The notes below the pieces were generated by a model. The model made no database searches. It saw nothing but the letters and a program-made list of their open reading frames with translations, and was not told where the DNA came from. From an uncultured bacterium (GTDB lineage Bacteria; Omnitrophota; Gorgyraeia; Ghiorseimicrobiales; Ghiorseimicrobiaceae), in the NCBI GenBank assembly GCA_913009335.1, contig CAJVXN010000002.1:11981-75980 (forward strand): a DNA stretch of 64,000 nt, written 5' to 3'. The position numbers and the translations under genes are program-made. Positions within the stretch are counted from its first letter, which is position 1; every line of letters begins with the position of its first letter. This document shows positions 1 through 64,000 of the stretch, piece after piece.

Positions 1-270
1 TTTTTATCTTTGATAGTAAATTGCGATATTTTGCTCGTAGCCGTTTTATATCTTTGTATTGCTTAATAATTTTTAGGTCAACTTTCTTGCCTTGATAAAT
101 AAATTTTACCCTACCCTTTTCTCTTAAGACAATGTAATAGTACTCATGATTTTTAATTTTCTTTTTAATAAGGCTTCCTTTAGGGAACTTGCTTAGCTCT
201 TCTTCGTACTTTTTTTGAATTTTAAGAGAGTTTTCTAATTCTTCTTTTAGAACTGGTTTAATTGCCATCA
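1..270 (-). CDS. hypothetical small protein, partial (C-terminus runs off the window start); start ATGATG at 265-270
   Basis: Open minus-strand frame from ATG at 270 to the window edge (MMAIKPVLKEELENSLKIQKKYEEEL...). A sigma70-like promoter lies upstream on the minus strand (TTGACA, 17 nt, TATATT around 300-345). No recognisable family. Confidence 0.4.
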
Positions 271-559
271 TTGATCCTTTCTAAGTTTACCACACAACTA
301 TGTTCTATTAATATATAATGTATGGTAACAGATGTCAAATAAAAAATACCATACAAGTAGTATTATTTAAGGTACTGTATGGTATAGTACTGCATGGTAT
401 GGCGTATGCGCAATGTAAGTATATTGCCTTAAAATTTAATCCTAATAGTGCTTTCTTGGATTTTTTTAGTGTTGTTCTGTGGTGTGTTGGCTGATTGGCT
501 ATGGGGGTCAATTAGCGCTTTCTTTGGTATTAGACATGGAGAAAGTTTCTGGTTCCTTA

Positions 560-600
560 GATAACCTTACATTTCCGCATTGCGGAAATGTAAGGTTATC
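560..600. other. 20-bp perfect palindrome (GATAACCTTACATTTCCGCA t TGCGGAAATGTAAGGTTATC) immediately 3' of the amidohydrolase stop; hairpin family ATAACYTTACATTT
   Basis: Inverted repeat read directly from the sequence. It shares its stem sequence with the hairpin at 5795-5833. Confidence 0.6.
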
Positions 601-613
601 TTGGTTAAGGGTA

Positions 614-1525
614 TTAACTCTTTGTAATTAAGCTATTTATGTTTTTACCCAGTATTTTATCTTTATCAACTTCCTCTATATTAAGGCTTTTGACTGTATC
701 GATGGATGCGTTAATATTTATGTTGGCTGGATAGTCTGAACCCCAGAGTATTCTATCCTGTGAGAAGAATTCAAGCGCGAGGTTAAATAATGAGGCTGAT
801 TTTACTCCACTGGTATCTACATATACATTGCTTAAGATATCGGTTGGGTTTTTACCTAAATCTTTTACAAATCCCCTGCTACGTAACATGTGATATGTGG
901 AATCAAATCTATCTTTTAAAAATGGTGTTACGCCCGCAAAATGCGCAAAAACGAATTTGACATTAGGGAATTTCCTAAAGGTTCCGGACATCATCATTTT
1001 CCCCAGGCACATTGTTATATCAAACAAAAATTCTATTACCGGCATAAGCAGTGGATCTTTTACCCGCTCAAAACCAATAGGGTTTGATATTTGCGAGTGT
1101 ACGAAAACAGGAAGATTTAAGTTTTCTGCTTCCTTATATATAGGGTGAAACGCCTCTTCGTCTAAGAATTTACCTTCAAAACTTGATGCAAGCGATATTG
1201 CGTCTAATCCCAGGTCTTTAATATGCGCAAGTTCGTTAATCATTGCGTCATTATTATCTATGGGTAAGATGCCTGCTGTAATGAAGCGGCCGGGGTGATT
1301 TTTGCTAGTCTTTGCGATTTCCTCGTTGTAGATAGCACTTACTTTGTCTCTTCCTCTCATATTTAGATGCGCATCACTTGTGGGATATAGGAGAACGGAT
1401 TTTTCAATGCCTGCCTCATCCATTGCCTTAAGCTGCGCGGTAATATCTGACCAGCGTACCTTAAAGAAGGTGGTGTTTTGCGCAATTTTATTAGGAAGCC
1501 AATGTGAATGACTATCAATAATCAT
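614..1525 (-). CDS. amidohydrolase family 2 (ACMSD-like metal-dependent hydrolase)
   Basis: N-terminal MIIDSHSHW motif and overall TIM-barrel amidohydrolase_2-like sequence. Confidence 0.6.
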   Translation of the reverse strand: MIIDSHSHWLPNKIAQNTTFFKVRWSDITAQLKAMDEAGIEKSVLLYPTSDAHLNMRGRDKVSAIYNEEIAKTSKNHPGRFITAGILPIDNNDAMINELAHIKDLGLDAISLASSFEGKFLDEEAFHPIYKEAENLNLPVFVHSQISNPIGFERVKDPLLMPVIEFLFDITMCLGKMMMSGTFRKFPNVKFVFAHFAGVTPFLKDRFDSTYHMLRSRGFVKDLGKNPTDILSNVYVDTSGVKSASLFNLALEFFSQDRILWGSDYPANININASIDTVKSLNIEEVDKDKILGKNINSLITKS

Positions 1526-1552
1526 TAGTGTCCCCTTATCTTTATTATTCTC

Positions 1553-2164
1553 CTACTGGGTCTTAATTAGTTCTACATTATCAACGTAAAATGTGCCTTT
1601 AGCCTTAGCAATAGGCTCAAACTGATAGCTTTTGACAGGAAAGTCTATTATTCCGTTTACATCAGCTGTTGCCGGCTGCCAGTCACTTCTTGCGAAAAAG
1701 TCCTTTAGGGGACAAACGATTTGTTTCCAACCACTAAAGTCGTCCGTAAATATAAATCGCCACATCTCGTCCGTATTATCTTTAATGTCTATGGAAACCC
1801 TTGTTTTTGAATTACTCCCGTATATATAGAATGAAAAAGCATCGAAATTATTCCATTTTATCTTTGTGTGTTTAACCAGCCAGCTTGAATTTTTAGCATC
1901 TAGTTCGAATCCTCTGGCAATCCACATATATCCCCCGCCTATCGCGTCATAGGCAATCTTAAGTGATTGATTCCCTTGATATTTTATATCTTTGCTTGCT
2001 GTAACATCAACTGATGAGCCTTCTCCTGAGCCAAAATCAACGGTGCCTTTAGCTCCTCCGGATATTTCTCCTTCAAAATCATCAATTAATAAAGATTTAT
2101 TTTGAGCGCAGGAACTAATCCCTACGCATAATATAAGTACTAAAATTAAATTTACCGCTTTCAT
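1553..2164 (-). CDS. secreted lipoprotein, unknown function
   Basis: Signal peptide plus lipobox (LCVGISSC), 203 aa. Confidence 0.5.
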   Translation of the reverse strand: MKAVNLILVLILCVGISSCAQNKSLLIDDFEGEISGGAKGTVDFGSGEGSSVDVTASKDIKYQGNQSLKIAYDAIGGGYMWIARGFELDAKNSSWLVKHTKIKWNNFDAFSFYIYGSNSKTRVSIDIKDNTDEMWRFIFTDDFSGWKQIVCPLKDFFARSDWQPATADVNGIIDFPVKSYQFEPIAKAKGTFYVDNVELIKTQ

Positions 2165-2210
2165 CTGTCTTAACTCCTTTCAGTATATTATAAAATTATT
2201 AATAGTTGAG

Positions 2211-2990
2211 TTATTTATCCGGGTGAGCTTGCTTAAACGGTATTACGGGTTTTGTCCATGGAGTTTGTTGATTAATTACCGATATCTCCAACGGGCAGAC
2301 ATTTGCCGGTACATTTAAGGCAAATATAATGGCATCTTCTATCGCCTTTGTCGTCATGAGCCGTGATGTGTCTCCGGTTATTTCTTTTAATTTTCCTGTA
2401 AGGTCAGTATCTGTTACGCCGGGAAGAATCGAGGTTACTTTTATTCCGTGATCGCGCATTTCCCAGAAAAGCCCTTTGCAGAACGCGCGTAATCCAACTT
2501 TTAGCGAGCTGTAAACAATAAAGTTACGCGGTAAGGGGTCACACAGGGTTGAGCCTGAAACCATATTGATAATCGCGCCCGATTTATTCGCTATCATATC
2601 GTTTATTACAAGGCGGATTAGACGTACGTATCCAAGATAGTTCGTATGGGCAAGCCTTTCAAAATCCTCGATAGGTTGTTTCTCAAACGGCGATTGACTG
2701 GATACGCCGGCGTTATTGATTAGAATATCAAGCTTTCCGTATTTTTTTTTGGTTTTATTATATAGATTTTCAAGATCAGCTAATTTTGTAACATCGGTTC
2801 TCACGGCGAGTACCTCTACCTTATGAGTTTTTCTTATTTCATCCGCTGTTTGATTAAGCGGTCCTTCGCTACGTGCCGCAAGAGTTAAGTTTATTCCTTC
2901 ACGGGCAAGTGCTATAGCTATTGCTTTACCTATACCTCTGCTTGATCCTGTTATGATTGCGCTTTTGCCTTTTAAATCGCTCATATTCAC
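2211..2990 (-). CDS. SDR family oxidoreductase (ketoreductase-like, FabG/ActKR-like)
   Basis: Cofactor motif TGSSRGIGKAIA and NNAG; SDR length. Confidence 0.7.
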   Translation of the reverse strand: MNMSDLKGKSAIITGSSRGIGKAIAIALAREGINLTLAARSEGPLNQTADEIRKTHKVEVLAVRTDVTKLADLENLYNKTKKKYGKLDILINNAGVSSQSPFEKQPIEDFERLAHTNYLGYVRLIRLVINDMIANKSGAIINMVSGSTLCDPLPRNFIVYSSLKVGLRAFCKGLFWEMRDHGIKVTSILPGVTDTDLTGKLKEITGDTSRLMTTKAIEDAIIFALNVPANVCPLEISVINQQTPWTKPVIPFKQAHPDK

Positions 2991-4114
2991 CCCTCTATTT
3001 TTAATAATTTTTTTGATGATAGTGATAAAATTAATAAGGCTACTCCCACGCCTATAAAAGTAAATGCGAAACTTTTCTGCATCATAAATCCTCCCAGGGC
3101 AGCCCCTACCCCGCCTGCTAAGAAACGCACCGAACTGTTTAAGCTGGCAATTTCCTGTGTATATAATTTTGGCAGGTCCGTTAGATAGGTTGAGAGGCCC
3201 GAATGATTAATTGTCCAGCCTAATCCCCAAGCAAACATAATCAGCCCAATGAACAATATTTTATTAGTAATGGATAAAGAAATAAGCGCTATTCCCATAA
3301 TCAGCGCTCCGGCTGAAAGAGTAACCAGGCGTCCTTTTTTATCGGAAGATATCCCTCCGAAGAATTCCCCAAAAATACCGGCAAAGCTTACTAATGTAAG
3401 CAGCATGCTGATGGTAAATTTCGAAAATTCATGCTCAATATGGAAATATACTCCCATCCATTGGCGAACTAAATGATATAGCAGGCTTATAAAAAAGATA
3501 TAAATAAACACTCGCAGTATCTTTTGGTTTTTAAATGCCTGGATGTATCTTGATTTATGCCCGTCAGTTTCGATATTGACTTTTTCAAATAGCAGTAAAA
3601 CTAAAATTGCTGTGACAGCGGCAAGCATCGCCGGAATGAGGAATATAAATCGCCACTTAATTATTCCGGTTAAAAATAATCCGCATAGTGAAGATATAAA
3701 CGTGATACTAAAAAATGTTCCTACGGCCTTCCCTCGATTTTTAGCCTCAAAGGTATGCGAGATGTAAATTAAAGCTAGAGGTATTACAGCTGAGGCAAAA
3801 ATACCAGACATGATGCGGAAAATAAATAGGCTGTTTAACCCTCCAGCAACAGATGAGAAAAAGCTAAATACCGAAAATAGACTTAAGACTACAACTAAAA
3901 TATGCTTTATATCGACTCTGCGCGATAGCGGGCCATAAAAAAGAGCGCATGCCCCATAGGGTATCATATAGGCCCAGATGATTCTACCTGCCGCAAAATC
4001 TGATACATCCATTGTTTTTGCAACGGATGGTATAAGTGCCGATATTGCGGCAACATTAAAAGAAATAATAGTTCCTAGTAGGCAAAAAATCCAGTAGTTG
4101 GTTTTTCTAAGCAT
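2987..4114 (-). CDS. MFS transporter
   Basis: About 12 predicted TM helices, 375 aa, MFS-like charge motifs. Confidence 0.6.
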   Translation of the reverse strand: MLRKTNYWIFCLLGTIISFNVAAISALIPSVAKTMDVSDFAAGRIIWAYMIPYGACALFYGPLSRRVDIKHILVVVLSLFSVFSFFSSVAGGLNSLFIFRIMSGIFASAVIPLALIYISHTFEAKNRGKAVGTFFSITFISSLCGLFLTGIIKWRFIFLIPAMLAAVTAILVLLLFEKVNIETDGHKSRYIQAFKNQKILRVFIYIFFISLLYHLVRQWMGVYFHIEHEFSKFTISMLLTLVSFAGIFGEFFGGISSDKKGRLVTLSAGALIMGIALISLSITNKILFIGLIMFAWGLGWTINHSGLSTYLTDLPKLYTQEIASLNSSVRFLAGGVGAALGGFMMQKSFAFTFIGVGVALLILSLSSKKLLKIEG

Positions 4115-4117
4115 TTA

Positions 4118-4239
4118 CCCCGTTAGAGATAGGTCGTCTTTAGACGACCGTCTATCTATCGTAAAATTAGTTGATAAAGCTTGCGTTTCTATAATTGTTA
4201 ATCCCGTTTGATATGCCTTAGGCGTTATCTCTAACGGGG
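4118..4239 (+). repeat. TIR-bounded intergenic repeat element, copy 1 (CCCCGTTAGAGATAGG-hairpin GGTCGTC/GACGACC ... TATCTCTAACGGGG)
   Basis: 14-bp terminal inverted repeats and an internal hairpin read directly. The left end lies 4 nt upstream of the MFS start codon. The right TIR encodes the last 7 codons and the stop of the SRPBCC gene. Confidence 0.8.
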
Positions 4240-4685
4240 TTTACCTTCGCGTTCGCCTCTTTTTCTATTATGTCTTTAAAGATCTTTAGGTTTTCCTGTG
4301 AATGTTTATTTATAAATCCTTCTACCTGCTTGTCATTGTATTTGGCTTTTTTGTCCATGGTGAAGTGTTGTATCCATGTCATGATTACACCGTCGTTAAC
4401 GGGGGTGTAGAGCCAGATGATTTTCATGTATTCAAACGGAAATTTTGGGTCTTTTTTTTCAGCGTAGGCTAGATGATTATCACGAAATAGCAGGCGAAAT
4501 GATTGCCAGGAGTTTCCTTCGTCGTCTGTTAGGCGAAAAGTAAGCTTATTCCCCTCTTTTTTTAAAATCGCGGCCTCTTTATATTCTGAGCCAAATAGTT
4601 CCGTCCATCGGGGAATATCGTTTGAAATATCAAATATTGTTTCATAAGGCGCGTTAATCAATATGGAATTGCTTGTGTGTCCCAT
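4218..4685 (-). CDS. SRPBCC / polyketide cyclase-aromatase-like protein (Polyketide_cyc2-like)
   Basis: 155 aa with an N-terminal pattern typical of the Bet v1-like polyketide cyclase family. The C-terminal 7 codons derive from the repeat element. Confidence 0.55.
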   Translation of the reverse strand: MGHTSNSILINAPYETIFDISNDIPRWTELFGSEYKEAAILKKEGNKLTFRLTDDEGNSWQSFRLLFRDNHLAYAEKKDPKFPFEYMKIIWLYTPVNDGVIMTWIQHFTMDKKAKYNDKQVEGFINKHSQENLKIFKDIIEKEANAKVNPVRDNA

Positions 4686-4723
4686 GTTTTCTCCCTTCGG
4701 TCGAAAAGTTTACAGTTAACAGT

Positions 4724-5521
4724 TTACAAAGTTGCTATCACTCTTGCCCAGGCAGCGCCGGTTTTACGAATTTTTACCGGGAGACAATGCACTTTAAATC
4801 CGTGATCAGGTAATTTATGCAGGCCGCCTAATCTTTCGATATGTATAAATTCTCGCTTTCTTCCGTAAAAATGCGCCGGCCAAAGTACGCTGGGGTCGTT
4901 ATTCTTCATAAATTCCTTTATCATGAATTGATACGGCCTGTCTATTCCCATAGTATCAACACCGAAAATTTTAATACCATTATCTAAAAGATAGTCGATT
5001 GCCGATATATCTACTGCCGGATAATCGGAAAAATAATCTTTACTGCCGAATAGCTTATCCCTTCCGGTAAAAAGCAAAACAATATCCAGCGGCTTTAGCC
5101 GGTAATTTATTCTTTTTAATTCGTCCTGGACGTCTTTCTTTGTGATTGTTTCCCCTGATTTTTTATGGTAGAAGTTAAGCCGCACACCATCTGAGATGCA
5201 CCATTCTAAAGGAATTTGATCAGATGTCTTCGATGCTCTTCCTTCGGATTTGCTTCCGTAATGATAGGAGTAATCAAGGTGGGTTCCAATGTGTACCGGT
5301 GAATGTACCACTTCAAGAGATAGGAATTCTTCATCGGGTAGGTCGTTCTTTTTTATAATGCGTTTACCCAGTAGATACTTTATTTTTCCGGATAAACTTT
5401 TACAAAGTAGGACCTTGTTTAGTTTTTCAATACCGTCTTTATGAGATACGCGGGTGATATGCATATCGTGTACTTCAAAGGCTGTATCGTCAATTGCAAG
5501 GCTTAAGTCTATAATTTTCAT
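4724..5521 (-). CDS. cyclase-family protein (PF04199-like putative cyclase / kynurenine formamidase-like)
   Basis: HIGTHLD metal-binding motif characteristic of the cyclase family. Confidence 0.55.
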   Translation of the reverse strand: MKIIDLSLAIDDTAFEVHDMHITRVSHKDGIEKLNKVLLCKSLSGKIKYLLGKRIIKKNDLPDEEFLSLEVVHSPVHIGTHLDYSYHYGSKSEGRASKTSDQIPLEWCISDGVRLNFYHKKSGETITKKDVQDELKRINYRLKPLDIVLLFTGRDKLFGSKDYFSDYPAVDISAIDYLLDNGIKIFGVDTMGIDRPYQFMIKEFMKNNDPSVLWPAHFYGRKREFIHIERLGGLHKLPDHGFKVHCLPVKIRKTGAAWARVIATL

Positions 5522-5764
5522 TTAGCTAAGCTTTGATCGTATGATGCTGACAATTTCATTGATTGAGTTAAGCTTTGTTACTTCCTTTGCGGATATCTGG
5601 GTATCAAAAGCTTTAGAAAGGGCAATTACAACCTCCACCATTTCTGTTGAATCTACTCCCAGACTATCGTATAGTTTTCCCTCTGGTTTTAGCTCTTCGG
5701 GTTTAACCCCCAGACTTTTAACTATAGTATCGTTTATTTTTTGTTGTATTTCGGCTGTTTCCAT
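5522..5764 (-). CDS. acyl carrier protein
   Basis: 80 aa with the LGVDSTE phosphopantetheine-attachment motif. Confidence 0.8.
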   Translation of the reverse strand: METAEIQQKINDTIVKSLGVKPEELKPEGKLYDSLGVDSTEMVEVVIALSKAFDTQISAKEVTKLNSINEIVSIIRSKLS

Positions 5765-5794
5765 ATTGTACCCCTTTTTTCCTATAATTATCGT

Positions 5795-5833
5795 ATAACT
5801 TTACATTTCCACCTTGTTAAAATGTAAAGTTAT
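5795..5833. other. intercistronic hairpin (ATAACTTTACATTT ... AAATGTAAAGTTAT) between the rSAM stop and the ACP start; same family as 560-600
   Basis: 14-bp inverted repeat with a 12-nt loop, read directly. Confidence 0.55.
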
Positions 5834-5858
5834 TTTAATTATCCTCTATTTTCCAATA

Positions 5859-7319
5859 TTAAATATGCACTTCTCCCTTTGTTGCTCCTGCCTCCCATTT
5901 GTCTACACCGCGCATTACATCCTTAAAGCAAAGCTTTGCCAGTTCGTCAAAATCGCTTTCCAGGATTCTATGGATTCTTCCCGGTTTTGAAAAGAATTCG
6001 CGCATACACCATGAACCGAGTTCGCCCAATTGCTGTATTGAGAGGTGATTTGTCGGCATGACAGGATGCAGAAAATCCCATTTTAGGAAATCAATTTTTT
6101 CAGGCTCAATCCAGTTTTTCTTCATGCCCATTCTCCACATTGGAGAATTTGGAGAGGGTGTTACATAGCCTATCCATAAGATATCAGGGTCGACTTGATC
6201 GGTAAATTCGTATCTTTGTTTTATGATCTGTTCATTGTCGTCTTCAAAACCCATCATTATATCGGCAACAACTGCGATATTGTGCTTGCGTAGTATATCG
6301 ATTGTCTTTTTAATTTGATCAATAGTGATTCCCTTGGCTATTTTTTTCAATTCCTCGGGGGTGGTTACTTCAATACCGAATACACCGGTAAAAAGTCCTG
6401 TTTCTTTCATTAGCGGCAGTATGGGTTCGCAGTTTATCCAGTCGATTGCCCTTCCTAATGATACCCATTTAATGGGATTGTTGTGCGCTTTTTTCAGTTC
6501 ACAGAATTTACGCACTCTTTCAGGATTAGTATTAAAATTATCGTCCTGAAGAACTACTACCTGTACGCCATATTTTTTATGTAAGAGATCAAATTCTTCC
6601 ATTACGCGCTCAGGTGATTTTGCCCGCCATTTTAAGAAGTCTGAAGGGCTCCTGGGGTCATATTGGTCCCATTCATAGCAGAATGTACATGCTGAAGGGC
6701 ATCCGCGGGATGTAACCATATCTACAAATGGTTTCCAGTGTGTATGTCCGACGTATTTATCCATGGGGAATAAATCGTACGCGGGAAGCGGGAGTTTGTC
6801 TAGGTCCATGTTAAGCGGTCTATATGGCCCCATTACAGCTTTGCCATCTACTCTTGCAGCAACTCCGGCTACCTTTGATATATCTTTGTTTTTATCGATT
6901 GCGGCAATCAGGTCGCCGAATGCTTCCTCTTCCGACATAACTATGTAATCAACTGCCGGGTTGGCGTCCAATGTCTGTGTGGGCATTGCTGAATACCACA
7001 GGCCTCCTAATATTATTTTTACCTTAGGCAGAGTTGCTTTTATTTGTTTGGCTGCTTTATTGAAATGCGCAACTACCGCATAACCTCCGTAGGAATGAAG
7101 CTGTTCACCCATAACTATTAAATCAGGATTTTTCTCTTTTATTTTTTCGAGCATTTCATCCATTTCGATTTCGAGGGCCTTGCAGTCTAGAACTTCTAGA
7201 TCTTCATATCCGTTTTCTCTGATAAATGCTGCCCAGTGCGCGTATAATTGATTAGGCGAAACATGTTTTCCGTGTGTTGCCCATGAACCTACTTTTGGCA
7301 TAACAAATAAAATCTTCAT
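5859..7319 (-). CDS. B12-binding radical SAM protein (class B radical SAM, methyltransferase-like)
   Basis: N-terminal B12-binding-like domain plus the CxxxCxxC motif (TSRGCPSACTFC). Confidence 0.7.
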   Translation of the reverse strand: MKILFVMPKVGSWATHGKHVSPNQLYAHWAAFIRENGYEDLEVLDCKALEIEMDEMLEKIKEKNPDLIVMGEQLHSYGGYAVVAHFNKAAKQIKATLPKVKIILGGLWYSAMPTQTLDANPAVDYIVMSEEEAFGDLIAAIDKNKDISKVAGVAARVDGKAVMGPYRPLNMDLDKLPLPAYDLFPMDKYVGHTHWKPFVDMVTSRGCPSACTFCYEWDQYDPRSPSDFLKWRAKSPERVMEEFDLLHKKYGVQVVVLQDDNFNTNPERVRKFCELKKAHNNPIKWVSLGRAIDWINCEPILPLMKETGLFTGVFGIEVTTPEELKKIAKGITIDQIKKTIDILRKHNIAVVADIMMGFEDDNEQIIKQRYEFTDQVDPDILWIGYVTPSPNSPMWRMGMKKNWIEPEKIDFLKWDFLHPVMPTNHLSIQQLGELGSWCMREFFSKPGRIHRILESDFDELAKLCFKDVMRGVDKWEAGATKGEVHI

Positions 7320-7333
7320 TTTTCTTCCTCCTT

Positions 7334-8566
7334 TTATTTATTCTTTTCGATTATCAGCGCTGAATTTATCCCGCCTCTACCGCGCGAGATTATAAGCGCC
7401 TTATTTATTTTATGCTCACTTGCCTCTTTTTTAATGTAATTTAATCCGTCAGGATCAGGATTATCTAGATTTATCGTTGGGGGAATTAAGCTGTTTTGCA
7501 TTGCCAGTATTGTAATGATTAAGTCTATCGCTCCGGAAGCGCCCAGTAAATTCCCAAACATCGATTTTGGACAACTAGCAGGTATGTCTTTTGATCTTTT
7601 ACCAAATACTTCTTTTATTGCCGCGGTCTCACCTTTATCCCAAATATCAATTGCCAAACCATCCAGGCTTATGTAATCTATGTCTTTTGGATTTGCTTTC
7701 GCGTTAATTAAAGCTGTTTTTATTGCTCTGGCAAGTTGAACTCCTTTGGCATCAGGGGTAATTCTGTTTTGTCCGTCACAATTTGAGGCATATCCTGATA
7801 TTACAGCGTTTATATCAGCGCCTCTTTTTGTAGCGCGCGCGAGGCTTTCTAAGACCATTATTCCTGCGCCTTCGCCGATTACGAAGCCGGATTTTTCTTT
7901 ATCAAATGGCCTATAAGCGCCTGGAGGGTTTTGATTGTTTTCGGATAGCCCGCCATAAGTGTTGCAGCACAAAAGAGCATAGGGTGTAACAGGCGCCTCC
8001 ATGCCTCCGGCAAGTATCATATTCAGCTTGCCTTTACTTAAGGTTTTATTTGCGTATCCTATTGCTTCAAGAGAACTTGCTCTATCAGCAACGATAGTTT
8101 TAGAGAATCCCTTTATGCCGTAATATATAGATACTTGTCCTTGCGGAGCTGCCGGAAACCAGGCTGATGCCATATAGGGTGATACACCATCACGGCCCTC
8201 AATATACATATCTCTTAATTCTGTTTCCGCGTATAACCATCCGCCTAACGCATTGCCCAGGAATATTCCTACAAGATTAGGGTCCTCTTTGGCTATGTCA
8301 ATTCCCGCATCTTTTAAAGCAAGCTCTGAAGCGATTAGCGCCATATGCGAAAAAGCATCTATTTTTTTAAGTAGTCGCTCGGAAACATGTGAATATTTTT
8401 CAAGTTCCTCGATTTGTCCGGCAATATGTGACGGGTACTTTGAACTATCAAAGCGCGTGATTTCTTTAACAAAAGATCTCCCTGCTTTAATATTTGCCCA
8501 GAATTGTCTTTTGCCTATGCCGCTTGGGGCAACTACTCCTAATCCCGTAATTGCGATTTTTTCCAT
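7334..8566 (-). CDS. beta-ketoacyl synthase-like protein lacking the catalytic Cys and His residues (chain-length-factor / KS-beta-like partner)
   Basis: KS fold (GLGVVAPSGIG N-terminus). Aligned against the adjacent KS, Cys becomes Arg (IVADRASS) and both His are lost (ISLDG, MFGNLLGAS). Confidence 0.6.
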   Translation of the reverse strand: MEKIAITGLGVVAPSGIGKRQFWANIKAGRSFVKEITRFDSSKYPSHIAGQIEELEKYSHVSERLLKKIDAFSHMALIASELALKDAGIDIAKEDPNLVGIFLGNALGGWLYAETELRDMYIEGRDGVSPYMASAWFPAAPQGQVSIYYGIKGFSKTIVADRASSLEAIGYANKTLSKGKLNMILAGGMEAPVTPYALLCCNTYGGLSENNQNPPGAYRPFDKEKSGFVIGEGAGIMVLESLARATKRGADINAVISGYASNCDGQNRITPDAKGVQLARAIKTALINAKANPKDIDYISLDGLAIDIWDKGETAAIKEVFGKRSKDIPASCPKSMFGNLLGASGAIDLIITILAMQNSLIPPTINLDNPDPDGLNYIKKEASEHKINKALIISRGRGGINSALIIEKNK

Positions 8567-8571
8567 ATTTA

Positions 8572-8695
8572 CCCCGTTAGAGATAGGTCATCTTTAGATG
8601 ACCGTATGTTAAACTAAACTTATTAAACTAAACTTGTTTTTTTATAATTATCTGTTTTCCCGTTATCAATGATGGTGTTGGTATCTCTAACGGGG
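8572..8695 (+). repeat. TIR-bounded intergenic repeat element, copy 2 (hairpin GGTCATC/GATGACC)
   Basis: Same TIRs as copy 1. The hairpin carries compensatory substitutions. It lies 6 nt upstream of the KS-beta-like start codon. Confidence 0.8.
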
Positions 8696-8707
8696 TTTAA
8701 TTCCTTG

Positions 8708-9967
8708 TTATTCAAATCTCCTTAGCACTAAAGATGAATGTACTCCGGAGAATCCGCTACTTGTTTTTAATATTGTATTTACCTTTTGTTTTCGGGCAAC
8801 GTTCGCGATATAGTCAAGGTCGCACTTTGGATCGCGTTCATCCTGGTTTATCGTCGGCGGCAGGATATTATTTTGGAATATCATGGCGCAAATTACAAGC
8901 TCTATTGCGTTTGCCGCGGCCAATGGATGGCCGATCATTGATTTTAGTGAACTAGAAGGTATCTTGTAGGCATAATCACCGAATACCATCTTATAAGCAT
9001 CGGTTTCAAATACGTCGTTCATGCGTGTGGAAGAGCCATGAGCGTTGATATGATCTACTTCAGTGGGTTTTATCCCTGAATCTTTTAATGCTAAATTTAT
9101 GCAGTTTGCCATGGACGTGCCGTCACCCGGCAAGTCTGTCATATGAAACGCATTGCAGCTTGTACCAAATCCTAAAATCTCCGCGTAGATAGGCGCGCTT
9201 CTTTTTTTAGCGTGATCTAATTCTTCCAGGATTAGAATGCCCGCGCCTTCGGATAAAACAAAGCCATCGCGTTTGTTGTCAAATGGACGGCTGGCAGCTT
9301 CGGGGTTATCATTTTTAACAGATAAAACATTTACTACATCAAAGGCCCCGAATGTTATAGGTGTAATGGGTGCCTCGGATGCTCCGGCAATCATTATATC
9401 TGCTTCGTTATCCTGTATCAATTCTAAGGCGTATCCTAATGAGTCTGTTCCGGCTGTACATCCTGTTGAAATGGTGTTACATACACCTTTTAATCCGTAT
9501 TTTGCCGAGAGTTCTATTGAAGGGGTATTAAACATAGATGCGTCATAAAGATCTGGCCGTACCTTGGATGGGTCAATTGGATTCTTGCCATTGTCGGTAA
9601 CCATGGCAAATTCCTCTTCCATGTATTTTGTGCCGCATATCGCATTGGCAAGAGATACTCCTATGCGTTCAGGGTTCTCTTTTGGGAAATCAAGAGCGGA
9701 ATCCTCGATGGCCATCTTAGCTGATGCAACAGCAAACTGAACGTATCTATCCATACGCATTACGTCTTCATGTGTTAGTCCTAATTTAAACGGATCAAAA
9801 TCACGCGCTTCAGCAGCAATCTTGGTATTAAAAATCGATACATCAAAACCGTCTACTAATTTTACGGCTGATTTTCCCGATATGAATGCCTGGTATGCGT
9901 TATCTTTTCCTATGCCATTTGGGGAGATAACCCCAATTCCAGTTATAACTACGCGTCGTTTCTTCAT
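8708..9967 (-). CDS. beta-ketoacyl-ACP synthase (FabF / KS-alpha-like, catalytically complete)
   Basis: Active-site STGCTAG, INAHGSST and MIGHPLAAAN motifs are present. Confidence 0.75.
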   Translation of the reverse strand: MKKRRVVITGIGVISPNGIGKDNAYQAFISGKSAVKLVDGFDVSIFNTKIAAEARDFDPFKLGLTHEDVMRMDRYVQFAVASAKMAIEDSALDFPKENPERIGVSLANAICGTKYMEEEFAMVTDNGKNPIDPSKVRPDLYDASMFNTPSIELSAKYGLKGVCNTISTGCTAGTDSLGYALELIQDNEADIMIAGASEAPITPITFGAFDVVNVLSVKNDNPEAASRPFDNKRDGFVLSEGAGILILEELDHAKKRSAPIYAEILGFGTSCNAFHMTDLPGDGTSMANCINLALKDSGIKPTEVDHINAHGSSTRMNDVFETDAYKMVFGDYAYKIPSSSLKSMIGHPLAAANAIELVICAMIFQNNILPPTINQDERDPKCDLDYIANVARKQKVNTILKTSSGFSGVHSSLVLRRFE

Positions 9968-10014
9968 AATTATTCAGTAACCCTATATGTTTTTCCAAAA
10001 ATATAAATATAAAG

Positions 10015-10617
10015 TTATTTTTTATCCTCCTCTACCCTCGTTACTTTCATTATGATGTTTCCGCCGTCCGGGCATGTTACGGTATCAATTGAGTCCGGAT
10101 TATCCATAAAGGAAAACTTTGCTCCGAAATTAAGCGCAAAAAGCGCCGGGAACGCGGTATGAAATGCCGCTCCGCAAAATCCGGGGATACACTTAAGTCC
10201 GGTTGTCTCCCATTTATCTCCCATTTTATACCCAAAGTGACATTTACCTTTAGCCTTTACTATCTCAATTACCATCTTTTTTGGTTTTGGGCCCTTATGG
10301 TTCGGGTCCTTGGGGATATTTTGTATTTTATCGCTGTCCTTCTCGAATATTTCCGCTTTAAATTCAAGCTTTCCGCCGTCCGGGCATGTTACAAGTAATG
10401 AGCGTTGATTATCCCGAAATGGAAACTTTGCTCCGAAACTTAAAGCATAGATTACGGGAAATAATACGTGCGCAAGCCCCAAGCAAAAATACTTTGGCGG
10501 ATGGGTAAAATCTTCTAGGATTAATTCATCACCTTTTTTATACCCGTGGTAGCAGTGCCCGTAGACATTTTCAACGGTGAGTTTTAATCTGGGAAATGGC
10601 GTATCAGGCTTTGACAT
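10015..10617 (-). CDS. tandem-duplicated TIGR04076-like domain protein
   Basis: Two ~95-aa repeats, each with a GxCxHGYKxGD ... FGAKFxFxDN ... VTCPDGG pattern. Confidence 0.4.
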   Translation of the reverse strand: MSKPDTPFPRLKLTVENVYGHCYHGYKKGDELILEDFTHPPKYFCLGLAHVLFPVIYALSFGAKFPFRDNQRSLLVTCPDGGKLEFKAEIFEKDSDKIQNIPKDPNHKGPKPKKMVIEIVKAKGKCHFGYKMGDKWETTGLKCIPGFCGAAFHTAFPALFALNFGAKFSFMDNPDSIDTVTCPDGGNIIMKVTRVEEDKK

Positions 10618-10625
10618 AAGATCTC

Positions 10626-11633
10626 CTAATTATTAATAAATTCTTTCGTTTCTTTAATTAATTCTTTTTTCGTGAAAAATCGTTTTGTATCTTCGACTTC
10701 ATAGACCATGGCAATTAGTTTGTCGTTTAGGCCGGCGGATAAGTTATTTGCCTTGGCTAGTCTTACAAATTCTCCGTTTATGTAATTGATTTCTGATTTT
10801 CGGTTTCTTTTTATGCTTTGTAGTATTGAGCCGTATAGGGGTTCTTTGCTTAGATTGGACATAATTTGCGAATATGTTTTTGCTGCATTACGTAGTGGTA
10901 TGGATGTGAGTTTGGTTACGCGCTCAACAGGAAAATCAGGTAGTGAAACTAGCTTCACATTTGCCGTTTCTACGATATTCAGCCCTTCTTTCCAGATGCT
11001 TATCGCTATAGCGCTGATATCGATATTGCGAAAGGCCTCCTGCATGCTGATGCCTAGTATTGCCGCAATGCAGTTATTTGCATTTACGAATATTTTCAAG
11101 TATTTCATTGCTTTGATATCATCGCTTATTACTACGTTAAATGCGTCATTGATTGTTTTCTTTATATCATCTATGTCTTTATCGGCTTTTGTTCCAAGTT
11201 TACCGATTATCCAGCTTCCTTCAAAGTTGTGTACTATCTTACCGGAATATAGGCAAGTTGCCCCAAACATTACAATGCTGGATATGATATTATCTTCTGG
11301 TATGTAGTCGGCCACAATATTGTCCGTTTCCACACCGTTTTGAGTAGTCATGATAAGAGAGTTTTTAATAAAATCAAAATTATCTTTTATTGCGGATTCG
11401 ATATCCTGGGTTTTAGTAGTAAGTATCACTAAATCCGGCTGATATATTAATTTTTCATGCGCCTCAATTTTTATATTTAGCTTTCCTTTTACGCCGGAAA
11501 TAATAAGGCCCTCTTGATTTATTCTACCAACCGATTCTTTACGTGCGGCTAGAGTTACATCACTCCCATTTAATTTTAGATATCCGGCAACAAGTCCACC
11601 GATAGCACCCGCGCCGATTACTGTAATTTTCAC
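10626..11633 (-). CDS. 2-dehydropantoate 2-reductase family (ApbA/PanE-like) oxidoreductase
   Basis: N-terminal Rossmann motif MKITVIGAGAIGG and KPR-family length. Confidence 0.55.
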   Translation of the reverse strand: MKITVIGAGAIGGLVAGYLKLNGSDVTLAARKESVGRINQEGLIISGVKGKLNIKIEAHEKLIYQPDLVILTTKTQDIESAIKDNFDFIKNSLIMTTQNGVETDNIVADYIPEDNIISSIVMFGATCLYSGKIVHNFEGSWIIGKLGTKADKDIDDIKKTINDAFNVVISDDIKAMKYLKIFVNANNCIAAILGISMQEAFRNIDISAIAISIWKEGLNIVETANVKLVSLPDFPVERVTKLTSIPLRNAAKTYSQIMSNLSKEPLYGSILQSIKRNRKSEINYINGEFVRLAKANNLSAGLNDKLIAMVYEVEDTKRFFTKKELIKETKEFINN

Positions 11634-11643
11634 GCATTACTCC

Positions 11644-11901
11644 TTATTTACCAAATCCATATTTTTTATAATCAAATCCGCTTTTTTCAAGCAGCCGGAC
11701 CATCATGCTATAGAAAGGCGAGGGTACATCAGAAAAAAACGCGTTAATTATATCTTCTTCATCTACTTCCCCTGCTTTGCGCGCTAGAGCATTTTCTTCG
11801 GCTTTTTTGGTTACGACACTTTCTGTAATTCTGCGATGAAAAACAGGAATTTTTTCAATCATGGATTTAAACTTTGCCTCAACCTCATTGTTCCATTTCA
11901 T
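11644..11901 (-). CDS. PCP_red-like domain protein (protochlorophyllide-reductase C-terminal-like small domain)
   Basis: Pattern W..EAE..F....IP.F.RR.....KAEE.A...G characteristic of the small PCP_red domain. Confidence 0.4.
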   Translation of the reverse strand: MKWNNEVEAKFKSMIEKIPVFHRRITESVVTKKAEENALARKAGEVDEEDIINAFFSDVPSPFYSMMVRLLEKSGFDYKKYGFGK

Positions 11902-11921
11902 TCTTTTTGCTCCTTATACGA

Positions 11922-12131
11922 TTAAAAATATCTAATGACTTCTAGCGGCTTTAATAATTGATTGATAAGAGTATTTTCTTTTTTACCTTTTTGGTATTTT
12001 TCTAAAGATATCTCGCTGCGGTAGAAGTGCCGTTTTAATTCTGTCGCATTGCCTGGCAGCATCTTGTTTGCTTTATAGATATAGATAGATATGTAAATAA
12101 TAAATAAAACCAGAAGTATTTTCTTTAGCAT
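11922..12131 (-). CDS. small membrane protein, hypothetical
   Basis: 69 aa with one N-terminal TM helix. Supported only by the ORF and gene spacing. Confidence 0.3.
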   Translation of the reverse strand: MLKKILLVLFIIYISIYIYKANKMLPGNATELKRHFYRSEISLEKYQKGKKENTLINQLLKPLEVIRYF

Positions 12132-12151
12132 TTTTATTCCTCCTCATTAAC

Positions 12152-13633
12152 TTATGCAAACCAAGAAGTAACCAAAGATTTACCTGTCGGGTTTAGATCG
12201 ATGTTTACATGTTTGGTCTCTGTGTATTCCAGAAGCCCTTCCTTACCTAGCTCGCGTCCGATGCCGCTTTCTTTGTATCCGCCGAATGGCGCTTCATTAT
12301 AGAAACCGCCGAAGGTATTAATCCATACTGTGCCGGAGAGCATTTGCTTAGCTATTCGGTTTGCGCGGTTTAAGTTTTTTGTCCAGACCATGCTTGCTAA
12401 TCCAAATCTGGTATCATTGGCGATTGCTATTGCATCTTGTTCTTTTGTGAATTTAATTATTGATAGTACGGGGCCGAAAATTTCTTCTTGGGCAATACGC
12501 ATGTTGTTTGTAACATTTGCAAATATTGTCGGCTCAAGATAAAATCCTTTTTCTAATTCTCTATCTTCAGGGATATTCCCGCCGTAAAGAAGCTTTGCCT
12601 CTTTTTTACCTATTTCTATGTAATTAATAATAGATTTTCTGTGTTCTTTTGATATGATTGGCCCAAAATCCGTATCAGAGGCAAGGGCATTTCCGATTTT
12701 TAACTTTTTGGTTTTATCAAGCAGCAGTTCTACAAATTTATCGTATATTTTATCTTCCAGGATAAGCCGTGAACCGGCAACGCACATCTGTCCCTGATTC
12801 ATGAATATTGCGCTCATCGCTCCCCCGACTGCTGCTTCTAAGTCGCAATCGGCAAATACTATGTTGGGGCTTTTACCGCCTAATTCCAGGCATACCTTTT
12901 TGGTGTTTTCTGAGGCGAGCTTCATAACCTCGCGACCGGCTGCATTTCCTCCTGTGAAAGAAATCATATTTACTAGTTTGTTTTTTGAAAGTGTCCTGCC
13001 TACTTCATCGCCTTTGCCAGTTACGATATTTACTACTCCCTGCGGTAATTCTATTCTTTCGAATATCTTGGCTAATTCCAGGCATGTTAAGGATGCAAGT
13101 TGTGAGGGTTTAAAGATAACGCTATTTCCCATTATAATAGCGGGGGCAATTTTCCATGCAGCCATTAGCAGTGGGTAGTTCCAGGGTATGATTTGACCTA
13201 TTACGCCTATTGGCTCACGTAATGTGAAGCTAAAGGCCGGATTGTGTATAGGTATGGTTTCACCTTTAATACTTGTCCCAGCAGCTGCGAAATATTCAAA
13301 AGCCGATGCCGCTGTCGGGATATCAATAAAAGTTGTCTGCTTTGTGGTTTTTCCGGTATCTTTTGATTCAAGATTCGCTAAATTATATGCCTCTTCTCTG
13401 ATTATTTGCGCGATTTTGTATAAGTACTGGGCACGTTCAGCAATGGGCATTTTAGGCCACTCGCCCGTATCAAAAGCCTTCCTTGCTGAGCCAATAGCAG
13501 TTTCAGTATCAAGGGTTGTTGCTTGTGGATATGCCGCGATGGTCTCGTTTGTTGAGGGGTTGATGCTTTCTATTTTCTTTTTATTGCTGCTGTCTACCCA
13601 TTTACCATCGATGTACATCTTATATTCATTCAT
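12152..13633 (-). CDS. NAD(P)-dependent aldehyde dehydrogenase
   Basis: ELGGKSP and catalytic-Cys (QGQMCVAGSR) motifs. The start is reassigned to ATG at 13633 (MNEYKMYIDGKWV, with GGAG RBS), because the longer ORF runs into the tandem repeat. Confidence 0.8.
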   Translation of the reverse strand: MNEYKMYIDGKWVDSSNKKKIESINPSTNETIAAYPQATTLDTETAIGSARKAFDTGEWPKMPIAERAQYLYKIAQIIREEAYNLANLESKDTGKTTKQTTFIDIPTAASAFEYFAAAGTSIKGETIPIHNPAFSFTLREPIGVIGQIIPWNYPLLMAAWKIAPAIIMGNSVIFKPSQLASLTCLELAKIFERIELPQGVVNIVTGKGDEVGRTLSKNKLVNMISFTGGNAAGREVMKLASENTKKVCLELGGKSPNIVFADCDLEAAVGGAMSAIFMNQGQMCVAGSRLILEDKIYDKFVELLLDKTKKLKIGNALASDTDFGPIISKEHRKSIINYIEIGKKEAKLLYGGNIPEDRELEKGFYLEPTIFANVTNNMRIAQEEIFGPVLSIIKFTKEQDAIAIANDTRFGLASMVWTKNLNRANRIAKQMLSGTVWINTFGGFYNEAPFGGYKESGIGRELGKEGLLEYTETKHVNIDLNPTGKSLVTSWFA

Positions 13634-13667
13634 CTTATTCTCCGTAACTTCAGATTTTATATTAACC

Positions 13668-13690
13668 TTTGTACACCTACGAGGTGTACA
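13668..13690. promoter_or_regulatory. perfect 9-bp palindrome TGTACACCT-acg-AGGTGTACA, 35-55 nt upstream of the ALDH start (candidate operator)
   Basis: Read directly; position relative to the RBS and start codon. Confidence 0.4.
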
Positions 13691-13696
13691 TGGTTT

Positions 13697-14054
13697 ATTC
13701 AGCACATTCTCCTAAGCAAACTAAGACCATCTTCGATGATTTTAGTTTAGGAATCAGTACTAATTCGGAAGTATAACTTATATCGCTCTTTGAGCTCTAT
13801 AAGTTATGTCCTCATTCAGCACATTCTTCTAAGCAAACTAAGACCATCTTCGATGATTTTAGTTTAGGAATCAGTACTAATTCGGAAGTATAACTTATAT
13901 CGCTCTTTGAGCTCTATAAGTTATGTCCTCATTCAGCACATTCTCCTAAGCAAACTAAGACCATCTTCGATGATTTTAGTTTAGGAATCAGTACTAATTC
14001 GGAAGTATAACTTATATCGCTCTTTGAGCTCTATAAGTTATGTCCTCATTCAGC
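13697..14054. repeat. tandem repeat, 3.06 units of 117 bp, >95% identical; each unit carries two hairpins (AAACTAA...TTAGTTT and ATAACTTATA...TATAAGTTAT)
   Basis: Unit starts at 13697, 13814, 13931 and 14048, read directly. The last partial unit overlaps the stop region of the 14046-15044 gene. Confidence 0.85.
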
Positions 14055-15044
14055 CGGGGCTAACTTCCAAAGGTCAAATATGCGGTTAAACGGCGCATAC
14101 CACCGGGACAGTTTTGCCATATCCCCTTTTAATTTAAGCTTGCGTTGTGTTGTGGCCGCAAACGGGTCCAATTTCCTGCTAAAAACAAGTCTCCAGTAGA
14201 CTATGGATCCGGATATTACAAACTCTGCCGTTTCGTCATTGGTTACTTTATCAATGTTTCCTTTATTAAAATGAAAGTTATATACCTTATTTTCTTCATC
14301 TACCTTTATAGCGAGTCTAGTAGTTAAGTCCAGGCTCTTCCCTTTTTCTTTTATCTGGCTATCGTTATTAACCAGGCTTACGATTTTATCAATATGCTCT
14401 TTTGAGAAAAGTTTGTATTTTTTTAATTCTTCACTGGGGTCATCTGTTTTCGGTAAATCTACTTTGTCCTTTTGTGGATTTGATTGTAAGGCAATATTTA
14501 CCTTGCAGGTTTCATCCAGCATTTGGGTTAAAGAAAATGCCTGCTTGAAGTCTGAGCCTATTGATACAATACCGTGTCTTTTAAGGACAACAATGTTACT
14601 GGTTTCCAGGGCTTTTAATACGGGCTTGACGTTAGTTACTATGGGCCCGTCTTGCTCAAGTGCGGTTATATTGGAGAGATAAAGGCGCGCTTCAAAGTTA
14701 TTAATTTCTAAATTTTTAAAATTAGAATAAAACGCGGTAGTAAACGCGGGATGCGCGTGTATTACCGCGTTGACCTCTTCAAATTTATACGCGCCTAAGT
14801 GAAGGGCTAGTTCGCTTGTGGGTTTAGAGTCGTTTTTATCTAAAACATTTCCTGATTTATCGATTAAAACTATTTCATCCTCTTCCAGGTATCCTAAGTA
14901 GGCATTATGGGTAGTGACTAAAAATTTATCTTTATCTACCCTTACGGATATATTACCTACCGGGCCACAGACAAAGGATCTGTTGGCTAGTTCTTTGGCC
15001 CAGAATAGTATCTCATCTCGTTTATCTTTGTATAGGGTTTTCAT
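14046..15044 (-). CDS. class II aldolase/adducin-family protein (MtnB-like) fused to a C-terminal SCP2-like domain
   Basis: HAHP metal-binding motif (VIHAHPAFTTAF). C-terminal KLKLKGDM...L pattern typical of SCP2. Confidence 0.5.
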   Translation of the reverse strand: MKTLYKDKRDEILFWAKELANRSFVCGPVGNISVRVDKDKFLVTTHNAYLGYLEEDEIVLIDKSGNVLDKNDSKPTSELALHLGAYKFEEVNAVIHAHPAFTTAFYSNFKNLEINNFEARLYLSNITALEQDGPIVTNVKPVLKALETSNIVVLKRHGIVSIGSDFKQAFSLTQMLDETCKVNIALQSNPQKDKVDLPKTDDPSEELKKYKLFSKEHIDKIVSLVNNDSQIKEKGKSLDLTTRLAIKVDEENKVYNFHFNKGNIDKVTNDETAEFVISGSIVYWRLVFSRKLDPFAATTQRKLKLKGDMAKLSRWYAPFNRIFDLWKLAPAE

Positions 15045-15436
15045 GATATTACCTCATTTTGTGGTTTTAGGGTCTTAATTTTTTTTATGCTTACTCTTTT
15101 ACCTAAAAATGTTGATGCGTCTTTATCGGTCAGGGGCATTTTTTTAAGTTGGCCCGCATTAGTTATTTCTACCGGAATTTTATGGAAGTCCGCGAGTATT
15201 TTTACCCCTAAAGCGCCCGGTAGAAAAATATTCCCGTTTGTTTTAAACAGGTATACTTTTTTAATATGCCGCATAAAGAATAAATGCCCTAACGCGCTAT
15301 CGCAGATAAGCGTTGATTTCATCTTTTTCTTTTTTAGTTCTTTCGCCAATATTTTCGCGCCAAATAGGCTTGGCCGCGTTTCACAAAATAATATATTTTC
15401 TTTTTTGTGCCTGGCGTAAAAATCTCTATCCGGCAT
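15041..15436 (-). pseudogene. eIF-2B/MtnA-family C-terminal fragment (truncated paralogue of the adjacent mtnA; possible pseudogene)
   Basis: FCETRPSLFGAKI...LICDSA...NIFLPGALGVKILADFHKIPVEI aligns with the C-terminal half of the MtnA/eIF2B fold. The ORF-track start at 15538 lies inside the repeat element; the internal ATG at 15436 is the likelier start. Confidence 0.4.
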
Positions 15437-15462
15437 TCCGTATATTAGTGTGTAAGTTTTTA

Positions 15463-15587
15463 CCCCGTTAGAGATAGGTCGTCTTTCCGACGACCGTTTA
15501 TTAGTATTAGATTTATTAGCTACGCGTTTCTTTTTCATAATTGATCCGTATTTTTATAAATACGTATAATAGTTATCTCTAACGGGG
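15463..15587 (+). repeat. TIR-bounded intergenic repeat element, copy 3 (hairpin GGTCGTC-TTTCC-GACGACC)
   Basis: Same TIRs. Lies between the mtnA stop and the eIF2B-like fragment. Confidence 0.8.
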
Positions 15588-15594
15588 TTAAGTT

Positions 15595-16590
15595 TTACCA
15601 TTTTTTTGCAAATTCCTCCGGAGTATATATACGGTCAAAAAATATTAGCCCGTTTATCAGATAATTAGGCACAACATCAAAAGCAGGATATATCGCGTCT
15701 TGATTGCCGGAGGTTATACGCGTGTTGCGGAATTTCAGCATTTCTTCTTTTGGCCGGTATTCGATTTTTATATCTTTGATAGTTTTTGTTTGGCCGGGGG
15801 GCTGAACAAAAGAGTAAAACGGTATCCCGAAATGCCTGCTTAGCACCGCTAACTGGTATGTCCCTATTTTATTTACAATATCGCCTTGTTGTGTTGAGCG
15901 GTCCGATCCGACAAGAACCATGTCTATGCGGCACCTTTTTAATATGTCCGCGGCTTGAATATCGCATAAAAGATATATATTAATGCCGGCTTGATGTATC
16001 TCCCACGCGCTCAGGCGTGAACCTTGGAAATAAGGACGGGTTTCAGTTACAAAAAATTCTATTGCTTTACCCATTTTTTGCGCTTCCGCTGCGACAGCTA
16101 CGAGTTCACCGGATACATTGCAGTGGGTTAGAATCTTAGCAGAATTAGGCAGCATGTTTGCCACCAGCTTTGCGCGATACCTGCGGGCGTTCTGTACGGA
16201 ATTTATATATGTAAAGACAGAATTTTTAAGAGATTCGATAAAAACAGCATTATTTGTGTTTTTTAGCATCTTTAGTAGTTCGCTTTGTAATTGAGTAAAT
16301 GCAAATGTGGGACGTGCTGCGGCAAACTTTTTAGTTATTGACCCTGAAAGTTTAGTGAATTTAGAAAGCGAATTTATCTTTTTATTCTTCGCCTCTAGAA
16401 TTAATATATAGTAAAAAAGGAGCACTTGTCCAAATGCGCGCGTTTTCATACTTTTTAATACAGAGACGGCACCTTTTAAGTTTTTGACTTTTATGCGTGT
16501 TTCTTTAAACGGCAGGGCGGTTTCATCCAGCACGGATATGTGTCCGCCTTTGTAAGCAACCGGATTAAAAAGTGGTGATTCGGCTATCAT
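15595..16590 (-). CDS. mtnA: S-methyl-5-thioribose-1-phosphate isomerase (eIF-2B family)
   Basis: TETRPYFQGSRLSAWE and VNKIGTYQLAVLSRHFGIPFY motifs. Confidence 0.7.
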   Translation of the reverse strand: MIAESPLFNPVAYKGGHISVLDETALPFKETRIKVKNLKGAVSVLKSMKTRAFGQVLLFYYILILEAKNKKINSLSKFTKLSGSITKKFAAARPTFAFTQLQSELLKMLKNTNNAVFIESLKNSVFTYINSVQNARRYRAKLVANMLPNSAKILTHCNVSGELVAVAAEAQKMGKAIEFFVTETRPYFQGSRLSAWEIHQAGINIYLLCDIQAADILKRCRIDMVLVGSDRSTQQGDIVNKIGTYQLAVLSRHFGIPFYSFVQPPGQTKTIKDIKIEYRPKEEMLKFRNTRITSGNQDAIYPAFDVVPNYLINGLIFFDRIYTPEEFAKKW

Positions 16591-17336
16591 TTTTTCTCTC
16601 TAATTTTGATTGTTTCAAGGGCTACCTGGATAATTTTTTGCTCGCCTTCGTAATAGTCCATATTCGTAAAACCCATTTCTCCTGTGATTACATTATCGGA
16701 TACGGCAAGTATCGCGGCAGCTTTGGAGTTATTGAGTTGGGCGATAGTTAGAAAACTTGATGAAACCATATCTACCGCAATTGCCCCCAGGGATATGTAT
16801 TTTTCAACGATTTCTTTGGTTTCACGTAATAAAGCATCAGTTGTCCATATTGGCCCTTTGTGGTAGCGTACGCCTAATTTTTCTGCCGCCTCAACAAGGC
16901 TTTGTGTCAGTTCTTCGTCTGCGGCTGTTTTGAAGGAATCTTCGACATAATAAGGGGTTACCCCATCTCCGCGTATTATATCGGTTGCGATAATAATATC
17001 GCCGATTTTAATATCGTCTCGTAAGGCACCGCAGGAGCCGGTACGGATAAGATTTCCTACTCCGCCATTTGTGAGGATTTCCGAGCTAATTGCACTATCT
17101 GCGGAGTATCTACCGCCGTTACCGACTGTTACTTTTGTGCCTAAGAAATCTCCGGAATAGAAAGTATATTCCATGAAAGAAAAATTGCGCACCGGTTCTT
17201 TTATGTGTTTTAAGATGGCATCGCGCCTATCAACAGGACCCGGGACTATTGCGTAGTTTCCGAAGTCACCAGGCTTTATTTGAAGCATTCCCAGTAATTC
17301 TTTTGCGGTTAAATGGATGTCTTTTTTCATGTTCAT
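16587..17336 (-). CDS. purine nucleoside / 5'-methylthioadenosine phosphorylase family (PNP_UDP_1)
   Basis: DeoD/MTAP-like sequence. Genomic context with mtnA. Confidence 0.55.
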   Translation of the reverse strand: MNMKKDIHLTAKELLGMLQIKPGDFGNYAIVPGPVDRRDAILKHIKEPVRNFSFMEYTFYSGDFLGTKVTVGNGGRYSADSAISSEILTNGGVGNLIRTGSCGALRDDIKIGDIIIATDIIRGDGVTPYYVEDSFKTAADEELTQSLVEAAEKLGVRYHKGPIWTTDALLRETKEIVEKYISLGAIAVDMVSSSFLTIAQLNNSKAAAILAVSDNVITGEMGFTNMDYYEGEQKIIQVALETIKIREKK

Positions 17337-17340
17337 TTTA

Positions 17341-18840
17341 TTAGCTCCTTGTTAATGCTGTTTTATCTATTTTTCCTGTACGGTTTTTAGGGAAAGTATC
17401 TACGAATTTAACTGTCTGCGGAACTTTAAATTGCGCTAAATGCTTCTGGCAGAATATTCTTAACTTGCTTTCGGATAAATCACTCTCCTTGTCCTTGATC
17501 ACAAAGGCTTTGATTGCTTCCCCTCTTAATTTATCAGCAATACCGATAACAGCTGCCTCTACTACATCTTTGTGCTTATGAATTACAGCTTCGACCTCCG
17601 GCGCGTAAACAAGCTGTCCGGATATTTTTATCATTTCTTTTTTTCTGTCGACAATATACAGAAACCCATCTTTATCAAATCTGCCTAGATCGCCCGTGTA
17701 AAACCAGTTATTTTTTATTACTCGGGATGTTTCCTCGGGGTTTTTATAGTATTCTTTCATGATCACCCAGCTTTTTAGGGTAATCTCCCCTATGGTATTC
17801 TGAGGAAGTTCTTTATCCTTATCATCGACGATTCTAATATCAATCCATGGTGCGGGCTTACCCACACTTTTAATATTCTTACTTCCTAAAGGAATAACGG
17901 TATTCGGCGGGCATGTTTCTGTTAGCCCCCAGCCGTTTAAAAGATGTGTTTTAGGGCAGTATTCTTGAAAGCGCTTGAGCGCGTCAGGCGCGCTTGGAGC
18001 TCCGAAAACTACCATCCAGCGCAGGCTGGAAAGATCATACTTTTCGAATTCCTTTAATTGTAATATCGCATAATACATTGAGGGTACTATATGAAAACAG
18101 GTAACTTTATATTTAGCAATGTTTTTTAAAAATTCCAAAGGTGAGAACCTTTCCATAAGCACGAGCGTGATATTGTAGATAATGCAATTTTGAAGATAGA
18201 TTAATCCCGCGCTATGTGAAAGCGGCAGAGGACAAAGCTTAGTGTCTTTTTCAGTTAAGTCAACGAAGTATTTCATGGCTTCAGGAGAGCCGGATAGGTG
18301 CCGGTAGCTTAATAATACTCCTTTTGGGTTACCGGATGTCCCTGAGGTATATAATATTAGTGAATTATCGTCTTGGGATATCGCAGGCTCCGTAAATTTA
18401 GGCTCCGCGTTATTTAATATTTCACTGAATTTTAAAAAGTCCCGCTTTTCATTATCGATGAGGATGATTTTTTCTAATGATTTAATTTTATTCTTTAGTT
18501 CTTTAAGCGGGATATTTGCTTTATACTTGGTAATAAGGATTTTGGCCCCTGAATGGTTTAGGCATGATACAATCTCCTCCTCCTTGAGCATGAAATCCAG
18601 AGGGATAACACATAACCCCAGACAAAATGCGGCAAGATAGCTGTATACATACTGCGGGCAATTGGGTAGATATATTGCAATTTTATCCTGAGCTTTTATG
18701 CCTAATTTTTCTAATCCTGCGGCAAGTTGAAAAGCGGCATTTTTTAGCCCAACGGATGTTATTGTTTCATCCTTAAATATTAACGCAGGTTTATCGGGAG
18801 ATCCGGCAGCATTTCTAGCTAATAATTGTTTTGTATTCAT
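17341..18840 (-). CDS. AMP-dependent synthetase/ligase (acyl-CoA synthetase-like)
   Basis: YTSGTSGNPKGV AMP-binding motif, 499 aa. Confidence 0.75.
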   Translation of the reverse strand: MNTKQLLARNAAGSPDKPALIFKDETITSVGLKNAAFQLAAGLEKLGIKAQDKIAIYLPNCPQYVYSYLAAFCLGLCVIPLDFMLKEEEIVSCLNHSGAKILITKYKANIPLKELKNKIKSLEKIILIDNEKRDFLKFSEILNNAEPKFTEPAISQDDNSLILYTSGTSGNPKGVLLSYRHLSGSPEAMKYFVDLTEKDTKLCPLPLSHSAGLIYLQNCIIYNITLVLMERFSPLEFLKNIAKYKVTCFHIVPSMYYAILQLKEFEKYDLSSLRWMVVFGAPSAPDALKRFQEYCPKTHLLNGWGLTETCPPNTVIPLGSKNIKSVGKPAPWIDIRIVDDKDKELPQNTIGEITLKSWVIMKEYYKNPEETSRVIKNNWFYTGDLGRFDKDGFLYIVDRKKEMIKISGQLVYAPEVEAVIHKHKDVVEAAVIGIADKLRGEAIKAFVIKDKESDLSESKLRIFCQKHLAQFKVPQTVKFVDTFPKNRTGKIDKTALTRS

Positions 18841-18908
18841 GAGATTATAGTAAAATTTGACTATCTAAATAATAGTAAAATTTTACTAAATATTTACCAA
18901 TAAGTCAA

Positions 18909-19541
18909 CTACTTTTTGAAGATTATTTTTTTTGGTGAGCCCTTCTTCGGAGGATGCGGTAGATGGCGCAATCCGGATAATAGATTACCCTTTTCTTCCC
19001 ATTCCTTTATACCGCCTTTATAGTCAAGGACATGGGTGTAGCCTAATCCGACTAATTTTTCAGCTGCTTTAGTGCTGATGGAGCAGTGGTAGCTTTGGCA
19101 GTATACAACTATTTTTGTATCGGTTTTAAATAGCTTGGGTGCTGTATCTTGAATTTCCTGTTCAGGGATAGATATTGAATTGAGAATGTGCTGCACGCGG
19201 TAATTATAAAATTCAAGCGTATTTATAAGAATAAATGGTTCGTTGTTTTTTTGCATTTTCTTTAAGTCTTCGATGGTTATTTCCTTATAGCCGTTTGTCA
19301 TGAGAAGGCGGATATTGCATATCGGGCAGGCGGTTTGTTCGGCGCGGTCCGCATGCTTGTGTTTTTCTTTTAGTGCGGATGATGTCTTGCTATTTTTTTT
19401 GGGGGTCGTTTTTGTGCCGGATTCTTTAGTCGTGGATTCATGGCTAGTTTTTTGAATTGGCCCACTCTCTTTCGGCTCTGATGAGCAGCTGGATATTGTG
19501 AATACCAATATTATGCCAAAACTTAGAATTAGATTTCTCAT
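18909..19541 (-). CDS. rhodanese-domain lipoprotein (sulfurtransferase-like)
   Basis: Signal peptide with lipobox. C-terminal rhodanese motif with Cys (VYCQSYHCS). Confidence 0.5.
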   Translation of the reverse strand: MRNLILSFGIILVFTISSCSSEPKESGPIQKTSHESTTKESGTKTTPKKNSKTSSALKEKHKHADRAEQTACPICNIRLLMTNGYKEITIEDLKKMQKNNEPFILINTLEFYNYRVQHILNSISIPEQEIQDTAPKLFKTDTKIVVYCQSYHCSISTKAAEKLVGLGYTHVLDYKGGIKEWEEKGNLLSGLRHLPHPPKKGSPKKIIFKK

Positions 19542-19553
19542 AATAATAAAAAA

Positions 19554-20072
19554 TTAAAAAATTTCGTTAAATAAGTATTTACTGAATTTAATTTCTGCTT
19601 TTATCAACTCGATATTATGCTGAATTATTAATGAAAGCGCGGGTTCTTTTTTTTGCTTTGCCAGCTTATCTTTTGTCTGGGCGAGCCATTTTTTTATTCG
19701 TCTTAACCATTCCAGCCGTTGAGTAAGGCGTTTTGAGGCCATTTTTTTATTCATATATTTTAAGAAGTATATGGATAAATCGGTATTAATAAAAGGACGC
19801 TCGAGCTTAAGAAAGTTTTTATAGAGAAGTTTATTAAATATTTCCTTGCCTTTTTTGGTAATTGAATAGACGAATTTATTAAGACCGGCTTCGGGCTTAA
19901 TATGTTTTTCGGTGAGCAGGCCGTTTTTTTTCATACGTCTTAACGGATAATAGATAGAGGTATTTTCAATTGAGGCATAATTAGCTGCTATTTCACGGAT
20001 AAGTTTTTTAATCTGGTACCCGTGCTTTGGCCCGCTCATTAATAACCCCAATATGATAAGGTCTTGTATCAT
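19554..20072 (-). CDS. PadR-family transcriptional regulator
   Basis: GPKHGYQIKKLI ... YYPLRRMKKNGLL winged-helix PadR signature. Confidence 0.7.
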   Translation of the reverse strand: MIQDLIILGLLMSGPKHGYQIKKLIREIAANYASIENTSIYYPLRRMKKNGLLTEKHIKPEAGLNKFVYSITKKGKEIFNKLLYKNFLKLERPFINTDLSIYFLKYMNKKMASKRLTQRLEWLRRIKKWLAQTKDKLAKQKKEPALSLIIQHNIELIKAEIKFSKYLFNEIF

Positions 20073-20190
20073 AGGACAAGATTTTACCCCGCAAAATTCG
20101 GGATTACCTCAACAAGCACAATAAAATCGTCGAGATTTTATTGGTTGACCCTACGGGCAGATTTTTCTAATGAAAAATCTGGATTTAAGC

Positions 20191-20290
20191 GAGCGATGGG
20201 GATCGAACCCACGTAGGTGGCTTGTCCCGAATGAAGTTATCCTACGTAGTGATTCTTCGGGATCCCGATGTGATTCTTAAGAAGTTTCTA
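20191..20290 (-). other. tRNA-like fragment (T-arm GTGGG-TTCGATC-CCCAT plus acceptor-like 3' strand, preceded by a 9-bp stem hairpin); no matching 5' acceptor strand found
   Basis: Read directly. Not a canonical cloverleaf. Confidence 0.3.
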
Positions 20291-20325
20291 CATTCGGGAG
20301 AAGGCCATTTTTTGCCGCTTATTTA

Positions 20326-20396
20326 AGCGGGAGACGGGAATTGAACCCGCGTATATAGCTTGGAAGGCTATTGTTCTACCACTGAACTACTCCCGC
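20326..20396 (-). tRNA. tRNA-Gly (anticodon TCC)
   Basis: Cloverleaf GCGGGAG / CTCCCGC acceptor, anticodon loop CTTCCAA, T-loop TTCAATT. Confidence 0.85.
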
Positions 20397-20405
20397 AATT
20401 TTTAT

Positions 20406-21164
20406 TTATTTCAATTTTCGCTCATGCTTATTAGTTCTTATCTGGGCAAGTTCCCAGCTGTAGTCATAGAGATGCAGGCCTTTACTTACTGCGATAATTT
20501 CGCCGTCTCCGACGCCGATTTCTTCAGCCATGTAGTTTTTAACTAGTTGTAATCCTCCTAAATTAGAAGGAAATCCTCCCCAGAGATCCCATGATCTAAA
20601 GTACAGAATAAAATGCAGCTTTCCGTAACGTATGCGTGTATCAATAATACGCAGGCATGGCGGATCAATTAGCTTGATATCAGATGGCATGCCTATTTCC
20701 ATAACTGCCTGATTAGTTCCGTGACCGTGTGTCTTGTAGAGATTTATTACTTCTTCGATCTGGTTGCAGTTTAAAGAGATTTCTCTTATCATGCTATTTT
20801 CGCCATCGGTTTTTTCCTCTATGCGCACTTTCGGGTCAACTAGTCGCTCACCATAGGTATAGTCTTCGGTTTTGGTCTTCTGGCCCGTTAAAAGATAGCT
20901 AAGATAAGAGTTTATGTAATTCATATCTGTTGGCGGGGGTATGCTCATGCCTTCCGGTATGATAGGGATTATCTGGTGAGATGGTTTTTTTACTCTAATG
21001 CTTACAAAATCAAATTCCAGGCGCTTTTGGCCTTTATAGCTCCCCCTATCTATAGTGTATATGTGTCCTTTATCCAGGATGGTGGATAGGCACTGAAACC
21101 ATGCGTCATCTAAGTCAAAGGCGTCGATATATACAGGTTTTAAGGATTCTTCTTTTTGTGTCAT
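20406..21164 (-). CDS. thyA: thymidylate synthase (divergent ThyA family)
   Basis: DPPCLRII (active-site Cys region) and FRSWDLWGGFPSNLGGLQL, similar to ThyA QRSCDxxLGLPFNIASYALL. Confidence 0.5.
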   Translation of the reverse strand: MTQKEESLKPVYIDAFDLDDAWFQCLSTILDKGHIYTIDRGSYKGQKRLEFDFVSIRVKKPSHQIIPIIPEGMSIPPPTDMNYINSYLSYLLTGQKTKTEDYTYGERLVDPKVRIEEKTDGENSMIREISLNCNQIEEVINLYKTHGHGTNQAVMEIGMPSDIKLIDPPCLRIIDTRIRYGKLHFILYFRSWDLWGGFPSNLGGLQLVKNYMAEEIGVGDGEIIAVSKGLHLYDYSWELAQIRTNKHERKLK

Positions 21165-21282
21165 AATTTACCTTTAAATGGTGGGACCGTAAAGTTGCTT
21201 ATGGCAACCACGCCCCTAACACACGTAAAAACTTACGTTCACGTGCTTGCGCACGTGATGAAATTCGAAAAGAATTTCATTT

Positions 21283-21620
21283 TACGTGGTGGGCAGGAGA
21301 GGGTTCGAACCTCTGAAGCATTGCGCAGCAGATTTCAAGTGCCCTCAAGTTACCTTGAGGCTTGGACTATCTCATCACCATAGCATATAGGCTTTAGGTG
21401 GTGGGCGCTTAGGCTCTTCCTTTAAAAGAAGGGCCTATATCCTTATTGGATTAGTCTCTGCACCTTCCTATCAATAAAAATTGCGTTGATAGGCTTGGCT
21501 CAGGATTGCCCAAAATATTATTGGGTTTCCCTGAATTCACCCACTTTTCCATCTTATCTTTCGACAAGACGCTGCATTTTATACAGTCTGCCCCCTTTGG
21601 CCACTTGGGTACCTGCCCAG
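21283..21620 (-). ncRNA. structured RNA candidate with a tRNA-like 3' end (T-arm AGAGG-TTCGAAC-CCTCT, acceptor CCTGCCC-A-CCA) pairing perfectly with a 5' strand GGGCAGG ~320 nt upstream; tmRNA (ssrA)-like
   Basis: 7-bp acceptor complementarity, an encoded CCA, a P2-like pairing (CAAGTG / CACTTG) and a GNRA-capped 7-bp helix, all read directly. No convincing tag ORF ending in AA-stop was found. Confidence 0.35.
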
Positions 21621-21918
21621 TCGTTCGCTTTAGTTTATTCATCGTTTTAATAAACTAATAGCGTATATTGTTTTATCTTACGGTTAGCTTGTATTATAAC
21701 GACACTCACTCCTTAAGGAAAAACCCTGATGGTTTTTCCTTAATATTCCTTTTCCTTCCGCAAGGAGTAAATGCCTCTTAAGAGAAAACAATCTTTTCTC
21801 TTAAGAATCTCTTTTTAGGTTTTCGGCTGTCCAATTTTATATCCCGCAAAGCGGGATAACAGCCTTCAAACTTTTATTACTTATTATAAAGAACAAAATA
21901 ATTTTTTTAGGTTTTATT

Positions 21919-21994
21919 TGGAGCTGGCGAGAGGATTTGAACCCCCGACCAGAGGTTTACAAAACCCCTGCTCTACCAACTGAGCTACGCCAGC
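21919..21994 (-). tRNA. tRNA-Thr (anticodon TGT), CCA encoded
   Basis: GCTGGCGTAGCTCAGTTGGTAGAGCA... anticodon loop TTTGTAA, T-loop TTCAAAT, acceptor CGCCAGC-T-CCA. Confidence 0.8.
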
Positions 21995-22032
21995 GTCATT
22001 CGTTATAGTTTATTCAATCAAATTTATTTTTC

Positions 22033-22878
22033 TTATTTACTTTTTTTAATTGCTTCGGGAATTTCCTCTATTATATCTGAGGCAATTAGTCCCAGCTGCG
22101 TTTTTTTCTTTACAGCTAGGTCTCCTGCTTTGCCATGGATATAGGCGCCGTATTTTGCGGCATTGAATGCATCCAGCCTTTGTGCTAAAAATGCACCAAT
22201 TATTCCGCTTAAAACATCACCGGAGCCGGCAGTACTCATGCCTGGGTTGCCGGTTTTATTTATGTAGATATGCTTTTTATCGGCTACTACTGTTTTATAG
22301 CCTTTTAATGCAACCGTAATATTATATTCGACTGCCGCTTTTTTTGCAACACTTTTACGATTGTTTTTTATTTTATCGACGCTGATGGATAAAAGCCGCG
22401 ACATTTCCTTGACATGAGGCGTTATTATAGCATGTTTGTTGCGCAAAAGCTCTGGGTTTTCAGCTAAGGCATTTATACCGTCGGCATCAATTACTAAAGC
22501 TTTTGGGCAATTTTTTATAACTTTCTGGATTAAGCCTTTAGTTGATTTATTTTGTGAAAGACCCGGGCCGATTACGAGTATGTCAGCTTTTTCTTTTAAA
22601 AATTTTATAATTTGCGTGTATGCTTTAGTGCTTAATGTTTTATCTTTAGTTTCCGGTAATACTTTAATCATTCCTTCGGTTAGGCGACGGGCAAAAACAT
22701 TATGTAGTGATTTGGGTATACCCAGGGTTACCAGTCCGGCCCCGGAACGCAAAGCCGCAGCTACCGTTAGTATAGCCGCGCCACAGAATCCGCGGGAACC
22801 TGCTAAGATAAAAACATGCCCGAAATCGCCCTTGTGAGAATTAGTTTTTCTTCGTAACAACTGCGTTGGCAACTGCAT
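22033..22878 (-). CDS. ADP-dependent NAD(P)H-hydrate dehydratase (YjeF C-terminal/carbohydrate kinase-like)
   Basis: KGDFGHVFILAGSRGFCGAAIL ... GAGLVTLG motifs. Confidence 0.65.
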   Translation of the reverse strand: MQLPTQLLRRKTNSHKGDFGHVFILAGSRGFCGAAILTVAAALRSGAGLVTLGIPKSLHNVFARRLTEGMIKVLPETKDKTLSTKAYTQIIKFLKEKADILVIGPGLSQNKSTKGLIQKVIKNCPKALVIDADGINALAENPELLRNKHAIITPHVKEMSRLLSISVDKIKNNRKSVAKKAAVEYNITVALKGYKTVVADKKHIYINKTGNPGMSTAGSGDVLSGIIGAFLAQRLDAFNAAKYGAYIHGKAGDLAVKKKTQLGLIASDIIEEIPEAIKKSK

Positions 22879-23206
22879 AATCTTTAATATGTGAAATTGA
22901 TACGGATATTAGGTATTTCTTATTTATTGATTTTGGTTTTGTTATCGTCGCGTATGGTTTGCCACTTTTTTTATTTACGATTTCAATGTCTTTAAAGCCC
23001 AGTTCTCCCCCATCAGTAGCTTTAATGATTGCTTCTTTAGCCGCAAATCTTCCGGCAAGATGTTCATAGGTTGAGCGTCTTGATTTTGCGTATTCTATCT
23101 CTTTTGTGGTAAATATTCTGTTTAAGAAAAGATCGCCCCATTTTTTGATCGCGCGTCTCAAGCGTTTAATTTCAACTATGTCTATTCCGGTTCCGATTAA
23201 TTCCAT
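22841..23206 (-). CDS. acpS: holo-ACP synthase (4'-phosphopantetheinyl transferase)
   Basis: GIDIVEI ... FAAKEAIIKA motifs, 121 aa. Confidence 0.75.
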   Translation of the reverse strand: MELIGTGIDIVEIKRLRRAIKKWGDLFLNRIFTTKEIEYAKSRRSTYEHLAGRFAAKEAIIKATDGGELGFKDIEIVNKKSGKPYATITKPKSINKKYLISVSISHIKDYAVANAVVTKKN

Positions 23207-23208
23207 AA

Positions 23209-23931
23209 TTATTTTATTAGATTTATCATTTCCTTTATTGCATTTTTCAATCCGAAAAATACAGCCCGGGTTATTATTGAATATCCTATGTTTAATTCTT
23301 CTATTTCGTCAATATCGGCTATAGCTTTTACGTTATGGTAATTTAGTCCGTGCCCCGCGAAAACGCTAAGGCCGATTTTTTTTGCATGTTGGGCAGCTTT
23401 TTTTATTTTTAAAAGTTCATTTTTTTGTTTTTTACCACTGGATAAAGCATATTTTCCGGTATGTATCTCTATTGCGTCTGCGTTTATAGATTTGGCTGTT
23501 TGTATTTGGTGAATATTCGGCTCTATAAATAGACTAACCTTGATTCCCTTTGATTGCAGTTTTGATATAACTTTGCTGATGCGGGATTTTAATTTTATTG
23601 TGTCCAGTCCTCCTTCAGTTGTTAGCTCCTGGCGTTTTTCCGGAACTAGAGTTACCTGATCAGGTTTTGTTTTTGCGGCAATAGCGACAATTTCCGGATT
23701 GATAGACATTTCAAGGTTAAGGTGTGTTACGACAACTTGTTTTAGTGTTTTAAGGTCGCGATCGTTTATGTGGCGTCTGTCTTCTCGCAAGTGAACGACA
23801 ATGCCGTCTGCTCCAGCATTTTCAACTATATTTGCCGCTTGTATCGGATCAGGCGTTAGCCCGCCTCGTAATTGCCTTAAGCTTGCGATATGATCTATGT
23901 TAACACCTAGCCGTTTTTTATTATTTGTCAT
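23209..23931 (-). CDS. pdxJ: pyridoxine 5'-phosphate synthase
   Basis: LGVNIDHIASLRQLRGG..PDP N-terminal signature, 240 aa. Confidence 0.8.
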   Translation of the reverse strand: MTNNKKRLGVNIDHIASLRQLRGGLTPDPIQAANIVENAGADGIVVHLREDRRHINDRDLKTLKQVVVTHLNLEMSINPEIVAIAAKTKPDQVTLVPEKRQELTTEGGLDTIKLKSRISKVISKLQSKGIKVSLFIEPNIHQIQTAKSINADAIEIHTGKYALSSGKKQKNELLKIKKAAQHAKKIGLSVFAGHGLNYHNVKAIADIDEIEELNIGYSIITRAVFFGLKNAIKEMINLIK

Positions 23932-24838
23932 TTGCGTTTATTATTGAGTCAGCAACTTTAACCACATCAGATATTTCAGCTACATCATGTACGCGAACAA
24001 TATGAGCTCCGTTTGCTATAGCTATACCGATAGATGCTGCGGTGCCAAATAGTCGCTCATCCGGATCTTTATTAAGTATATTTCCGATAAATGATTTTCT
24101 CGACGGTCCGATTAAAAGTGGAAGATCTAGTTTTTGGAATTCCCCGAGACGCTTGATAATTTCTAAATTATGCGTTAGCGTTTTACCGAATCCGATACCC
24201 GGGTCTATCATTATTCTATCCTTCGCTATTCCCGAGGAAATAGCAGTTTCTACAGATCTCTTAAGCGTTTGGCTTATTTCTTCAATCAGGGATTCATATT
24301 GGGGGTTATCTTGCATATTCGAGGGGGTACCTTTCATATGCATGAGTATAACTGCTGCGTTGTATTTTTTTATTACCTGCGGCATTTTGTTATCGCGCAG
24401 TGCGGTAATATCATTAACAATAGATGCGCCGTTGTCCAGGGCTTCTTCTGCTATTCTTGGTTTATAGGTATCTATAGATATGGGCGCACTTACTTTTTTT
24501 GCCAATATTTTTACCAATGGGATTATCCGCTTAAGTTCTTCTTCGACTGACACAGCTTGAGAGTTTGGTCTGGATGATTCGCCCCCTATATCTATAATGT
24601 CTGCCCCGTCAGCAATCATTTTTTGGCCCATATCAACGATTTTATCAAGCGAGTAACTCAATAAGCCGTCTCCGCTAAAAGAATCCGGCGTAATATTTAA
24701 TATTCCTATTATGCGAGTCTGATGACCCAGCTCTAAGTCTGTTTTAGCAAGTCTTAAGGTAAATTTCGGACGTGCGTTATACTCTATAGGTTTCATGGTA
24801 ATATTTATAATCTCAGGGGTAGCACAGGGCGGATGCAT
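23921..24838 (-). CDS. folP: dihydropteroate synthase
   Basis: GILNITPDSFSGDG motif. The true start may be the internal MKPIEY. Confidence 0.8.
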   Translation of the reverse strand: MHPPCATPEIINITMKPIEYNARPKFTLRLAKTDLELGHQTRIIGILNITPDSFSGDGLLSYSLDKIVDMGQKMIADGADIIDIGGESSRPNSQAVSVEEELKRIIPLVKILAKKVSAPISIDTYKPRIAEEALDNGASIVNDITALRDNKMPQVIKKYNAAVILMHMKGTPSNMQDNPQYESLIEEISQTLKRSVETAISSGIAKDRIMIDPGIGFGKTLTHNLEIIKRLGEFQKLDLPLLIGPSRKSFIGNILNKDPDERLFGTAASIGIAIANGAHIVRVHDVAEISDVVKVADSIINANDK

Positions 24839-24876
24839 ATTATTTTTAAGAGTATCTTAGAGGGTAATAAAACTAT

Positions 24877-26811
24877 TTACTTAGTCTTGTCTGTATCTTT
24901 TTCTTTTGGTTTGTTTTCGGTTTGGGCTTTATCATTCGAAGCTTTTAAGCCTGTAATTTGCTGCACCTCTTCTACTCCGAGTACTTCTTTTTCTAAAAGT
25001 GCTTTAGCTAAATTCTCTAGTTTTTCTTTGTGCTGTTCAAGGAGTGTTTTTGCGTATTCATGTGCCTGATAGACTATTTTTTTAACTTCTCCGTCAATAA
25101 GGTTTGCCGTTTCCTCGCCGTAATCTCTTTCTTCCATTATATCGCGACCCAAAAATAACGGTCCGTGATGTTTGCCTAGTGTAATATTTCCTATTCGTTC
25201 GCTCATTCCGAACGCGCATACCATGCGCCGGGCAAGTTTGGTTGCTTCGCGTAGGTCATTTTCAGCGCCGGTAGTAATTTCTCCTAAGTTTATCTCTTCG
25301 GATATTCTTCCTCCTAATGCTACAGTTATCCTGCCGAGCAATTCTTTCTTTGCCCAGTAGTGTTTATCTTCTTGCTGGGGCATGATTGTGTATCCGCCTG
25401 CCATGCCTCTGGGGATAATAGATACTTTACGTAGGGGGTCCACTTCCGGAATTAAGAGTGATAGTAGAGCATGTCCTGATTCATGATATGCGACAATTTT
25501 TTTCTCACGTTGGGATATTATTCTGCTTTTTTTCTCCGGTCCCATAAGCACGCGTTCTATCGCAGCTTCTAGTTCTTTCATCGTTACTTCTTTTTTGTTG
25601 AATCGTGCTGCCAAGAGCGCTGATTCATTGCATAAATTTGCCAGGTCTGCTCCGGAGAATCCCGAAGTTTGTCTAGCTACTAGCTTTAAATCTGTATTGG
25701 GAGCAAGTTTTATCTTGCGCATATGCACTTTAAGGATTGCTTCTCTGCCTAATATATCCGGCAGGTTAACTACGATGTGTCTGTCAAATCTTCCCGGACG
25801 CAGCAATGCCTGGTCTAATGTGTCGGGTCTGTTAGTTGCGGCAATTATAATTAAACCTTCCGTAGTATCAAAACCGTCCATTTCTCCTAAGAGTTGATTT
25901 AGGGTTTGTTCGCGTTCGTCGTGCCCTCCGCCGATACCGGAGAAGCGCTGTCGGCCTACAGCGTCTATTTCATCAATAAATACAATACATCCTTTTCCTG
26001 ATATTTTTGCCGCATGTCTTCCCTGTTCAAAGAGATCTCGTACGCGTGAAGCCCCTACGCCTACAAACATCTCTACAAAATCTGAACCGCTCATAGAGAA
26101 AAACGGAACTTCCGCCTCTCCTGATACAGCTTTCGCTAGAAGTGTTTTTCCGCAACCCGGAGGCCCTACAAGCAAGACGCCCTTGGGGATTTTTCCTCCC
26201 AGCTTCTGAAATTTATGTGGATCTTTTAAGAATTCAATTATCTCTTGTAGTTCTTCTTTTGCTTCTTCAATTCCGGCCACATCACCAAAAGTAGCTTTTT
26301 TGGTTTTTGACCCTTGAGGTTTAGCGCGTATTTTACCGAATGACCAGAGTTTGTTGCCCATCTGGCTTCCGCGGTAGCTAAAATACCATAGAAAGCCGAT
26401 AAAAAGCAACATTGGTCCTAAGGAAAAAATAAGGCTTGTCCAAAATGTCTTTAATGGCTTTATTTCAAATCGCGTTACATTTTCCCGAAGCAGGGGTATT
26501 AGGTCCTTATCTTCAGCAGGAATATTTACAAAGAACTTTTCACCACTAGTAAATTTCCCTTCAAGTCGAGCGTCTGTTTTAGCTATGGAGCTTATCATGG
26601 GTTTTTCGGGATTATCTTTAAGTATCTGATAAAATTCTCCGTAGCTTATTTCTCGTGTCGCACCATTCGTTCCGACATCTGTCAGGTTAAAAAGATATAA
26701 CATCCCGAATGCTAAGATAAGTGCTAATAGTATTCGTCGTGTCATGAGGCTGTTTTTATCTTGTTTTTTACGTTTCTTTCTATTTTCGGGTTTATTCATA
26801 TTTATTTGCAT
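24877..26811 (-). CDS. ftsH: ATP-dependent zinc metalloprotease FtsH
   Basis: Walker [12 protein letters not shown] region, HEAGHA-type zinc motif (HESGHAL); N-terminal TM helices. Confidence 0.9.
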
Positions 26812-26970
26812 TATTTCCCCTTATGATTTAGCAACTTTTTTTTTCAATAGGTTATGAATACTTAGCTTTCTGTCTAATTCTGAATTCATTTTATCTCTTC
26901 TAAGCGTATCATAGTATATAACAAACCTCGTGTTTAATCAAGATTTTTCACAGCGCTAGATGCATTTTAA

Positions 26971-28041
26971 TTAAAGCTGTTTTCGCCGATATATTTTAAT
27001 TGTTGATGGTGTTTTTATTGCGGAAATATTATGCGGGAGGTCAACTATGGATTTTTCTTTTCGCGCATCAATTAGGTCATCTAATTCTTGGATATGTTTA
27101 AAACTCAGGCGTCTTAGATTTCCTGTTATTTTCTGTATGGCAAGCCGCAGTACCATTCTTCGTACGGCAGGATGAAGTCTAAGTATTTTATCGGTTTTAA
27201 GGCTTATTTGTGATTTAGAGTTTGCTTTATGTATTTTGGCCAGGCTTTTTTCTGCTTCGGATTTTATGTATTCATAATCTAGTGCCACAGTTTGAGCCGT
27301 ATTTGCCAGGATGCTTACGATGTTTTTATTGTATTTTTTTAGTTTAGGTATAAGGTTGCGTCTTATCCTGTTTCTAAAATAGATGTCTTTTTTATTTGTA
27401 CGATCCAACCTGTATGAAATCTTACGTTTTTTAAGGTAGGTTAAAATCTCTTTTTTAGGTATCTCCAGCAGCGGTCGTATGAGTGTATACTGGCGGATTT
27501 TTCGTTTAGGTAGTATAGCTGAAAGACCATAAAGCCCACTACCGCGCAATAGGCGCATGAGCACTGTTTCTGCCTGATCATCTTTTGTGTGCCCCAGGGC
27601 AATTTTAGCGGCTTTGATATTATCGGTAACTTTAAATAAGAAATCCTGGCGCGCTTTACGGGCGGTTTCTTCAATGGAGGCATTGTTATTTAGCTTTTTA
27701 ATATTAATACTTTCAGAGAAAAAAGGAATATTTAGCCTTGCTGATAACGTTTGGCAAAACAACATGTCTTTTTTAGACTCTTTCCCTCTTAACATATGGT
27801 TAAGGTGGGCCGCGGCAATTTTAAGTGCGAATTCTTTTTTTAAGGAGTTTAGTAAGTATAATAGGGCAACTGAATCCGGGCCGCCTGAAAGGGCGACTAG
27901 TATGGTTTCGTTTTTTGTAATAAGCCGGTGTTTTTTAAGTGATGCTTTAACTTTATTGGTGAGCCCCGTTAGAGATAGGCCATCTTTAGATGGCCGTTTG
28001 CTAACGGTAGAGTTACTAGATATAAATTTATTTTTTTTCAT
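26971..28041 (-). CDS. tilS: tRNA(Ile)-lysidine synthetase
   Basis: PP-loop SGGPDS. The N-terminal ~30 codons, including the ATG at 28041, lie inside repeat copy 4, and no alternative start is obvious. Confidence 0.75.
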   Translation of the reverse strand: MKKNKFISSNSTVSKRPSKDGLSLTGLTNKVKASLKKHRLITKNETILVALSGGPDSVALLYLLNSLKKEFALKIAAAHLNHMLRGKESKKDMLFCQTLSARLNIPFFSESINIKKLNNNASIEETARKARQDFLFKVTDNIKAAKIALGHTKDDQAETVLMRLLRGSGLYGLSAILPKRKIRQYTLIRPLLEIPKKEILTYLKKRKISYRLDRTNKKDIYFRNRIRRNLIPKLKKYNKNIVSILANTAQTVALDYEYIKSEAEKSLAKIHKANSKSQISLKTDKILRLHPAVRRMVLRLAIQKITGNLRRLSFKHIQELDDLIDARKEKSIVDLPHNISAIKTPSTIKIYRRKQL

Positions 28042-28087
28042 TATTAATCGAGGTATATAAATGCTTAATAAGTTATCTCTAACGGGG
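27964..28087 (+). repeat. TIR-bounded intergenic repeat element, copy 4 (hairpin GGCCATC/GATGGCC)
   Basis: Same TIRs. The hairpin carries double compensatory changes. It contributes the apparent start codon and N-terminal extension of tilS. Confidence 0.8.
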
Positions 28088-28107
28088 TGAGCATTTTATG
28101 GGGCGGG

Positions 28108-28908
28108 CTAATCTACGAAATATATTTCTTTTGTCTTGCCGGTTATTGCGTTAACTCTTATTGCGTGGAATATTCCAGTTCGTTTTTCTTCAAAGCCTAC
28201 TATCCAGTATCCATCTCTTGCGTCATCGCTGGTAAAAAGATAGGTCAGCCCTTTTTTTCTGTAGACTTTTTGTGCTTTGGTATATTTTGCAGCCAGCGTT
28301 TTTGCTTCTTTTTTATTTACTATAATTCTTTGATTTTCTGTTGTAATTTTACCCTTTAATTTTTTAGAATTAGTCAGTTTTTTTTGCAGCTCATTAAAGG
28401 AAAGAATATCAATTTTTATTGTATCGCTTGAACAAATTTCCTTGACGGCTCTTTTTAGTAGGGGCGCGCGGTCGCAATAAGTCAGTCTTATTTTGTATGT
28501 TCCGGATTCTATGAAAGGTTCAAGTCCTGCGCTGTTTTCATTCTCCAGGCCTTTCGGTTTTATGTCTAAGGCAAAAAATTCTATTTCCTCAGCAGGCAAA
28601 ACAGCAGAATAGTCCGTTGGTGCAAACGGTCCCCTGTCATCGACAAGTTCGAGTTCATTATCGCTTGGTGTTGTAACGGTTAATGTTGTGTTAAGAAAAG
28701 GGCGTAGGGTTTGAATGTAGGCGACATTTGATCCAAGGTTTATAACGAAACCCCTCAGAGTTATTGTTTCACCTATTGCATATGTTCGCTTGTCAGTTTC
28801 AATCCTAAATCTTACAAGTGGTCTTGTTTCCTTTGCCGGAGCAATAGAACTAAAACTTAAAAGTCCGAATATCGCTATAAGGGCATATAAGATTATTTTT
28901 TTTATCAT
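28108..28908 (-). CDS. secreted protein, unknown function
   Basis: N-terminal signal peptide (MIKKIILYALIAIFGLLSFSSIAPA), 266 aa. Confidence 0.5.
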   Translation of the reverse strand: MIKKIILYALIAIFGLLSFSSIAPAKETRPLVRFRIETDKRTYAIGETITLRGFVINLGSNVAYIQTLRPFLNTTLTVTTPSDNELELVDDRGPFAPTDYSAVLPAEEIEFFALDIKPKGLENENSAGLEPFIESGTYKIRLTYCDRAPLLKRAVKEICSSDTIKIDILSFNELQKKLTNSKKLKGKITTENQRIIVNKKEAKTLAAKYTKAQKVYRKKGLTYLFTSDDARDGYWIVGFEEKRTGIFHAIRVNAITGKTKEIYFVD

Positions 28909-28946
28909 ATTTTCTCCTGCGCAATTACCTCTTTATATGTAAGATA

Positions 28947-28975
28947 TTATACCACTGAAATTTTAAAAATGTAAA
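28947..28975 (-). promoter_or_regulatory. sigma70-like promoter for 28108-28908 (TTTACA, 17 nt, TGgTATAAT extended -10) followed by an AGGAGA RBS
   Basis: Hexamers read directly on the minus strand. Confidence 0.4.
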
Positions 28976-29244
28976 TAATTTATTGATAAAGTAGTGTCAA
29001 GATAATTGTACGCTTTTGTATTTAGGTCCTTTGAAAATTGTTATATGTTCCGTATAACTTTTGGTTGAAGTTTAACTTCAACCAAAGCGCAATTTATTTT
29101 ACATTATAGTATAAATAGCTAATGGTAAGTGTTTGAGGGGGTTGATAAGTGATTTCTATTTATTTTAGGTTAGATGCGCGCGGGTGTTAAGTGCGCAGCC
29201 TGGCGAAGCGTATAATCGCCAGACTGCAAGGAATTTTTAAAATA

Positions 29245-29457
29245 TTATTTAACAGGTGCTGTATCTTGAGCAGGAATCGGGCATAGTCTTTTTGATGTAG
29301 AGCCTACCATGCCCTTCTTGCTTTTGTGGCAATATTTTTCTTTATTGATATGCATGCAAGTCGCTGCAAGAATTAATGTTAGCGCAATGATTGTAAGTAA
29401 AATGTTAGTACATTTCAGTGAGCCGAGTATTCCTGCTGTTGGTTCTTGATTCGCCAT
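29245..29457 (-). CDS. small Cys-rich membrane protein, hypothetical
   Basis: 70 aa with one TM helix. Supported only by the ORF. Confidence 0.25.
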   Translation of the reverse strand: MANQEPTAGILGSLKCTNILLTIIALTLILAATCMHINKEKYCHKSKKGMVGSTSKRLCPIPAQDTAPVK

Positions 29458-29674
29458 TTCTTCCCCCTATGTTTATGATGTTCTTATTCTACTACTATTT
29501 TTTTAATATTGCAAGTACCATTCATTTTAATAGCTATAACCACTGAGGTTTGTATCGCCAATTGTCTGTCCCTTGCCTAAGCGCTTGGAAATTCTTTTCG
29601 CTTCGCTCAATAATTTTCTACGCAGGCTTCGGGATGATTTTTAATAAAGCAAAAAATCATATGAGCCGAAAAAA

Positions 29675-29828
29675 CTACATTGATTCTTTTCTTAATTTCC
29701 GTTTTATTGAAACATCGCGCTTCGATGAACATTTAGAGACGAATTCACTCATCTGGCGCAGCCATTCTAATTTTTTCTTTGCCGGTATGCTCATTAGGCG
29801 TAAAGTGCGTTCTTTATCATTCTCCCAT
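29675..29828 (-). CDS. small basic protein (~51 aa) immediately downstream of the nucleotidyltransferase gene, possible TA partner
   Basis: ATG with a tight spacing to the upstream stop (MIFKWENDKERTLRLMSIPAKKKLEWLRQMSEF...). Not in the ORF track because it is under 60 aa. Coordinates approximate (+/-1). Confidence 0.25.
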
Positions 29829-29835
29829 TTAAATA

Positions 29836-30330
29836 TCATTTCTTTTTTCTCAAGCTCTTTATTCTTTTTAGTTCCTCAATATCAAATTTATCCACTGCGC
29901 GCGCGGATTTCCTCTTCATTTTTAGTAAGTTGTCTATAGAGATAACGGGTAGGGAAATGTTTCCTGCTTTAATATGCAAGGCAGTTTTTCTGGCTTTCTC
30001 AAAAGATATTGGAGAGTCGATAATCAAATCAACTTCTTTCAACACGTCTTTATAAAAATTAAACGCTTTCATATGCTTATTGCTGATCCAATCTTTCCTT
30101 ATTTTTTTATCGGCTAGCCCCAGGGGATCAATCGGCTGTTTTACGTAATAACCGCATTTTTTTAAAATCTTCACAACTTTTTTAAGATTATCATCGCTCA
30201 TTTCAACCAGTATATCTAAATCAGCAGTGCTTCTTAATGAGCCCAGAAGATTAACGGCAATACCGCCGACAATCACATATTTTACTTTATCTTTTTGAAA
30301 TGCCCGTAAAATTTCTTCGTAAATAATCAT
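29836..30330 (-). CDS. nucleotidyltransferase-fold protein (Pol-beta superfamily; AbiEii/MNT-like)
   Basis: VIVGGIAVNLLGSLRSTADLDILVE, a GS...D.D nucleotidyltransferase motif. Confidence 0.45.
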   Translation of the reverse strand: MIIYEEILRAFQKDKVKYVIVGGIAVNLLGSLRSTADLDILVEMSDDNLKKVVKILKKCGYYVKQPIDPLGLADKKIRKDWISNKHMKAFNFYKDVLKEVDLIIDSPISFEKARKTALHIKAGNISLPVISIDNLLKMKRKSARAVDKFDIEELKRIKSLRKKK

Positions 30331-30610
30331 TTGTCCATTGTTTTTGTATTTGATTAATTTGCATTATTATAGCAGAGATGATTTAGGCTTGTAAATAGTT
30401 TATTGGTGGGAGTAGTGCCAAGATAATTATATGCCTTTTGTGTTTAAGTACTGTTGAGGCTAAGCCTCAACAAGCGTTAACTCATATTTTAATAGCCATA
30501 GACCATTATTTTATCTGTCCCTTGCCTAAGCGCTTGGAAATTCTTTTCACTTCGCTTAACAATTTCCCGCGCAGGCTTCGGGATGATTTTTGGTAAAGCC
30601 AAAAATCAAG

Positions 30611-30683
30611 TGACGGCGAATGGACTCGAACCATTGACATAACGGGTATGAGCCGTTTGCTCTACCAACTGAGCTACGCCGCC
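30611..30683 (-). tRNA. tRNA-Met/Ile2 (anticodon CAT), elongator type
   Basis: GGCGGCGTAGCTCAGTTGGTAGAGCA, anticodon loop CTCATAC, T-loop TTCGAGT; the acceptor has one G-U pair. Confidence 0.8.
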
Positions 30684-30689
30684 ATAGTT

Positions 30690-30911
30690 TTATGGAACCA
30701 ATAAAATATTACAAAATTTACCAGCAATAGCGAAAAATCCTACGAGTAATATAATAAAAAGCACTGTAACCAGTAGTATCGCCCTTCTATTTATATAAAT
30801 CAATGTGCAAACAATAAGAAGGATCGGTATTCCTATTGTTAAGGTAAAAGGAATATCTAATTGGATCCACCATTCAGGAATTTTAATTAATAGGTTTTGT
30901 AAATATTCCAT
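30690..30911 (-). CDS. small membrane protein (2 TM), hypothetical
   Basis: 73 aa, hydrophobic. Confidence 0.3.
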   Translation of the reverse strand: MEYLQNLLIKIPEWWIQLDIPFTLTIGIPILLIVCTLIYINRRAILLVTVLFIILLVGFFAIAGKFCNILLVP

Positions 30912-30916
30912 GGTTT

Positions 30917-31705
30917 TTACTTTTTCTTATACGCGTCCAGGAACGAATCGCAGTATATTTGTTTATTACGGATTAATTCTGCGCTAATTAACGCATCCAT
31001 GAGATCTTTGTCTAATGGATCCAGTATCGCCCCTTCTAACCCTGAGCATTGAGCCATAACGAGGAAAGTACGGTTTATCAGGCTGCGGTTAACTGTTCCC
31101 TGGGAAATATTGCTTAATCCTACTATTGTTTTTGGTGCGGGGTCCGATAAAAGTTTAAATTCGCGTAATGCCTCCAATACTTCTTCTGCTTGAGCCTGTG
31201 CTACGTTTACAGGTAAAACAATGGGATCAAGATAGAGTTTTTCGATGGGGAAATTCTTTTCCTGGCAATATGTTACAATTGTTGCTGCTAGTTCCAGTCT
31301 TTGAAATTTATCTTGAGGTACTCCCTTTTTATTCATGGCAAGGCCGATAAGCGAACTATTATATTTTAGTGCCATAGGTACGAGAATATCTAGTCTTTCA
31401 ACATCGGCACCTGTTGAATTTATAACAGTTTGGTTTTTGGCAATAGATAGTCCGGCTTCAATAACATCAGGTTTTGTACTATCCAGCGCGAGTGTTGTAT
31501 CTACTACCTCCTGAATTGTTTCAACCAGCCATTTTATAGTTTCTTTCGGGTTGGCAGATGCCGGTCCGCAGTTTACATCTAGAGCAGATGCGCCGGCATT
31601 AGTTTGGGCAATTGCTAAATCCTGAATTGGTTTTTTATCTTTTGTTTGTATAGCTGCGCCTACTTTTTTATACATTCCGTTGATCAGTTCGCCTACAATA
31701 AACAT
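30917..31705 (-). CDS. acsE: methyltetrahydrofolate:corrinoid/iron-sulfur protein methyltransferase (pterin-binding)
   Basis: MFIVGELINGMYKKVGAAIQ ... ALDVNCGPA, close to the AcsE N-terminus. Confidence 0.7.
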   Translation of the reverse strand: MFIVGELINGMYKKVGAAIQTKDKKPIQDLAIAQTNAGASALDVNCGPASANPKETIKWLVETIQEVVDTTLALDSTKPDVIEAGLSIAKNQTVINSTGADVERLDILVPMALKYNSSLIGLAMNKKGVPQDKFQRLELAATIVTYCQEKNFPIEKLYLDPIVLPVNVAQAQAEEVLEALREFKLLSDPAPKTIVGLSNISQGTVNRSLINRTFLVMAQCSGLEGAILDPLDKDLMDALISAELIRNKQIYCDSFLDAYKKK

Positions 31706-31718
31706 TTACTCTCTCCTT

Positions 31719-32684
31719 CTATTTTTGTAGTAATTGGTTGATGTTTTCTTTTACTATCTCGATTGATTTTGGATGACGCATTATTAAAATGTCGGCACCT
31801 GCCTGAAGGAACGCAGAAGCAGTAACCGCTTCCCAGAGTATGCCTCGCTCCAGCTCTTTGCCCCATTCTGGGAATTCTGACGCAGATGCCTTTGCTTCTT
31901 TTGCCCTCCATGCTTCTTGTCCGACAAAGCATATAAACGGTTGTGCGAGCATCTTGTCTCCGCCTAAAGCTGCAATACGGCCCCTTTCCATTATTGAATA
32001 GGCATATTCTAATCCGTAACCCAGAGCACCGACGGTAGGGTTTATTATAATGCGGTCTGAGGGTAGGCCCATTTCAGTAATTAAGATATTCAGTTGTTTT
32101 GCGATATTTATATCAATTGGCGATTCGGCAATAATATTGTGTCCGTATGCAAGGCATGCCGCGGTAAGTGTCTTGTAGTTTTTCTGCGCGGCATCACCGA
32201 TTAGGCATTTTTCACCTTTGGTGACCTCGGCGCATTTTGGTAATATTAAATTATCTTTTTCCTCATCGTTAGAACCTAAAATAATCAACGGTATTTTGAC
32301 ATTTGCGATTATATCTTTTACGAGTTTAACAGCATCACTTTCGGATTTATTTCCCGCATCCGGATGTGTACCGGCGAGCCTTAAGGCGATAAGATCGGCT
32401 TTAAATTCTGTTTCGCATTTTTTTGCCCACTCAACGGGGTTAGATAATACATCGCCGTATGGTTTTTTTAAAGTATCCGGCCAGTCAACAGGCTCAATAT
32501 CAAAAACCTCCATAGCGATTACAGGTTTATTGGGCATGTCGGATTCTTCGAATAGGTAAGGTAGCCCATTTTGGCCACCGACCTTAATAGCCCTGTCTCG
32601 CGTTCCCCCTTCTTGGCTTGTTGCGCCGATAGTGATTACATCGATTGCGTTAGGCCATTGTTCTTTGAGTAGCTCTTGCGGCAT
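31719..32684 (-). CDS. acsD: corrinoid iron-sulfur protein small subunit (CdhD/AcsD-like)
   Basis: ~320 aa TIM-barrel-like protein between cooC and acsE. Call rests on context plus length, so lower confidence. Confidence 0.5.
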   Translation of the reverse strand: MPQELLKEQWPNAIDVITIGATSQEGGTRDRAIKVGGQNGLPYLFEESDMPNKPVIAMEVFDIEPVDWPDTLKKPYGDVLSNPVEWAKKCETEFKADLIALRLAGTHPDAGNKSESDAVKLVKDIIANVKIPLIILGSNDEEKDNLILPKCAEVTKGEKCLIGDAAQKNYKTLTAACLAYGHNIIAESPIDINIAKQLNILITEMGLPSDRIIINPTVGALGYGLEYAYSIMERGRIAALGGDKMLAQPFICFVGQEAWRAKEAKASASEFPEWGKELERGILWEAVTASAFLQAGADILIMRHPKSIEIVKENINQLLQK

Positions 32685-32728
32685 GTTTCCTCCTTAGGGT
32701 CATAATAATTATTATTTTAGACTCTTCC

Positions 32729-33514
32729 CTAAAATGTATTGGGAAGGCCTACCCTGCTGGGTATATGTTTTTTCATTATGTTGAATGTAGATTTCAACGC
32801 CTCTGATTCATTGCTTAAATCCATGATTGCGCGGTTATTAGTTGCGTATTCTAAAATTTGCGTATCATGAGGTACCAATTCAATTCCTTCATTTGATATA
32901 TCACTAAAATGTTTTATAAGATCGTTTTTATCTGTGCTTTCTGTAACACGGTTAATTATAAAAACGTATTTTTTGATGTCTATGTTTAATTCTTTAATCA
33001 ATGAGTATATTCTTTTGGCAGAATTTATGCCTACGCCTGTCGCATCAGAGATAATAAACATGCAATCGGCACGCCTTGTTGTGCGGCGGGATAAATGCTC
33101 AAGGCCGGCTTCGTTATCAATAACTACAAAGTCGTAATCCCCGGAAATCTTCTGAATAATACCTCGTAAGACATTGTTGGCATAGCAGTAGCATCCCGGT
33201 CCCTCCGGTCTGCCCATTGATAATAGATCCAGGCCTATAGATTCTTCAATTGCAGATTGCACCCGATATTCTATGTATCGGTTTTTTGTCATTCCCGCGG
33301 GAATCTTATCGATGTTTTTGGCGATTTCATCAATGATTGCGCCAATATTCTCAGATGCGCTTATACCTAAGACATCTCCCAGGTTGCTGTTAGGGTCGGC
33401 ATCAATAGCTAAAACAGAGCCCTTATTTTTTTCTCGCAGGAAACGCACCATAAGTGAGGAGATGGTTGTTTTTCCTGTTCCGCCCTTTCCGGCGATAGCA
33501 ATTGTGCAGCTCAT
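32729..33514 (-). CDS. cooC: CooC/AcsF-type Ni-insertion ATPase (MinD/ParA family)
   Basis: Deviant Walker A IAGKGGTGKTT near the N-terminus, 261 aa. Confidence 0.65.
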   Translation of the reverse strand: MSCTIAIAGKGGTGKTTISSLMVRFLREKNKGSVLAIDADPNSNLGDVLGISASENIGAIIDEIAKNIDKIPAGMTKNRYIEYRVQSAIEESIGLDLLSMGRPEGPGCYCYANNVLRGIIQKISGDYDFVVIDNEAGLEHLSRRTTRRADCMFIISDATGVGINSAKRIYSLIKELNIDIKKYVFIINRVTESTDKNDLIKHFSDISNEGIELVPHDTQILEYATNNRAIMDLSNESEALKSTFNIMKKHIPSRVGLPNTF

Positions 33515-35418
33515 AGTTTTATGTTTGCGAATCTGTTAGCATCGGTATGCGGAAAGAATAATGCTGCTACATACTCATCCATATATTTTGGATCTGTGGA
33601 TAATTCAAAATAAGTGATTTTTTTGGCAATTTCTTCTGCTTTTCTCGCTGCATCGCTGGAAAGCATTATTTCTCTTGCGCCTAATAGTGAACTGTTGCCC
33701 ACAAATTTAAATTTACTACGCTCGATATCCGGAAGCAGGCCGATTGTTATCGCATTTTCCATATCGAGGTAATTTCCAAACCCTCCGGCAATAAATACCT
33801 TTTTTATATCGGAAAAATTAAGCTCCATATGTTTTACCAATATGGCTGCGGCAGAATATATTGCTCCTTTTGCCCGCTTGATATTATCTATATCCACATC
33901 ATTTATGTAAATATTATCATCAACAACAAACTCTTTACCTAATTTTCCTACGCGTATATGTTTATTTTCTATATCTTTTATCTTTCCGCTTTTATCAATT
34001 ATGCCGGCTCTTAGCATTTCAGCGATTAAGTCGATATATCCGGAACCGCATATTCCAGCACTTTTAGAATTCAAAATTGTCGTTACATCGGATTCATAAG
34101 TCGATTTATTAATTTTTACGCGTTGTATCGCGCCTTCTCTCGCGCGCATGCCGCATGACACGCCCGAACCTTCAAACGCGGGGCCCGCGGACGCAGCGCA
34201 TGATATCATCCATTCGCGGTTTCCTAAAACAATCTCACCGTTTGTACCTATGTCAATTAAGAGGCATAGGTCTTTTTCTGTATCCATTCCGCAGGCAAGT
34301 ACACCTGCGGTTATGTCTCCTCCGACGTAACTTGATATACCCGGAACGCAGCCTAATAGTCCCCGGGGATTAATTTTAATGCCTGCTTCCTGGGAGCGGA
34401 TTACCGGAACAAAATTTGCCGTAGGCACATAAGGGTCACGTCTTATGTATGTGGGATCCACTCGTAATAAAAGATGCGTCATTGTCGTATTACCCGCGCA
34501 TACGCAACATGTAACATTATTTAAATCAATATTATTTTCTTTGATTAAAGCCTGGATCATATCATTCATACCATCAATAACCGCATGGTGCAGGCGCGAC
34601 AAGCCTTCTTCTTTTTGGGCGTATATTATACGGGTAATAATATCATTACCAAAGGTTGCCTGTTGATTAAATGTTGCCTTGGTGCCTAAGATTTGCTTGG
34701 TGTTTAAGTTAACAAGTTGCCCAGAGATTGTAGTTGTTCCGATATCAAAGGCTATTCCGAAATTATTTTTCGATGTATCACCGGGCTCAATTAGAACAAT
34801 TTCCGTAGTATCGTTTCTATTCCCTAAGGTAACCGTAACCTTAAAATCAGATGAGCGTAATAAATTACCCAGATGGCGAATATTAGCCAGGCCGGTTTGC
34901 ATAATTTTTACATCGCGAACCTTACGGATTTGGCGATAGACTCTTTCAAGGTCGCTGATTCTGTCTTGCAGGTTCGGATCGGGCATCTCCAGATAGAGTC
35001 TGGTTGAAAGCGGCGAATGTATAAAGATGTCTTCATTGATAACAGGTTCACTTTTTTCTATTGATTCGGCTTTTGTGTAGACCCCTTTTAGCCTGGATAA
35101 AAATGCTTCTTCATCGCTTAGTTTTGAAAGATCAAGTCGTGATTCAGGGGGAATTTCTATTTCTACGTTAGATAGCGCGGTAGTCAGACAAGCAAGATAA
35201 AGACCTTTTTTGCGTTCTTCGTTGGTTATTCTTCCCGAAGGTAGCGTAGAAACGCTACCCTTTTTTATGATAACTTTGCATCTGCCGCATACGCCGTCTC
35301 CGGTACAGCTCGAGTTTAAGTTAATCCCCAAAGATATAGCAGCAGAAAGCAAAGTTTTTCCTTTGCCGATTTCTATTGTTTTTTTCTCAGGATAAAATGT
35401 AATTTTGAATTTATCCAT
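33511..35418 (-). CDS. reductive activator of corrinoid Fe-S protein (RACo-like: N-terminal 2Fe-2S ferredoxin plus ASKHA ATPase domain)
   Basis: N-terminal plant-type ferredoxin Cys pattern (CTGDGVCGRCKV), ~630 aa, located between acsC and cooC. Confidence 0.6.
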   Translation of the reverse strand: MDKFKITFYPEKKTIEIGKGKTLLSAAISLGINLNSSCTGDGVCGRCKVIIKKGSVSTLPSGRITNEERKKGLYLACLTTALSNVEIEIPPESRLDLSKLSDEEAFLSRLKGVYTKAESIEKSEPVINEDIFIHSPLSTRLYLEMPDPNLQDRISDLERVYRQIRKVRDVKIMQTGLANIRHLGNLLRSSDFKVTVTLGNRNDTTEIVLIEPGDTSKNNFGIAFDIGTTTISGQLVNLNTKQILGTKATFNQQATFGNDIITRIIYAQKEEGLSRLHHAVIDGMNDMIQALIKENNIDLNNVTCCVCAGNTTMTHLLLRVDPTYIRRDPYVPTANFVPVIRSQEAGIKINPRGLLGCVPGISSYVGGDITAGVLACGMDTEKDLCLLIDIGTNGEIVLGNREWMISCAASAGPAFEGSGVSCGMRAREGAIQRVKINKSTYESDVTTILNSKSAGICGSGYIDLIAEMLRAGIIDKSGKIKDIENKHIRVGKLGKEFVVDDNIYINDVDIDNIKRAKGAIYSAAAILVKHMELNFSDIKKVFIAGGFGNYLDMENAITIGLLPDIERSKFKFVGNSSLLGAREIMLSSDAARKAEEIAKKITYFELSTDPKYMDEYVAALFFPHTDANRFANIKL

Positions 35419-35429
35419 TTTTAATTTTG

Positions 35430-36764
35430 TTACGAATTTAAATTTCTTAAGAAGCTAGGGATTCCCGCTGCTTCACGTGGACCAACTATTACCTTGCGTC
35501 CTGATTTTTCCTCTAAATCCCCACTCATAACAGCAACATATCCGGGTATGATTATGTTATTATGACTTACCTTTTTGGGGATTTCAAATTTATTCAAGGA
35601 TTCTGATATTTTATCGGAAGTAAATTTTTCAGCCGCCCAGGCCGTAAGAACAGACATTCCCTCTGTATCTACACTTACAAGATAAGCCGGTACTTTGCTT
35701 GCCTCAAGCTCGCCTAGAACAGTATAAAACGAAAGAGAAAAATTCGTCGTAATTAATACCGGGGAATCACTTGTTACCTGCCCTATGGGGTATGCTTTAG
35801 GCTCTACCTGCAGCGGTTTCTGCGGGTCAGTGTAAATATTCTGGCGTAGGGTTAAAACAGGAAGTATCTGATACGGGTCAAATCCCTCCAGCAATACTAT
35901 GCCCGTATATTTGAGTATGTAAATACAGGCTTCAATTACTTGTTCGTAGGTGTCGTTATTTTTTATGATTGTTAATGTGGGATAGCCTAAGGGGCGATAG
36001 TTTTTCTTAAGTGCCAGTCTTCGAATTTGTGTTAGGTCCCAGATTTTTTTATTTAGCGGCTTCTCGGCGGTATCTAGTATAAGGCTGTCTACTCCTTCGG
36101 AGTTTATTGATTTGGTTAATTCCGCGAGTTTTTCTAAGTCCGCGTCTTTAGCTACCAAAGGAATGGAAAGCTCTTTGGCGAGTGCGGCAAATTCTTTATA
36201 GTTTTTGCTGTCTGCAGCATAAATAAGGGGCCGCTTTTTTGCGATTGGAGCAGCAGCAGCTTTTATACTTTGGGCATCATTGGATATCAGCACTAATCCC
36301 AAAGGAGTAGCTTCAGATATTTTTTTAACCGCTGCGGCAAATTTCGCACTATCGGAGGTTTGTTTGACGGCAACCAGATTAATTGATATTTCCTGTCCGA
36401 TGCGTTCAAAGTGCAATTTGTTTATTACGGCCAGTCTATCGGTGATATCTTCATCAGATAGGCTGTCTTGGAGGATTATGCCTACGCCTGTGGGATGAAA
36501 GAATTTCTCCTCATGTCTAAATAATACATTTTCGTTGCCAATTTCTAATTTTTTATCGCCTTCGCCTATGGTGATGAGTTTGATCGGTGGTTGAGCTGAT
36601 GCTTCAAGCGCTGCTTTTCCCTCATCGGTTATTTCCGGGCATTTATCCAGTGCCACTGCTTTTTTTGCAAGCTGCATCGCGAAGGCAAGGCATGTAGGAA
36701 ATCCGCATTTGCGGCAATTTGTTTTAGGTAAACGTTTATAAATGTCTAAACCTGATAAAGCCAT
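35430..36764 (-). CDS. acsC: corrinoid iron-sulfur protein large subunit
   Basis: N-terminal 4Fe-4S motif CRKCGFPTCLAFAMQLAKK...C, ~445 aa. Confidence 0.65.
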   Translation of the reverse strand: MALSGLDIYKRLPKTNCRKCGFPTCLAFAMQLAKKAVALDKCPEITDEGKAALEASAQPPIKLITIGEGDKKLEIGNENVLFRHEEKFFHPTGVGIILQDSLSDEDITDRLAVINKLHFERIGQEISINLVAVKQTSDSAKFAAAVKKISEATPLGLVLISNDAQSIKAAAAPIAKKRPLIYAADSKNYKEFAALAKELSIPLVAKDADLEKLAELTKSINSEGVDSLILDTAEKPLNKKIWDLTQIRRLALKKNYRPLGYPTLTIIKNNDTYEQVIEACIYILKYTGIVLLEGFDPYQILPVLTLRQNIYTDPQKPLQVEPKAYPIGQVTSDSPVLITTNFSLSFYTVLGELEASKVPAYLVSVDTEGMSVLTAWAAEKFTSDKISESLNKFEIPKKVSHNNIIIPGYVAVMSGDLEEKSGRKVIVGPREAAGIPSFLRNLNS

Positions 36765-36781
36765 CTGAGTTTCCTCCGTTT

Positions 36782-37192
36782 TTAACGTTTGTTACTTAAC
36801 GTAAAAATATCAAGTGGTGTCTTTTTATGCAATATTTTTGCCAAGCGTTCCGAGGCAGAGTGCCCGGTTGTGTTTTTTAGTTGTTTTAATATTTTATCCT
36901 TTAACCGAAGCGTTATTTTTTTATTCGTTTCGCTATTTTTAAAGTTAACGAAAATGCCTTTTGATTTTAAGATTCGTATATTACCTTTTCCCAGCGTGCA
37001 CCCGGTTGAAAGTTGCAGTCCGTCGATAAGGCAGCTTTTCGGTTTCTTGTGTAGTCCGCTTACGCAAAGGCTTAAGCCGAAATACTTTTTTGCGTTTATT
37101 TTTCTTAGTCCGTATTTACCCATCAAGAGCCCTAAAACCAGCCAGGGGCCCAGATGTCCATGAAATCTAATTGCCGAGTTCAAGGAAGTCAT
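36782..37192 (-). CDS. FmdE-family protein (formylmethanofuran dehydrogenase subunit E-like)
   Basis: RFHGHLGPWLVLG, similar to the FmdE signature fHGHlCPGlalG. Confidence 0.45.
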   Translation of the reverse strand: MTSLNSAIRFHGHLGPWLVLGLLMGKYGLRKINAKKYFGLSLCVSGLHKKPKSCLIDGLQLSTGCTLGKGNIRILKSKGIFVNFKNSETNKKITLRLKDKILKQLKNTTGHSASERLAKILHKKTPLDIFTLSNKR

Positions 37193-37199
37193 TTATTTA

Positions 37200-37323
37200 C
37201 CCCGTTAGAGATAGGTCGTCCTTAGACGACCGTATGTTAAACTAAAACTAACAGATAAACTTACAAGTTCCATAATTATGAATTCATCGTCCATAAGCGC
37301 AAAAGGCATTATCTCTAACGGGG
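37200..37323 (+). repeat. TIR-bounded intergenic repeat element, copy 5 (hairpin GGTCGTC-CTTA-GACGACC)
   Basis: Same TIRs. Lies 8 nt upstream of the FmdE-like start codon. Confidence 0.8.
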
Positions 37324-37327
37324 TTTA

Positions 37328-37448
37328 CCCCGTTAGAGATAGTTCGCCCAGGCGAACGTAAACCAAAGTTATATCCAAATAAAACACATCTCTATGTATT
37401 GCGTTACTATAATAAATCATAGCTATATTTTAGCATCTCTAAGCGGGG
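37328..37448 (+). repeat. TIR-bounded repeat element, copy 6, in tandem with copy 5 (hairpin GTTCGC/GCGAAC; right TIR degenerate CATCTCTAAGCGGGG)
   Basis: Read directly. The right TIR supplies the last codons (NPA-stop) of larB. Confidence 0.65.
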
Positions 37449-38107
37449 TTTATAAGGTTCGCAAAGTATCCGGCACCAAATCCATTATCAATGTTTACTA
37501 CGGTAACACCAGGAGAACAGCTGTTTAGCATTGTAAGAAGTGCCGCTAATCCGTTAAAGCTTGCGCCGTATCCTGTGCTAGTCGGAACCGCTATCACCGG
37601 AGATTTTACTAGTCCGCTTACAATACTTGCCAGTGCTCCCTCCATGCCAGCGACAACTATAATTACGGAGGATTTATATAAGAGTTTTTCTTTATCCATT
37701 AGCCGGTGTATTCCCGCGACTCCTACATCAAACAGGCGTTCAACAGGACTGCCAAGAATTTGACATGTTAAGGCAGCTTCTTCTGCCGCTTCTAAATCTG
37801 CCGTACCGGCACTGACGACTAATACGCTATTTTTTTTAAGCTTTGTTTTTTTGTCTTGGATATAGGCGAGTTTAGCCAGGGGACTATATTTTAATTTAGG
37901 ATAATATTGTTTAAGATGCGTATAGATAGATCGTTTAAGTCTGGTCAGTAAAAGAGTATGCTTTTGCGCGAGTACGATACTAGCGATGTCTTTTATCTGT
38001 TTTTTTGTTTTACCCGGGCAATAAATTGCTTCAGGATATCCTCGCCGATTCTTTCTATCTGTATCAATCTTGGCAAATCCTAAATCACAATAACCTTTTT
38101 GTTTCAT
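37439..38107 (-). CDS. larB: nickel-pincer cofactor biosynthesis carboxylase LarB (PurE-like)
   Basis: N-terminal LarB-type domain plus PurE-like VVAGMEGALASIVSGLVKSPVIAVPTS. Confidence 0.6.
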   Translation of the reverse strand: MKQKGYCDLGFAKIDTDRKNRRGYPEAIYCPGKTKKQIKDIASIVLAQKHTLLLTRLKRSIYTHLKQYYPKLKYSPLAKLAYIQDKKTKLKKNSVLVVSAGTADLEAAEEAALTCQILGSPVERLFDVGVAGIHRLMDKEKLLYKSSVIIVVAGMEGALASIVSGLVKSPVIAVPTSTGYGASFNGLAALLTMLNSCSPGVTVVNIDNGFGAGYFANLINPA

Positions 38108-38454
38108 GTCTTGAGAATGATCCAGAGCATAAAAACGATCAAAATGCTTGAGGCTATATAAAAATCATTAAAATATATAAAGTCAGTTATTCTTTCAAAA
38201 GATGAATACTTTATATGCCTGGTTCTTGTTTTAAATTCAATTTTATCTTGTTGTTTTATACGGTTAATTTGATCTCTTTTAAATCTTAGATGAGTACCTG
38301 CAATTTTATATGCCGGTATTGCGCCTTGTTCGGCAAGTTCGATTACCTCTTGCTCGGTGATCCCTAAGATTTGCGAGACATCCCGTACAGTAATAAGTTT
38401 TTCAGTCACATCGTACCTCTTAAAAAAGGTTCCAAAAATAAACAGCCCTTCCAT
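38104..38454 (-). CDS. HTH (excisionase/MerR-like, HTH_17) DNA-binding protein with a C-terminal TM helix
   Basis: ITVRDVSQILGITEQEVIELAEQGAIPAYKIAGTHLRFKRDQI. The same motif occurs at the C-terminus of the next gene. Confidence 0.45.
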   Translation of the reverse strand: MEGLFIFGTFFKRYDVTEKLITVRDVSQILGITEQEVIELAEQGAIPAYKIAGTHLRFKRDQINRIKQQDKIEFKTRTRHIKYSSFERITDFIYFNDFYIASSILIVFMLWIILKT

Positions 38455-38703
38455 AAACCCGAATTATGCAATAGATCGCGGAATTCGACGTAACCTCTTA
38501 GGCTATCTTGCCTTTCACAAAGCCTCGCCGTACCATAAAGGTATGCCTGCGTTTTCTTTAAGGCAATCTAACCCAATATATTACGTCTCGGTTTTCACGT
38601 CTATTGCACGATTCGGGTTAAACTTAAGCTTGCGGAAGGCTTAAATGTAAATTGGTTAATTATTCGCAGTGTTTAGAGAGGATTTAGGCTTGAAAGTTAT
38701 TAC

Positions 38704-39210
38704 TTATTTTATTGCGCCGCTTGCAATCCACTCGTCGATTTTGCTGCGTTCGAATCTCCATTCATCGCCGTCTTTGTAGGCAGGTACTTTTCCGGAATCA
38801 GCCCAGTCAACAATAGAATCTAGATCCATTTCTAGATACTTGGCTAAGTCTTCAGCTCCGAGTACATCTTCAAGCATGTGGCAGTTACCTTCAAATTTAG
38901 CGCCCACGCCAATGCTGAGCTTGGAAGCTTTGATTGTGCCCTCTACTACTGCCGGAGCAATCAATGAAAGTTGTTCTCTTGCTAGTATTTCACCTTTAAC
39001 ATGTCCGGAAATTTCGATGTTATCTCCGATAATGCGGGCATTTACTACTGCTGTTTCGCTTACGGTAAGCGTACCTCTTGTTTCTAGTACTCCTTCAAAC
39101 TTACCGTTGATACGCAGGTTAACCGGATCTTTGAAGCAAAGGGATCCTGTCATGCTCGCATCAACATCCAGGATTTTTCCGTTGTTTTCGTTTTTTCTGT
39201 CTCTGGCCAT
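38704..39210 (-). CDS. bactofilin-domain protein with a C-terminal HTH_17-like extension
   Basis: Repetitive beta-helix pattern (GxxEGxLxxxGxLxV...) typical of bactofilin/DUF583. C-terminal VPAYKDGDEWRFERSKIDEWI. Confidence 0.5.
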   Translation of the reverse strand: MARDRKNENNGKILDVDASMTGSLCFKDPVNLRINGKFEGVLETRGTLTVSETAVVNARIIGDNIEISGHVKGEILAREQLSLIAPAVVEGTIKASKLSIGVGAKFEGNCHMLEDVLGAEDLAKYLEMDLDSIVDWADSGKVPAYKDGDEWRFERSKIDEWIASGAIK

Positions 39211-39282
39211 AAAACTTCACCCCCCTTCAAACTACATTGTAACTATTAATTTTTATTTGTGATCTTTAGATATTAGGTGCGA

Positions 39283-39717
39283 TTAACACTTCTTAATTAT
39301 AAATTTTTCTATATGGCGTAGAACAAGTAATACAATTAAAACGAAAACAGTGGTAATTAAGGCGGCATATATGAATCCGCAACCTATGGCTAGTCCGATA
39401 CTTGCTACTATCCAGATGGAGGCCGCGGTTGTTAGTCCTTTGACACTATCTTTGTTTTTTATGATAGCGCCAGCACCGATAAAGCCAATACCGGTCATGA
39501 CTCCTGCTGCAATTCTGGAAGGATCTAAATTGCCGACATCCTTATATATATCAAAAATATAGATAGATGTCAACATAATCAGCGTAGAACCAAGGCATAC
39601 CAGTATGTGTGTACGTAGGCCCGCTTCTCTTTTTTGGATTTCACGCTCCAGGCCGATTAAGCCGCCGAATATTACTGCTAGCAGTAGTTTTAAAATCATA
39701 TCGTCATATGTGATCAT
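39283..39717 (-). CDS. MgtC/SapB-family membrane protein
   Basis: LLLAVIFGGLIGLEREIQKREAGLRTH signature. Confidence 0.65.
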   Translation of the reverse strand: MITYDDMILKLLLAVIFGGLIGLEREIQKREAGLRTHILVCLGSTLIMLTSIYIFDIYKDVGNLDPSRIAAGVMTGIGFIGAGAIIKNKDSVKGLTTAASIWIVASIGLAIGCGFIYAALITTVFVLIVLLVLRHIEKFIIKKC

Positions 39718-39814
39718 CGTTCCTCCTTAATCAGGCTATAGCTTACGGAAGCGAAGCTGATATAAGCTATCTTGTTGAATTAATTTTGAAGTTTGAACGA
39801 AAAGGTCATAATAA

Positions 39815-40807
39815 TTATTGTCTTACACCAGCGGGTTCTATTTTCATATTTAATTTCGAGCGAACTCCTTTTCTAAAAAGTTGATAACCAAAACCGGCAA
39901 TCATTGCGGCATTATCTGTGCAGTATTGAGGTTTTGCCAGGTAAATCTTTATCTTTTGAGGTACGGCTTCTGCGTTTAGTTTATCACGGAATCGCCTGTT
40001 GCAGCTTACTCCACCTCCGACAACTAGCGCTTTTATCTTTTTCTTTGAAGCAGCCAGGACAGATTTTTTTACAATGTCATTAAATACTGCTTCTTGAAAA
40101 GCATGCGCAATATTTGCCTTATTTTTTGCGGTTAATTTTTTATCGCGAGCGTTATAAAGTACTGCTGTTTTTATGCCGCTGAAACTAAAATCAAATTCTC
40201 GCTTTAGGTTTCCGCAGGAAAATTTAACTTTTCCTGCCTCTCCTTTTAGGGCAATTTTCTCAACAACGGGCCCGCCGGGATATCCTAATCCTAAGATTTT
40301 GGCTACTTTGTCAAATGCCTCACCTGCGGCATCATCAGCAGTTCGCCCTAGCAATGTAAGCGAGTTAAAATTGGTTACCTTGTATAAGCTCGTGTGTCCT
40401 CCGGAAATTACGAGTCCGATAAAGGGGAAAGCTATTTTCTGTGTTAGGAGCGGAGCGTATAGATGTGCCTTGACGTGGTCTACGCCAATAAGGGGTATAT
40501 TTTTCGCAAAGCTTAAGGCTTTTGCAAAAGAGGCTCCCACTAGTAATGATCCTCCTAATCCCGGACCTTTTGTTACGGCGATTAAATTTACCCGGTCGAT
40601 TTTTACCTTTGCTTTTTTTAGTGCTTCATCAACTACAGGGTAAATGAATTCCAGTTGCGCTCGAGAGGCTATTTCCGGAATTATTCCGCCGTATTTTTTA
40701 TGCAATTGGATGCTTGATGCTATGATATGCGAAAGAACAATATTGCCGTTTTTTATTATTGCGGCGGATGTTTCATCGCAGGATGTCTCAATGCCTAATG
40801 TTATCAT
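39815..40807 (-). CDS. tsaD: tRNA N6-adenosine threonylcarbamoyltransferase
   Basis: MITLGIETSCDETSAAI N-terminus, Kae1/YgjD fold. Confidence 0.85.
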   Translation of the reverse strand: MITLGIETSCDETSAAIIKNGNIVLSHIIASSIQLHKKYGGIIPEIASRAQLEFIYPVVDEALKKAKVKIDRVNLIAVTKGPGLGGSLLVGASFAKALSFAKNIPLIGVDHVKAHLYAPLLTQKIAFPFIGLVISGGHTSLYKVTNFNSLTLLGRTADDAAGEAFDKVAKILGLGYPGGPVVEKIALKGEAGKVKFSCGNLKREFDFSFSGIKTAVLYNARDKKLTAKNKANIAHAFQEAVFNDIVKKSVLAASKKKIKALVVGGGVSCNRRFRDKLNAEAVPQKIKIYLAKPQYCTDNAAMIAGFGYQLFRKGVRSKLNMKIEPAGVRQ

Positions 40808-41634
40808 TTTACTAATTCCGATATAAAAACAAATTTAATACCTTCTTCTTGTTCTAGTTCGGGTATTAGTCTTTCTAGAACTTTTAATGTTGTGATTCTG
40901 TCATGACCTATGCCTATAGCTGTGCCGCGTAATTTAGCTTTTTCTGTTAGAATGCGTAATTGGTTGGCAATGTATTCTTCGTCGTTTTCATTGTCCAGGA
41001 AAACATCGCGGGATGCAAACCTAACGCCTGATTTATTTGCGATTTTTTTACATATGGATTTACTTGTCAGACTGTCGAGAAAAAATAAATTTTGCTTTTT
41101 TAACTGACTAAATATAGTAGTTATTGCCTTTTCGTCTGTTGTAAATTTTGAACCTTGGTGATTTGATACTCCTGCTGCATGCGATATGTTCATCAAATCT
41201 TTTTGCAGGATTGTGATCATTTCACGGGTTGTCATATCTGCCGTGATCGTATTTTCTTCTAAAGGTACTTGGCTGCGTTTATACGGCTCAAGCGGTAAAT
41301 GGAGGAGTATTTCTTTATTTAAGGCATATGCTTCTTCGGCAATACGCCTGGAATAAGTGAGATTAGGTAATACTGCCAAAGTTAGGGGAGATTTTATTTT
41401 TTTTAACGTATCTAAATTTTTAAGGTTGTATCCCCAGTCATCCAGGACAATCGCAATTTTTGCAACATCCGGATCGTTTTGAGGCGCAGTCTCCTTTTCT
41501 GTCTTTAGGATTTGCGGTTTTGACTTGGAAAGTGAAGTGACTTCTTTTTTTTCTTTTTTTGCGGCTCCCAGCAATAGAAAAGCCTGAGCAATTACGATGA
41601 TGGTTAAAGCCGCGATAATTTTATTTTTCATCAT
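40804..41634 (-). CDS. divergent polysaccharide deacetylase (YibQ-like)
   Basis: Signal/TM N-terminus. IAIVLDDWGYN motif. Confidence 0.5.
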   Translation of the reverse strand: MMKNKIIAALTIIVIAQAFLLLGAAKKEKKEVTSLSKSKPQILKTEKETAPQNDPDVAKIAIVLDDWGYNLKNLDTLKKIKSPLTLAVLPNLTYSRRIAEEAYALNKEILLHLPLEPYKRSQVPLEENTITADMTTREMITILQKDLMNISHAAGVSNHQGSKFTTDEKAITTIFSQLKKQNLFFLDSLTSKSICKKIANKSGVRFASRDVFLDNENDEEYIANQLRILTEKAKLRGTAIGIGHDRITTLKVLERLIPELEQEEGIKFVFISELVK

Positions 41635-42898
41635 TTATTTTATTGTATATAAGGATTCCTTTTAATACGTCAATGGCAGCAATTATTTGATTATCCTTTT
41701 TATATTTTTCGTCTTTATCTTCGATTTCTTTATCTTCGATCTCATTGAATACTTTCTCGGAATCAATATCGGGTTTTTCACTGTTTTTCTCTGCGGGTAT
41801 TGGGTTTAGCTTAACGGTAATATCCGGAGTTATCCCTATATCGTGGATGAGGCGCATATTCGGCGTAAAATATTTACTGGTAGTAAGTTTTACAGCTGAG
41901 CCGTCAAGCAGCGGTATTAATGTTTGAACCGAGGCTTTGCCGAATGATTTAGTGCCCATGATTATTGCTCGCCCATAGTCCTGCATTGCACCCGCAAAAA
42001 TTTCACTGCCGGAAGCGCTCCCGTTATTTATTAAAACTACCATTGGCAGATCAAGCAGCGGCTTGCCGTATTTTGATTTAAATTCAGTCTGTGAATCTTC
42101 CCGCCTACCTTGGGTTGATACGATAACTTTATTTTTCTCGATAAATTTTTCGGCCGTATCAACCGCGGATATTAGAAGCCCTCCGGGATTATTACGTAAG
42201 TCCATGATTAAGGCCCGCATGCCTTCTTTGGTAAGGTCATTAAGGACTTTTAGTAAGTCATCTCCTGAGTCTTCACGGAATTCAACGAGGCGTATATAGG
42301 CAATTCCATTTTCGAGGATTCTTGCTTCTTTTATGTCTTTTATCTTTATGATGTCGCGCGTTATTGTAAAATCAAGCAGCTTGCCTTCGCTTTCACGCAG
42401 GACCGTAATAGTGATATCCGTGCCGGGTTTTCCACGCATCTTTTTTACGGCATCGGTTAGCGAGAATCCTCGCGTTACTTCGTCCTCTATCTTGACTATG
42501 CGGTCCAGGCTTTTTATGCCGGCTTTCCATGCAGGTGTATCTTCAATAGGGGTGATTACTGTAATTAATCCGTCTCGTATGGTTATCTCAATGCCTAGTC
42601 CGCCGAATTTCCCTGTGGTATCTACGCGTAATTCATTATATGTATCCGGATCCAGAAATTGACTGTATGCGTCAAGGTTACCCAGCATTCCCTGTAGTGC
42701 CCCGTAAATTAAATCTTTATTTTCTGTTTCTTCTACATAATCACGTTTTATGTAACTAAATACATCGGCAAATAAATCGAGTTGTTTATAAACGTCGTTT
42801 TTGCCTTTTTCTTTTTCCGCCAGGCTGCAGCTGTAATTTAAGAAAACTAAAAAAGCAATTATTGTAATACTTAAAACCAGAAATATTTTCTTACGCAT
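41621..42898 (-). CDS. carboxyl-terminal processing protease (S41 family)
   Basis: PDZ plus S41 core (GSASGSEIFAGA), signal/TM N-terminus. Confidence 0.7.
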   Translation of the reverse strand: MRKKIFLVLSITIIAFLVFLNYSCSLAEKEKGKNDVYKQLDLFADVFSYIKRDYVEETENKDLIYGALQGMLGNLDAYSQFLDPDTYNELRVDTTGKFGGLGIEITIRDGLITVITPIEDTPAWKAGIKSLDRIVKIEDEVTRGFSLTDAVKKMRGKPGTDITITVLRESEGKLLDFTITRDIIKIKDIKEARILENGIAYIRLVEFREDSGDDLLKVLNDLTKEGMRALIMDLRNNPGGLLISAVDTAEKFIEKNKVIVSTQGRREDSQTEFKSKYGKPLLDLPMVVLINNGSASGSEIFAGAMQDYGRAIIMGTKSFGKASVQTLIPLLDGSAVKLTTSKYFTPNMRLIHDIGITPDITVKLNPIPAEKNSEKPDIDSEKVFNEIEDKEIEDKDEKYKKDNQIIAAIDVLKGILIYNKINDEK

Positions 42899-44327
42899 TT
42901 TTAATCCTTTCTTTTAAGATTTCGATTACCATTTTTGGATTTGCTTTGCCCTTGCTTTGTTTCATTACTTGTCCCATTAAAAACATTATGGCGTTTTCTT
43001 TGCCGTTTTTATAATCTCCGACTGGTTTGGGATTGTCTTTTATTACATTATCGGTTATTTCCTCAAGGGCTGATGAGTCGGATATTTGAGCGAGATTTTT
43101 TTCTTTAATGATTGTATCCGCGGATTTACCCGTATGGATCATGTCAGTAAGCACTGTCTTTGCCGTTAAGTTATTGATCTTTCCTTCGTCTGCTATTTTG
43201 AGTAATTTAGTTAATTCTAAAGGTGCAAGTTTTAAATCTTTTACTTGGATTTTGCGGTTGTTTAGTTCTGATGAGAGCGCGCCCTGTATCCAGTTGCTAA
43301 GATTTTTGTATTGTTTATAAGTTTTTGCGCACTCCTCAAAGAAATCTGCCAGATATTTATCAGAGATTAAAATATTCCCGTCATAAACGGATAATTTAAA
43401 TTCGCTCATAAAGCGCGATAACCTTGCCTCTGGAAGCTCCGGTAGATTATTTTTAATTGTATCTATTTCTTCTTGTTTTAATACGAAGGGTACCAAATCC
43501 GGCTCAGGGAAATATCGATAATCATGCGCTTCTTCCTTTGTGCGCATGCTAACGGTTTTTTGTTTTTTCTCATCCCACAACAAGGTCTGTTGCATTATTT
43601 TTTCACCTTTTTCTTTAAGTTTTATCTGGCGCTTTACTTCAAATTCCAAGGCAGCCTTTACGCCCTTAAAAGAATTCATGTTTTTTAATTCTGTCTTAGT
43701 TCCTAGTTTTGTATCCCCTTTTTTTCTTATGGAAATATTCGCATCGCACCTTAGGCTTCCTTTTTCCATGTCACAATCAGAAACATCCAGATATTTAAGT
43801 ATTGCTTTTAGAGTCGTTAGGTAAAGATAGGCTTGCCCCGGTGATCTCATGTCAGGCTCGGATACTATTTCAAGTAACGGGATCCCCGTTCTATTGAAAT
43901 CAACATAGCTTGAAGCAGCATCATCACCTTCATGGATAAGTTTTCCCGCGTCTTCTTCGAGATGTACTCGGGTAATACCGATTTTTTTTGTCTTATCTTT
44001 ATCTTTTATCGTAAGGTGTCCCTTGTATGAAAGCGGGCGATCATATTGGGATATCTGGAAATTCTTAGGCAAATCAGGGTAAAAATAATTTTTCCGGTCG
44101 AATTTAATAAAGGATTCTATGGAACAATTAAGAGCAAGGGCGGTTTTAACTGCATGTTTAAGGGTTTTATGGTTTAATACAGGAAGTACTCCCGGCAATC
44201 CTAAACACACCGGGCAGACTTGAGTATTGGCTGATGCTCCGAATTCAGTTGAACATCCGCAGAAAATTTTTGATTTAGTGTTTAGCTGGGTGTGTACTTC
44301 TAGTCCGATTACTGTTTCGTAACTCAT
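42891..44327 (-). CDS. gatB: Asp/Glu-tRNA amidotransferase subunit B
   Basis: [26 protein letters not shown]-terminus. Confidence 0.9.
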
Positions 44328-45760
44328 AATTTAGGTTTTATTTTACACCAGTTGGTTTCTGCTTCATACGCAGAAGCTATTTTAAATAAGGTATCTTCAG
44401 CGAATGGCTTTGCAATAAGTTGTAATCCTATAGGGAGATTGTTTTTTGTAAATCCGCAAGGTATTGATATTGCCGGTATACCTGCTAAATTTGCTGATAT
44501 TGTATAGATATCCGAGAGATACATTGCCAAGGGGGTTTTTAGTTTTTCACCTTTTTTAAATGCCGGCGTAGGTGATGTAGGTGTTAGTATGCAATCTATG
44601 GTTTTAAATGCATCATCAAAGTCTTTTTTGATTAATGTGCGTACTTTTTGGGCTCTTAGATAATAAGCATCGTAGTACCCGCTGGATAATACATATGTAC
44701 CGAGGATTATACGGCGCTTTGCCTCTTCGCCAAATCCTTCACCTCGCGTTGCCCGATACATCGGAATTAGTCCCTGCCCTGTGTCTTTTCTGTATCCGTA
44801 TTGTACGCCGTCAAAACGCGCAAGATTAGAGCTGGCTTCAGCAGTTGCGATTATGTAGTATACCGCGACAGCATATTGGGTATGCGGAAGTTTTACAGGG
44901 ATAAACTTCGCCCCTTTTTTCTTTAGTAATTCGATTGCAGTATCAACTGCAATTTTTACCTCACGATTAATACCCTTAGTGAAATATTCTTCCGGTAAGC
45001 CTATTGTGATGTTCTTGATATCTTCTCCTAGTGATTTTGTAAAATCGGGTACTTTTATATCGGCAGAAGTTGAATCTTTATGATCATATCCTGCGATAGT
45101 ATTTAAGAGAAGTGCTGAGTCGTAAACATTTTTAGTTAATGGTCCGATTTGATCAAGGCTTGATGCGAATGCAATAAGCCCGTACCGGGAAACTCTGCCG
45201 TATGTGGGCTTAAGCCCTACTACTCCGCAGAAAGATGCTGGTTGCCTTATTGAGCCTCCGGTGTCTGAGCCGATACTCATGATTGTTTCATCAGCAGCAA
45301 CAGCCGCAGCAGAGCCGCCTGATGAGCCGCCGGGGACACAGTCAAGATTGTGTGGATTAGAAGTTGGTCCATAGCAGGAATTTTCGCAGGATGAGCCGAA
45401 TGCGAATTCATCCATATTGGTTTTTCCCCAGAGTATAGCTCCGGCATTTTTAAGGCGAGTGATTACTTCCGCATCGTATGGCGGGTGAAATCCGCTAAGT
45501 ATTTTTGAGGCACAGGTTGTCAGTTGCCCCTCAACACAGATATTATCCTTTATAGAAACCGCAATACTCCAAAGAGGCTGATTGGTTTTTGGACTTGGTT
45601 TTGCTGCAGGATTAATCTTCGGCTTCCTGACAAAGGCCTTTACTTTATCTTCAACTTTATTGATGCGTTCTGTGAGGCTCGCGATTACTGATTTAGGATC
45701 AGTTTTTTGCGTGATAATATCTTTGGCGGAAAGCGAAAATAAGTTATTGTTGTTATTCAT
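44324..45760 (-). CDS. gatA: Asp/Glu-tRNA amidotransferase subunit A (amidase)
   Basis: Amidase signature [12 protein letters not shown]; gatCAB gene order. Confidence 0.9.
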
Positions 45761-45777
45761 TTTAAGCGGGTATTTTA

Positions 45778-46065
45778 TTATTCGATTACTTTGGGGACTT
45801 TAAAGAATCTTTCGTCTTTTGAGGGTGCGTTTTTAAGCGCATCACTTGTTTTTAGAGAGCGAGATACCTCATCTTCGCGGTAGACGTTTTTAATCGGCAA
45901 AACATGACTTGTGGGCGCAACCTCTTTTATATCAACACTTTTTAATTTGTCGATGAAATCGAGGATATCCTGTAAATGTTTTGATAGGATATCCAGTTCT
46001 TTATCTTTCAGCTCAAGGCGCGCAAGATTTGCCGTATATTTTACATCTTCTCTGGATATAGACAT
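45778..46065 (-). CDS. gatC: Asp/Glu-tRNA amidotransferase subunit C
   Basis: 95 aa upstream of gatA, GatC-like sequence. Confidence 0.8.
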
Positions 46066-46148
46066 TTTCTCTCCTAAATTATACTAAAAACAGCTTTTTT
46101 AATATATCATTTTAACTCAGGAAAGTCAATTAAATTTACCGTACCCCT

Positions 46149-46177
46149 TGAAATTATGTGTTTTATGTGGTATATTT
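46149..46177 (+). promoter_or_regulatory. sigma70-like promoter (TTGAAA, 17 nt, TGgTATATT) on the plus strand
   Basis: Hexamers read directly, upstream of the candidate sRNA/leader. Confidence 0.4.
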
Positions 46178-46183
46178 AGAAGG

Positions 46184-46349
46184 TGAGCGTTCTTTAAGAA
46201 TTAAAAGCAAAGGTAAACTATCCGAAAGGGTAGGGCACAAAGCCTTGAGTTTAAGTCTCTGATACACAAGGAGATATGACAGTCAGGCTACCGTATTCCA
46301 ACGTATTGGAATCCGTAAATGCAGCCCATTCTTTTGAATGGGTTTTTTT
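46184..46349 (+). ncRNA. candidate small RNA / cis-regulatory leader ending in an intrinsic terminator (CCCATTC-TTTT-GAATGGG followed by TTTTTTT)
   Basis: Promoter plus terminator ~160 nt apart. Contains a strong SD (AAGGAG) and a ~37-codon ORF that runs into the terminator. It lies 80 nt upstream of the only plus-strand gene in this region. Confidence 0.35.
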
Positions 46350-46428
46350 CTTTGCCCGCCGAGTTTTAGTGGTGGGTTGCCTTTGCTAAATGAGTTGGTA
46401 AATTTGGCAGAAGTGGCGGAGGTGAGAA

Positions 46429-46707
46429 ATGAAAAATTTTAAACTATTAATTGTTCTTTTGGCAATGGTTATGATTATTGCAAATATGGCTTTCGCAGGT
46501 AATACCCAAACTGTTACTGTTTCGTGTACCATACCTTTGGTTCCGGGCTTAAATGTGCCTATTACTGAAGAAACTACGGTTGTTCCTGATGAGGCTGTTA
46601 GTGAACTCTATGAGTACACAATGATAGTCGCCGAACAAGAACCGGAGATAATGCAGGAAGAAACTGTATCTGAAGATTCAACGTTGTATACGTTTTGTTT
46701 GAAGTAG
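46429..46707 (+). CDS. small secreted protein, unknown function
   Basis: Signal peptide MKNFKLLIVLLAMVMIIANMAFA; GGAGGTGA RBS. Confidence 0.5.
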   Translation: MKNFKLLIVLLAMVMIIANMAFAGNTQTVTVSCTIPLVPGLNVPITEETTVVPDEAVSELYEYTMIVAEQEPEIMQEETVSEDSTLYTFCLK

Positions 46708-46733
46708 AAAATTTAACCTCCTGCCACGGAAGG

Positions 46734-46770
46734 TAAAAAAATTGCGCGGTTTTTAAACCGCGCTTTTTTT
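46734..46770. terminator. bidirectional rho-independent terminator (A-run, GCGCGG...CCGCGC stem, T-run)
   Basis: Read directly. Lies between the convergent genes 46429-46707 (+) and 46797-49628 (-). Confidence 0.7.
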
Positions 46771-46796
46771 ATATTTAATTTTAAGTTAAAATTGCC

Positions 46797-49628
46797 CTAC
46801 TCTTTTATTTCTTTTAAAGGAATATTGTATTTAAATGTCATTCCTTCGAAAAGGGTTAGTTCTTTTTTGATTGAGACTTCCGGTAGGTAATGGACGGGTA
46901 TGCTGTTTATGTCTAATGTAACAGTATGCTCACCAGGAGAAGCTCTTCTAAAGAAATATCTTCCTGCGCCGTCTGTTTTTACGCTGGCGCCATTTTCCAA
47001 ACTTAATACAACGTCTCTTAATCCTGTATCTCCGTCTGAAAATCTTCCGTTTTGGTCTTTATCAATAAATACTATACCGGAAACTTCAGAGTTTGCCACA
47101 ATACCAAAATCAATATGCGCGATATGATGATGCGCAAGCAGTGTTGTTTGTATGGCAGGTACGGTTAAGACGTATCCTTTTGGCAGGGTCGTAGCATCAA
47201 TTCTAACATCTACTTCTTTTGCTTTTACCTTCTTAAATTTATAGTAACCTAAAATGTCTGTAGTTTCCTTTTTATTTCCTATGTAAACATCTGCCCCTTC
47301 AACAGGAGGCTCATCATTTTGCCGTAGGCCGTCAGAATTGTAATCTTTATAAACTAATCCTTCTATTGCACCTATGGTTTTCCAACTTGCTCCGGTATCC
47401 CATACATAGCGCATGCCCGCGCGGAAATCAAGCTCAATACGGTCATTCACAGCGTTATTATCCGCCCATACATTTCTTAGTCTGCCGGATATATAGGCCT
47501 CTTTTCCGGATTCAGGGCGATAATTTAATTCGGTGTATCCTTCGAGATAATCCTCCCCAGCTAAGAAGCTTAATACGGACTCAGAATTTTCTTCATCGCG
47601 ATAATTAAGACGAACACTTCCTGAAAGCTTCTCATTGATTTGCCCCGTCCAGTCAAGTCCTGTCTCCCATGCTTCAGGGCGAGTTAGGCCGCTGGTTTGT
47701 TTTTCTCGGGTCCAGGCGACTTCTTTGTTTATGAAATAATATAAATCAGATATAAGGTTAAGTCTTAAACCGGAGACTAATTTATGGCTTCTGTAGTCAA
47801 GGGATGGCGCGCTAAAGTTCGAGATATCATTATATTGATAACTAAAAAATGAACTTAGTCTTTCAAAGCTTGCAAATGTGTGAGTAAGTGTTGTCCAGGC
47901 GCTATGGCTGCGAAGCTCCGAGACTCTTCCTAGTTCATTCTGTAGAGAATAATCAAGACCCAGCGTAGTTAGTCTATCCATCCTGTATGTTGTGTCGATG
48001 TTCAGAGCTTGATTCCATCTATCCTTTTTTTCTTTACTGGGAAATAGCCTGTCGCGGAATACATCAAGTTGCATAGAGCTGTGTAATTTAGGAGTAAATT
48101 GGTAATCGATATTAAATAGCCCTCCTAATTCTCCTACGCGTGAGCCAAAACCTACAATCGTTAAGAATTCTTTATCTATGTCGCGTAATTCTGTTGAGAA
48201 ATTCAAATTAGGACGGCTGTATTGATATCGTAATAGCTGTGAGAAAAAATTGGTATCATGGGCGATTTCATAAGAGAATCCCCATTTATCAAAATTATAA
48301 TCCATTATAAAATCATATGTAAATTCCGGAAGATTTATTTCTCTATCTCTTCCCCATCCGCGGAAAATAGAACCACTGTATGTTTGTTTGTTATCTGGCT
48401 GGTAAACAAGCTTAGTACCGCCTAAGAATTTACTTTCAAGGGTTGCCAGACCCGGAGATAAATTGCCAAACCGTCCACCTCCTTCTCTGCCCCAGAAAAC
48501 CGTATAGTCTATTTTTTTATCAAAAGCCGGAGATTCAAGCATTACACCTCTAAGAGACGATGAGCCAAAGGAAAGATTTTCAACTAGTGGCTGGTAATCA
48601 AAACCTCTGATTGAAAAATCGCGGAAGTTGCGCCATCTTCCTTCGGTTAGCCCCATGGTTAGGTGTGTTAAGTCGGTATTTGTCTGTAATGATCTTATGG
48701 AAAAGGAAGAATCGAAATCTCCGTAAGGAGTGCCTCCTGTTATTCCCATGGAATGACTGTAGGCGTAAGTTTTCCTGTCTAAATCGTCTTTATCCAGGCT
48801 TGCGCCTTCTTCAAAAGATGACCAGTCAACAGAATAACGTATTTTAAAATTACGCTCTTTTTCTTTGGCAATAAGACTTTCTTCCGGGCTAAGCAGGCCC
48901 TCGGGTTTTTCAGGAGTTCCTAAAACACTTATTGTCCAGCGTCCGTTATCATCCCAGAGATGAATATAAGTATAGCCAAGCTGTTTAGCGGTTACCGAGT
49001 ATTTACTAGGGCTGATTTTTTCAATAGCAACAATTGGGGGCTGGGTTACAAGATGTCTTCTAAAATTCATCCCTTCAATTACGATGCTTTTTCCTATTTC
49101 AATCGTAATAGGTTGAATGACATTTTCAAATTCATCATCCAGGGTTAATATGCCGGATATTTTAGGAGTCTTTATTTTTTCTTCTTGCGTGATAAATTCT
49201 TGCGGGGTGATTTTTGCGGGGAATAGTTTTGCTTCGAAATCATCCAGATAAGTTGACACATCGTAATATCTCTTCTCCGGGATATCACGGATTACCTTGC
49301 CTGTTTGAAGTTTATCTAGATATCTCTCAACAGTGGTTTCTCTATCGTGCAAGATGTAGTTTTTAGATATTAACGGCTCATCTATTTCTTTACCTTCAAT
49401 AAGACGAATATATTCCCTGGCAAATTGATTATTGGGTTCTATTATTAAAGCTTTTTTGAATTCATGCAACGCGTCGGCGTATCTGCCGCGCTGGTAATAT
49501 GTAAGGCCCAGTTCGTTTAAGAATTGAGGCATCATCGCATAATTACCCCCTGCGTATACAGGCGCAAAGCCGGAACCTATAAATGTAAAAGCCAAAAATA
49601 ATATGCAAATTTTCTTAAAAATAGACAT
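46797..49628 (-). CDS. large secreted protein with an N-terminal TPR-like region, a beta-rich central domain and C-terminal Cna-B/SdrD-B-like repeats; possible outer-membrane/usher-like component of the adjacent pilus-like cluster
   Basis: Signal peptide. DGDTGLRDVVLSL..DGAGRYFF and SDGLRQNDEPPVEGADVYI repeats. Function uncertain. Confidence 0.35.
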   Translation of the reverse strand: MSIFKKICILFLAFTFIGSGFAPVYAGGNYAMMPQFLNELGLTYYQRGRYADALHEFKKALIIEPNNQFAREYIRLIEGKEIDEPLISKNYILHDRETTVERYLDKLQTGKVIRDIPEKRYYDVSTYLDDFEAKLFPAKITPQEFITQEEKIKTPKISGILTLDDEFENVIQPITIEIGKSIVIEGMNFRRHLVTQPPIVAIEKISPSKYSVTAKQLGYTYIHLWDDNGRWTISVLGTPEKPEGLLSPEESLIAKEKERNFKIRYSVDWSSFEEGASLDKDDLDRKTYAYSHSMGITGGTPYGDFDSSFSIRSLQTNTDLTHLTMGLTEGRWRNFRDFSIRGFDYQPLVENLSFGSSSLRGVMLESPAFDKKIDYTVFWGREGGGRFGNLSPGLATLESKFLGGTKLVYQPDNKQTYSGSIFRGWGRDREINLPEFTYDFIMDYNFDKWGFSYEIAHDTNFFSQLLRYQYSRPNLNFSTELRDIDKEFLTIVGFGSRVGELGGLFNIDYQFTPKLHSSMQLDVFRDRLFPSKEKKDRWNQALNIDTTYRMDRLTTLGLDYSLQNELGRVSELRSHSAWTTLTHTFASFERLSSFFSYQYNDISNFSAPSLDYRSHKLVSGLRLNLISDLYYFINKEVAWTREKQTSGLTRPEAWETGLDWTGQINEKLSGSVRLNYRDEENSESVLSFLAGEDYLEGYTELNYRPESGKEAYISGRLRNVWADNNAVNDRIELDFRAGMRYVWDTGASWKTIGAIEGLVYKDYNSDGLRQNDEPPVEGADVYIGNKKETTDILGYYKFKKVKAKEVDVRIDATTLPKGYVLTVPAIQTTLLAHHHIAHIDFGIVANSEVSGIVFIDKDQNGRFSDGDTGLRDVVLSLENGASVKTDGAGRYFFRRASPGEHTVTLDINSIPVHYLPEVSIKKELTLFEGMTFKYNIPLKEIKE

Positions 49629-49638
49629 ATCTATTTTA

Positions 49639-50487
49639 CTAACGCAGGTCTCCTATTTGTTTTACTTCGCCAAGCGCGTCTACCTCTATTGTTGCCTCAC
49701 GGACTACAATATCATTGGTGTCATGGGTTAGGGTGATAATGATGTCATATATTCCCGTTGGCAGCTTGTCTTTCCATGTGCTTGTTAATTTTGCCGTATC
49801 ATTCGGAAACGTATATATATTATTAAATAATCCGCGAGCATATACTCTACCCCCTCTATCGATGATTGAATATGTTGCTTTCTCGATTATCTGAGATATG
49901 TTTCCTGTATTTTTAAAATCCAGTGATATATCAAGAGATGAGTCTTCGTAATTTTTAGTAAATGAGAGATTAGAAAGGATTGCCGATCTGTCAATAAGTC
50001 CCTTTGGATGAATATAGAAAAGTGTTCCTATTCGCGTGGCTACCATTACGTTTACGCCTTCTTCGCCGACTGCGACGGGTTGGGTTTCAAAAAACATTAT
50101 GGCATAATGCCCTTCTTTTATATCCTCGGGCATTGTTATAGCATATGAGAGAACCTGAGAAGAAAAAGGCGGCATAATAAATTCAGAAGGGGCAAATGTA
50201 ATCCATGAGGCGCAGGAATATTTTGATGTACCTGCGGGCATAAATTTTTTATCGCCGTTTCCCGGGGCCACATAAATCCAGTCTTCAAGGTAGATTTTAA
50301 CAACTAATGGGTTTTCGGATGGATTTTCTATACGTATTTGTCCGGTTTCTGTTTTACCGGGGGTAATAATTGGTTTTAGTTTCATTTTGTCCACGCGGAC
50401 AAAACCATAAGAAAGTGTTGTGAAACTTAAAATAAGGGATAGGGATATTATGGCAGGTAAAAGCAGGAACATGCTTTTTAGTTTCAA
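49639..50487 (-). CDS. periplasmic pilus-chaperone-like protein (PapD-like N-domain pattern)
   Basis: Signal peptide. KPIITPGKTETGQIRIENPSENPLVVKIYLEDW resembles the PapD N-terminal R..F.......L.I.N.....P.L.Q.W pattern. Confidence 0.35.
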   Translation of the reverse strand: MKLKSMFLLLPAIISLSLILSFTTLSYGFVRVDKMKLKPIITPGKTETGQIRIENPSENPLVVKIYLEDWIYVAPGNGDKKFMPAGTSKYSCASWITFAPSEFIMPPFSSQVLSYAITMPEDIKEGHYAIMFFETQPVAVGEEGVNVMVATRIGTLFYIHPKGLIDRSAILSNLSFTKNYEDSSLDISLDFKNTGNISQIIEKATYSIIDRGGRVYARGLFNNIYTFPNDTAKLTSTWKDKLPTGIYDIIITLTHDTNDIVVREATIEVDALGEVKQIGDLR

Positions 50488-50649
50488 AATCGCCTCCTCT
50501 TATTGCTGGTGAGAGTACATAATTTATCCTTTATAGATAGGGGGCCATTTTACTACTACCCCCTACTTATAAAGGTTACTCTTTTATGTTAACTTTTACT
50601 CTGTAACTTGCTTAATTACTATTAGTTATAGATTATCACATTTGTTGAA

Positions 50650-51324
50650 TTAAAGCAATACTAAAGTAAAAGTAACAGTGCCAGAATAGGAGTCAGCTTT
50701 TTGATCCAACGGTATAGGTTCGTGTCCTGCGAAAGGAGCCCCGCCGCCGCTAGCATAAGGCGGAATACCGATATATGTCTGTATGGTTCTTAGATTAGCA
50801 GATGTTCCGCTGCTATAGAGCACTTTTCCTGTTGATTGAAGTGGCCCCCCAGTTCCTAATGACGCGTCAGCCGGCATTGCTTGCCCGCCGTTATCCGCTG
50901 GATTATAACCAGGTGTAATACTTACTCCTTTAGGGAGCACGCCACCGACCGTCCCTGATAATCCTGAACAGGTTGAGGTAATTTGGTATGGTGTACCAAA
51001 TGTCCAACCAGTCAAAAATACGGTATAGTAGTATGGACTTGCAAACCATAGACCCGCATCTGAACCATCAGTTAGGGTATGTGTTAGTGTACCGAATGTG
51101 ATGTTCTTTGCACCGGTATCTACCCATACATCATCAGTGTAATCAGTTGTTGTGCCCTGATCATCTACCTCGAATACAGTACTCATTATCAGTTCGTTTG
51201 TGCCTGATATCGTTGCGGATACCGTAACACTGTCAGTCAGCTGCGCGTGTGCAGCTACACCTGTAAAAAGAACCATAGCCGATAGAGCTAGCATGCTGAT
51301 AAGTACTTTTTTCATGTGTTTCAC
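50650..51324 (-). CDS. spore-coat-U / Csu-type (sigma-fimbrial) pilin-like secreted protein
   Basis: Signal peptide. N-terminal SVTVSATISG, internal ITFGTL and a Cys, and a C-terminal YSGTVTFTLVLL like the SCPU YxDTVTVTV. Confidence 0.4.
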   Translation of the reverse strand: MKHMKKVLISMLALSAMVLFTGVAAHAQLTDSVTVSATISGTNELIMSTVFEVDDQGTTTDYTDDVWVDTGAKNITFGTLTHTLTDGSDAGLWFASPYYYTVFLTGWTFGTPYQITSTCSGLSGTVGGVLPKGVSITPGYNPADNGGQAMPADASLGTGGPLQSTGKVLYSSGTSANLRTIQTYIGIPPYASGGGAPFAGHEPIPLDQKADSYSGTVTFTLVLL

Positions 51325-51420
51325 CTCCTTTTGTTTTGTTGTTGTTATTGTTAATTTCCCAATACGCGTTTTGTTACTAAAAACTTTTTAATAGGTTTTA
51401 CTTTCTATGTTTTCAAAAAA

Positions 51421-52809
51421 CTAAATTTCCGATAGAGAATAGAGTATTTGTGTTGAATAATTACCTCTTTTTACGTCGCGAGGAACTTGCAGTTCATATA
51501 CAATTCCAAATTGCGTCGAAGTACCGTATTTATCGGATGTAAATAATATTGTATCGCCTTTTTTTACGGGTGACTTTGTCAAAATTTTTAAGTCTCCTTT
51601 TGTATCAATACTTTCTGTATTTACGGTAAAATATTTATCTTTTATGGTATCACCGGCTTTATTAGCCAAAAGGGATATTACATTTTGGGTTATTTGATAC
51701 GGCTTGCCTACATTTGTTTTGACCTCAATTAGAACTTCGCTTATCTGCGGAGGGTTTTTTGGGTCTAATTCAAGAAAGTTAATCCCTCCTGTTTCAGAGG
51801 TCGCGTTTATCTGGAATATTTTTTCATTTTCAACTTCCAGATTAAAGATATCCAGTAATCCGGAATTTAAAATTCCCGTACCCCGGAGAATATACTTTAA
51901 TGTGGTTTTATATCTACCAGGTCTCTGCCATGATAGATCTCCCAGGCGATAGGTGATAATAAAATTATCAGGATCGCCGCTTATATTTGAGGTGTAGATA
52001 ACTTGTTCTCGTTTGGATAATGTAGTTGACTGAGCGGCTGCTATCCCTCTTTTATTCCCTCGCACGTTAAAATTTACGCTTTCAAGAGCTAATTTTTTAC
52101 CTTCAAGAGAAGCCAACGGTTGAGGAATAACCTGAATGATTTTAAATTGCTGTCCCAAACCGCCGATTATATCAAAGCCAACTTCGAAGCTATGTTTTGT
52201 TTTATCCGCGTGTTTAAGTGATATTGTTTTTGAATTATCCTGTGTTTCTATGATGATTGCGTTTTCAACAGAGACTTCGGCAAATACATTTAGAACGACT
52301 GTATGCGAATTTTCGGATGAATCAATTGGCTCTAGGGTGTAGCTTATTCTTCCTCGGTACGATCCTGCGGGAACTTCAGAAGTAAGGAGTCGGTAAACTA
52401 GCTGGAATGAATCAGGGGTACCTTGAGTATTAGAGGTATATAAAATAGACCTGGAAAGCGATACAGGTATTTCGTTGGTAACTGAAAGAGTGCCGTATTT
52501 ATTTGTGCCGCGGATGGCATATACCCGTAAGCTGGTATATGGAACTTCGTAGCCGGTTACAGTACTTAATGGATTTAAGACTTGCTGAATTATACGATAT
52601 TGTTTACTTATATTTGAAGTGACTCGCAGCGTAACTTCTTTATTTACAACACCATTAGCTTGAGCTGAAATATTGCCAAAGCGGATATTCTGTCCTCCTT
52701 CAAACGGAGTTACAGAAAGGCTAAATGCTGCAAAAGCAACATTACCAGTTAGCGTGAGTATTGAAAAAATCGCTAGGAAAATAACTGAAATTTTTGGTAG
52801 GTTTTTCAT
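51421..52809 (-). CDS. secreted protein with three ~140-aa internal repeats (candidate tip/adhesin subunit)
   Basis: Signal peptide. Repeats anchored on QYRIIQQV / QFKIIQVI / PYQITQNV ... GRY..I.Y.L. Confidence 0.35.
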   Translation of the reverse strand: MKNLPKISVIFLAIFSILTLTGNVAFAAFSLSVTPFEGGQNIRFGNISAQANGVVNKEVTLRVTSNISKQYRIIQQVLNPLSTVTGYEVPYTSLRVYAIRGTNKYGTLSVTNEIPVSLSRSILYTSNTQGTPDSFQLVYRLLTSEVPAGSYRGRISYTLEPIDSSENSHTVVLNVFAEVSVENAIIIETQDNSKTISLKHADKTKHSFEVGFDIIGGLGQQFKIIQVIPQPLASLEGKKLALESVNFNVRGNKRGIAAAQSTTLSKREQVIYTSNISGDPDNFIITYRLGDLSWQRPGRYKTTLKYILRGTGILNSGLLDIFNLEVENEKIFQINATSETGGINFLELDPKNPPQISEVLIEVKTNVGKPYQITQNVISLLANKAGDTIKDKYFTVNTESIDTKGDLKILTKSPVKKGDTILFTSDKYGTSTQFGIVYELQVPRDVKRGNYSTQILYSLSEI

Positions 52810-53141
52810 TGGGATACTCGCCTATTATTATAATCCTGCGGACAGGATTTGTCAATGCATTTGTACCCGTGTTTGGTACAATGGCGCATCCCAATTGAAT
52901 TGTTCATTTGGAACCCGTGGCACGCCGATTCCTAATGGCGTTATAAGTATAACATATAATATAGCAATGTCAAGGAAGGGCCGATATTGAAGGAAAGCGC
53001 TTTCATAGAATATCTAACTTGTTTATTAACAACAGGTTTCGACTGTAATTAAATATAAAATAGCATCCTCTGTCCTATTTTTTTTCGAATCACAAAAAAA
53101 CTTGCTTTTTTTGTTAAAAAACGTATAATAATGCATAAGTT

Positions 53142-53600
53142 ATGGAAGATTTAAATAATACCACCCCAACTGATTCTATGCCTGTTTCTGGTGCTCCGCG
53201 AAAAAATAACCTTCGTCCGGTAAAGTTTATTATTGTTTTTGTAGTAGGGATTTTAGCGGCAAAAGGAATATTTGTTATTCTGGATAAAAAGGTAATAAAA
53301 CAAAAAACTACACAGACTAAACCAATGTCTCAGGTAGTTACAAAAATAACTCGATCTTCCGAAAGAAATAACGCATCTATAAAAAAGGATGTCTCGCCTG
53401 TCTCAGTTCTCCTGCCTCCTTCTTTTCCGGAATTAACACTAAACGGTATTGCCGCAAGCGGTGAAAGCGGATGGGCGATTATTAATGGTAGAGTTGTTAA
53501 GCCCGGAGATAAGATTAAGGATGCCAAAATCGTAGGAATAACTGAGGAAAAAGTTTATCTTGATTTTAAAGACGAGAGTTTTACGCTTACCTTCGAGTGA
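53142..53600 (+). CDS. membrane-anchored protein with a C-terminal PilP/GspC-like beta domain (tentative)
   Basis: One TM helix. LNGIAASGESGWAIINGRVVKPGDKI..VGITEEKVYL pattern. Promoter TTGCTT, 16 nt, TATAAT at 53102-53129. Confidence 0.3.
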   Translation: MEDLNNTTPTDSMPVSGAPRKNNLRPVKFIIVFVVGILAAKGIFVILDKKVIKQKTTQTKPMSQVVTKITRSSERNNASIKKDVSPVSVLLPPSFPELTLNGIAASGESGWAIINGRVVKPGDKIKDAKIVGITEEKVYLDFKDESFTLTFE

Positions 53601-53685
53601 AAGAGGCAAAGGGGTTTGTGATGATTAACGTATCAGTGCTGAGCTTTCCGGGGTAAATTCTGACAAGCTGCTTCAATATACAGAA

Positions 53686-53970
53686 TCATTTCAATAGATC
53701 TAATCCCTGCAAATAATCTTCATATTCCAAGGGCGCAGCAACACCTATTTTTCCTAAAAAATCTATTGCCGAACTCAAGGGTATTTTTAATTCACTAGCT
53801 AAAGATCCTAAAGAAATCTTCCCTTCTCTATACATACAAAGAAGATGAAATTCCCATCCCTCATTAATTAACTGACGTGCTGCCTGGGATTGATCTGCAT
53901 TATTTTCTTTTGCTAATTTCTTTATATGGCTTAATTCCTCTTGACCAAGTCGTACACTCAAAACACTCAT
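53686..53970 (-). CDS. UPF0175-like putative antitoxin
   Basis: 94 aa. Overlaps the upstream PIN gene by 4 nt. Confidence 0.4.
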   Translation of the reverse strand: MSVLSVRLGQEELSHIKKLAKENNADQSQAARQLINEGWEFHLLCMYREGKISLGSLASELKIPLSSAIDFLGKIGVAAPLEYEDYLQGLDLLK

Positions 53971-54470
53971 TTTTCTCCCATCCTCCTTTCTATTTTACTC
54001 GTTGCATCAAAAATTATTCTATCGTTGTACCTGCCTAATTGCTCCAGCCGCTCTAACTTTACCAAGGCAAGTTCTTTACTAATCCGCTTTTTATAAAACA
54101 CATCCAATAAAAAATGCACAGCTGTAACAAATTTAACTCCCAACACCTTACAGGCCTTGATTGCCTGGCCATCGTCTGTTGCTAATATCGCCTGCTTTTG
54201 CTGCGCTAATAATAATGCTGACGCTTCTCCTTCAGCAAGAACAAAATCATCCTGGAATTTTTTAAACAATGTCTGGTTTTTGACTTTCATCACTCCAATC
54301 TTGCCAGTATTAATAAGCTCGATAATAATCTTGGCATCAAGAAGCTCAGATTTACAAGTCGCTTCAGCCTTTACCTCTTTAGATATAAAGACTTCACGAG
54401 TGTGTACTATAGTTTTTAATATATCCAGCTTTGCCAATAAAATTAATGTCGAAGCATCAAATACGATCAT
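53967..54470 (-). CDS. PIN-domain protein (DUF3368/VapC-like putative toxin)
   Basis: MIVFDASTLILLAKLDIL N-terminal acidic PIN signature; conserved D...E...D spacing. Confidence 0.5.
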   Translation of the reverse strand: MIVFDASTLILLAKLDILKTIVHTREVFISKEVKAEATCKSELLDAKIIIELINTGKIGVMKVKNQTLFKKFQDDFVLAEGEASALLLAQQKQAILATDDGQAIKACKVLGVKFVTAVHFLLDVFYKKRISKELALVKLERLEQLGRYNDRIIFDATSKIERRMGEK

Positions 54471-54666
54471 CGTCCTGCCTTTGTATACATTCTACTACTA
54501 AAGTATACACCAATGAAAGATGTCTGTCAAGATCTATCATTTCTTTTTTTATGCCCCTGATTTTTCTAATAAATCTCTTCTGAACGTCGCAAAAGTGATA
54601 GTTTTTGCGACACTGTTTAATTCGTAAATATTTGAAAGCGAAAGGGAACGCTTCTATTTTTCTTTT

Positions 54667-55785
54667 TTATTCTCTAAGGCTTTCAACAGATTTTTGGATT
54701 ATTTTTAAAGGGATGCCCTCTTTTATGATAACCCGGCCTATTGCCTTAGGAAGGACAAATCTATTTTTGCCATGAATAAATTTTTTATCAAAGGATTGGG
54801 CCTTGATAATACTATTTAATTTTAAACCTTTTATTTTTGATGGCAGGCCGATATTCGCAAGAATATCTGTAATACGTTTTTCTTCTTTTTGATTTGTAAA
54901 TATTTTAAGTTTTCCTGCGATTCTTTGCGCAGCAAGCATTCCTAAAGCTATTGCTTCTCCGTGAGTGTATGCTTTAAACCTCCCTGCTGTCTCTATGGCA
55001 TGTCCGATAGTATGGCCATAATTTAGAATAGTGCGTATCCCTTTTTTTTCTTTTTCATCAAGCGATACTATCTTAGCTTTAATTGCTGCACATTTATTAA
55101 TTATATGTTCAAGATTTTGATTGTTAAGATTGAGTATATTTGAGTAATTTTTCTCAATATATGAAAATAATAATTTATCTTTAATTATGCCGTACTTAAC
55201 CGCCTCTGCCAGTCCGGCCCTTAGCTGTTTTTTAGGCAGGCTCTTAAGAAGCGATATATCACATAAAACAAGGCTTGGCTGGTAAAAAGCTCCTACAAGA
55301 TTTTTTCCGCAGTCAAGGTCAATTGCCACCTTGCCTCCTATGCTGGAGTCAATTTGCCCAAGAAGTGTAGTAGGTATTTGTATATAAGGTATCCCGCGTT
55401 TATACACGCTTGCGATGAAACCGGATAAATCCCCGATTACCCCTCCCCCCAGGGCAATGATAAATACGCGTTTTCCCTTTGCATATTTAGATACCTTATC
55501 AATGAGCTTAAAAGCTATTCTTTGTGATTTGCTTTTTTCGGAATCAGGTACGCATTCAAAGCGATATGATATGCCGCCTTTTTTTAGGCTATTTTCTAAT
55601 TTTGCACCGGCTATTTTCTTAATTTTGGGGTTTGTGATAATTAACGCGTCGCGCCCAATATTAAGTTTCTTAATACAGCCCGGTAAATTTTTTAAAATCC
55701 TGTTGCCTATTAGAATCGAGTAGTTTCTTTTTCCTAAATTCAGTTTTATTTTTTTCACCCAGCCCTTCCTTCTTAATTTTACCAC
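54667..55785 (-). CDS. aroB: 3-dehydroquinate synthase
   Basis: GGGVIGDLSGFIAS and HGEAIA metal-binding motifs. Confidence 0.85.
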   Translation of the reverse strand: MVKLRRKGWVKKIKLNLGKRNYSILIGNRILKNLPGCIKKLNIGRDALIITNPKIKKIAGAKLENSLKKGGISYRFECVPDSEKSKSQRIAFKLIDKVSKYAKGKRVFIIALGGGVIGDLSGFIASVYKRGIPYIQIPTTLLGQIDSSIGGKVAIDLDCGKNLVGAFYQPSLVLCDISLLKSLPKKQLRAGLAEAVKYGIIKDKLLFSYIEKNYSNILNLNNQNLEHIINKCAAIKAKIVSLDEKEKKGIRTILNYGHTIGHAIETAGRFKAYTHGEAIALGMLAAQRIAGKLKIFTNQKEEKRITDILANIGLPSKIKGLKLNSIIKAQSFDKKFIHGKNRFVLPKAIGRVIIKEGIPLKIIQKSVESLRE

Positions 55786-55810
55786 TGCCCTTTAGGAAGG
55801 GCGGGGTTCA

Positions 55811-56407
55811 TTATATGCCTAATATTACGATTAAGCTTTTAACAATCGGCCAGATTATAAAATCAAATAATCCTAACCAGATAAGGCCAAAAAGAATTAT
55901 AAAACCATAGCGTTCAATAGCTACAAAGTATTTAATCAGTCCTTGCGGTAAGATGCCGAGTAAGATACGGGAGCCGTCTAATGGAGGTAGGGGGAATAAA
56001 TTAAATACCGCAAGTACAAGGTTTAGGGTAACGAATAGTTGTAGTATGTATAAGCCCGTATTATTAAAGATATTTGCTTTTATCAAAAGGCTGCCAAGAA
56101 AAGCCATGGCAAAGTTAGCTAATGGGCCAGCTAGGCCGACAAGTGCAATATTGCCTCGATTGCCAAGATTGCGAAAGTTGATCGGTACTGGTTTTGCCCA
56201 GCCAAAAATAAAGGGTGAACGCATCATAATAAGCATTAATGGAAGCACTATTGTACCGAAAGGATCAATATGTGCCAATGGGTTAAGGGTAAGCCGTCCG
56301 GCATATTTTGCCGTAGGATCCCCTAATTTATACGCGCACCACCCATGGGCAAATTCATGAATAACAACTGCCACATAAAAAACAAGAAGTGAGATAAATA
56401 TTGTCAT
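55811..56407 (-). CDS. site-2 protease family zinc metalloprotease (M50)
   Basis: HEFAHGW (HExxH) within a TM helix; polytopic. Confidence 0.7.
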   Translation of the reverse strand: MTIFISLLVFYVAVVIHEFAHGWCAYKLGDPTAKYAGRLTLNPLAHIDPFGTIVLPLMLIMMRSPFIFGWAKPVPINFRNLGNRGNIALVGLAGPLANFAMAFLGSLLIKANIFNNTGLYILQLFVTLNLVLAVFNLFPLPPLDGSRILLGILPQGLIKYFVAIERYGFIILFGLIWLGLFDFIIWPIVKSLIVILGI

Positions 56408-57255
56408 TTTATTATTTCAATCCTTTCGACTTCAATGAGAGGGATTTTTTGATTTTTTCCATCGACTACTTTTCCGAAAATATTTACATCATAGCCGATA
56501 AATCGGTTTAAGGATTTTCGGTCCCCTTTTAAGTAATATTTTAACTTTCCATCAATAACTAATTTATGGCTTCCTTTTCGCCTGAAGAATATACCCATTG
56601 CGCGAATTTTACCTTGAGCCATTGGTTCAGGCTTAATTTCTTCTTTTGCTGCGACTTTAATCGTATTTTCTTCTGTATTTAGAGGCGCAACTATAACTTC
56701 CGGATCAGGCGCGCAGCGCTTCACAAATTTTTTATGCAGCCAGCCAAAGGCTACATTGTCTACACCTGTGATTTCATACCATTCAGGATGAGCTTTAATT
56801 ACTGTAACTATATAGCCAGTATTGATTTTACCGATTATAGAGGCATTTTCACTTGGCTTTGCTCGTAGATTGACGCGGTTGCCCGTAATAGTACCTTTTT
56901 TCGCATGCGTACGTTTTAGAAACTTAACGTTAATAAAACAGCTAGTTGTTTTGGGTAGGGCTATTTTATACCAATCGTATCTTTGAGTGAGTATTTTGAC
57001 CTTTGTTTCCTTTTGAAGCTTATCGAGTGATTCGTAGTTTGTGCTTGGTCCGGCGCGTAGATTGATATCGTTTGAGGTAATCTTTCCCGGAAAAGGAAAT
57101 TCGAAAGCATTTGCATTCGAGGTCAATGCAAATATTAAAGCCACCACACTGAACCATTTTTTTATGTTCATAATCATTGCTGTCCAAATAAAACCGTCAT
57201 TACCCGGTTTAACCGGGTAATCCAGTTTTTTCTCGACGCTGGATTCCCCGATCAA
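56404..57255 (-). CDS. secreted SH3b-domain protein
   Basis: Signal peptide. Two bacterial SH3-like segments (NLRAGPSTNY..W.KI). Confidence 0.4.
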   Translation of the reverse strand: MIGESSVEKKLDYPVKPGNDGFIWTAMIMNIKKWFSVVALIFALTSNANAFEFPFPGKITSNDINLRAGPSTNYESLDKLQKETKVKILTQRYDWYKIALPKTTSCFINVKFLKRTHAKKGTITGNRVNLRAKPSENASIIGKINTGYIVTVIKAHPEWYEITGVDNVAFGWLHKKFVKRCAPDPEVIVAPLNTEENTIKVAAKEEIKPEPMAQGKIRAMGIFFRRKGSHKLVIDGKLKYYLKGDRKSLNRFIGYDVNIFGKVVDGKNQKIPLIEVERIEIIK

Positions 57256-57286
57256 GTCGGGGAATGACAGTGGGCGGAAGAGAAAT

Positions 57287-57406
57287 CCCGTTAGAGATAG
57301 GTCACCGGAGGTGACCGTCTAGCAAGCTAAAACCAGCGCATGACATTACAAATTCCTTAATCATAAATTCCTTAGATATATATTAGAGGTGTTATCTTTA
57401 ACGGGA
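57287..57406 (+). repeat. TIR-bounded intergenic repeat element, copy 7, degenerate (CCCGTTAGAGATAGG, hairpin GGTCACC/GGTGACC, right end TATCTTTAACGGGA)
   Basis: Read directly. Lies 32 nt upstream of the SH3 gene start. Confidence 0.6.
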
Positions 57407-57407
57407 T

Positions 57408-57710
57408 TTATTTTTTAGGGCCTGCAGCACCCTTTGCGGGCTTAGCTTGGCCGGCAGCGTCATTTGTACCTTCAGTGGCTGCTGCGCCTTCAGCAGTAGG
57501 AGCTTCCGTGATCTTTTCTTTTTTAAGTTTAAGTCTTACGGTTTTTATCTTAGGTAGGCCAATGACAGCGTTGCCTTCTTCCCAGAGTCCTTTTTCCATA
57601 AGGTGCTTTATGCGTTCAATGCGCTTTAGTACTGTTCGTTGCTGCTTTGTCTTTCCTAGTGAAACTAAAGATGGATGTAATGACATGTCTTTCTCCTTCA
57701 TTGAGCACAT
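57408..57710 (-). CDS. small basic protein with an Ala/Gly/Lys-rich tail, hypothetical
   Basis: ORF only; the likely start is the internal MSLHPSL. Confidence 0.3.
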   Translation of the reverse strand: MCSMKEKDMSLHPSLVSLGKTKQQRTVLKRIERIKHLMEKGLWEEGNAVIGLPKIKTVRLKLKKEKITEAPTAEGAAATEGTNDAAGQAKPAKGAAGPKK

Positions 57711-57774
57711 AAGTTACGGAAGCTAAGCTGACGTAACTTATAAGTGCGAAGTGAACCCCGCCAAAGGCGGGGTA

Positions 57775-58335
57775 TTACAGTTTTCGTATAAGGCAATCAT
57801 TGTAAAGCCGTTTTAATTTTTTCTGACTTATTTTCGCCTTATCTTTATTGTTAAACATTCCCACGCAAACAATTACATATTTATTTTTCGGTATAACATA
57901 GGCAGTAAAGCCTTTTCTCTCTAAGGTTAACTTTTCTTTCTCGGCAGATGTTTTATTTTTAAATGAGGCAACTTGAACAGTATAGCCTTTAAAGTCAGCT
58001 AGGTTTCTGCGTATTTTGTTTTTTGGTTGTTTTGTTTCTATTCTGGAATTTGCTTTTTTTATCGGTTCTTTGCCTATTACTTTATTGGTTGTTATCGTAC
58101 TCGGGATCTGGATTACGTTTGAATTATTATCAACTGTTTGTATTTTTCTGCCCTTTTCTATTCCCAAAGCATAGGATACAATAAAAATAACTAAAAAGCA
58201 GATTCCAAGAATAATATTTTTCTCATAGGGAGCGATCTTTTCAAAAAACGATCCCTGTATGCGTTTTTTAGGCGTTGTATTCTTCACATGCGGTGTAAAC
58301 AGTTCGAGTTGTGTAGGTTTATTCTTAGTAAACAT
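57775..58335 (-). CDS. SPOR-domain membrane protein
   Basis: One TM helix. C-terminal GYTVQVASFKNKTSAEK...KGF.AYV SPOR pattern. Confidence 0.55.
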   Translation of the reverse strand: MFTKNKPTQLELFTPHVKNTTPKKRIQGSFFEKIAPYEKNIILGICFLVIFIVSYALGIEKGRKIQTVDNNSNVIQIPSTITTNKVIGKEPIKKANSRIETKQPKNKIRRNLADFKGYTVQVASFKNKTSAEKEKLTLERKGFTAYVIPKNKYVIVCVGMFNNKDKAKISQKKLKRLYNDCLIRKL

Positions 58336-58359
58336 AGCTTATCTATTATATAACGAGGA

Positions 58360-59415
58360 CTATTTCAACTGCAAGTATTTTTTTGACTTTTTGGCGACGC
58401 GCATAAGGGCATCGACTACTTTCGGGTCGAATTGAGTTCCGCTGTTATTCTGTATTTCTTTTAGGGCTCTATTAATAGAGATCCTTTCTTTGTATGCCCG
58501 GCCGTAGACCATTGCTTCAAAGGCATCGGCAACAGCCATGATACGTGCGCCTATGGGGATTTGCCTTTTCCTGAGTCCGGATGGGTATCCTGTGCCATCA
58601 TATTTTTCGTGATGGTACATGATTATGGGAAGTGCGGGACGTAAAACTTGCAGATGCTTGATTATCTTAACTCCTTTTAAGGGGTGGTGTTTGATGATAT
58701 CGAATTCCTGGCATGTTAATTTAGAAGGTTTGGCTAAGATTTCGACCGGTATGTCGATTTTTCCTGCATCGTGCAGCAGGGTTGCGTATTCAAGGCTGCA
58801 TGTTTGTCTTTCGTTTAAGTTCATCTCGCGCGCGATAGTTAGTACCATACGTAGGAATTTAGTTGTATGGGTATATGAGCGGGATGTGCCGATGTCCATT
58901 AAGGTCACAAGCGATTTTATGCTCCCTAGTATTATTTTTTGTTGTTCATCGTAGAGCTGGAGATTTCTTACTGCCATAACAGCTTGCGTGCATATATTGA
59001 TAAGCATTTCCTGATCGAATGACTCAAAGGGCATCTTTTTTGAATTGCGCTTTACGATTAAGAAGCCTATGACATCTTCGGAGATTAAGGGTATGCCCAT
59101 AATTGTGCCGTTACGCACGGAATTTCCGGAACGAATAATTTTTAATTCCATTCGGTTCTTAATCAAGCTTTTTTTCTCAACTATGTATTTTCGCTTAGGA
59201 GTTATAAACGCCCTTAAGTTTGAATATCTTTTGTTGGGATTAAGCAGGGATACTGAACAGTATTCCGCGTCCATAATTTGCGCGGTAAGGCGAGATAACC
59301 TCAATATAAGATTTTTTAAATCAAACGTAGAATTGATAAGACGGTAAACAGTATGCATTGCGGAAAATGCCGTCTTATACTTTCTCGTAAGGGTCGAAGA
59401 GTTTTTTGTGCTCAT
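58360..59415 (-). CDS. GAF plus HD-GYP domain c-di-GMP phosphodiesterase-like protein
   Basis: HD motif (LHDAGK) and HHEKYDGTGYP. Confidence 0.7.
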   Translation of the reverse strand: MSTKNSSTLTRKYKTAFSAMHTVYRLINSTFDLKNLILRLSRLTAQIMDAEYCSVSLLNPNKRYSNLRAFITPKRKYIVEKKSLIKNRMELKIIRSGNSVRNGTIMGIPLISEDVIGFLIVKRNSKKMPFESFDQEMLINICTQAVMAVRNLQLYDEQQKIILGSIKSLVTLMDIGTSRSYTHTTKFLRMVLTIAREMNLNERQTCSLEYATLLHDAGKIDIPVEILAKPSKLTCQEFDIIKHHPLKGVKIIKHLQVLRPALPIIMYHHEKYDGTGYPSGLRKRQIPIGARIMAVADAFEAMVYGRAYKERISINRALKEIQNNSGTQFDPKVVDALMRVAKKSKKYLQLK

Positions 59416-60529
59416 TTAATGCGCCTCTATCAGTCATGCCTGCGATGTAATCACATATCGTACGCCTTAATGACGTGGATGAATCTTTCGGCCTTGCTGA
59501 GTCTGGTAGTTGTTCTGGGTTTAGAAGATATTCGTTAAATAGTTCCTTGATAAAACGCTTTGCTTTGTGTGACATCCGTACGACCCGGTAATGCCGGTAC
59601 AGATTATCCATTAAAAAATTTCGCAACGGAATACGCTCTTTCTGCAATTTTTTGCTAAATACAATCATTTTGTATTTTAGGCTTCTGGTCTGAGCCGATG
59701 ATTTTAAGTTTGAATCAAGCAGCTTCTTTTCCGATTCCGATATTATATCTGTTACTTGTAAATCAATCAATGATTTTATTGCTTGGTATTTGTGCTGGGC
59801 ATCGTTTAGCTTTCCGTATTTGTTGTTTATATCCTTAGATATTTTTGCCCATAGGCCGATTTTTTCCAGTTCTTTCTCACTTAACAGGCCGGAAGTAATT
59901 CCGTCGTCTAAGTCATGGTTATTATAGGCGATTTCATCGGCGATGTCTACAACCTGCGTCTCAAGCGTAGGTTGTAAATTTGGTTTTAATTCCTTAATGT
60001 TTTGTTTTCTATCATATATCGTAGAATGTTTGACTATTCCCTCTCTTACTTCCCAGGTTAGGTTTAATCCCTTAAATTTAGGATAACGTCTTTCCAGTAC
60101 ATCGACTACGCGCAGGCCCTGCATGTTATGATCGAATCCGCCGTATTTACGCATTAATTCTCTTAATGTTTCTTCTCCCGCGTGTCCAAAAGGAGTATGT
60201 CCTAAATCATGCGCAAGGGCGATAGCTTCAACCAGGTCTGCATTAAGGCGTAAGGCAGTTGCGATAGTTCGTGCAATTTGAGCGACCTCAATTGTGTGGG
60301 TTAAGCGTGTTCGGTAGTAGTCTCCTTCGTGGTTAACAAACACTTGAGTTTTATATTCCAGTGAGCGAAATGCCGCCGAATGAATAACTCTATCACGGTC
60401 ACGCTGGTAGCATGAGCGATAAAGATGCTCTTCTTCTTTTATTTTTCTGCCGTGAGAATCTTTGCTCTTTGCGGCATAGGGGGATAAATATTTATCTTCG
60501 AATTGTTCAATTTCTTTTCGTGTTAACAT
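59375..60529 (-). CDS. dgt: dGTP triphosphohydrolase-like HD-domain protein
   Basis: HTPFGHAGEE, HDLGH and DxxD motifs, 384 aa. Confidence 0.7.
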   Translation of the reverse strand: MLTRKEIEQFEDKYLSPYAAKSKDSHGRKIKEEEHLYRSCYQRDRDRVIHSAAFRSLEYKTQVFVNHEGDYYRTRLTHTIEVAQIARTIATALRLNADLVEAIALAHDLGHTPFGHAGEETLRELMRKYGGFDHNMQGLRVVDVLERRYPKFKGLNLTWEVREGIVKHSTIYDRKQNIKELKPNLQPTLETQVVDIADEIAYNNHDLDDGITSGLLSEKELEKIGLWAKISKDINNKYGKLNDAQHKYQAIKSLIDLQVTDIISESEKKLLDSNLKSSAQTRSLKYKMIVFSKKLQKERIPLRNFLMDNLYRHYRVVRMSHKAKRFIKELFNEYLLNPEQLPDSARPKDSSTSLRRTICDYIAGMTDRGALNEHKKLFDPYEKV

Positions 60530-60574
60530 ATAATTAAGCTTTAAGAGGCGTTTTTGGCGATATTATTTTCACGC

Positions 60575-61111
60575 TTATTTTGCAGCGCGATTTTTTAATT
60601 TTTGAGTTTTTATAATTTCACTATTTAATGCATCGTAAAGTGATTTTAACGATTGAGAAATAACTTTTGTTTTGGAAATAACAGGCATAAAATTCGTATC
60701 TCCGATCCAGCGCGGTACAATGTGAATATGCATATGTCCGGGGATACCTGCACCGGCAATTTTACCGAGGTTTATTCCGATATTGTATCCTTGCGAGTTA
60801 AGGGTTTTCGTCAGGGTTGTTTGCATGAAGGATGTAGTTTTTATTAGGTCCAGTATTTCGCTATCTTTTAAATCCGAAAAATTCTTTACATGGCGGTACG
60901 GGGTGACCATCAAGTGGCCGTTGTTATAGGGGAATAAATTAATCATTACAAAACAAAGCTTAGATCTAAAGACTACAAAATTTTTCCGGTCATATTTTTT
61001 CTGATCCGTCTTCAAAGAATATATCTTTTTTGCGCGGCAGAAAAGACAATGTTTATTTTTGAGATGATTTTTTATATAAGTTATGCGCCAGGGGGCCCAA
61101 AGTTTATTCAT
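60575..61111 (-). CDS. HIT-superfamily protein
   Basis: Histidine triad HMHIHIVPR. Confidence 0.6.
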   Translation of the reverse strand: MNKLWAPWRITYIKNHLKNKHCLFCRAKKIYSLKTDQKKYDRKNFVVFRSKLCFVMINLFPYNNGHLMVTPYRHVKNFSDLKDSEILDLIKTTSFMQTTLTKTLNSQGYNIGINLGKIAGAGIPGHMHIHIVPRWIGDTNFMPVISKTKVISQSLKSLYDALNSEIIKTQKLKNRAAK

Positions 61112-61595
61112 TATCTAATTTTATGATTTCGGCGTGAATGTTATTATTTATTTTTAAAATGCCGCACGAGTTATATGGCGAAAAAAATGTATCCGTGGGG
61201 CTTCCCGGATTAAAAAATAGTGTTTCTCCTCTTTTTTCATTGAAAGGGCGATGCGAGTGCCCAAAAACAATCACGTCTATATTCCGGTCAAATTCGCCTT
61301 TTACAAAATCCAATAAATAACTAGGATGTCCGCTGCCGTGAATTATTCCGATTGAAAAATTACCTATTTTAAGCACCTCTTTTTTAGGTAATTTTACGCA
61401 GGTTTGCTGCGAATCCATATTTCCGCAGACAGCTTTTACTTCGGCAATCTTGGATAATTTATCAAGCACATCTAGAGAGGTTAGATCTCCCGCGTGAATA
61501 ATTAAATCTACATCTTTAAAGATTTTAAAGATCTGCTTAGGGAGTTTATCGGTGCGCTCGGGTATGTGTGTATCTGAAATAACTCCAATAATCAT
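61104..61595 (-). CDS. YfcE/MJ0936-type metallophosphoesterase
   Basis: GVISDTH ... GD ... GHSH motifs. Confidence 0.7.
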   Translation of the reverse strand: MIIGVISDTHIPERTDKLPKQIFKIFKDVDLIIHAGDLTSLDVLDKLSKIAEVKAVCGNMDSQQTCVKLPKKEVLKIGNFSIGIIHGSGHPSYLLDFVKGEFDRNIDVIVFGHSHRPFNEKRGETLFFNPGSPTDTFFSPYNSCGILKINNNIHAEIIKLDNE

Positions 61596-61735
61596 ATAAT
61601 CCCGGATTTTGCTATTGCAAAATCCGTCCGTAGGGCCGCCAAGAAAAATCTCATCGAGATTTTTCGTAATGGCGGGGTAATCTTAAATTTTGTACGCGCT
61701 TTGGTCACCTACTTACAATCTTATGTTTGTTTATA

Positions 61736-63349
61736 TTAGACGAATATATTAGGCCTTTTGTAAAGTTTCAATAGAGTATTTAAGTCTTGCGTTTGCCAGG
61801 TTATGATTTTTTCCTGAAGAGCTTTTAGTTTCGCGTTTGTCTCTATCGCATTTAAAGTTATTATGATTCTACGCTGTGACCGCGGATGCCCGTAGGTTTT
61901 ACAAACGGATATAAATTCCGCGACATCTGCTGGTGTTATGACATCTTTTTTAATAGCTATAATCCAGGGCATATCAACTGACTTGGCTAGTACTAGCGCA
62001 TCAAAATTTTTAGCGTTATATTGTAATGGTTTTATTTCTTTAAAATGCGAAAGAATAATTTTTTTTCTTTCGATTATAATTGATTCATTAGCGAATAGGT
62101 TAAACAGCTCGATTATCCTATCAATCACATTTTTTTGTAGATGCGATGAAAATGAATCGATTATTTTTGCGATAGCCTCTCTAAAGTTGATTCGTAACAG
62201 CTCCGGATTAACATAATCAATTTCGCTTTTTATCTTATAGATAAGCTCTATCCAGAGAGTCAATGCTTTATCTGTAATATATAAAGTATCGCCATTCTTT
62301 GCTATGATGCCTCTATCGTAAAATCGCGATAATTTTTGCTGGACTATTTTTGTGCTCTTATTTAGATATTTTGCGAGAGTCTTAGATTTATTGTTGCCTG
62401 CAATTATCGCTGATAAAATTTCGATAGATGGTTCATCTTTTCGGTCCGTCGAATCTCTAGTAAAAAGATTCCTAAATTGCTGATTAAGTATACCCCATTT
62501 ATTGAACAGCAAATTTTCAAATGCGGTAATAAAAGTGTTTTCGCTTATGAGGTTTTCTTGCTGCGCGCGCGCAGCAATATTTAATTGATGGCACAATCTA
62601 TCCAAATAAAATGGATTGCCAAGGGTAAAATCAATAAGAAATTTTTTATGAATGTCGCTTATTTGTACGTTTAGATATTGCTGAATAAACCTGTTACTTG
62701 TGTGTGTTGTATAGGGTTTTATTTCTAAGACTTCAAAATTACCGAACAAGAGGGATAATCCGTGAGCGAGTATGTCTTTAGCGCGCGCAACGGATGAACT
62801 TGCGATTAAATACATTGTATTTTTTTGAGTGATGATTTTTTTACCAATATCGCTAAAAATATTTTCACCGCCAATATCTTTTAACCTATGGAATTCATCA
62901 ATGATAAATACTGCCGGCTTATTCGTCTCTTCAAACAAAACTTTAGTCAATTCGAAAATTTCCAGAATTGCTGAGTTTGTTTTTTTCCGCTCGATATTAT
63001 GAATGATTGATTTAATTTTTGCTACAGTTCTAGGGATAAAAGCCTGGGATTTTTCCAGTAAATACGTGAAGTCATTATTCGTTTCGATGCTATGGCTTTT
63101 GAGAAAATTACGCAGTATTTGAATAGAGACACTATTAATTGTTTGGCGTAGGTTAGTAGCGTTAAGTAGTGTATATATTGGCACGATATCGCAACTTTCT
63201 ATATCAGCTAATACGTTGCGTAAAAGTATTGTCTTGCCCGTAAGCGGGCTGCCGATTAGAGCGATATTTTGGCGGTATCCGCTGGTAAGGCCTGCGACGC
63301 GTTTTTTTATTGTTCCGAGAATTTCTTCTCTCCCAAAAACTTTATCCAT
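61736..63349 (-). CDS. AAA-family ATPase (archaeal-ATPase-like with a C-terminal DUF234-like/wHTH region)
   Basis: Walker A GSPLTGKT, Walker B IIDEFH. Confidence 0.5.
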   Translation of the reverse strand: MDKVFGREEILGTIKKRVAGLTSGYRQNIALIGSPLTGKTILLRNVLADIESCDIVPIYTLLNATNLRQTINSVSIQILRNFLKSHSIETNNDFTYLLEKSQAFIPRTVAKIKSIIHNIERKKTNSAILEIFELTKVLFEETNKPAVFIIDEFHRLKDIGGENIFSDIGKKIITQKNTMYLIASSSVARAKDILAHGLSLLFGNFEVLEIKPYTTHTSNRFIQQYLNVQISDIHKKFLIDFTLGNPFYLDRLCHQLNIAARAQQENLISENTFITAFENLLFNKWGILNQQFRNLFTRDSTDRKDEPSIEILSAIIAGNNKSKTLAKYLNKSTKIVQQKLSRFYDRGIIAKNGDTLYITDKALTLWIELIYKIKSEIDYVNPELLRINFREAIAKIIDSFSSHLQKNVIDRIIELFNLFANESIIIERKKIILSHFKEIKPLQYNAKNFDALVLAKSVDMPWIIAIKKDVITPADVAEFISVCKTYGHPRSQRRIIITLNAIETNAKLKALQEKIITWQTQDLNTLLKLYKRPNIFV

Positions 63350-63367
63350 TGGTTTTTAATAAATACT

Positions 63368-63997
63368 TTACGGTAAATAATAAAGGGGATTTTGGGCCCT
63401 ATTCCATCTTCTTACTTGAAAGTGTAGAATTGTTTCTGTTGCTCGGCCGCTAGACCCGGCTTTCGCAATCACAGTACCCTGGTTTACCTTGTCATTTATT
63501 TTTACTAAATTTTGCGAATTATGCGCATAGATAGTAACAAAGCCGTTGTTATGGTCAATTACGATGGTTTTTCCGTAACCTTTCAGATTTTCAGCACAGA
63601 AAGTAACAACCCCTCCGCGCGAACTTGCAATATTCGTACCATATTTTGTCTGTATATTAATGCCTTTATTCGTAATGCGATTATTTTTTTGATTAAAGTA
63701 AGAAATAATTTGACCTTTAACCGGCCATATGAAACTTGCATTGCTGTTTGATTTCGATGAAGCACGCAGTACGCTTTTCTTTTTTTTTACCCCCGGGATC
63801 AATAATTTTTGACCTACGCGTATTTTAGTCTTATCAGCTATTCTATTTACTTTAACGAGTTTTGTTAAGTCTACATTATAGACTTTGGAAATTCTCCAAA
63901 GTGTCTCCCCTTTTTTTACATTATGTATTATACCACGAACACGCGGCATTGGTTTAATTTCTAATGGGAGCCTGTTTCTTGCGGCACATCCGGTCAT
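63368..63997 (-). CDS. LysM plus M23 peptidase lipoprotein
   Basis: Lipobox (MTGCA). LysM (HNVKKGETLWRISKVYNV). M23 motifs (IDHNNGFVTIYAH). Confidence 0.7.
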   Translation of the reverse strand: MTGCAARNRLPLEIKPMPRVRGIIHNVKKGETLWRISKVYNVDLTKLVKVNRIADKTKIRVGQKLLIPGVKKKKSVLRASSKSNSNASFIWPVKGQIISYFNQKNNRITNKGINIQTKYGTNIASSRGGVVTFCAENLKGYGKTIVIDHNNGFVTIYAHNSQNLVKINDKVNQGTVIAKAGSSGRATETILHFQVRRWNRAQNPLYYLP

Positions 63998-64000
63998 TAA

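Follow-up and report, generated by a model that had tools for sequence, protein, structure and literature searches.

A run of four genes for secreted proteins in an uncultured member of the Omnitrophota raises the question of whether these bacteria assemble a surface fibre in the manner of chaperone-usher pili and, if so, of which class. A first-pass annotation of the window (the whole stretch of 64 kb that was analysed) had read the genes, here P1 to P4, as encoding a tip protein, a pilin, a chaperone and an outer-membrane protein in the usher position, and had assigned them to the sigma (Csu/spore-coat-U) type. Fold, architecture, motifs and synteny support the general scheme, with confident AlphaFold models of P3 and P4 as the principal evidence; the class assignment is not borne out. 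Together with a fifth conserved component, S92, that had escaped notice, the genes form a cluster that is found across Omnitrophota, its components having diverged too far for standard annotation to recognise, and that most likely builds a surface fibre in chaperone-usher style. The features of the locus are the following.

46429–46707, plus strand: S92, secreted protein of 92 aa, convergent with P4
46744–46763, both strands: bidirectional intrinsic terminator (GCGCGGTTT-loop-AAACCGCGC; each strand has a T-run)
46797–49628, minus strand: P4, 943 aa
49639–50487, minus strand: P3, 282 aa
50528–50575, minus strand: stable RNA hairpin in the 162-nt P2–P3 spacer
50650–51324 as listed (224 aa), or 50650–51315 with the probable start, minus strand: P2
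51421–52809, minus strand: P1, 462 aa
52827–52855, minus strand: candidate sigma-70-type promoter, TTGACA-17-TATAAT, 12/12 matches
52946–52973, minus strand: second promoter candidate, 11/12 matches, extended TG

All four minus-strand ORFs were confirmed. They form one operon, running from the consensus promoter, which lies 18 nt before the start codon of P1, to the terminator between P4 and S92, whose 3' ends converge; both promoter candidates are consensus matches only. As had been claimed, P1, P2, P3 and P4 each begin with a putative signal peptide (basic n-region, hydrophobic core, AxA-type cleavage site), and all four are predicted to be Sec-exported. The ORF of P2 stands, although not its length of 224 aa: because a perfect AGGAGGTG Shine-Dalgarno sequence lies 7 nt upstream of the ATG at 51315, this codon is probably the true start, giving a protein of 221 aa.

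The order P1-P2-P3-P4, along with S92, recurs in the genomes of ∼100 Omnitrophota species with varying flanks. Synteny is kept in essentially all 48 related loci with enough flanking sequence, where the neighbouring genes differ, an arrangement far beyond chance, and S92 adjoins P4 in 67 of 76 loci. The plus-strand gene at 53142–53600, previously described as encoding a PilP/GspC-like neighbour, does match Pfam T2SSB (8e-7) and, weakly, T2SSC; only 3 of 81 loci, however, have it beside the cluster, and it is therefore not part of the system. The canonical SCPU, PapD_N and Usher models of Pfam gave no match to any cluster protein, and PapC_N/C and Fimbrial models were equally silent on these proteins and on the P3 and P2 families. 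Since PapD_N and Usher also miss the genuine Ecp system, which served as calibration, their silence is weak evidence against a chaperone-usher relationship. Counting against the fibre reading as well, the only pili reported in the Omnitrophota literature are type IVa and Tad.

The largest protein, P4, is organised as follows, according to an AlphaFold2 (AF2) model (pLDDT 82.7) and Pfam.

Start to residue 157: signal peptide, TPR hairpin (29–78) and disordered linker (80–157)
160–238: beta N-domain of the secretin/T2SS-T3SS_pil_N type, followed by a helix (248–258)
262–744: barrel of 26 strands, inserted plug absent
752–845 and 848–940: two C-terminal sandwiches, SdrD_B/CarboxypepD_reg-like

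The TPR and beta-rich domains noted earlier are recognised by Pfam (TPR, 1e-7; T2SS-T3SS_pil_N, 1e-5; two SdrD_B/CarboxypepD_reg, 2e-14). A soluble or S-layer-like protein had been considered as the alternative; the model instead gives a transmembrane barrel with strictly alternating loops (9.6 aa vs 2.8 aa) and periplasmic turns all of ≤5 aa, so that P4 is predicted to be an outer-membrane barrel with both termini in the periplasm. The missing C-terminal aromatic residue, which had been held against P4, is irrelevant because the barrel is internal, as in ushers; its last strand ends MRYVW. The best PDB matches found by Foldseek were the full-length ushers FimD and PapC (E 2e-20 to 7e-13 over ∼760–805 columns), which outscore non-usher barrels (7e-9 or worse) by roughly 10 orders of magnitude. 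This strong score rests on a shared order of flanking domains, since the barrel alone scores little above unrelated barrels (FimD, 3ohn, 4e-10 vs Cir, 7e-9; only ∼1–2 orders of magnitude better). Sequence comparison gave no usher signal in P4 and no similarity to EcpC or CfaC. Usher barrels have 24 strands; P4 differs from every solved usher in having 26, in lacking the plug between strands 6 and 7 and in its additional TPR and secretin-type N-domain. Its C-terminal domains belong to the CarboxypepD_reg fold family, a family that Pfam also finds at the C-terminal end of EcpC, a bona fide usher. On the strength of the model, we propose that P4 is an usher-like assembly and secretion pore.

P3 had been suggested to resemble PapD, and its AF2 model (pLDDT 91.8, pTM 0.81) indeed shows, behind the signal peptide, the fold of a two-Ig-domain chaperone, with beta-sandwiches at 30–161 and 169–278; what does not follow is Pfam PapD_N, matched by 0/39 members of the family. 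The invariant R152 lies in the strand TRIGTLFYIHP, preceded by a loop modelled with low confidence (138–150), and the sequence shows no membrane anchor at its C-terminus. The top Foldseek match in the PDB is WxLIP (5e-12), a protein that is not part of a polymerising pilus, and this counts against the pilus reading. Nearly all of the best 50 structural neighbours are either WxLIP or pilus chaperones, the latter from every class: CfaA (TM 0.61–0.65) and, at E around 1e-9, FimC, Caf1M, CsuC, CupB2, EcpB and FaeE. Profile searches of PDB sequences led to EcpB (E 2.2e-5; by hhalign 81%, E 1.3e-5, 108 columns), and one homologue in JGI is auto-annotated as a PapD chaperone. P3 is proposed, from its modelled fold, to be a soluble periplasmic pilus chaperone with two Ig domains.

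Profile self-comparison agrees with the earlier observation of three internal repeats in P1 (28–160, 184–308 and 331–459; E 1e-32 and 1e-22), which appear to be tandem homologous beta domains of pilin-like character. After domain 1, and again after domain 2, comes a linker whose hydrophobic residues alternate and which could serve as a G strand in cis, and domain 3 reaches the C-terminus directly after its GNYSTQILYSLSEI strand, the F-strand of the last domain, whose motif aligns with the C-terminus of CfaE. No extra N-terminal strand is found in the P1 sequence. P2 is homologous to domains 1 and 3 of P1 (profile comparison without signal peptides, E 1e-5). Both proteins, as well as the internal domains 1 and 2 of P1, finish with a GxYxxx[IV]x[YFI]xL strand like that of CfaB, CfaE, PapG and the Pam pilins. 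Within the P1 family (54–62 orthologues), 19 of 34 members match the NCBIfam model CPR_Pam_pilin_C (best 3e-7), in the last hairpin only and below the curated cutoff.

The pilin hallmarks formerly pointed out in P2 were confirmed, with conservation in 37 positional orthologues. They comprise the mature N-terminus SVTVSATIS (family consensus ItVsAtVP), which shares an I-x-V-x-A-x-V-x-P pattern with the N-terminal strand of CfaB, an internal FGTL motif with the invariant F77, and the C-terminal SYSGTVTFTLVLL strand that ends the protein (family pattern GxYxGxVTxTL). Profile searches with P2 yielded no match in Pfam or among PDB sequences. Its family (133 cluster representatives) is the least conserved of the system and the fastest-evolving, with a median identity of 24% vs 39–47% for the other components, and often has two copies per locus. 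We propose P2, which has a strong ribosome-binding site, as the major pilin, a role as polymer subunit that its hypervariability, frequent duplication and 3' hairpin also fit. That P1 and P2 adopt an incomplete Ig-like pilin fold completed by a donor strand is suggested by these motifs and by weak profile links with probabilities of ∼80% or lower.

S92 is a conserved component in its own right. Behind its signal peptide lies a TVTVSCTIPLVPGLNVP strand, for which the family consensus is VSCTIPaIPGvNaP; an acidic linker of low complexity then connects this to a C-terminal strand of family consensus vkTiYSR. Its resemblance to the P2 N-terminus is mostly due to the signal peptide; once this is removed, 19 columns remain (E 0.015).

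Taken as a whole, the cluster is probably a divergent, Omnitrophota-specific chaperone-usher-like system for fibre assembly. The operon, from the promoter near 52855 to the terminator near 46750, would express the four exported proteins, and P3 would lend one of its strands to cover the groove left open in the truncated Ig-like domains of P1 and P2. Chaperone-subunit complexes may then be received by the N-domain and the two C-terminal sandwiches of P4, the fibre leaving through the 26-strand barrel. P1 would be the first to enter and would serve as tip or adhesin, solely accepting a donor strand, because it has three pilin-like domains, lacks an N-terminal donor strand and ends its last domain after the F strand. 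P2 would polymerise behind it by donor-strand exchange, its N-terminal strand filling the groove of the subunit before it, and S92 might, speculatively, end or anchor the fibre as a strand-only protein.

Three other explanations were weighed against this reading. The one suggested by the top match of P3 is a non-polymerising surface display, a diderm counterpart of the WxL/WxLIP complexes of Firmicutes (PMC10599100; PDB 9i1y, 9i25), in which P3 permanently completes P1 and P2 and P4 exports or anchors them, yielding a surface coat or adhesin layer instead of a fibre. Pfam WxLIP_PGBD weakly matches 12 of 39 P3 family members, and a hairpin strand of WxLIP is predicted to complete the sandwich of WxL, so that in both cases a two-domain protein would donate the strand. 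We nevertheless regard this explanation as unlikely: P3 has no C-terminal transmembrane helix, a WxL domain was found in neither P1 nor P2, a peptidoglycan-anchoring context is lacking, and the host is a diderm with an outer-membrane pore bearing usher-like periplasmic domains. The extra, CfaB-like N-terminal strand of P2 and its polymer-subunit traits also argue against it.

P4 might instead transport a solute or polymer, for example as a polysaccharide or nutrient channel, with P1–P3 as accessory binding proteins and no fibre. TonB-dependent receptors, Occ porins and the alginate exporter AlgE are indeed among its barrel matches (E around 1e-8), the plug is absent, and a TPR joined to a barrel recalls the polysaccharide exporters BcsC and PelB. 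Such a role seems very unlikely, given that ushers rank far above all these barrels, that the conserved module holds no TonB box or plug domain, glycosyltransferase or polysaccharide genes, and that the partner proteins bear chaperone and pilin signatures. Least probable of all is a diverged bona fide member of the archaic (sigma) Csu/CupE class. It would share the four-component logic and the general look of the pilin termini, the FGTL and GxYxGxVTxT motifs of P2 resembling those of SCPU-type pilins such as CsuA/B; DUF4402 weakly matches 3 of 37 P2 members (best 0.0023), and CsuC is among the structural matches of P3 (E 3e-9). SCPU, however, was not listed at E≤1 for P2 or any of the 37 members, the P2 profile retrieved no Csu or CupE pilin from PDB sequences, CsuC (TM 0.49) falls behind CfaA (0.65), Caf1M and FimC, and the sole sequence-level chaperone link, EcpB, lies outside the Csu class.

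The sequence-level links of the proposed fibre system are, in all, to EcpB, an alternate-class chaperone, to the terminal-strand motifs of CfaB and CfaE, and to the C-domain hairpin of Pam pilins. Alternate chaperone-usher fimbriae (class 5 CFA/I, CfaABCE; E. coli common pilus, EcpABCDE) have the same gene set of pilin, chaperone, usher and multidomain tip adhesin. CfaA is structurally the nearest chaperone, the P2 C-terminus mirrors aGxYsGvv of CfaB in addition to the N-terminal likeness, and EcpC and P4 share the type of C-terminal domain; whole-profile comparison gave no significant match to CfaA, CfaB, CfaC, CfaE, EcpA or EcpC. Unlike these fimbriae, the cluster has the order tip-pilin-chaperone-usher, the extra S92, three homologous domains in the tip protein, and a P4 without CooC_C or TcfC (plug) domains. 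Type 1 and P pili (FimC/FimD, PapD/PapC) have ushers with N-domain, barrel and two C-terminal sandwiches in the same order as P4, and chaperones matching the fold of P3, but sequence identity in structural alignments is 10–15%.

Pam pili of Candidate Phyla Radiation bacteria are built by donor-strand exchange from multidomain Ig-like pilins whose C-terminal Ig domain is truncated, and have PapD-like chaperones and a strand-bearing terminator protein (bioRxiv 10.64898/2026.03.03.709456). Each of these elements is proposed here too, and both host lineages are ultra-small, uncultured and probably host-dependent. Pam chaperones carry a membrane anchor, and an outer-membrane component is missing from that system (bioRxiv 10.64898/2026.03.03.709456), whereas P3 appears soluble and is accompanied by a large usher-like barrel.

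The hairpin between P2 and P3 has a ∼19 bp stem with a GGGGG/CCCCC core and no U-tract (z −2.6; equal folding in 1 of 200 shuffles); the P1–P2 spacer, folded for comparison, is unstructured. A hairpin is known 3' of the major pilin gene in pap-type operons. Among 49 loci, structures of at least −15 kcal/mol in strength follow P2 in 37 and P1 in 14, with mean folding z of −2.5 and −0.3, respectively. We propose that the hairpin may act as a stabiliser or attenuator of the transcript, raising pilin output relative to the assembly machinery.

The four consecutive minus-strand genes that the first-pass annotation had assigned to a sigma (Csu/spore-coat-U type) chaperone-usher pilus lie exactly at the coordinates it proposed. 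The signal peptides it had reported can likewise be read from the four protein sequences: all four have basic n-regions, hydrophobic cores and cleavage sites of the AxA type. We refer to the genes as P1–P4, with proposed roles as tip or adhesin, major pilin, chaperone and usher-like barrel, and list them here together with the neighbouring signals and a convergent gene for a small secreted protein (S92, 92 aa).

51421–52809, minus strand: P1, 462 aa
50650–51324 as listed, minus strand: P2, for which an internal ATG is the likelier start
50528–50575, minus strand: stable hairpin of ~19 bp in the P2–P3 spacer, with no U-tract (z −2.6)
49639–50487, minus strand: P3, 282 aa
46797–49628, minus strand: P4, 943 aa
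46744–46763, both strands: bidirectional GC-rich terminator between the P4 3′ end and the S92 gene
46429–46707, plus strand: S92, whose signal peptide is followed by the near-invariant strand VSCTIPaIPGvNaP, an acidic linker and, at the C-terminus, the strand vkTiYSR

P1–P4 form a single operon, with intergenic gaps of 96, 162 and 10 nt (P1–P2, P2–P3 and P3–P4, respectively). A 12/12 match to the sigma-70 consensus promoter is located at 52855–52827, 18 nt upstream of P1, and GAGGAGG precedes the TTG start of P3. For P2, the ATG at 51315 is the likeliest real start (221 aa), because a perfect AGGAGGTG ends 7 nt before it; the listed GTG start falls within the Shine-Dalgarno sequence of this ATG (window 51315–51324). 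In public gene calls (L001), P2 is 214 aa long and starts ten residues past the listed GTG, which removes the basic n-region from its signal peptide.

The search for homologues gave 84 proteins for P3 and at least 139 for P4, nearly all of them from metagenome bins of Candidatus Omnitrophota, and in a scan of one genome per species a P4 relative was present in 102 genomes. For P2, a word-indexed search retrieved no homologues, and exhaustive phmmer searching yielded 133 cluster representatives. The order P1 (~470 aa), P2 (~200–250 aa), P3 (~290 aa) and P4 (~940 aa) recurs across the 80 loci retrieved around P4 relatives, nearly all of them labelled Omnitrophota, and is kept in essentially all 48 loci with sufficient upstream flank, despite varying neighbours. 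Directly after P4, 67 of 76 loci carry a convergent gene of the S92 family. In public records these proteins are named hypothetical, 'SdrD B-like' or 'pilus assembly protein N-terminal domain-containing'. Several cluster-bearing bins (L007, L010, L012, L019, L026, L035, L039, L044 and others) carry the GenBank labels 'uncultured Planctomycetales', 'Margulisiibacteriota' or 'Deltaproteobacteria', which are probably taxonomic mislabels or reflect mis-binned contigs.

Gene content varies around this conserved core. Many loci have two P2 genes in tandem, five (L012, L021, L023, L053 and L073) possess an additional P2–P3 pair, that is, pilin plus chaperone, upstream of P1, and in three others (L009, L033 and L054) a second gene of ~900 aa, weakly P4-like (E 1e-8 to 1e-11), adjoins the cluster. 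These variants suggest modular expansion of the system.

The AlphaFold2 model of P3, built from a 39-sequence alignment, consists of two β-sandwich domains (residues 30–161 and 169–278; pLDDT 91.8, pTM 0.81); a loop of lower confidence at residues 138–150 is followed by the strand TRIGTLFYIHP, which contains the invariant R152. Foldseek searches of the PDB with this model returned two groups of proteins. One comprised the Gram-positive surface-complex proteins WxLIP (5e-12), and the other covered every class of pilus chaperone, namely CfaA, FimC, Caf1M, CsuC, CupB2, EcpB, SafB and FaeE (E 1e-10 to 1e-8), as well as YadV. TM-scores were 0.61–0.65 for CfaA, ~0.59 for Caf1M, ~0.55 for FimC and 0.49 for CsuC. 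The earlier suggestion of a chaperone, made from a PapD-like N-terminal pattern, is thus corroborated by the two-Ig-domain model and its matches to pilus chaperones. At the sequence level, the P3 family profile hit EcpB among 177,635 PDB sequences (hmmsearch, E 2.2e-5), and hhalign aligned P3 to Escherichia coli EcpB over 108 columns (81%, E 1.3e-5), in the N-domain only, with the RIGT-hydrophobic strand included. No significant hhalign match to CfaA was obtained, though CfaA gave the best chaperone TM-score. P3 possesses neither a C-terminal hydrophobic segment nor a membrane anchor, which fits a soluble periplasmic chaperone of a diderm cell. Model and sequence both point to P3 being a chaperone-type protein. 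An apparent similarity between the P2 and P3 profiles (93%) was an artefact and disappeared once the signal peptides were removed.

In the AlphaFold2 model of P4 (pLDDT 82.7) the following elements are distinguished.

Residues 29–78: TPR hairpin
Residues 80–157: disordered linker
Residues 160–238: β N-domain, matching Pfam T2SS-T3SS_pil_N
Between the N-domain and the strand region: short helix
Residues 262–744: 26 consecutive long strands
Residues 752–845 and 848–940: two C-terminal sandwiches, with SdrD_B and CarboxypepD_reg matches

Within the strand region long loops (mean 9.6 aa) strictly alternate with tight turns (mean 2.8 aa), a classic outer-membrane topology in the model, with both termini periplasmic. 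The first-pass annotation had hesitated over the non-aromatic C-terminus of P4. This is no objection: like that of ushers, the barrel occupies an internal part of the protein, and its final strand ends in MRYVW. The model, the loop/turn alternation and the top-ranking of FimD and PapC in structure searches agree with the earlier proposal of an outer-membrane protein, here predicted to carry a periplasmic N-domain and two C-terminal Ig-like domains. In ushers a plug domain interrupts the 24-strand barrel between strands 6 and 7, whereas the P4 barrel is predicted to have 26 strands and no inserted domain; since every periplasmic turn is of 5 aa or less, no plug could be inserted on that side. 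Among Pfam models, Usher (PF00577), PapC_N/C and TcfC did not match P4, hhalign comparisons with EcpC and CfaC revealed no similarity, and the P4 profile retrieved from the PDB sequences no usher, only TPR matches and a marginal one to a secretin N-domain. P4 therefore appears from its model to be usher-like, not a canonical usher.

P1 is built from three homologous domains in tandem (E 1e-32 and 1e-22), and the C-terminal two-thirds of P2 are homologous to domains 1 and 3 of P1 (82% and 81%, E ~1e-5, signal peptides removed). The final strand of each of these domains follows the pattern G-x-Y-x-x-x-[IV]-x-[YFI]-x-L. After domains 1 and 2 of P1 come linkers in which hydrophobic residues alternate (VVLNVFAEV and LLDIFNLEV), and these might act as closing strands in cis. 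In P2 and in domain 3 of P1 the chain stops directly after this F-strand-like motif; a subunit of this kind would need a strand from elsewhere. By the logic of their sequences, P1 and P2 would accordingly be classed as pilin-like. The NCBIfam model CPR_Pam_pilin_C was matched by 19 of 34 P1 orthologues, always below the cutoff (best 3e-7), and only at model positions ~96–145, the terminal hairpin; when ten P1 orthologues and the window P1 were scanned singly, the top score was 29 bits against a cutoff of 55, and the window protein itself gave E 0.12. The C-domain of Pam pilins is a donor-strand-accepting truncated Ig domain, as seen by cryo-EM of CPR pili (bioRxiv 10.64898/2026.03.03.709456). 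The terminal hairpin of P1 and P2 also aligns, not significantly, to the C-terminal strands of CfaE, CfaB and PapG.

P2 has one N-terminal strand more than a P1 domain, with the consensus ItVsAtVP. Its I-x-V-x-A-x-V-x-P pattern is shared with VEKNITVTASVDP, the donor strand at the N-terminus of CfaB, in an alignment with a local E of 0.003 that is not significant by itself. An N-terminal extension of this type is missing from P1, as would be expected of a tip subunit. P2 evolves fastest, with a median pairwise identity of 24% vs 39–47% for P1, P3 and P4. The hairpin downstream of it recurs in related loci, after P2 in 37 of 49 and after P1 in 14 of 49 (mean z −2.5 vs −0.3). Variability, duplication and the downstream hairpin would all fit P2 as a major, surface-exposed and highly expressed subunit. 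Profiles of P1 and P2 gave no significant match to PDB sequences, and comparison of the family profiles with EcpA, EcpC, CfaA, CfaB, CfaC and CfaE by hhalign yielded no significant whole-domain match.

Standard family models gave little guidance. Among the matches listed, SCPU, PapD_N, Usher, Fimbrial or related models of Pfam and NCBIfam appeared neither for the window proteins nor for the P1, P2 and P3 families, from each of which 34–39 members were scanned singly; PapD_N and PapD_C were absent at E≤1 from P3 and 39 members of its family. This silence is weaker evidence than it appears because the genuine E. coli Ecp system escapes the canonical models too: EcpB matches only EcpB_C in Pfam, so that PapD_N and PapD_C miss it, and EcpC matches CooC_C, TcfC and CarboxypepD_reg but not Usher.

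A chaperone-usher-like pathway is the best-supported reading of P1–P4, with the folds of P1 and P2 judged from sequence and those of P3 and P4 from models. Membership of the sigma/Csu class, as originally put forward, is not supported. SCPU (PF05229) was found neither in P2 at E≤1 nor among the 25 families listed for 37 P2 orthologues, the P2 profile retrieved no Csu or CupE pilin from the PDB, and CsuC ranks below CfaA, Caf1M and FimC as a structural match of P3, the sequence link of which is to EcpB only. Nearest by sequence and motif is the alternate class (EcpB; CfaA, CfaB and CfaE), but the CooC_C/TcfC domains present in the usher EcpC were not found in P4. In the Pam system of CPR bacteria the chaperones are membrane-anchored and there is no outer-membrane component, whereas here P3 has no such anchor and the P4 barrel is present.

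Two further explanations were considered. The cluster might be a non-polymerising display system of the WxLIP type, as the fold of P3 is similar and P3 gives WxLIP_PGBD matches, albeit below cutoff; WxLIP systems, however, combine a DUF916/DUF3324 protein bearing a C-terminal transmembrane helix with WxL partners, whereas P3 has no such helix and no WxL domain was detected in P1 or P2. Alternatively, P4 might belong to a solute or polymer transporter, with the other proteins as accessories. In Foldseek searches full-length FimD and PapC came first (E 2e-20 to 7e-13, ~760–805 aligned columns), followed from 7e-9 by other classes of barrel (TonB-dependent receptors, Occ porins and AlgE). The isolated FimD barrel reached only 4e-10, so that the margin of FimD and PapC stems from the shared order of flanking domains (N-domain, barrel, two sandwiches) and not from the barrel. 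We regard the system as chaperone-usher-like in operation and as falling outside the classical, archaic, alternate, Pam and WxLIP groups.

In such a chaperone-usher-like pathway the subunits would be exported by Sec, and P3 would cap P1 and P2 by strand complementation. The chaperone–subunit complexes would then dock on the periplasmic domains of P4, P1 presumably being incorporated first, as the tip; P2 would polymerise by strand exchange and the fibre would exit through the P4 barrel. Any role of S92 is likewise conjectural. The protein belongs to no Pfam or NCBIfam family, and its likeness to the P2 N-terminus (96%) is mostly due to the signal peptide; after trimming, 19 columns remain (E 0.015), a motif-level lead only. 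S92 was also considered as a lipoprotein, which was rejected since the conserved Cys lies ~10 residues past a canonical AxA site and its −3 position is not lipobox-like. By analogy with PamR of the Pam model, one may speculate that S92 is a strand-only terminator or anchor.

Most characterised chaperone-usher pili come from Proteobacteria. For Omnitrophota, a phylum of uncultured and mainly ultra-small bacteria that probably depend on hosts, the literature accessible to search mentions no pili other than type IVa and Tad. Two phylum-wide genome papers name only the type IVa, Tad and type II secretion systems and never use the word 'usher', and a full-text literature search combining Omnitrophota and usher returned nothing relevant. 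A conserved, unannotated chaperone-usher-like operon would thus provide these bacteria with a candidate attachment organelle. It would widen the known design range of ushers (26 strands, no inserted plug, TPR and secretin-type N-terminal modules) and help to link the classical pathway with the recently found strand-donation systems Pam (CPR) and WxLIP (Firmicutes). The five protein families, of ~100 or more members each, are open to family models, which would end their annotation as 'hypothetical' or 'SdrD B-like'. A bolder and rather unlikely possibility is that the operon represents more than a diverged usher system, namely a distinct, phylum-wide class of donor-strand-exchange fibres, with a plug-less 26-strand platform that is TPR-tethered and gated by the secretin-type N-domain or by a partner, and with S92 as the strand-only protein ending or anchoring the fibre; this class would form a bridge between the classical proteobacterial chaperone-usher pili and two monoderm systems that lack an usher, Pam and WxLIP. 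If so, the fibre could be the organelle by which ultra-small Omnitrophota attach to their hosts.

Several neighbouring genes were set aside. Proteins of ~110, ~96 and ~1080 aa flank the cluster in 26–40 loci (e.g. L016 6388–6717, 13210–13500 and 13701–16967), often beside lepA-lepB-pgsA-plsY. They have no signal peptides or Pfam matches and are missing from the window, where gatCAB flanks the cluster instead; they were rejected as parts of the system and are taken as an ancestral neighbourhood. The plus-strand gene at 53142–53600, noted earlier beside the cluster as PilP/GspC-like, encodes a membrane-anchored protein (152 aa) with Pfam matches to T2SSB (8e-7, a narrow pass of the gathering score) and, weakly, T2SSC. 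Since just 3 of 81 loci have it beside the cluster, it was rejected as a component and is probably unrelated. Between the cluster and aroB (3-dehydroquinate synthase, 54667–55785), two small overlapping minus-strand genes (53686–54470), encoding a 94-aa protein with DUF6290 (E 4e-6) and a 167-aa protein without a Pfam match, display a toxin-antitoxin-like arrangement.
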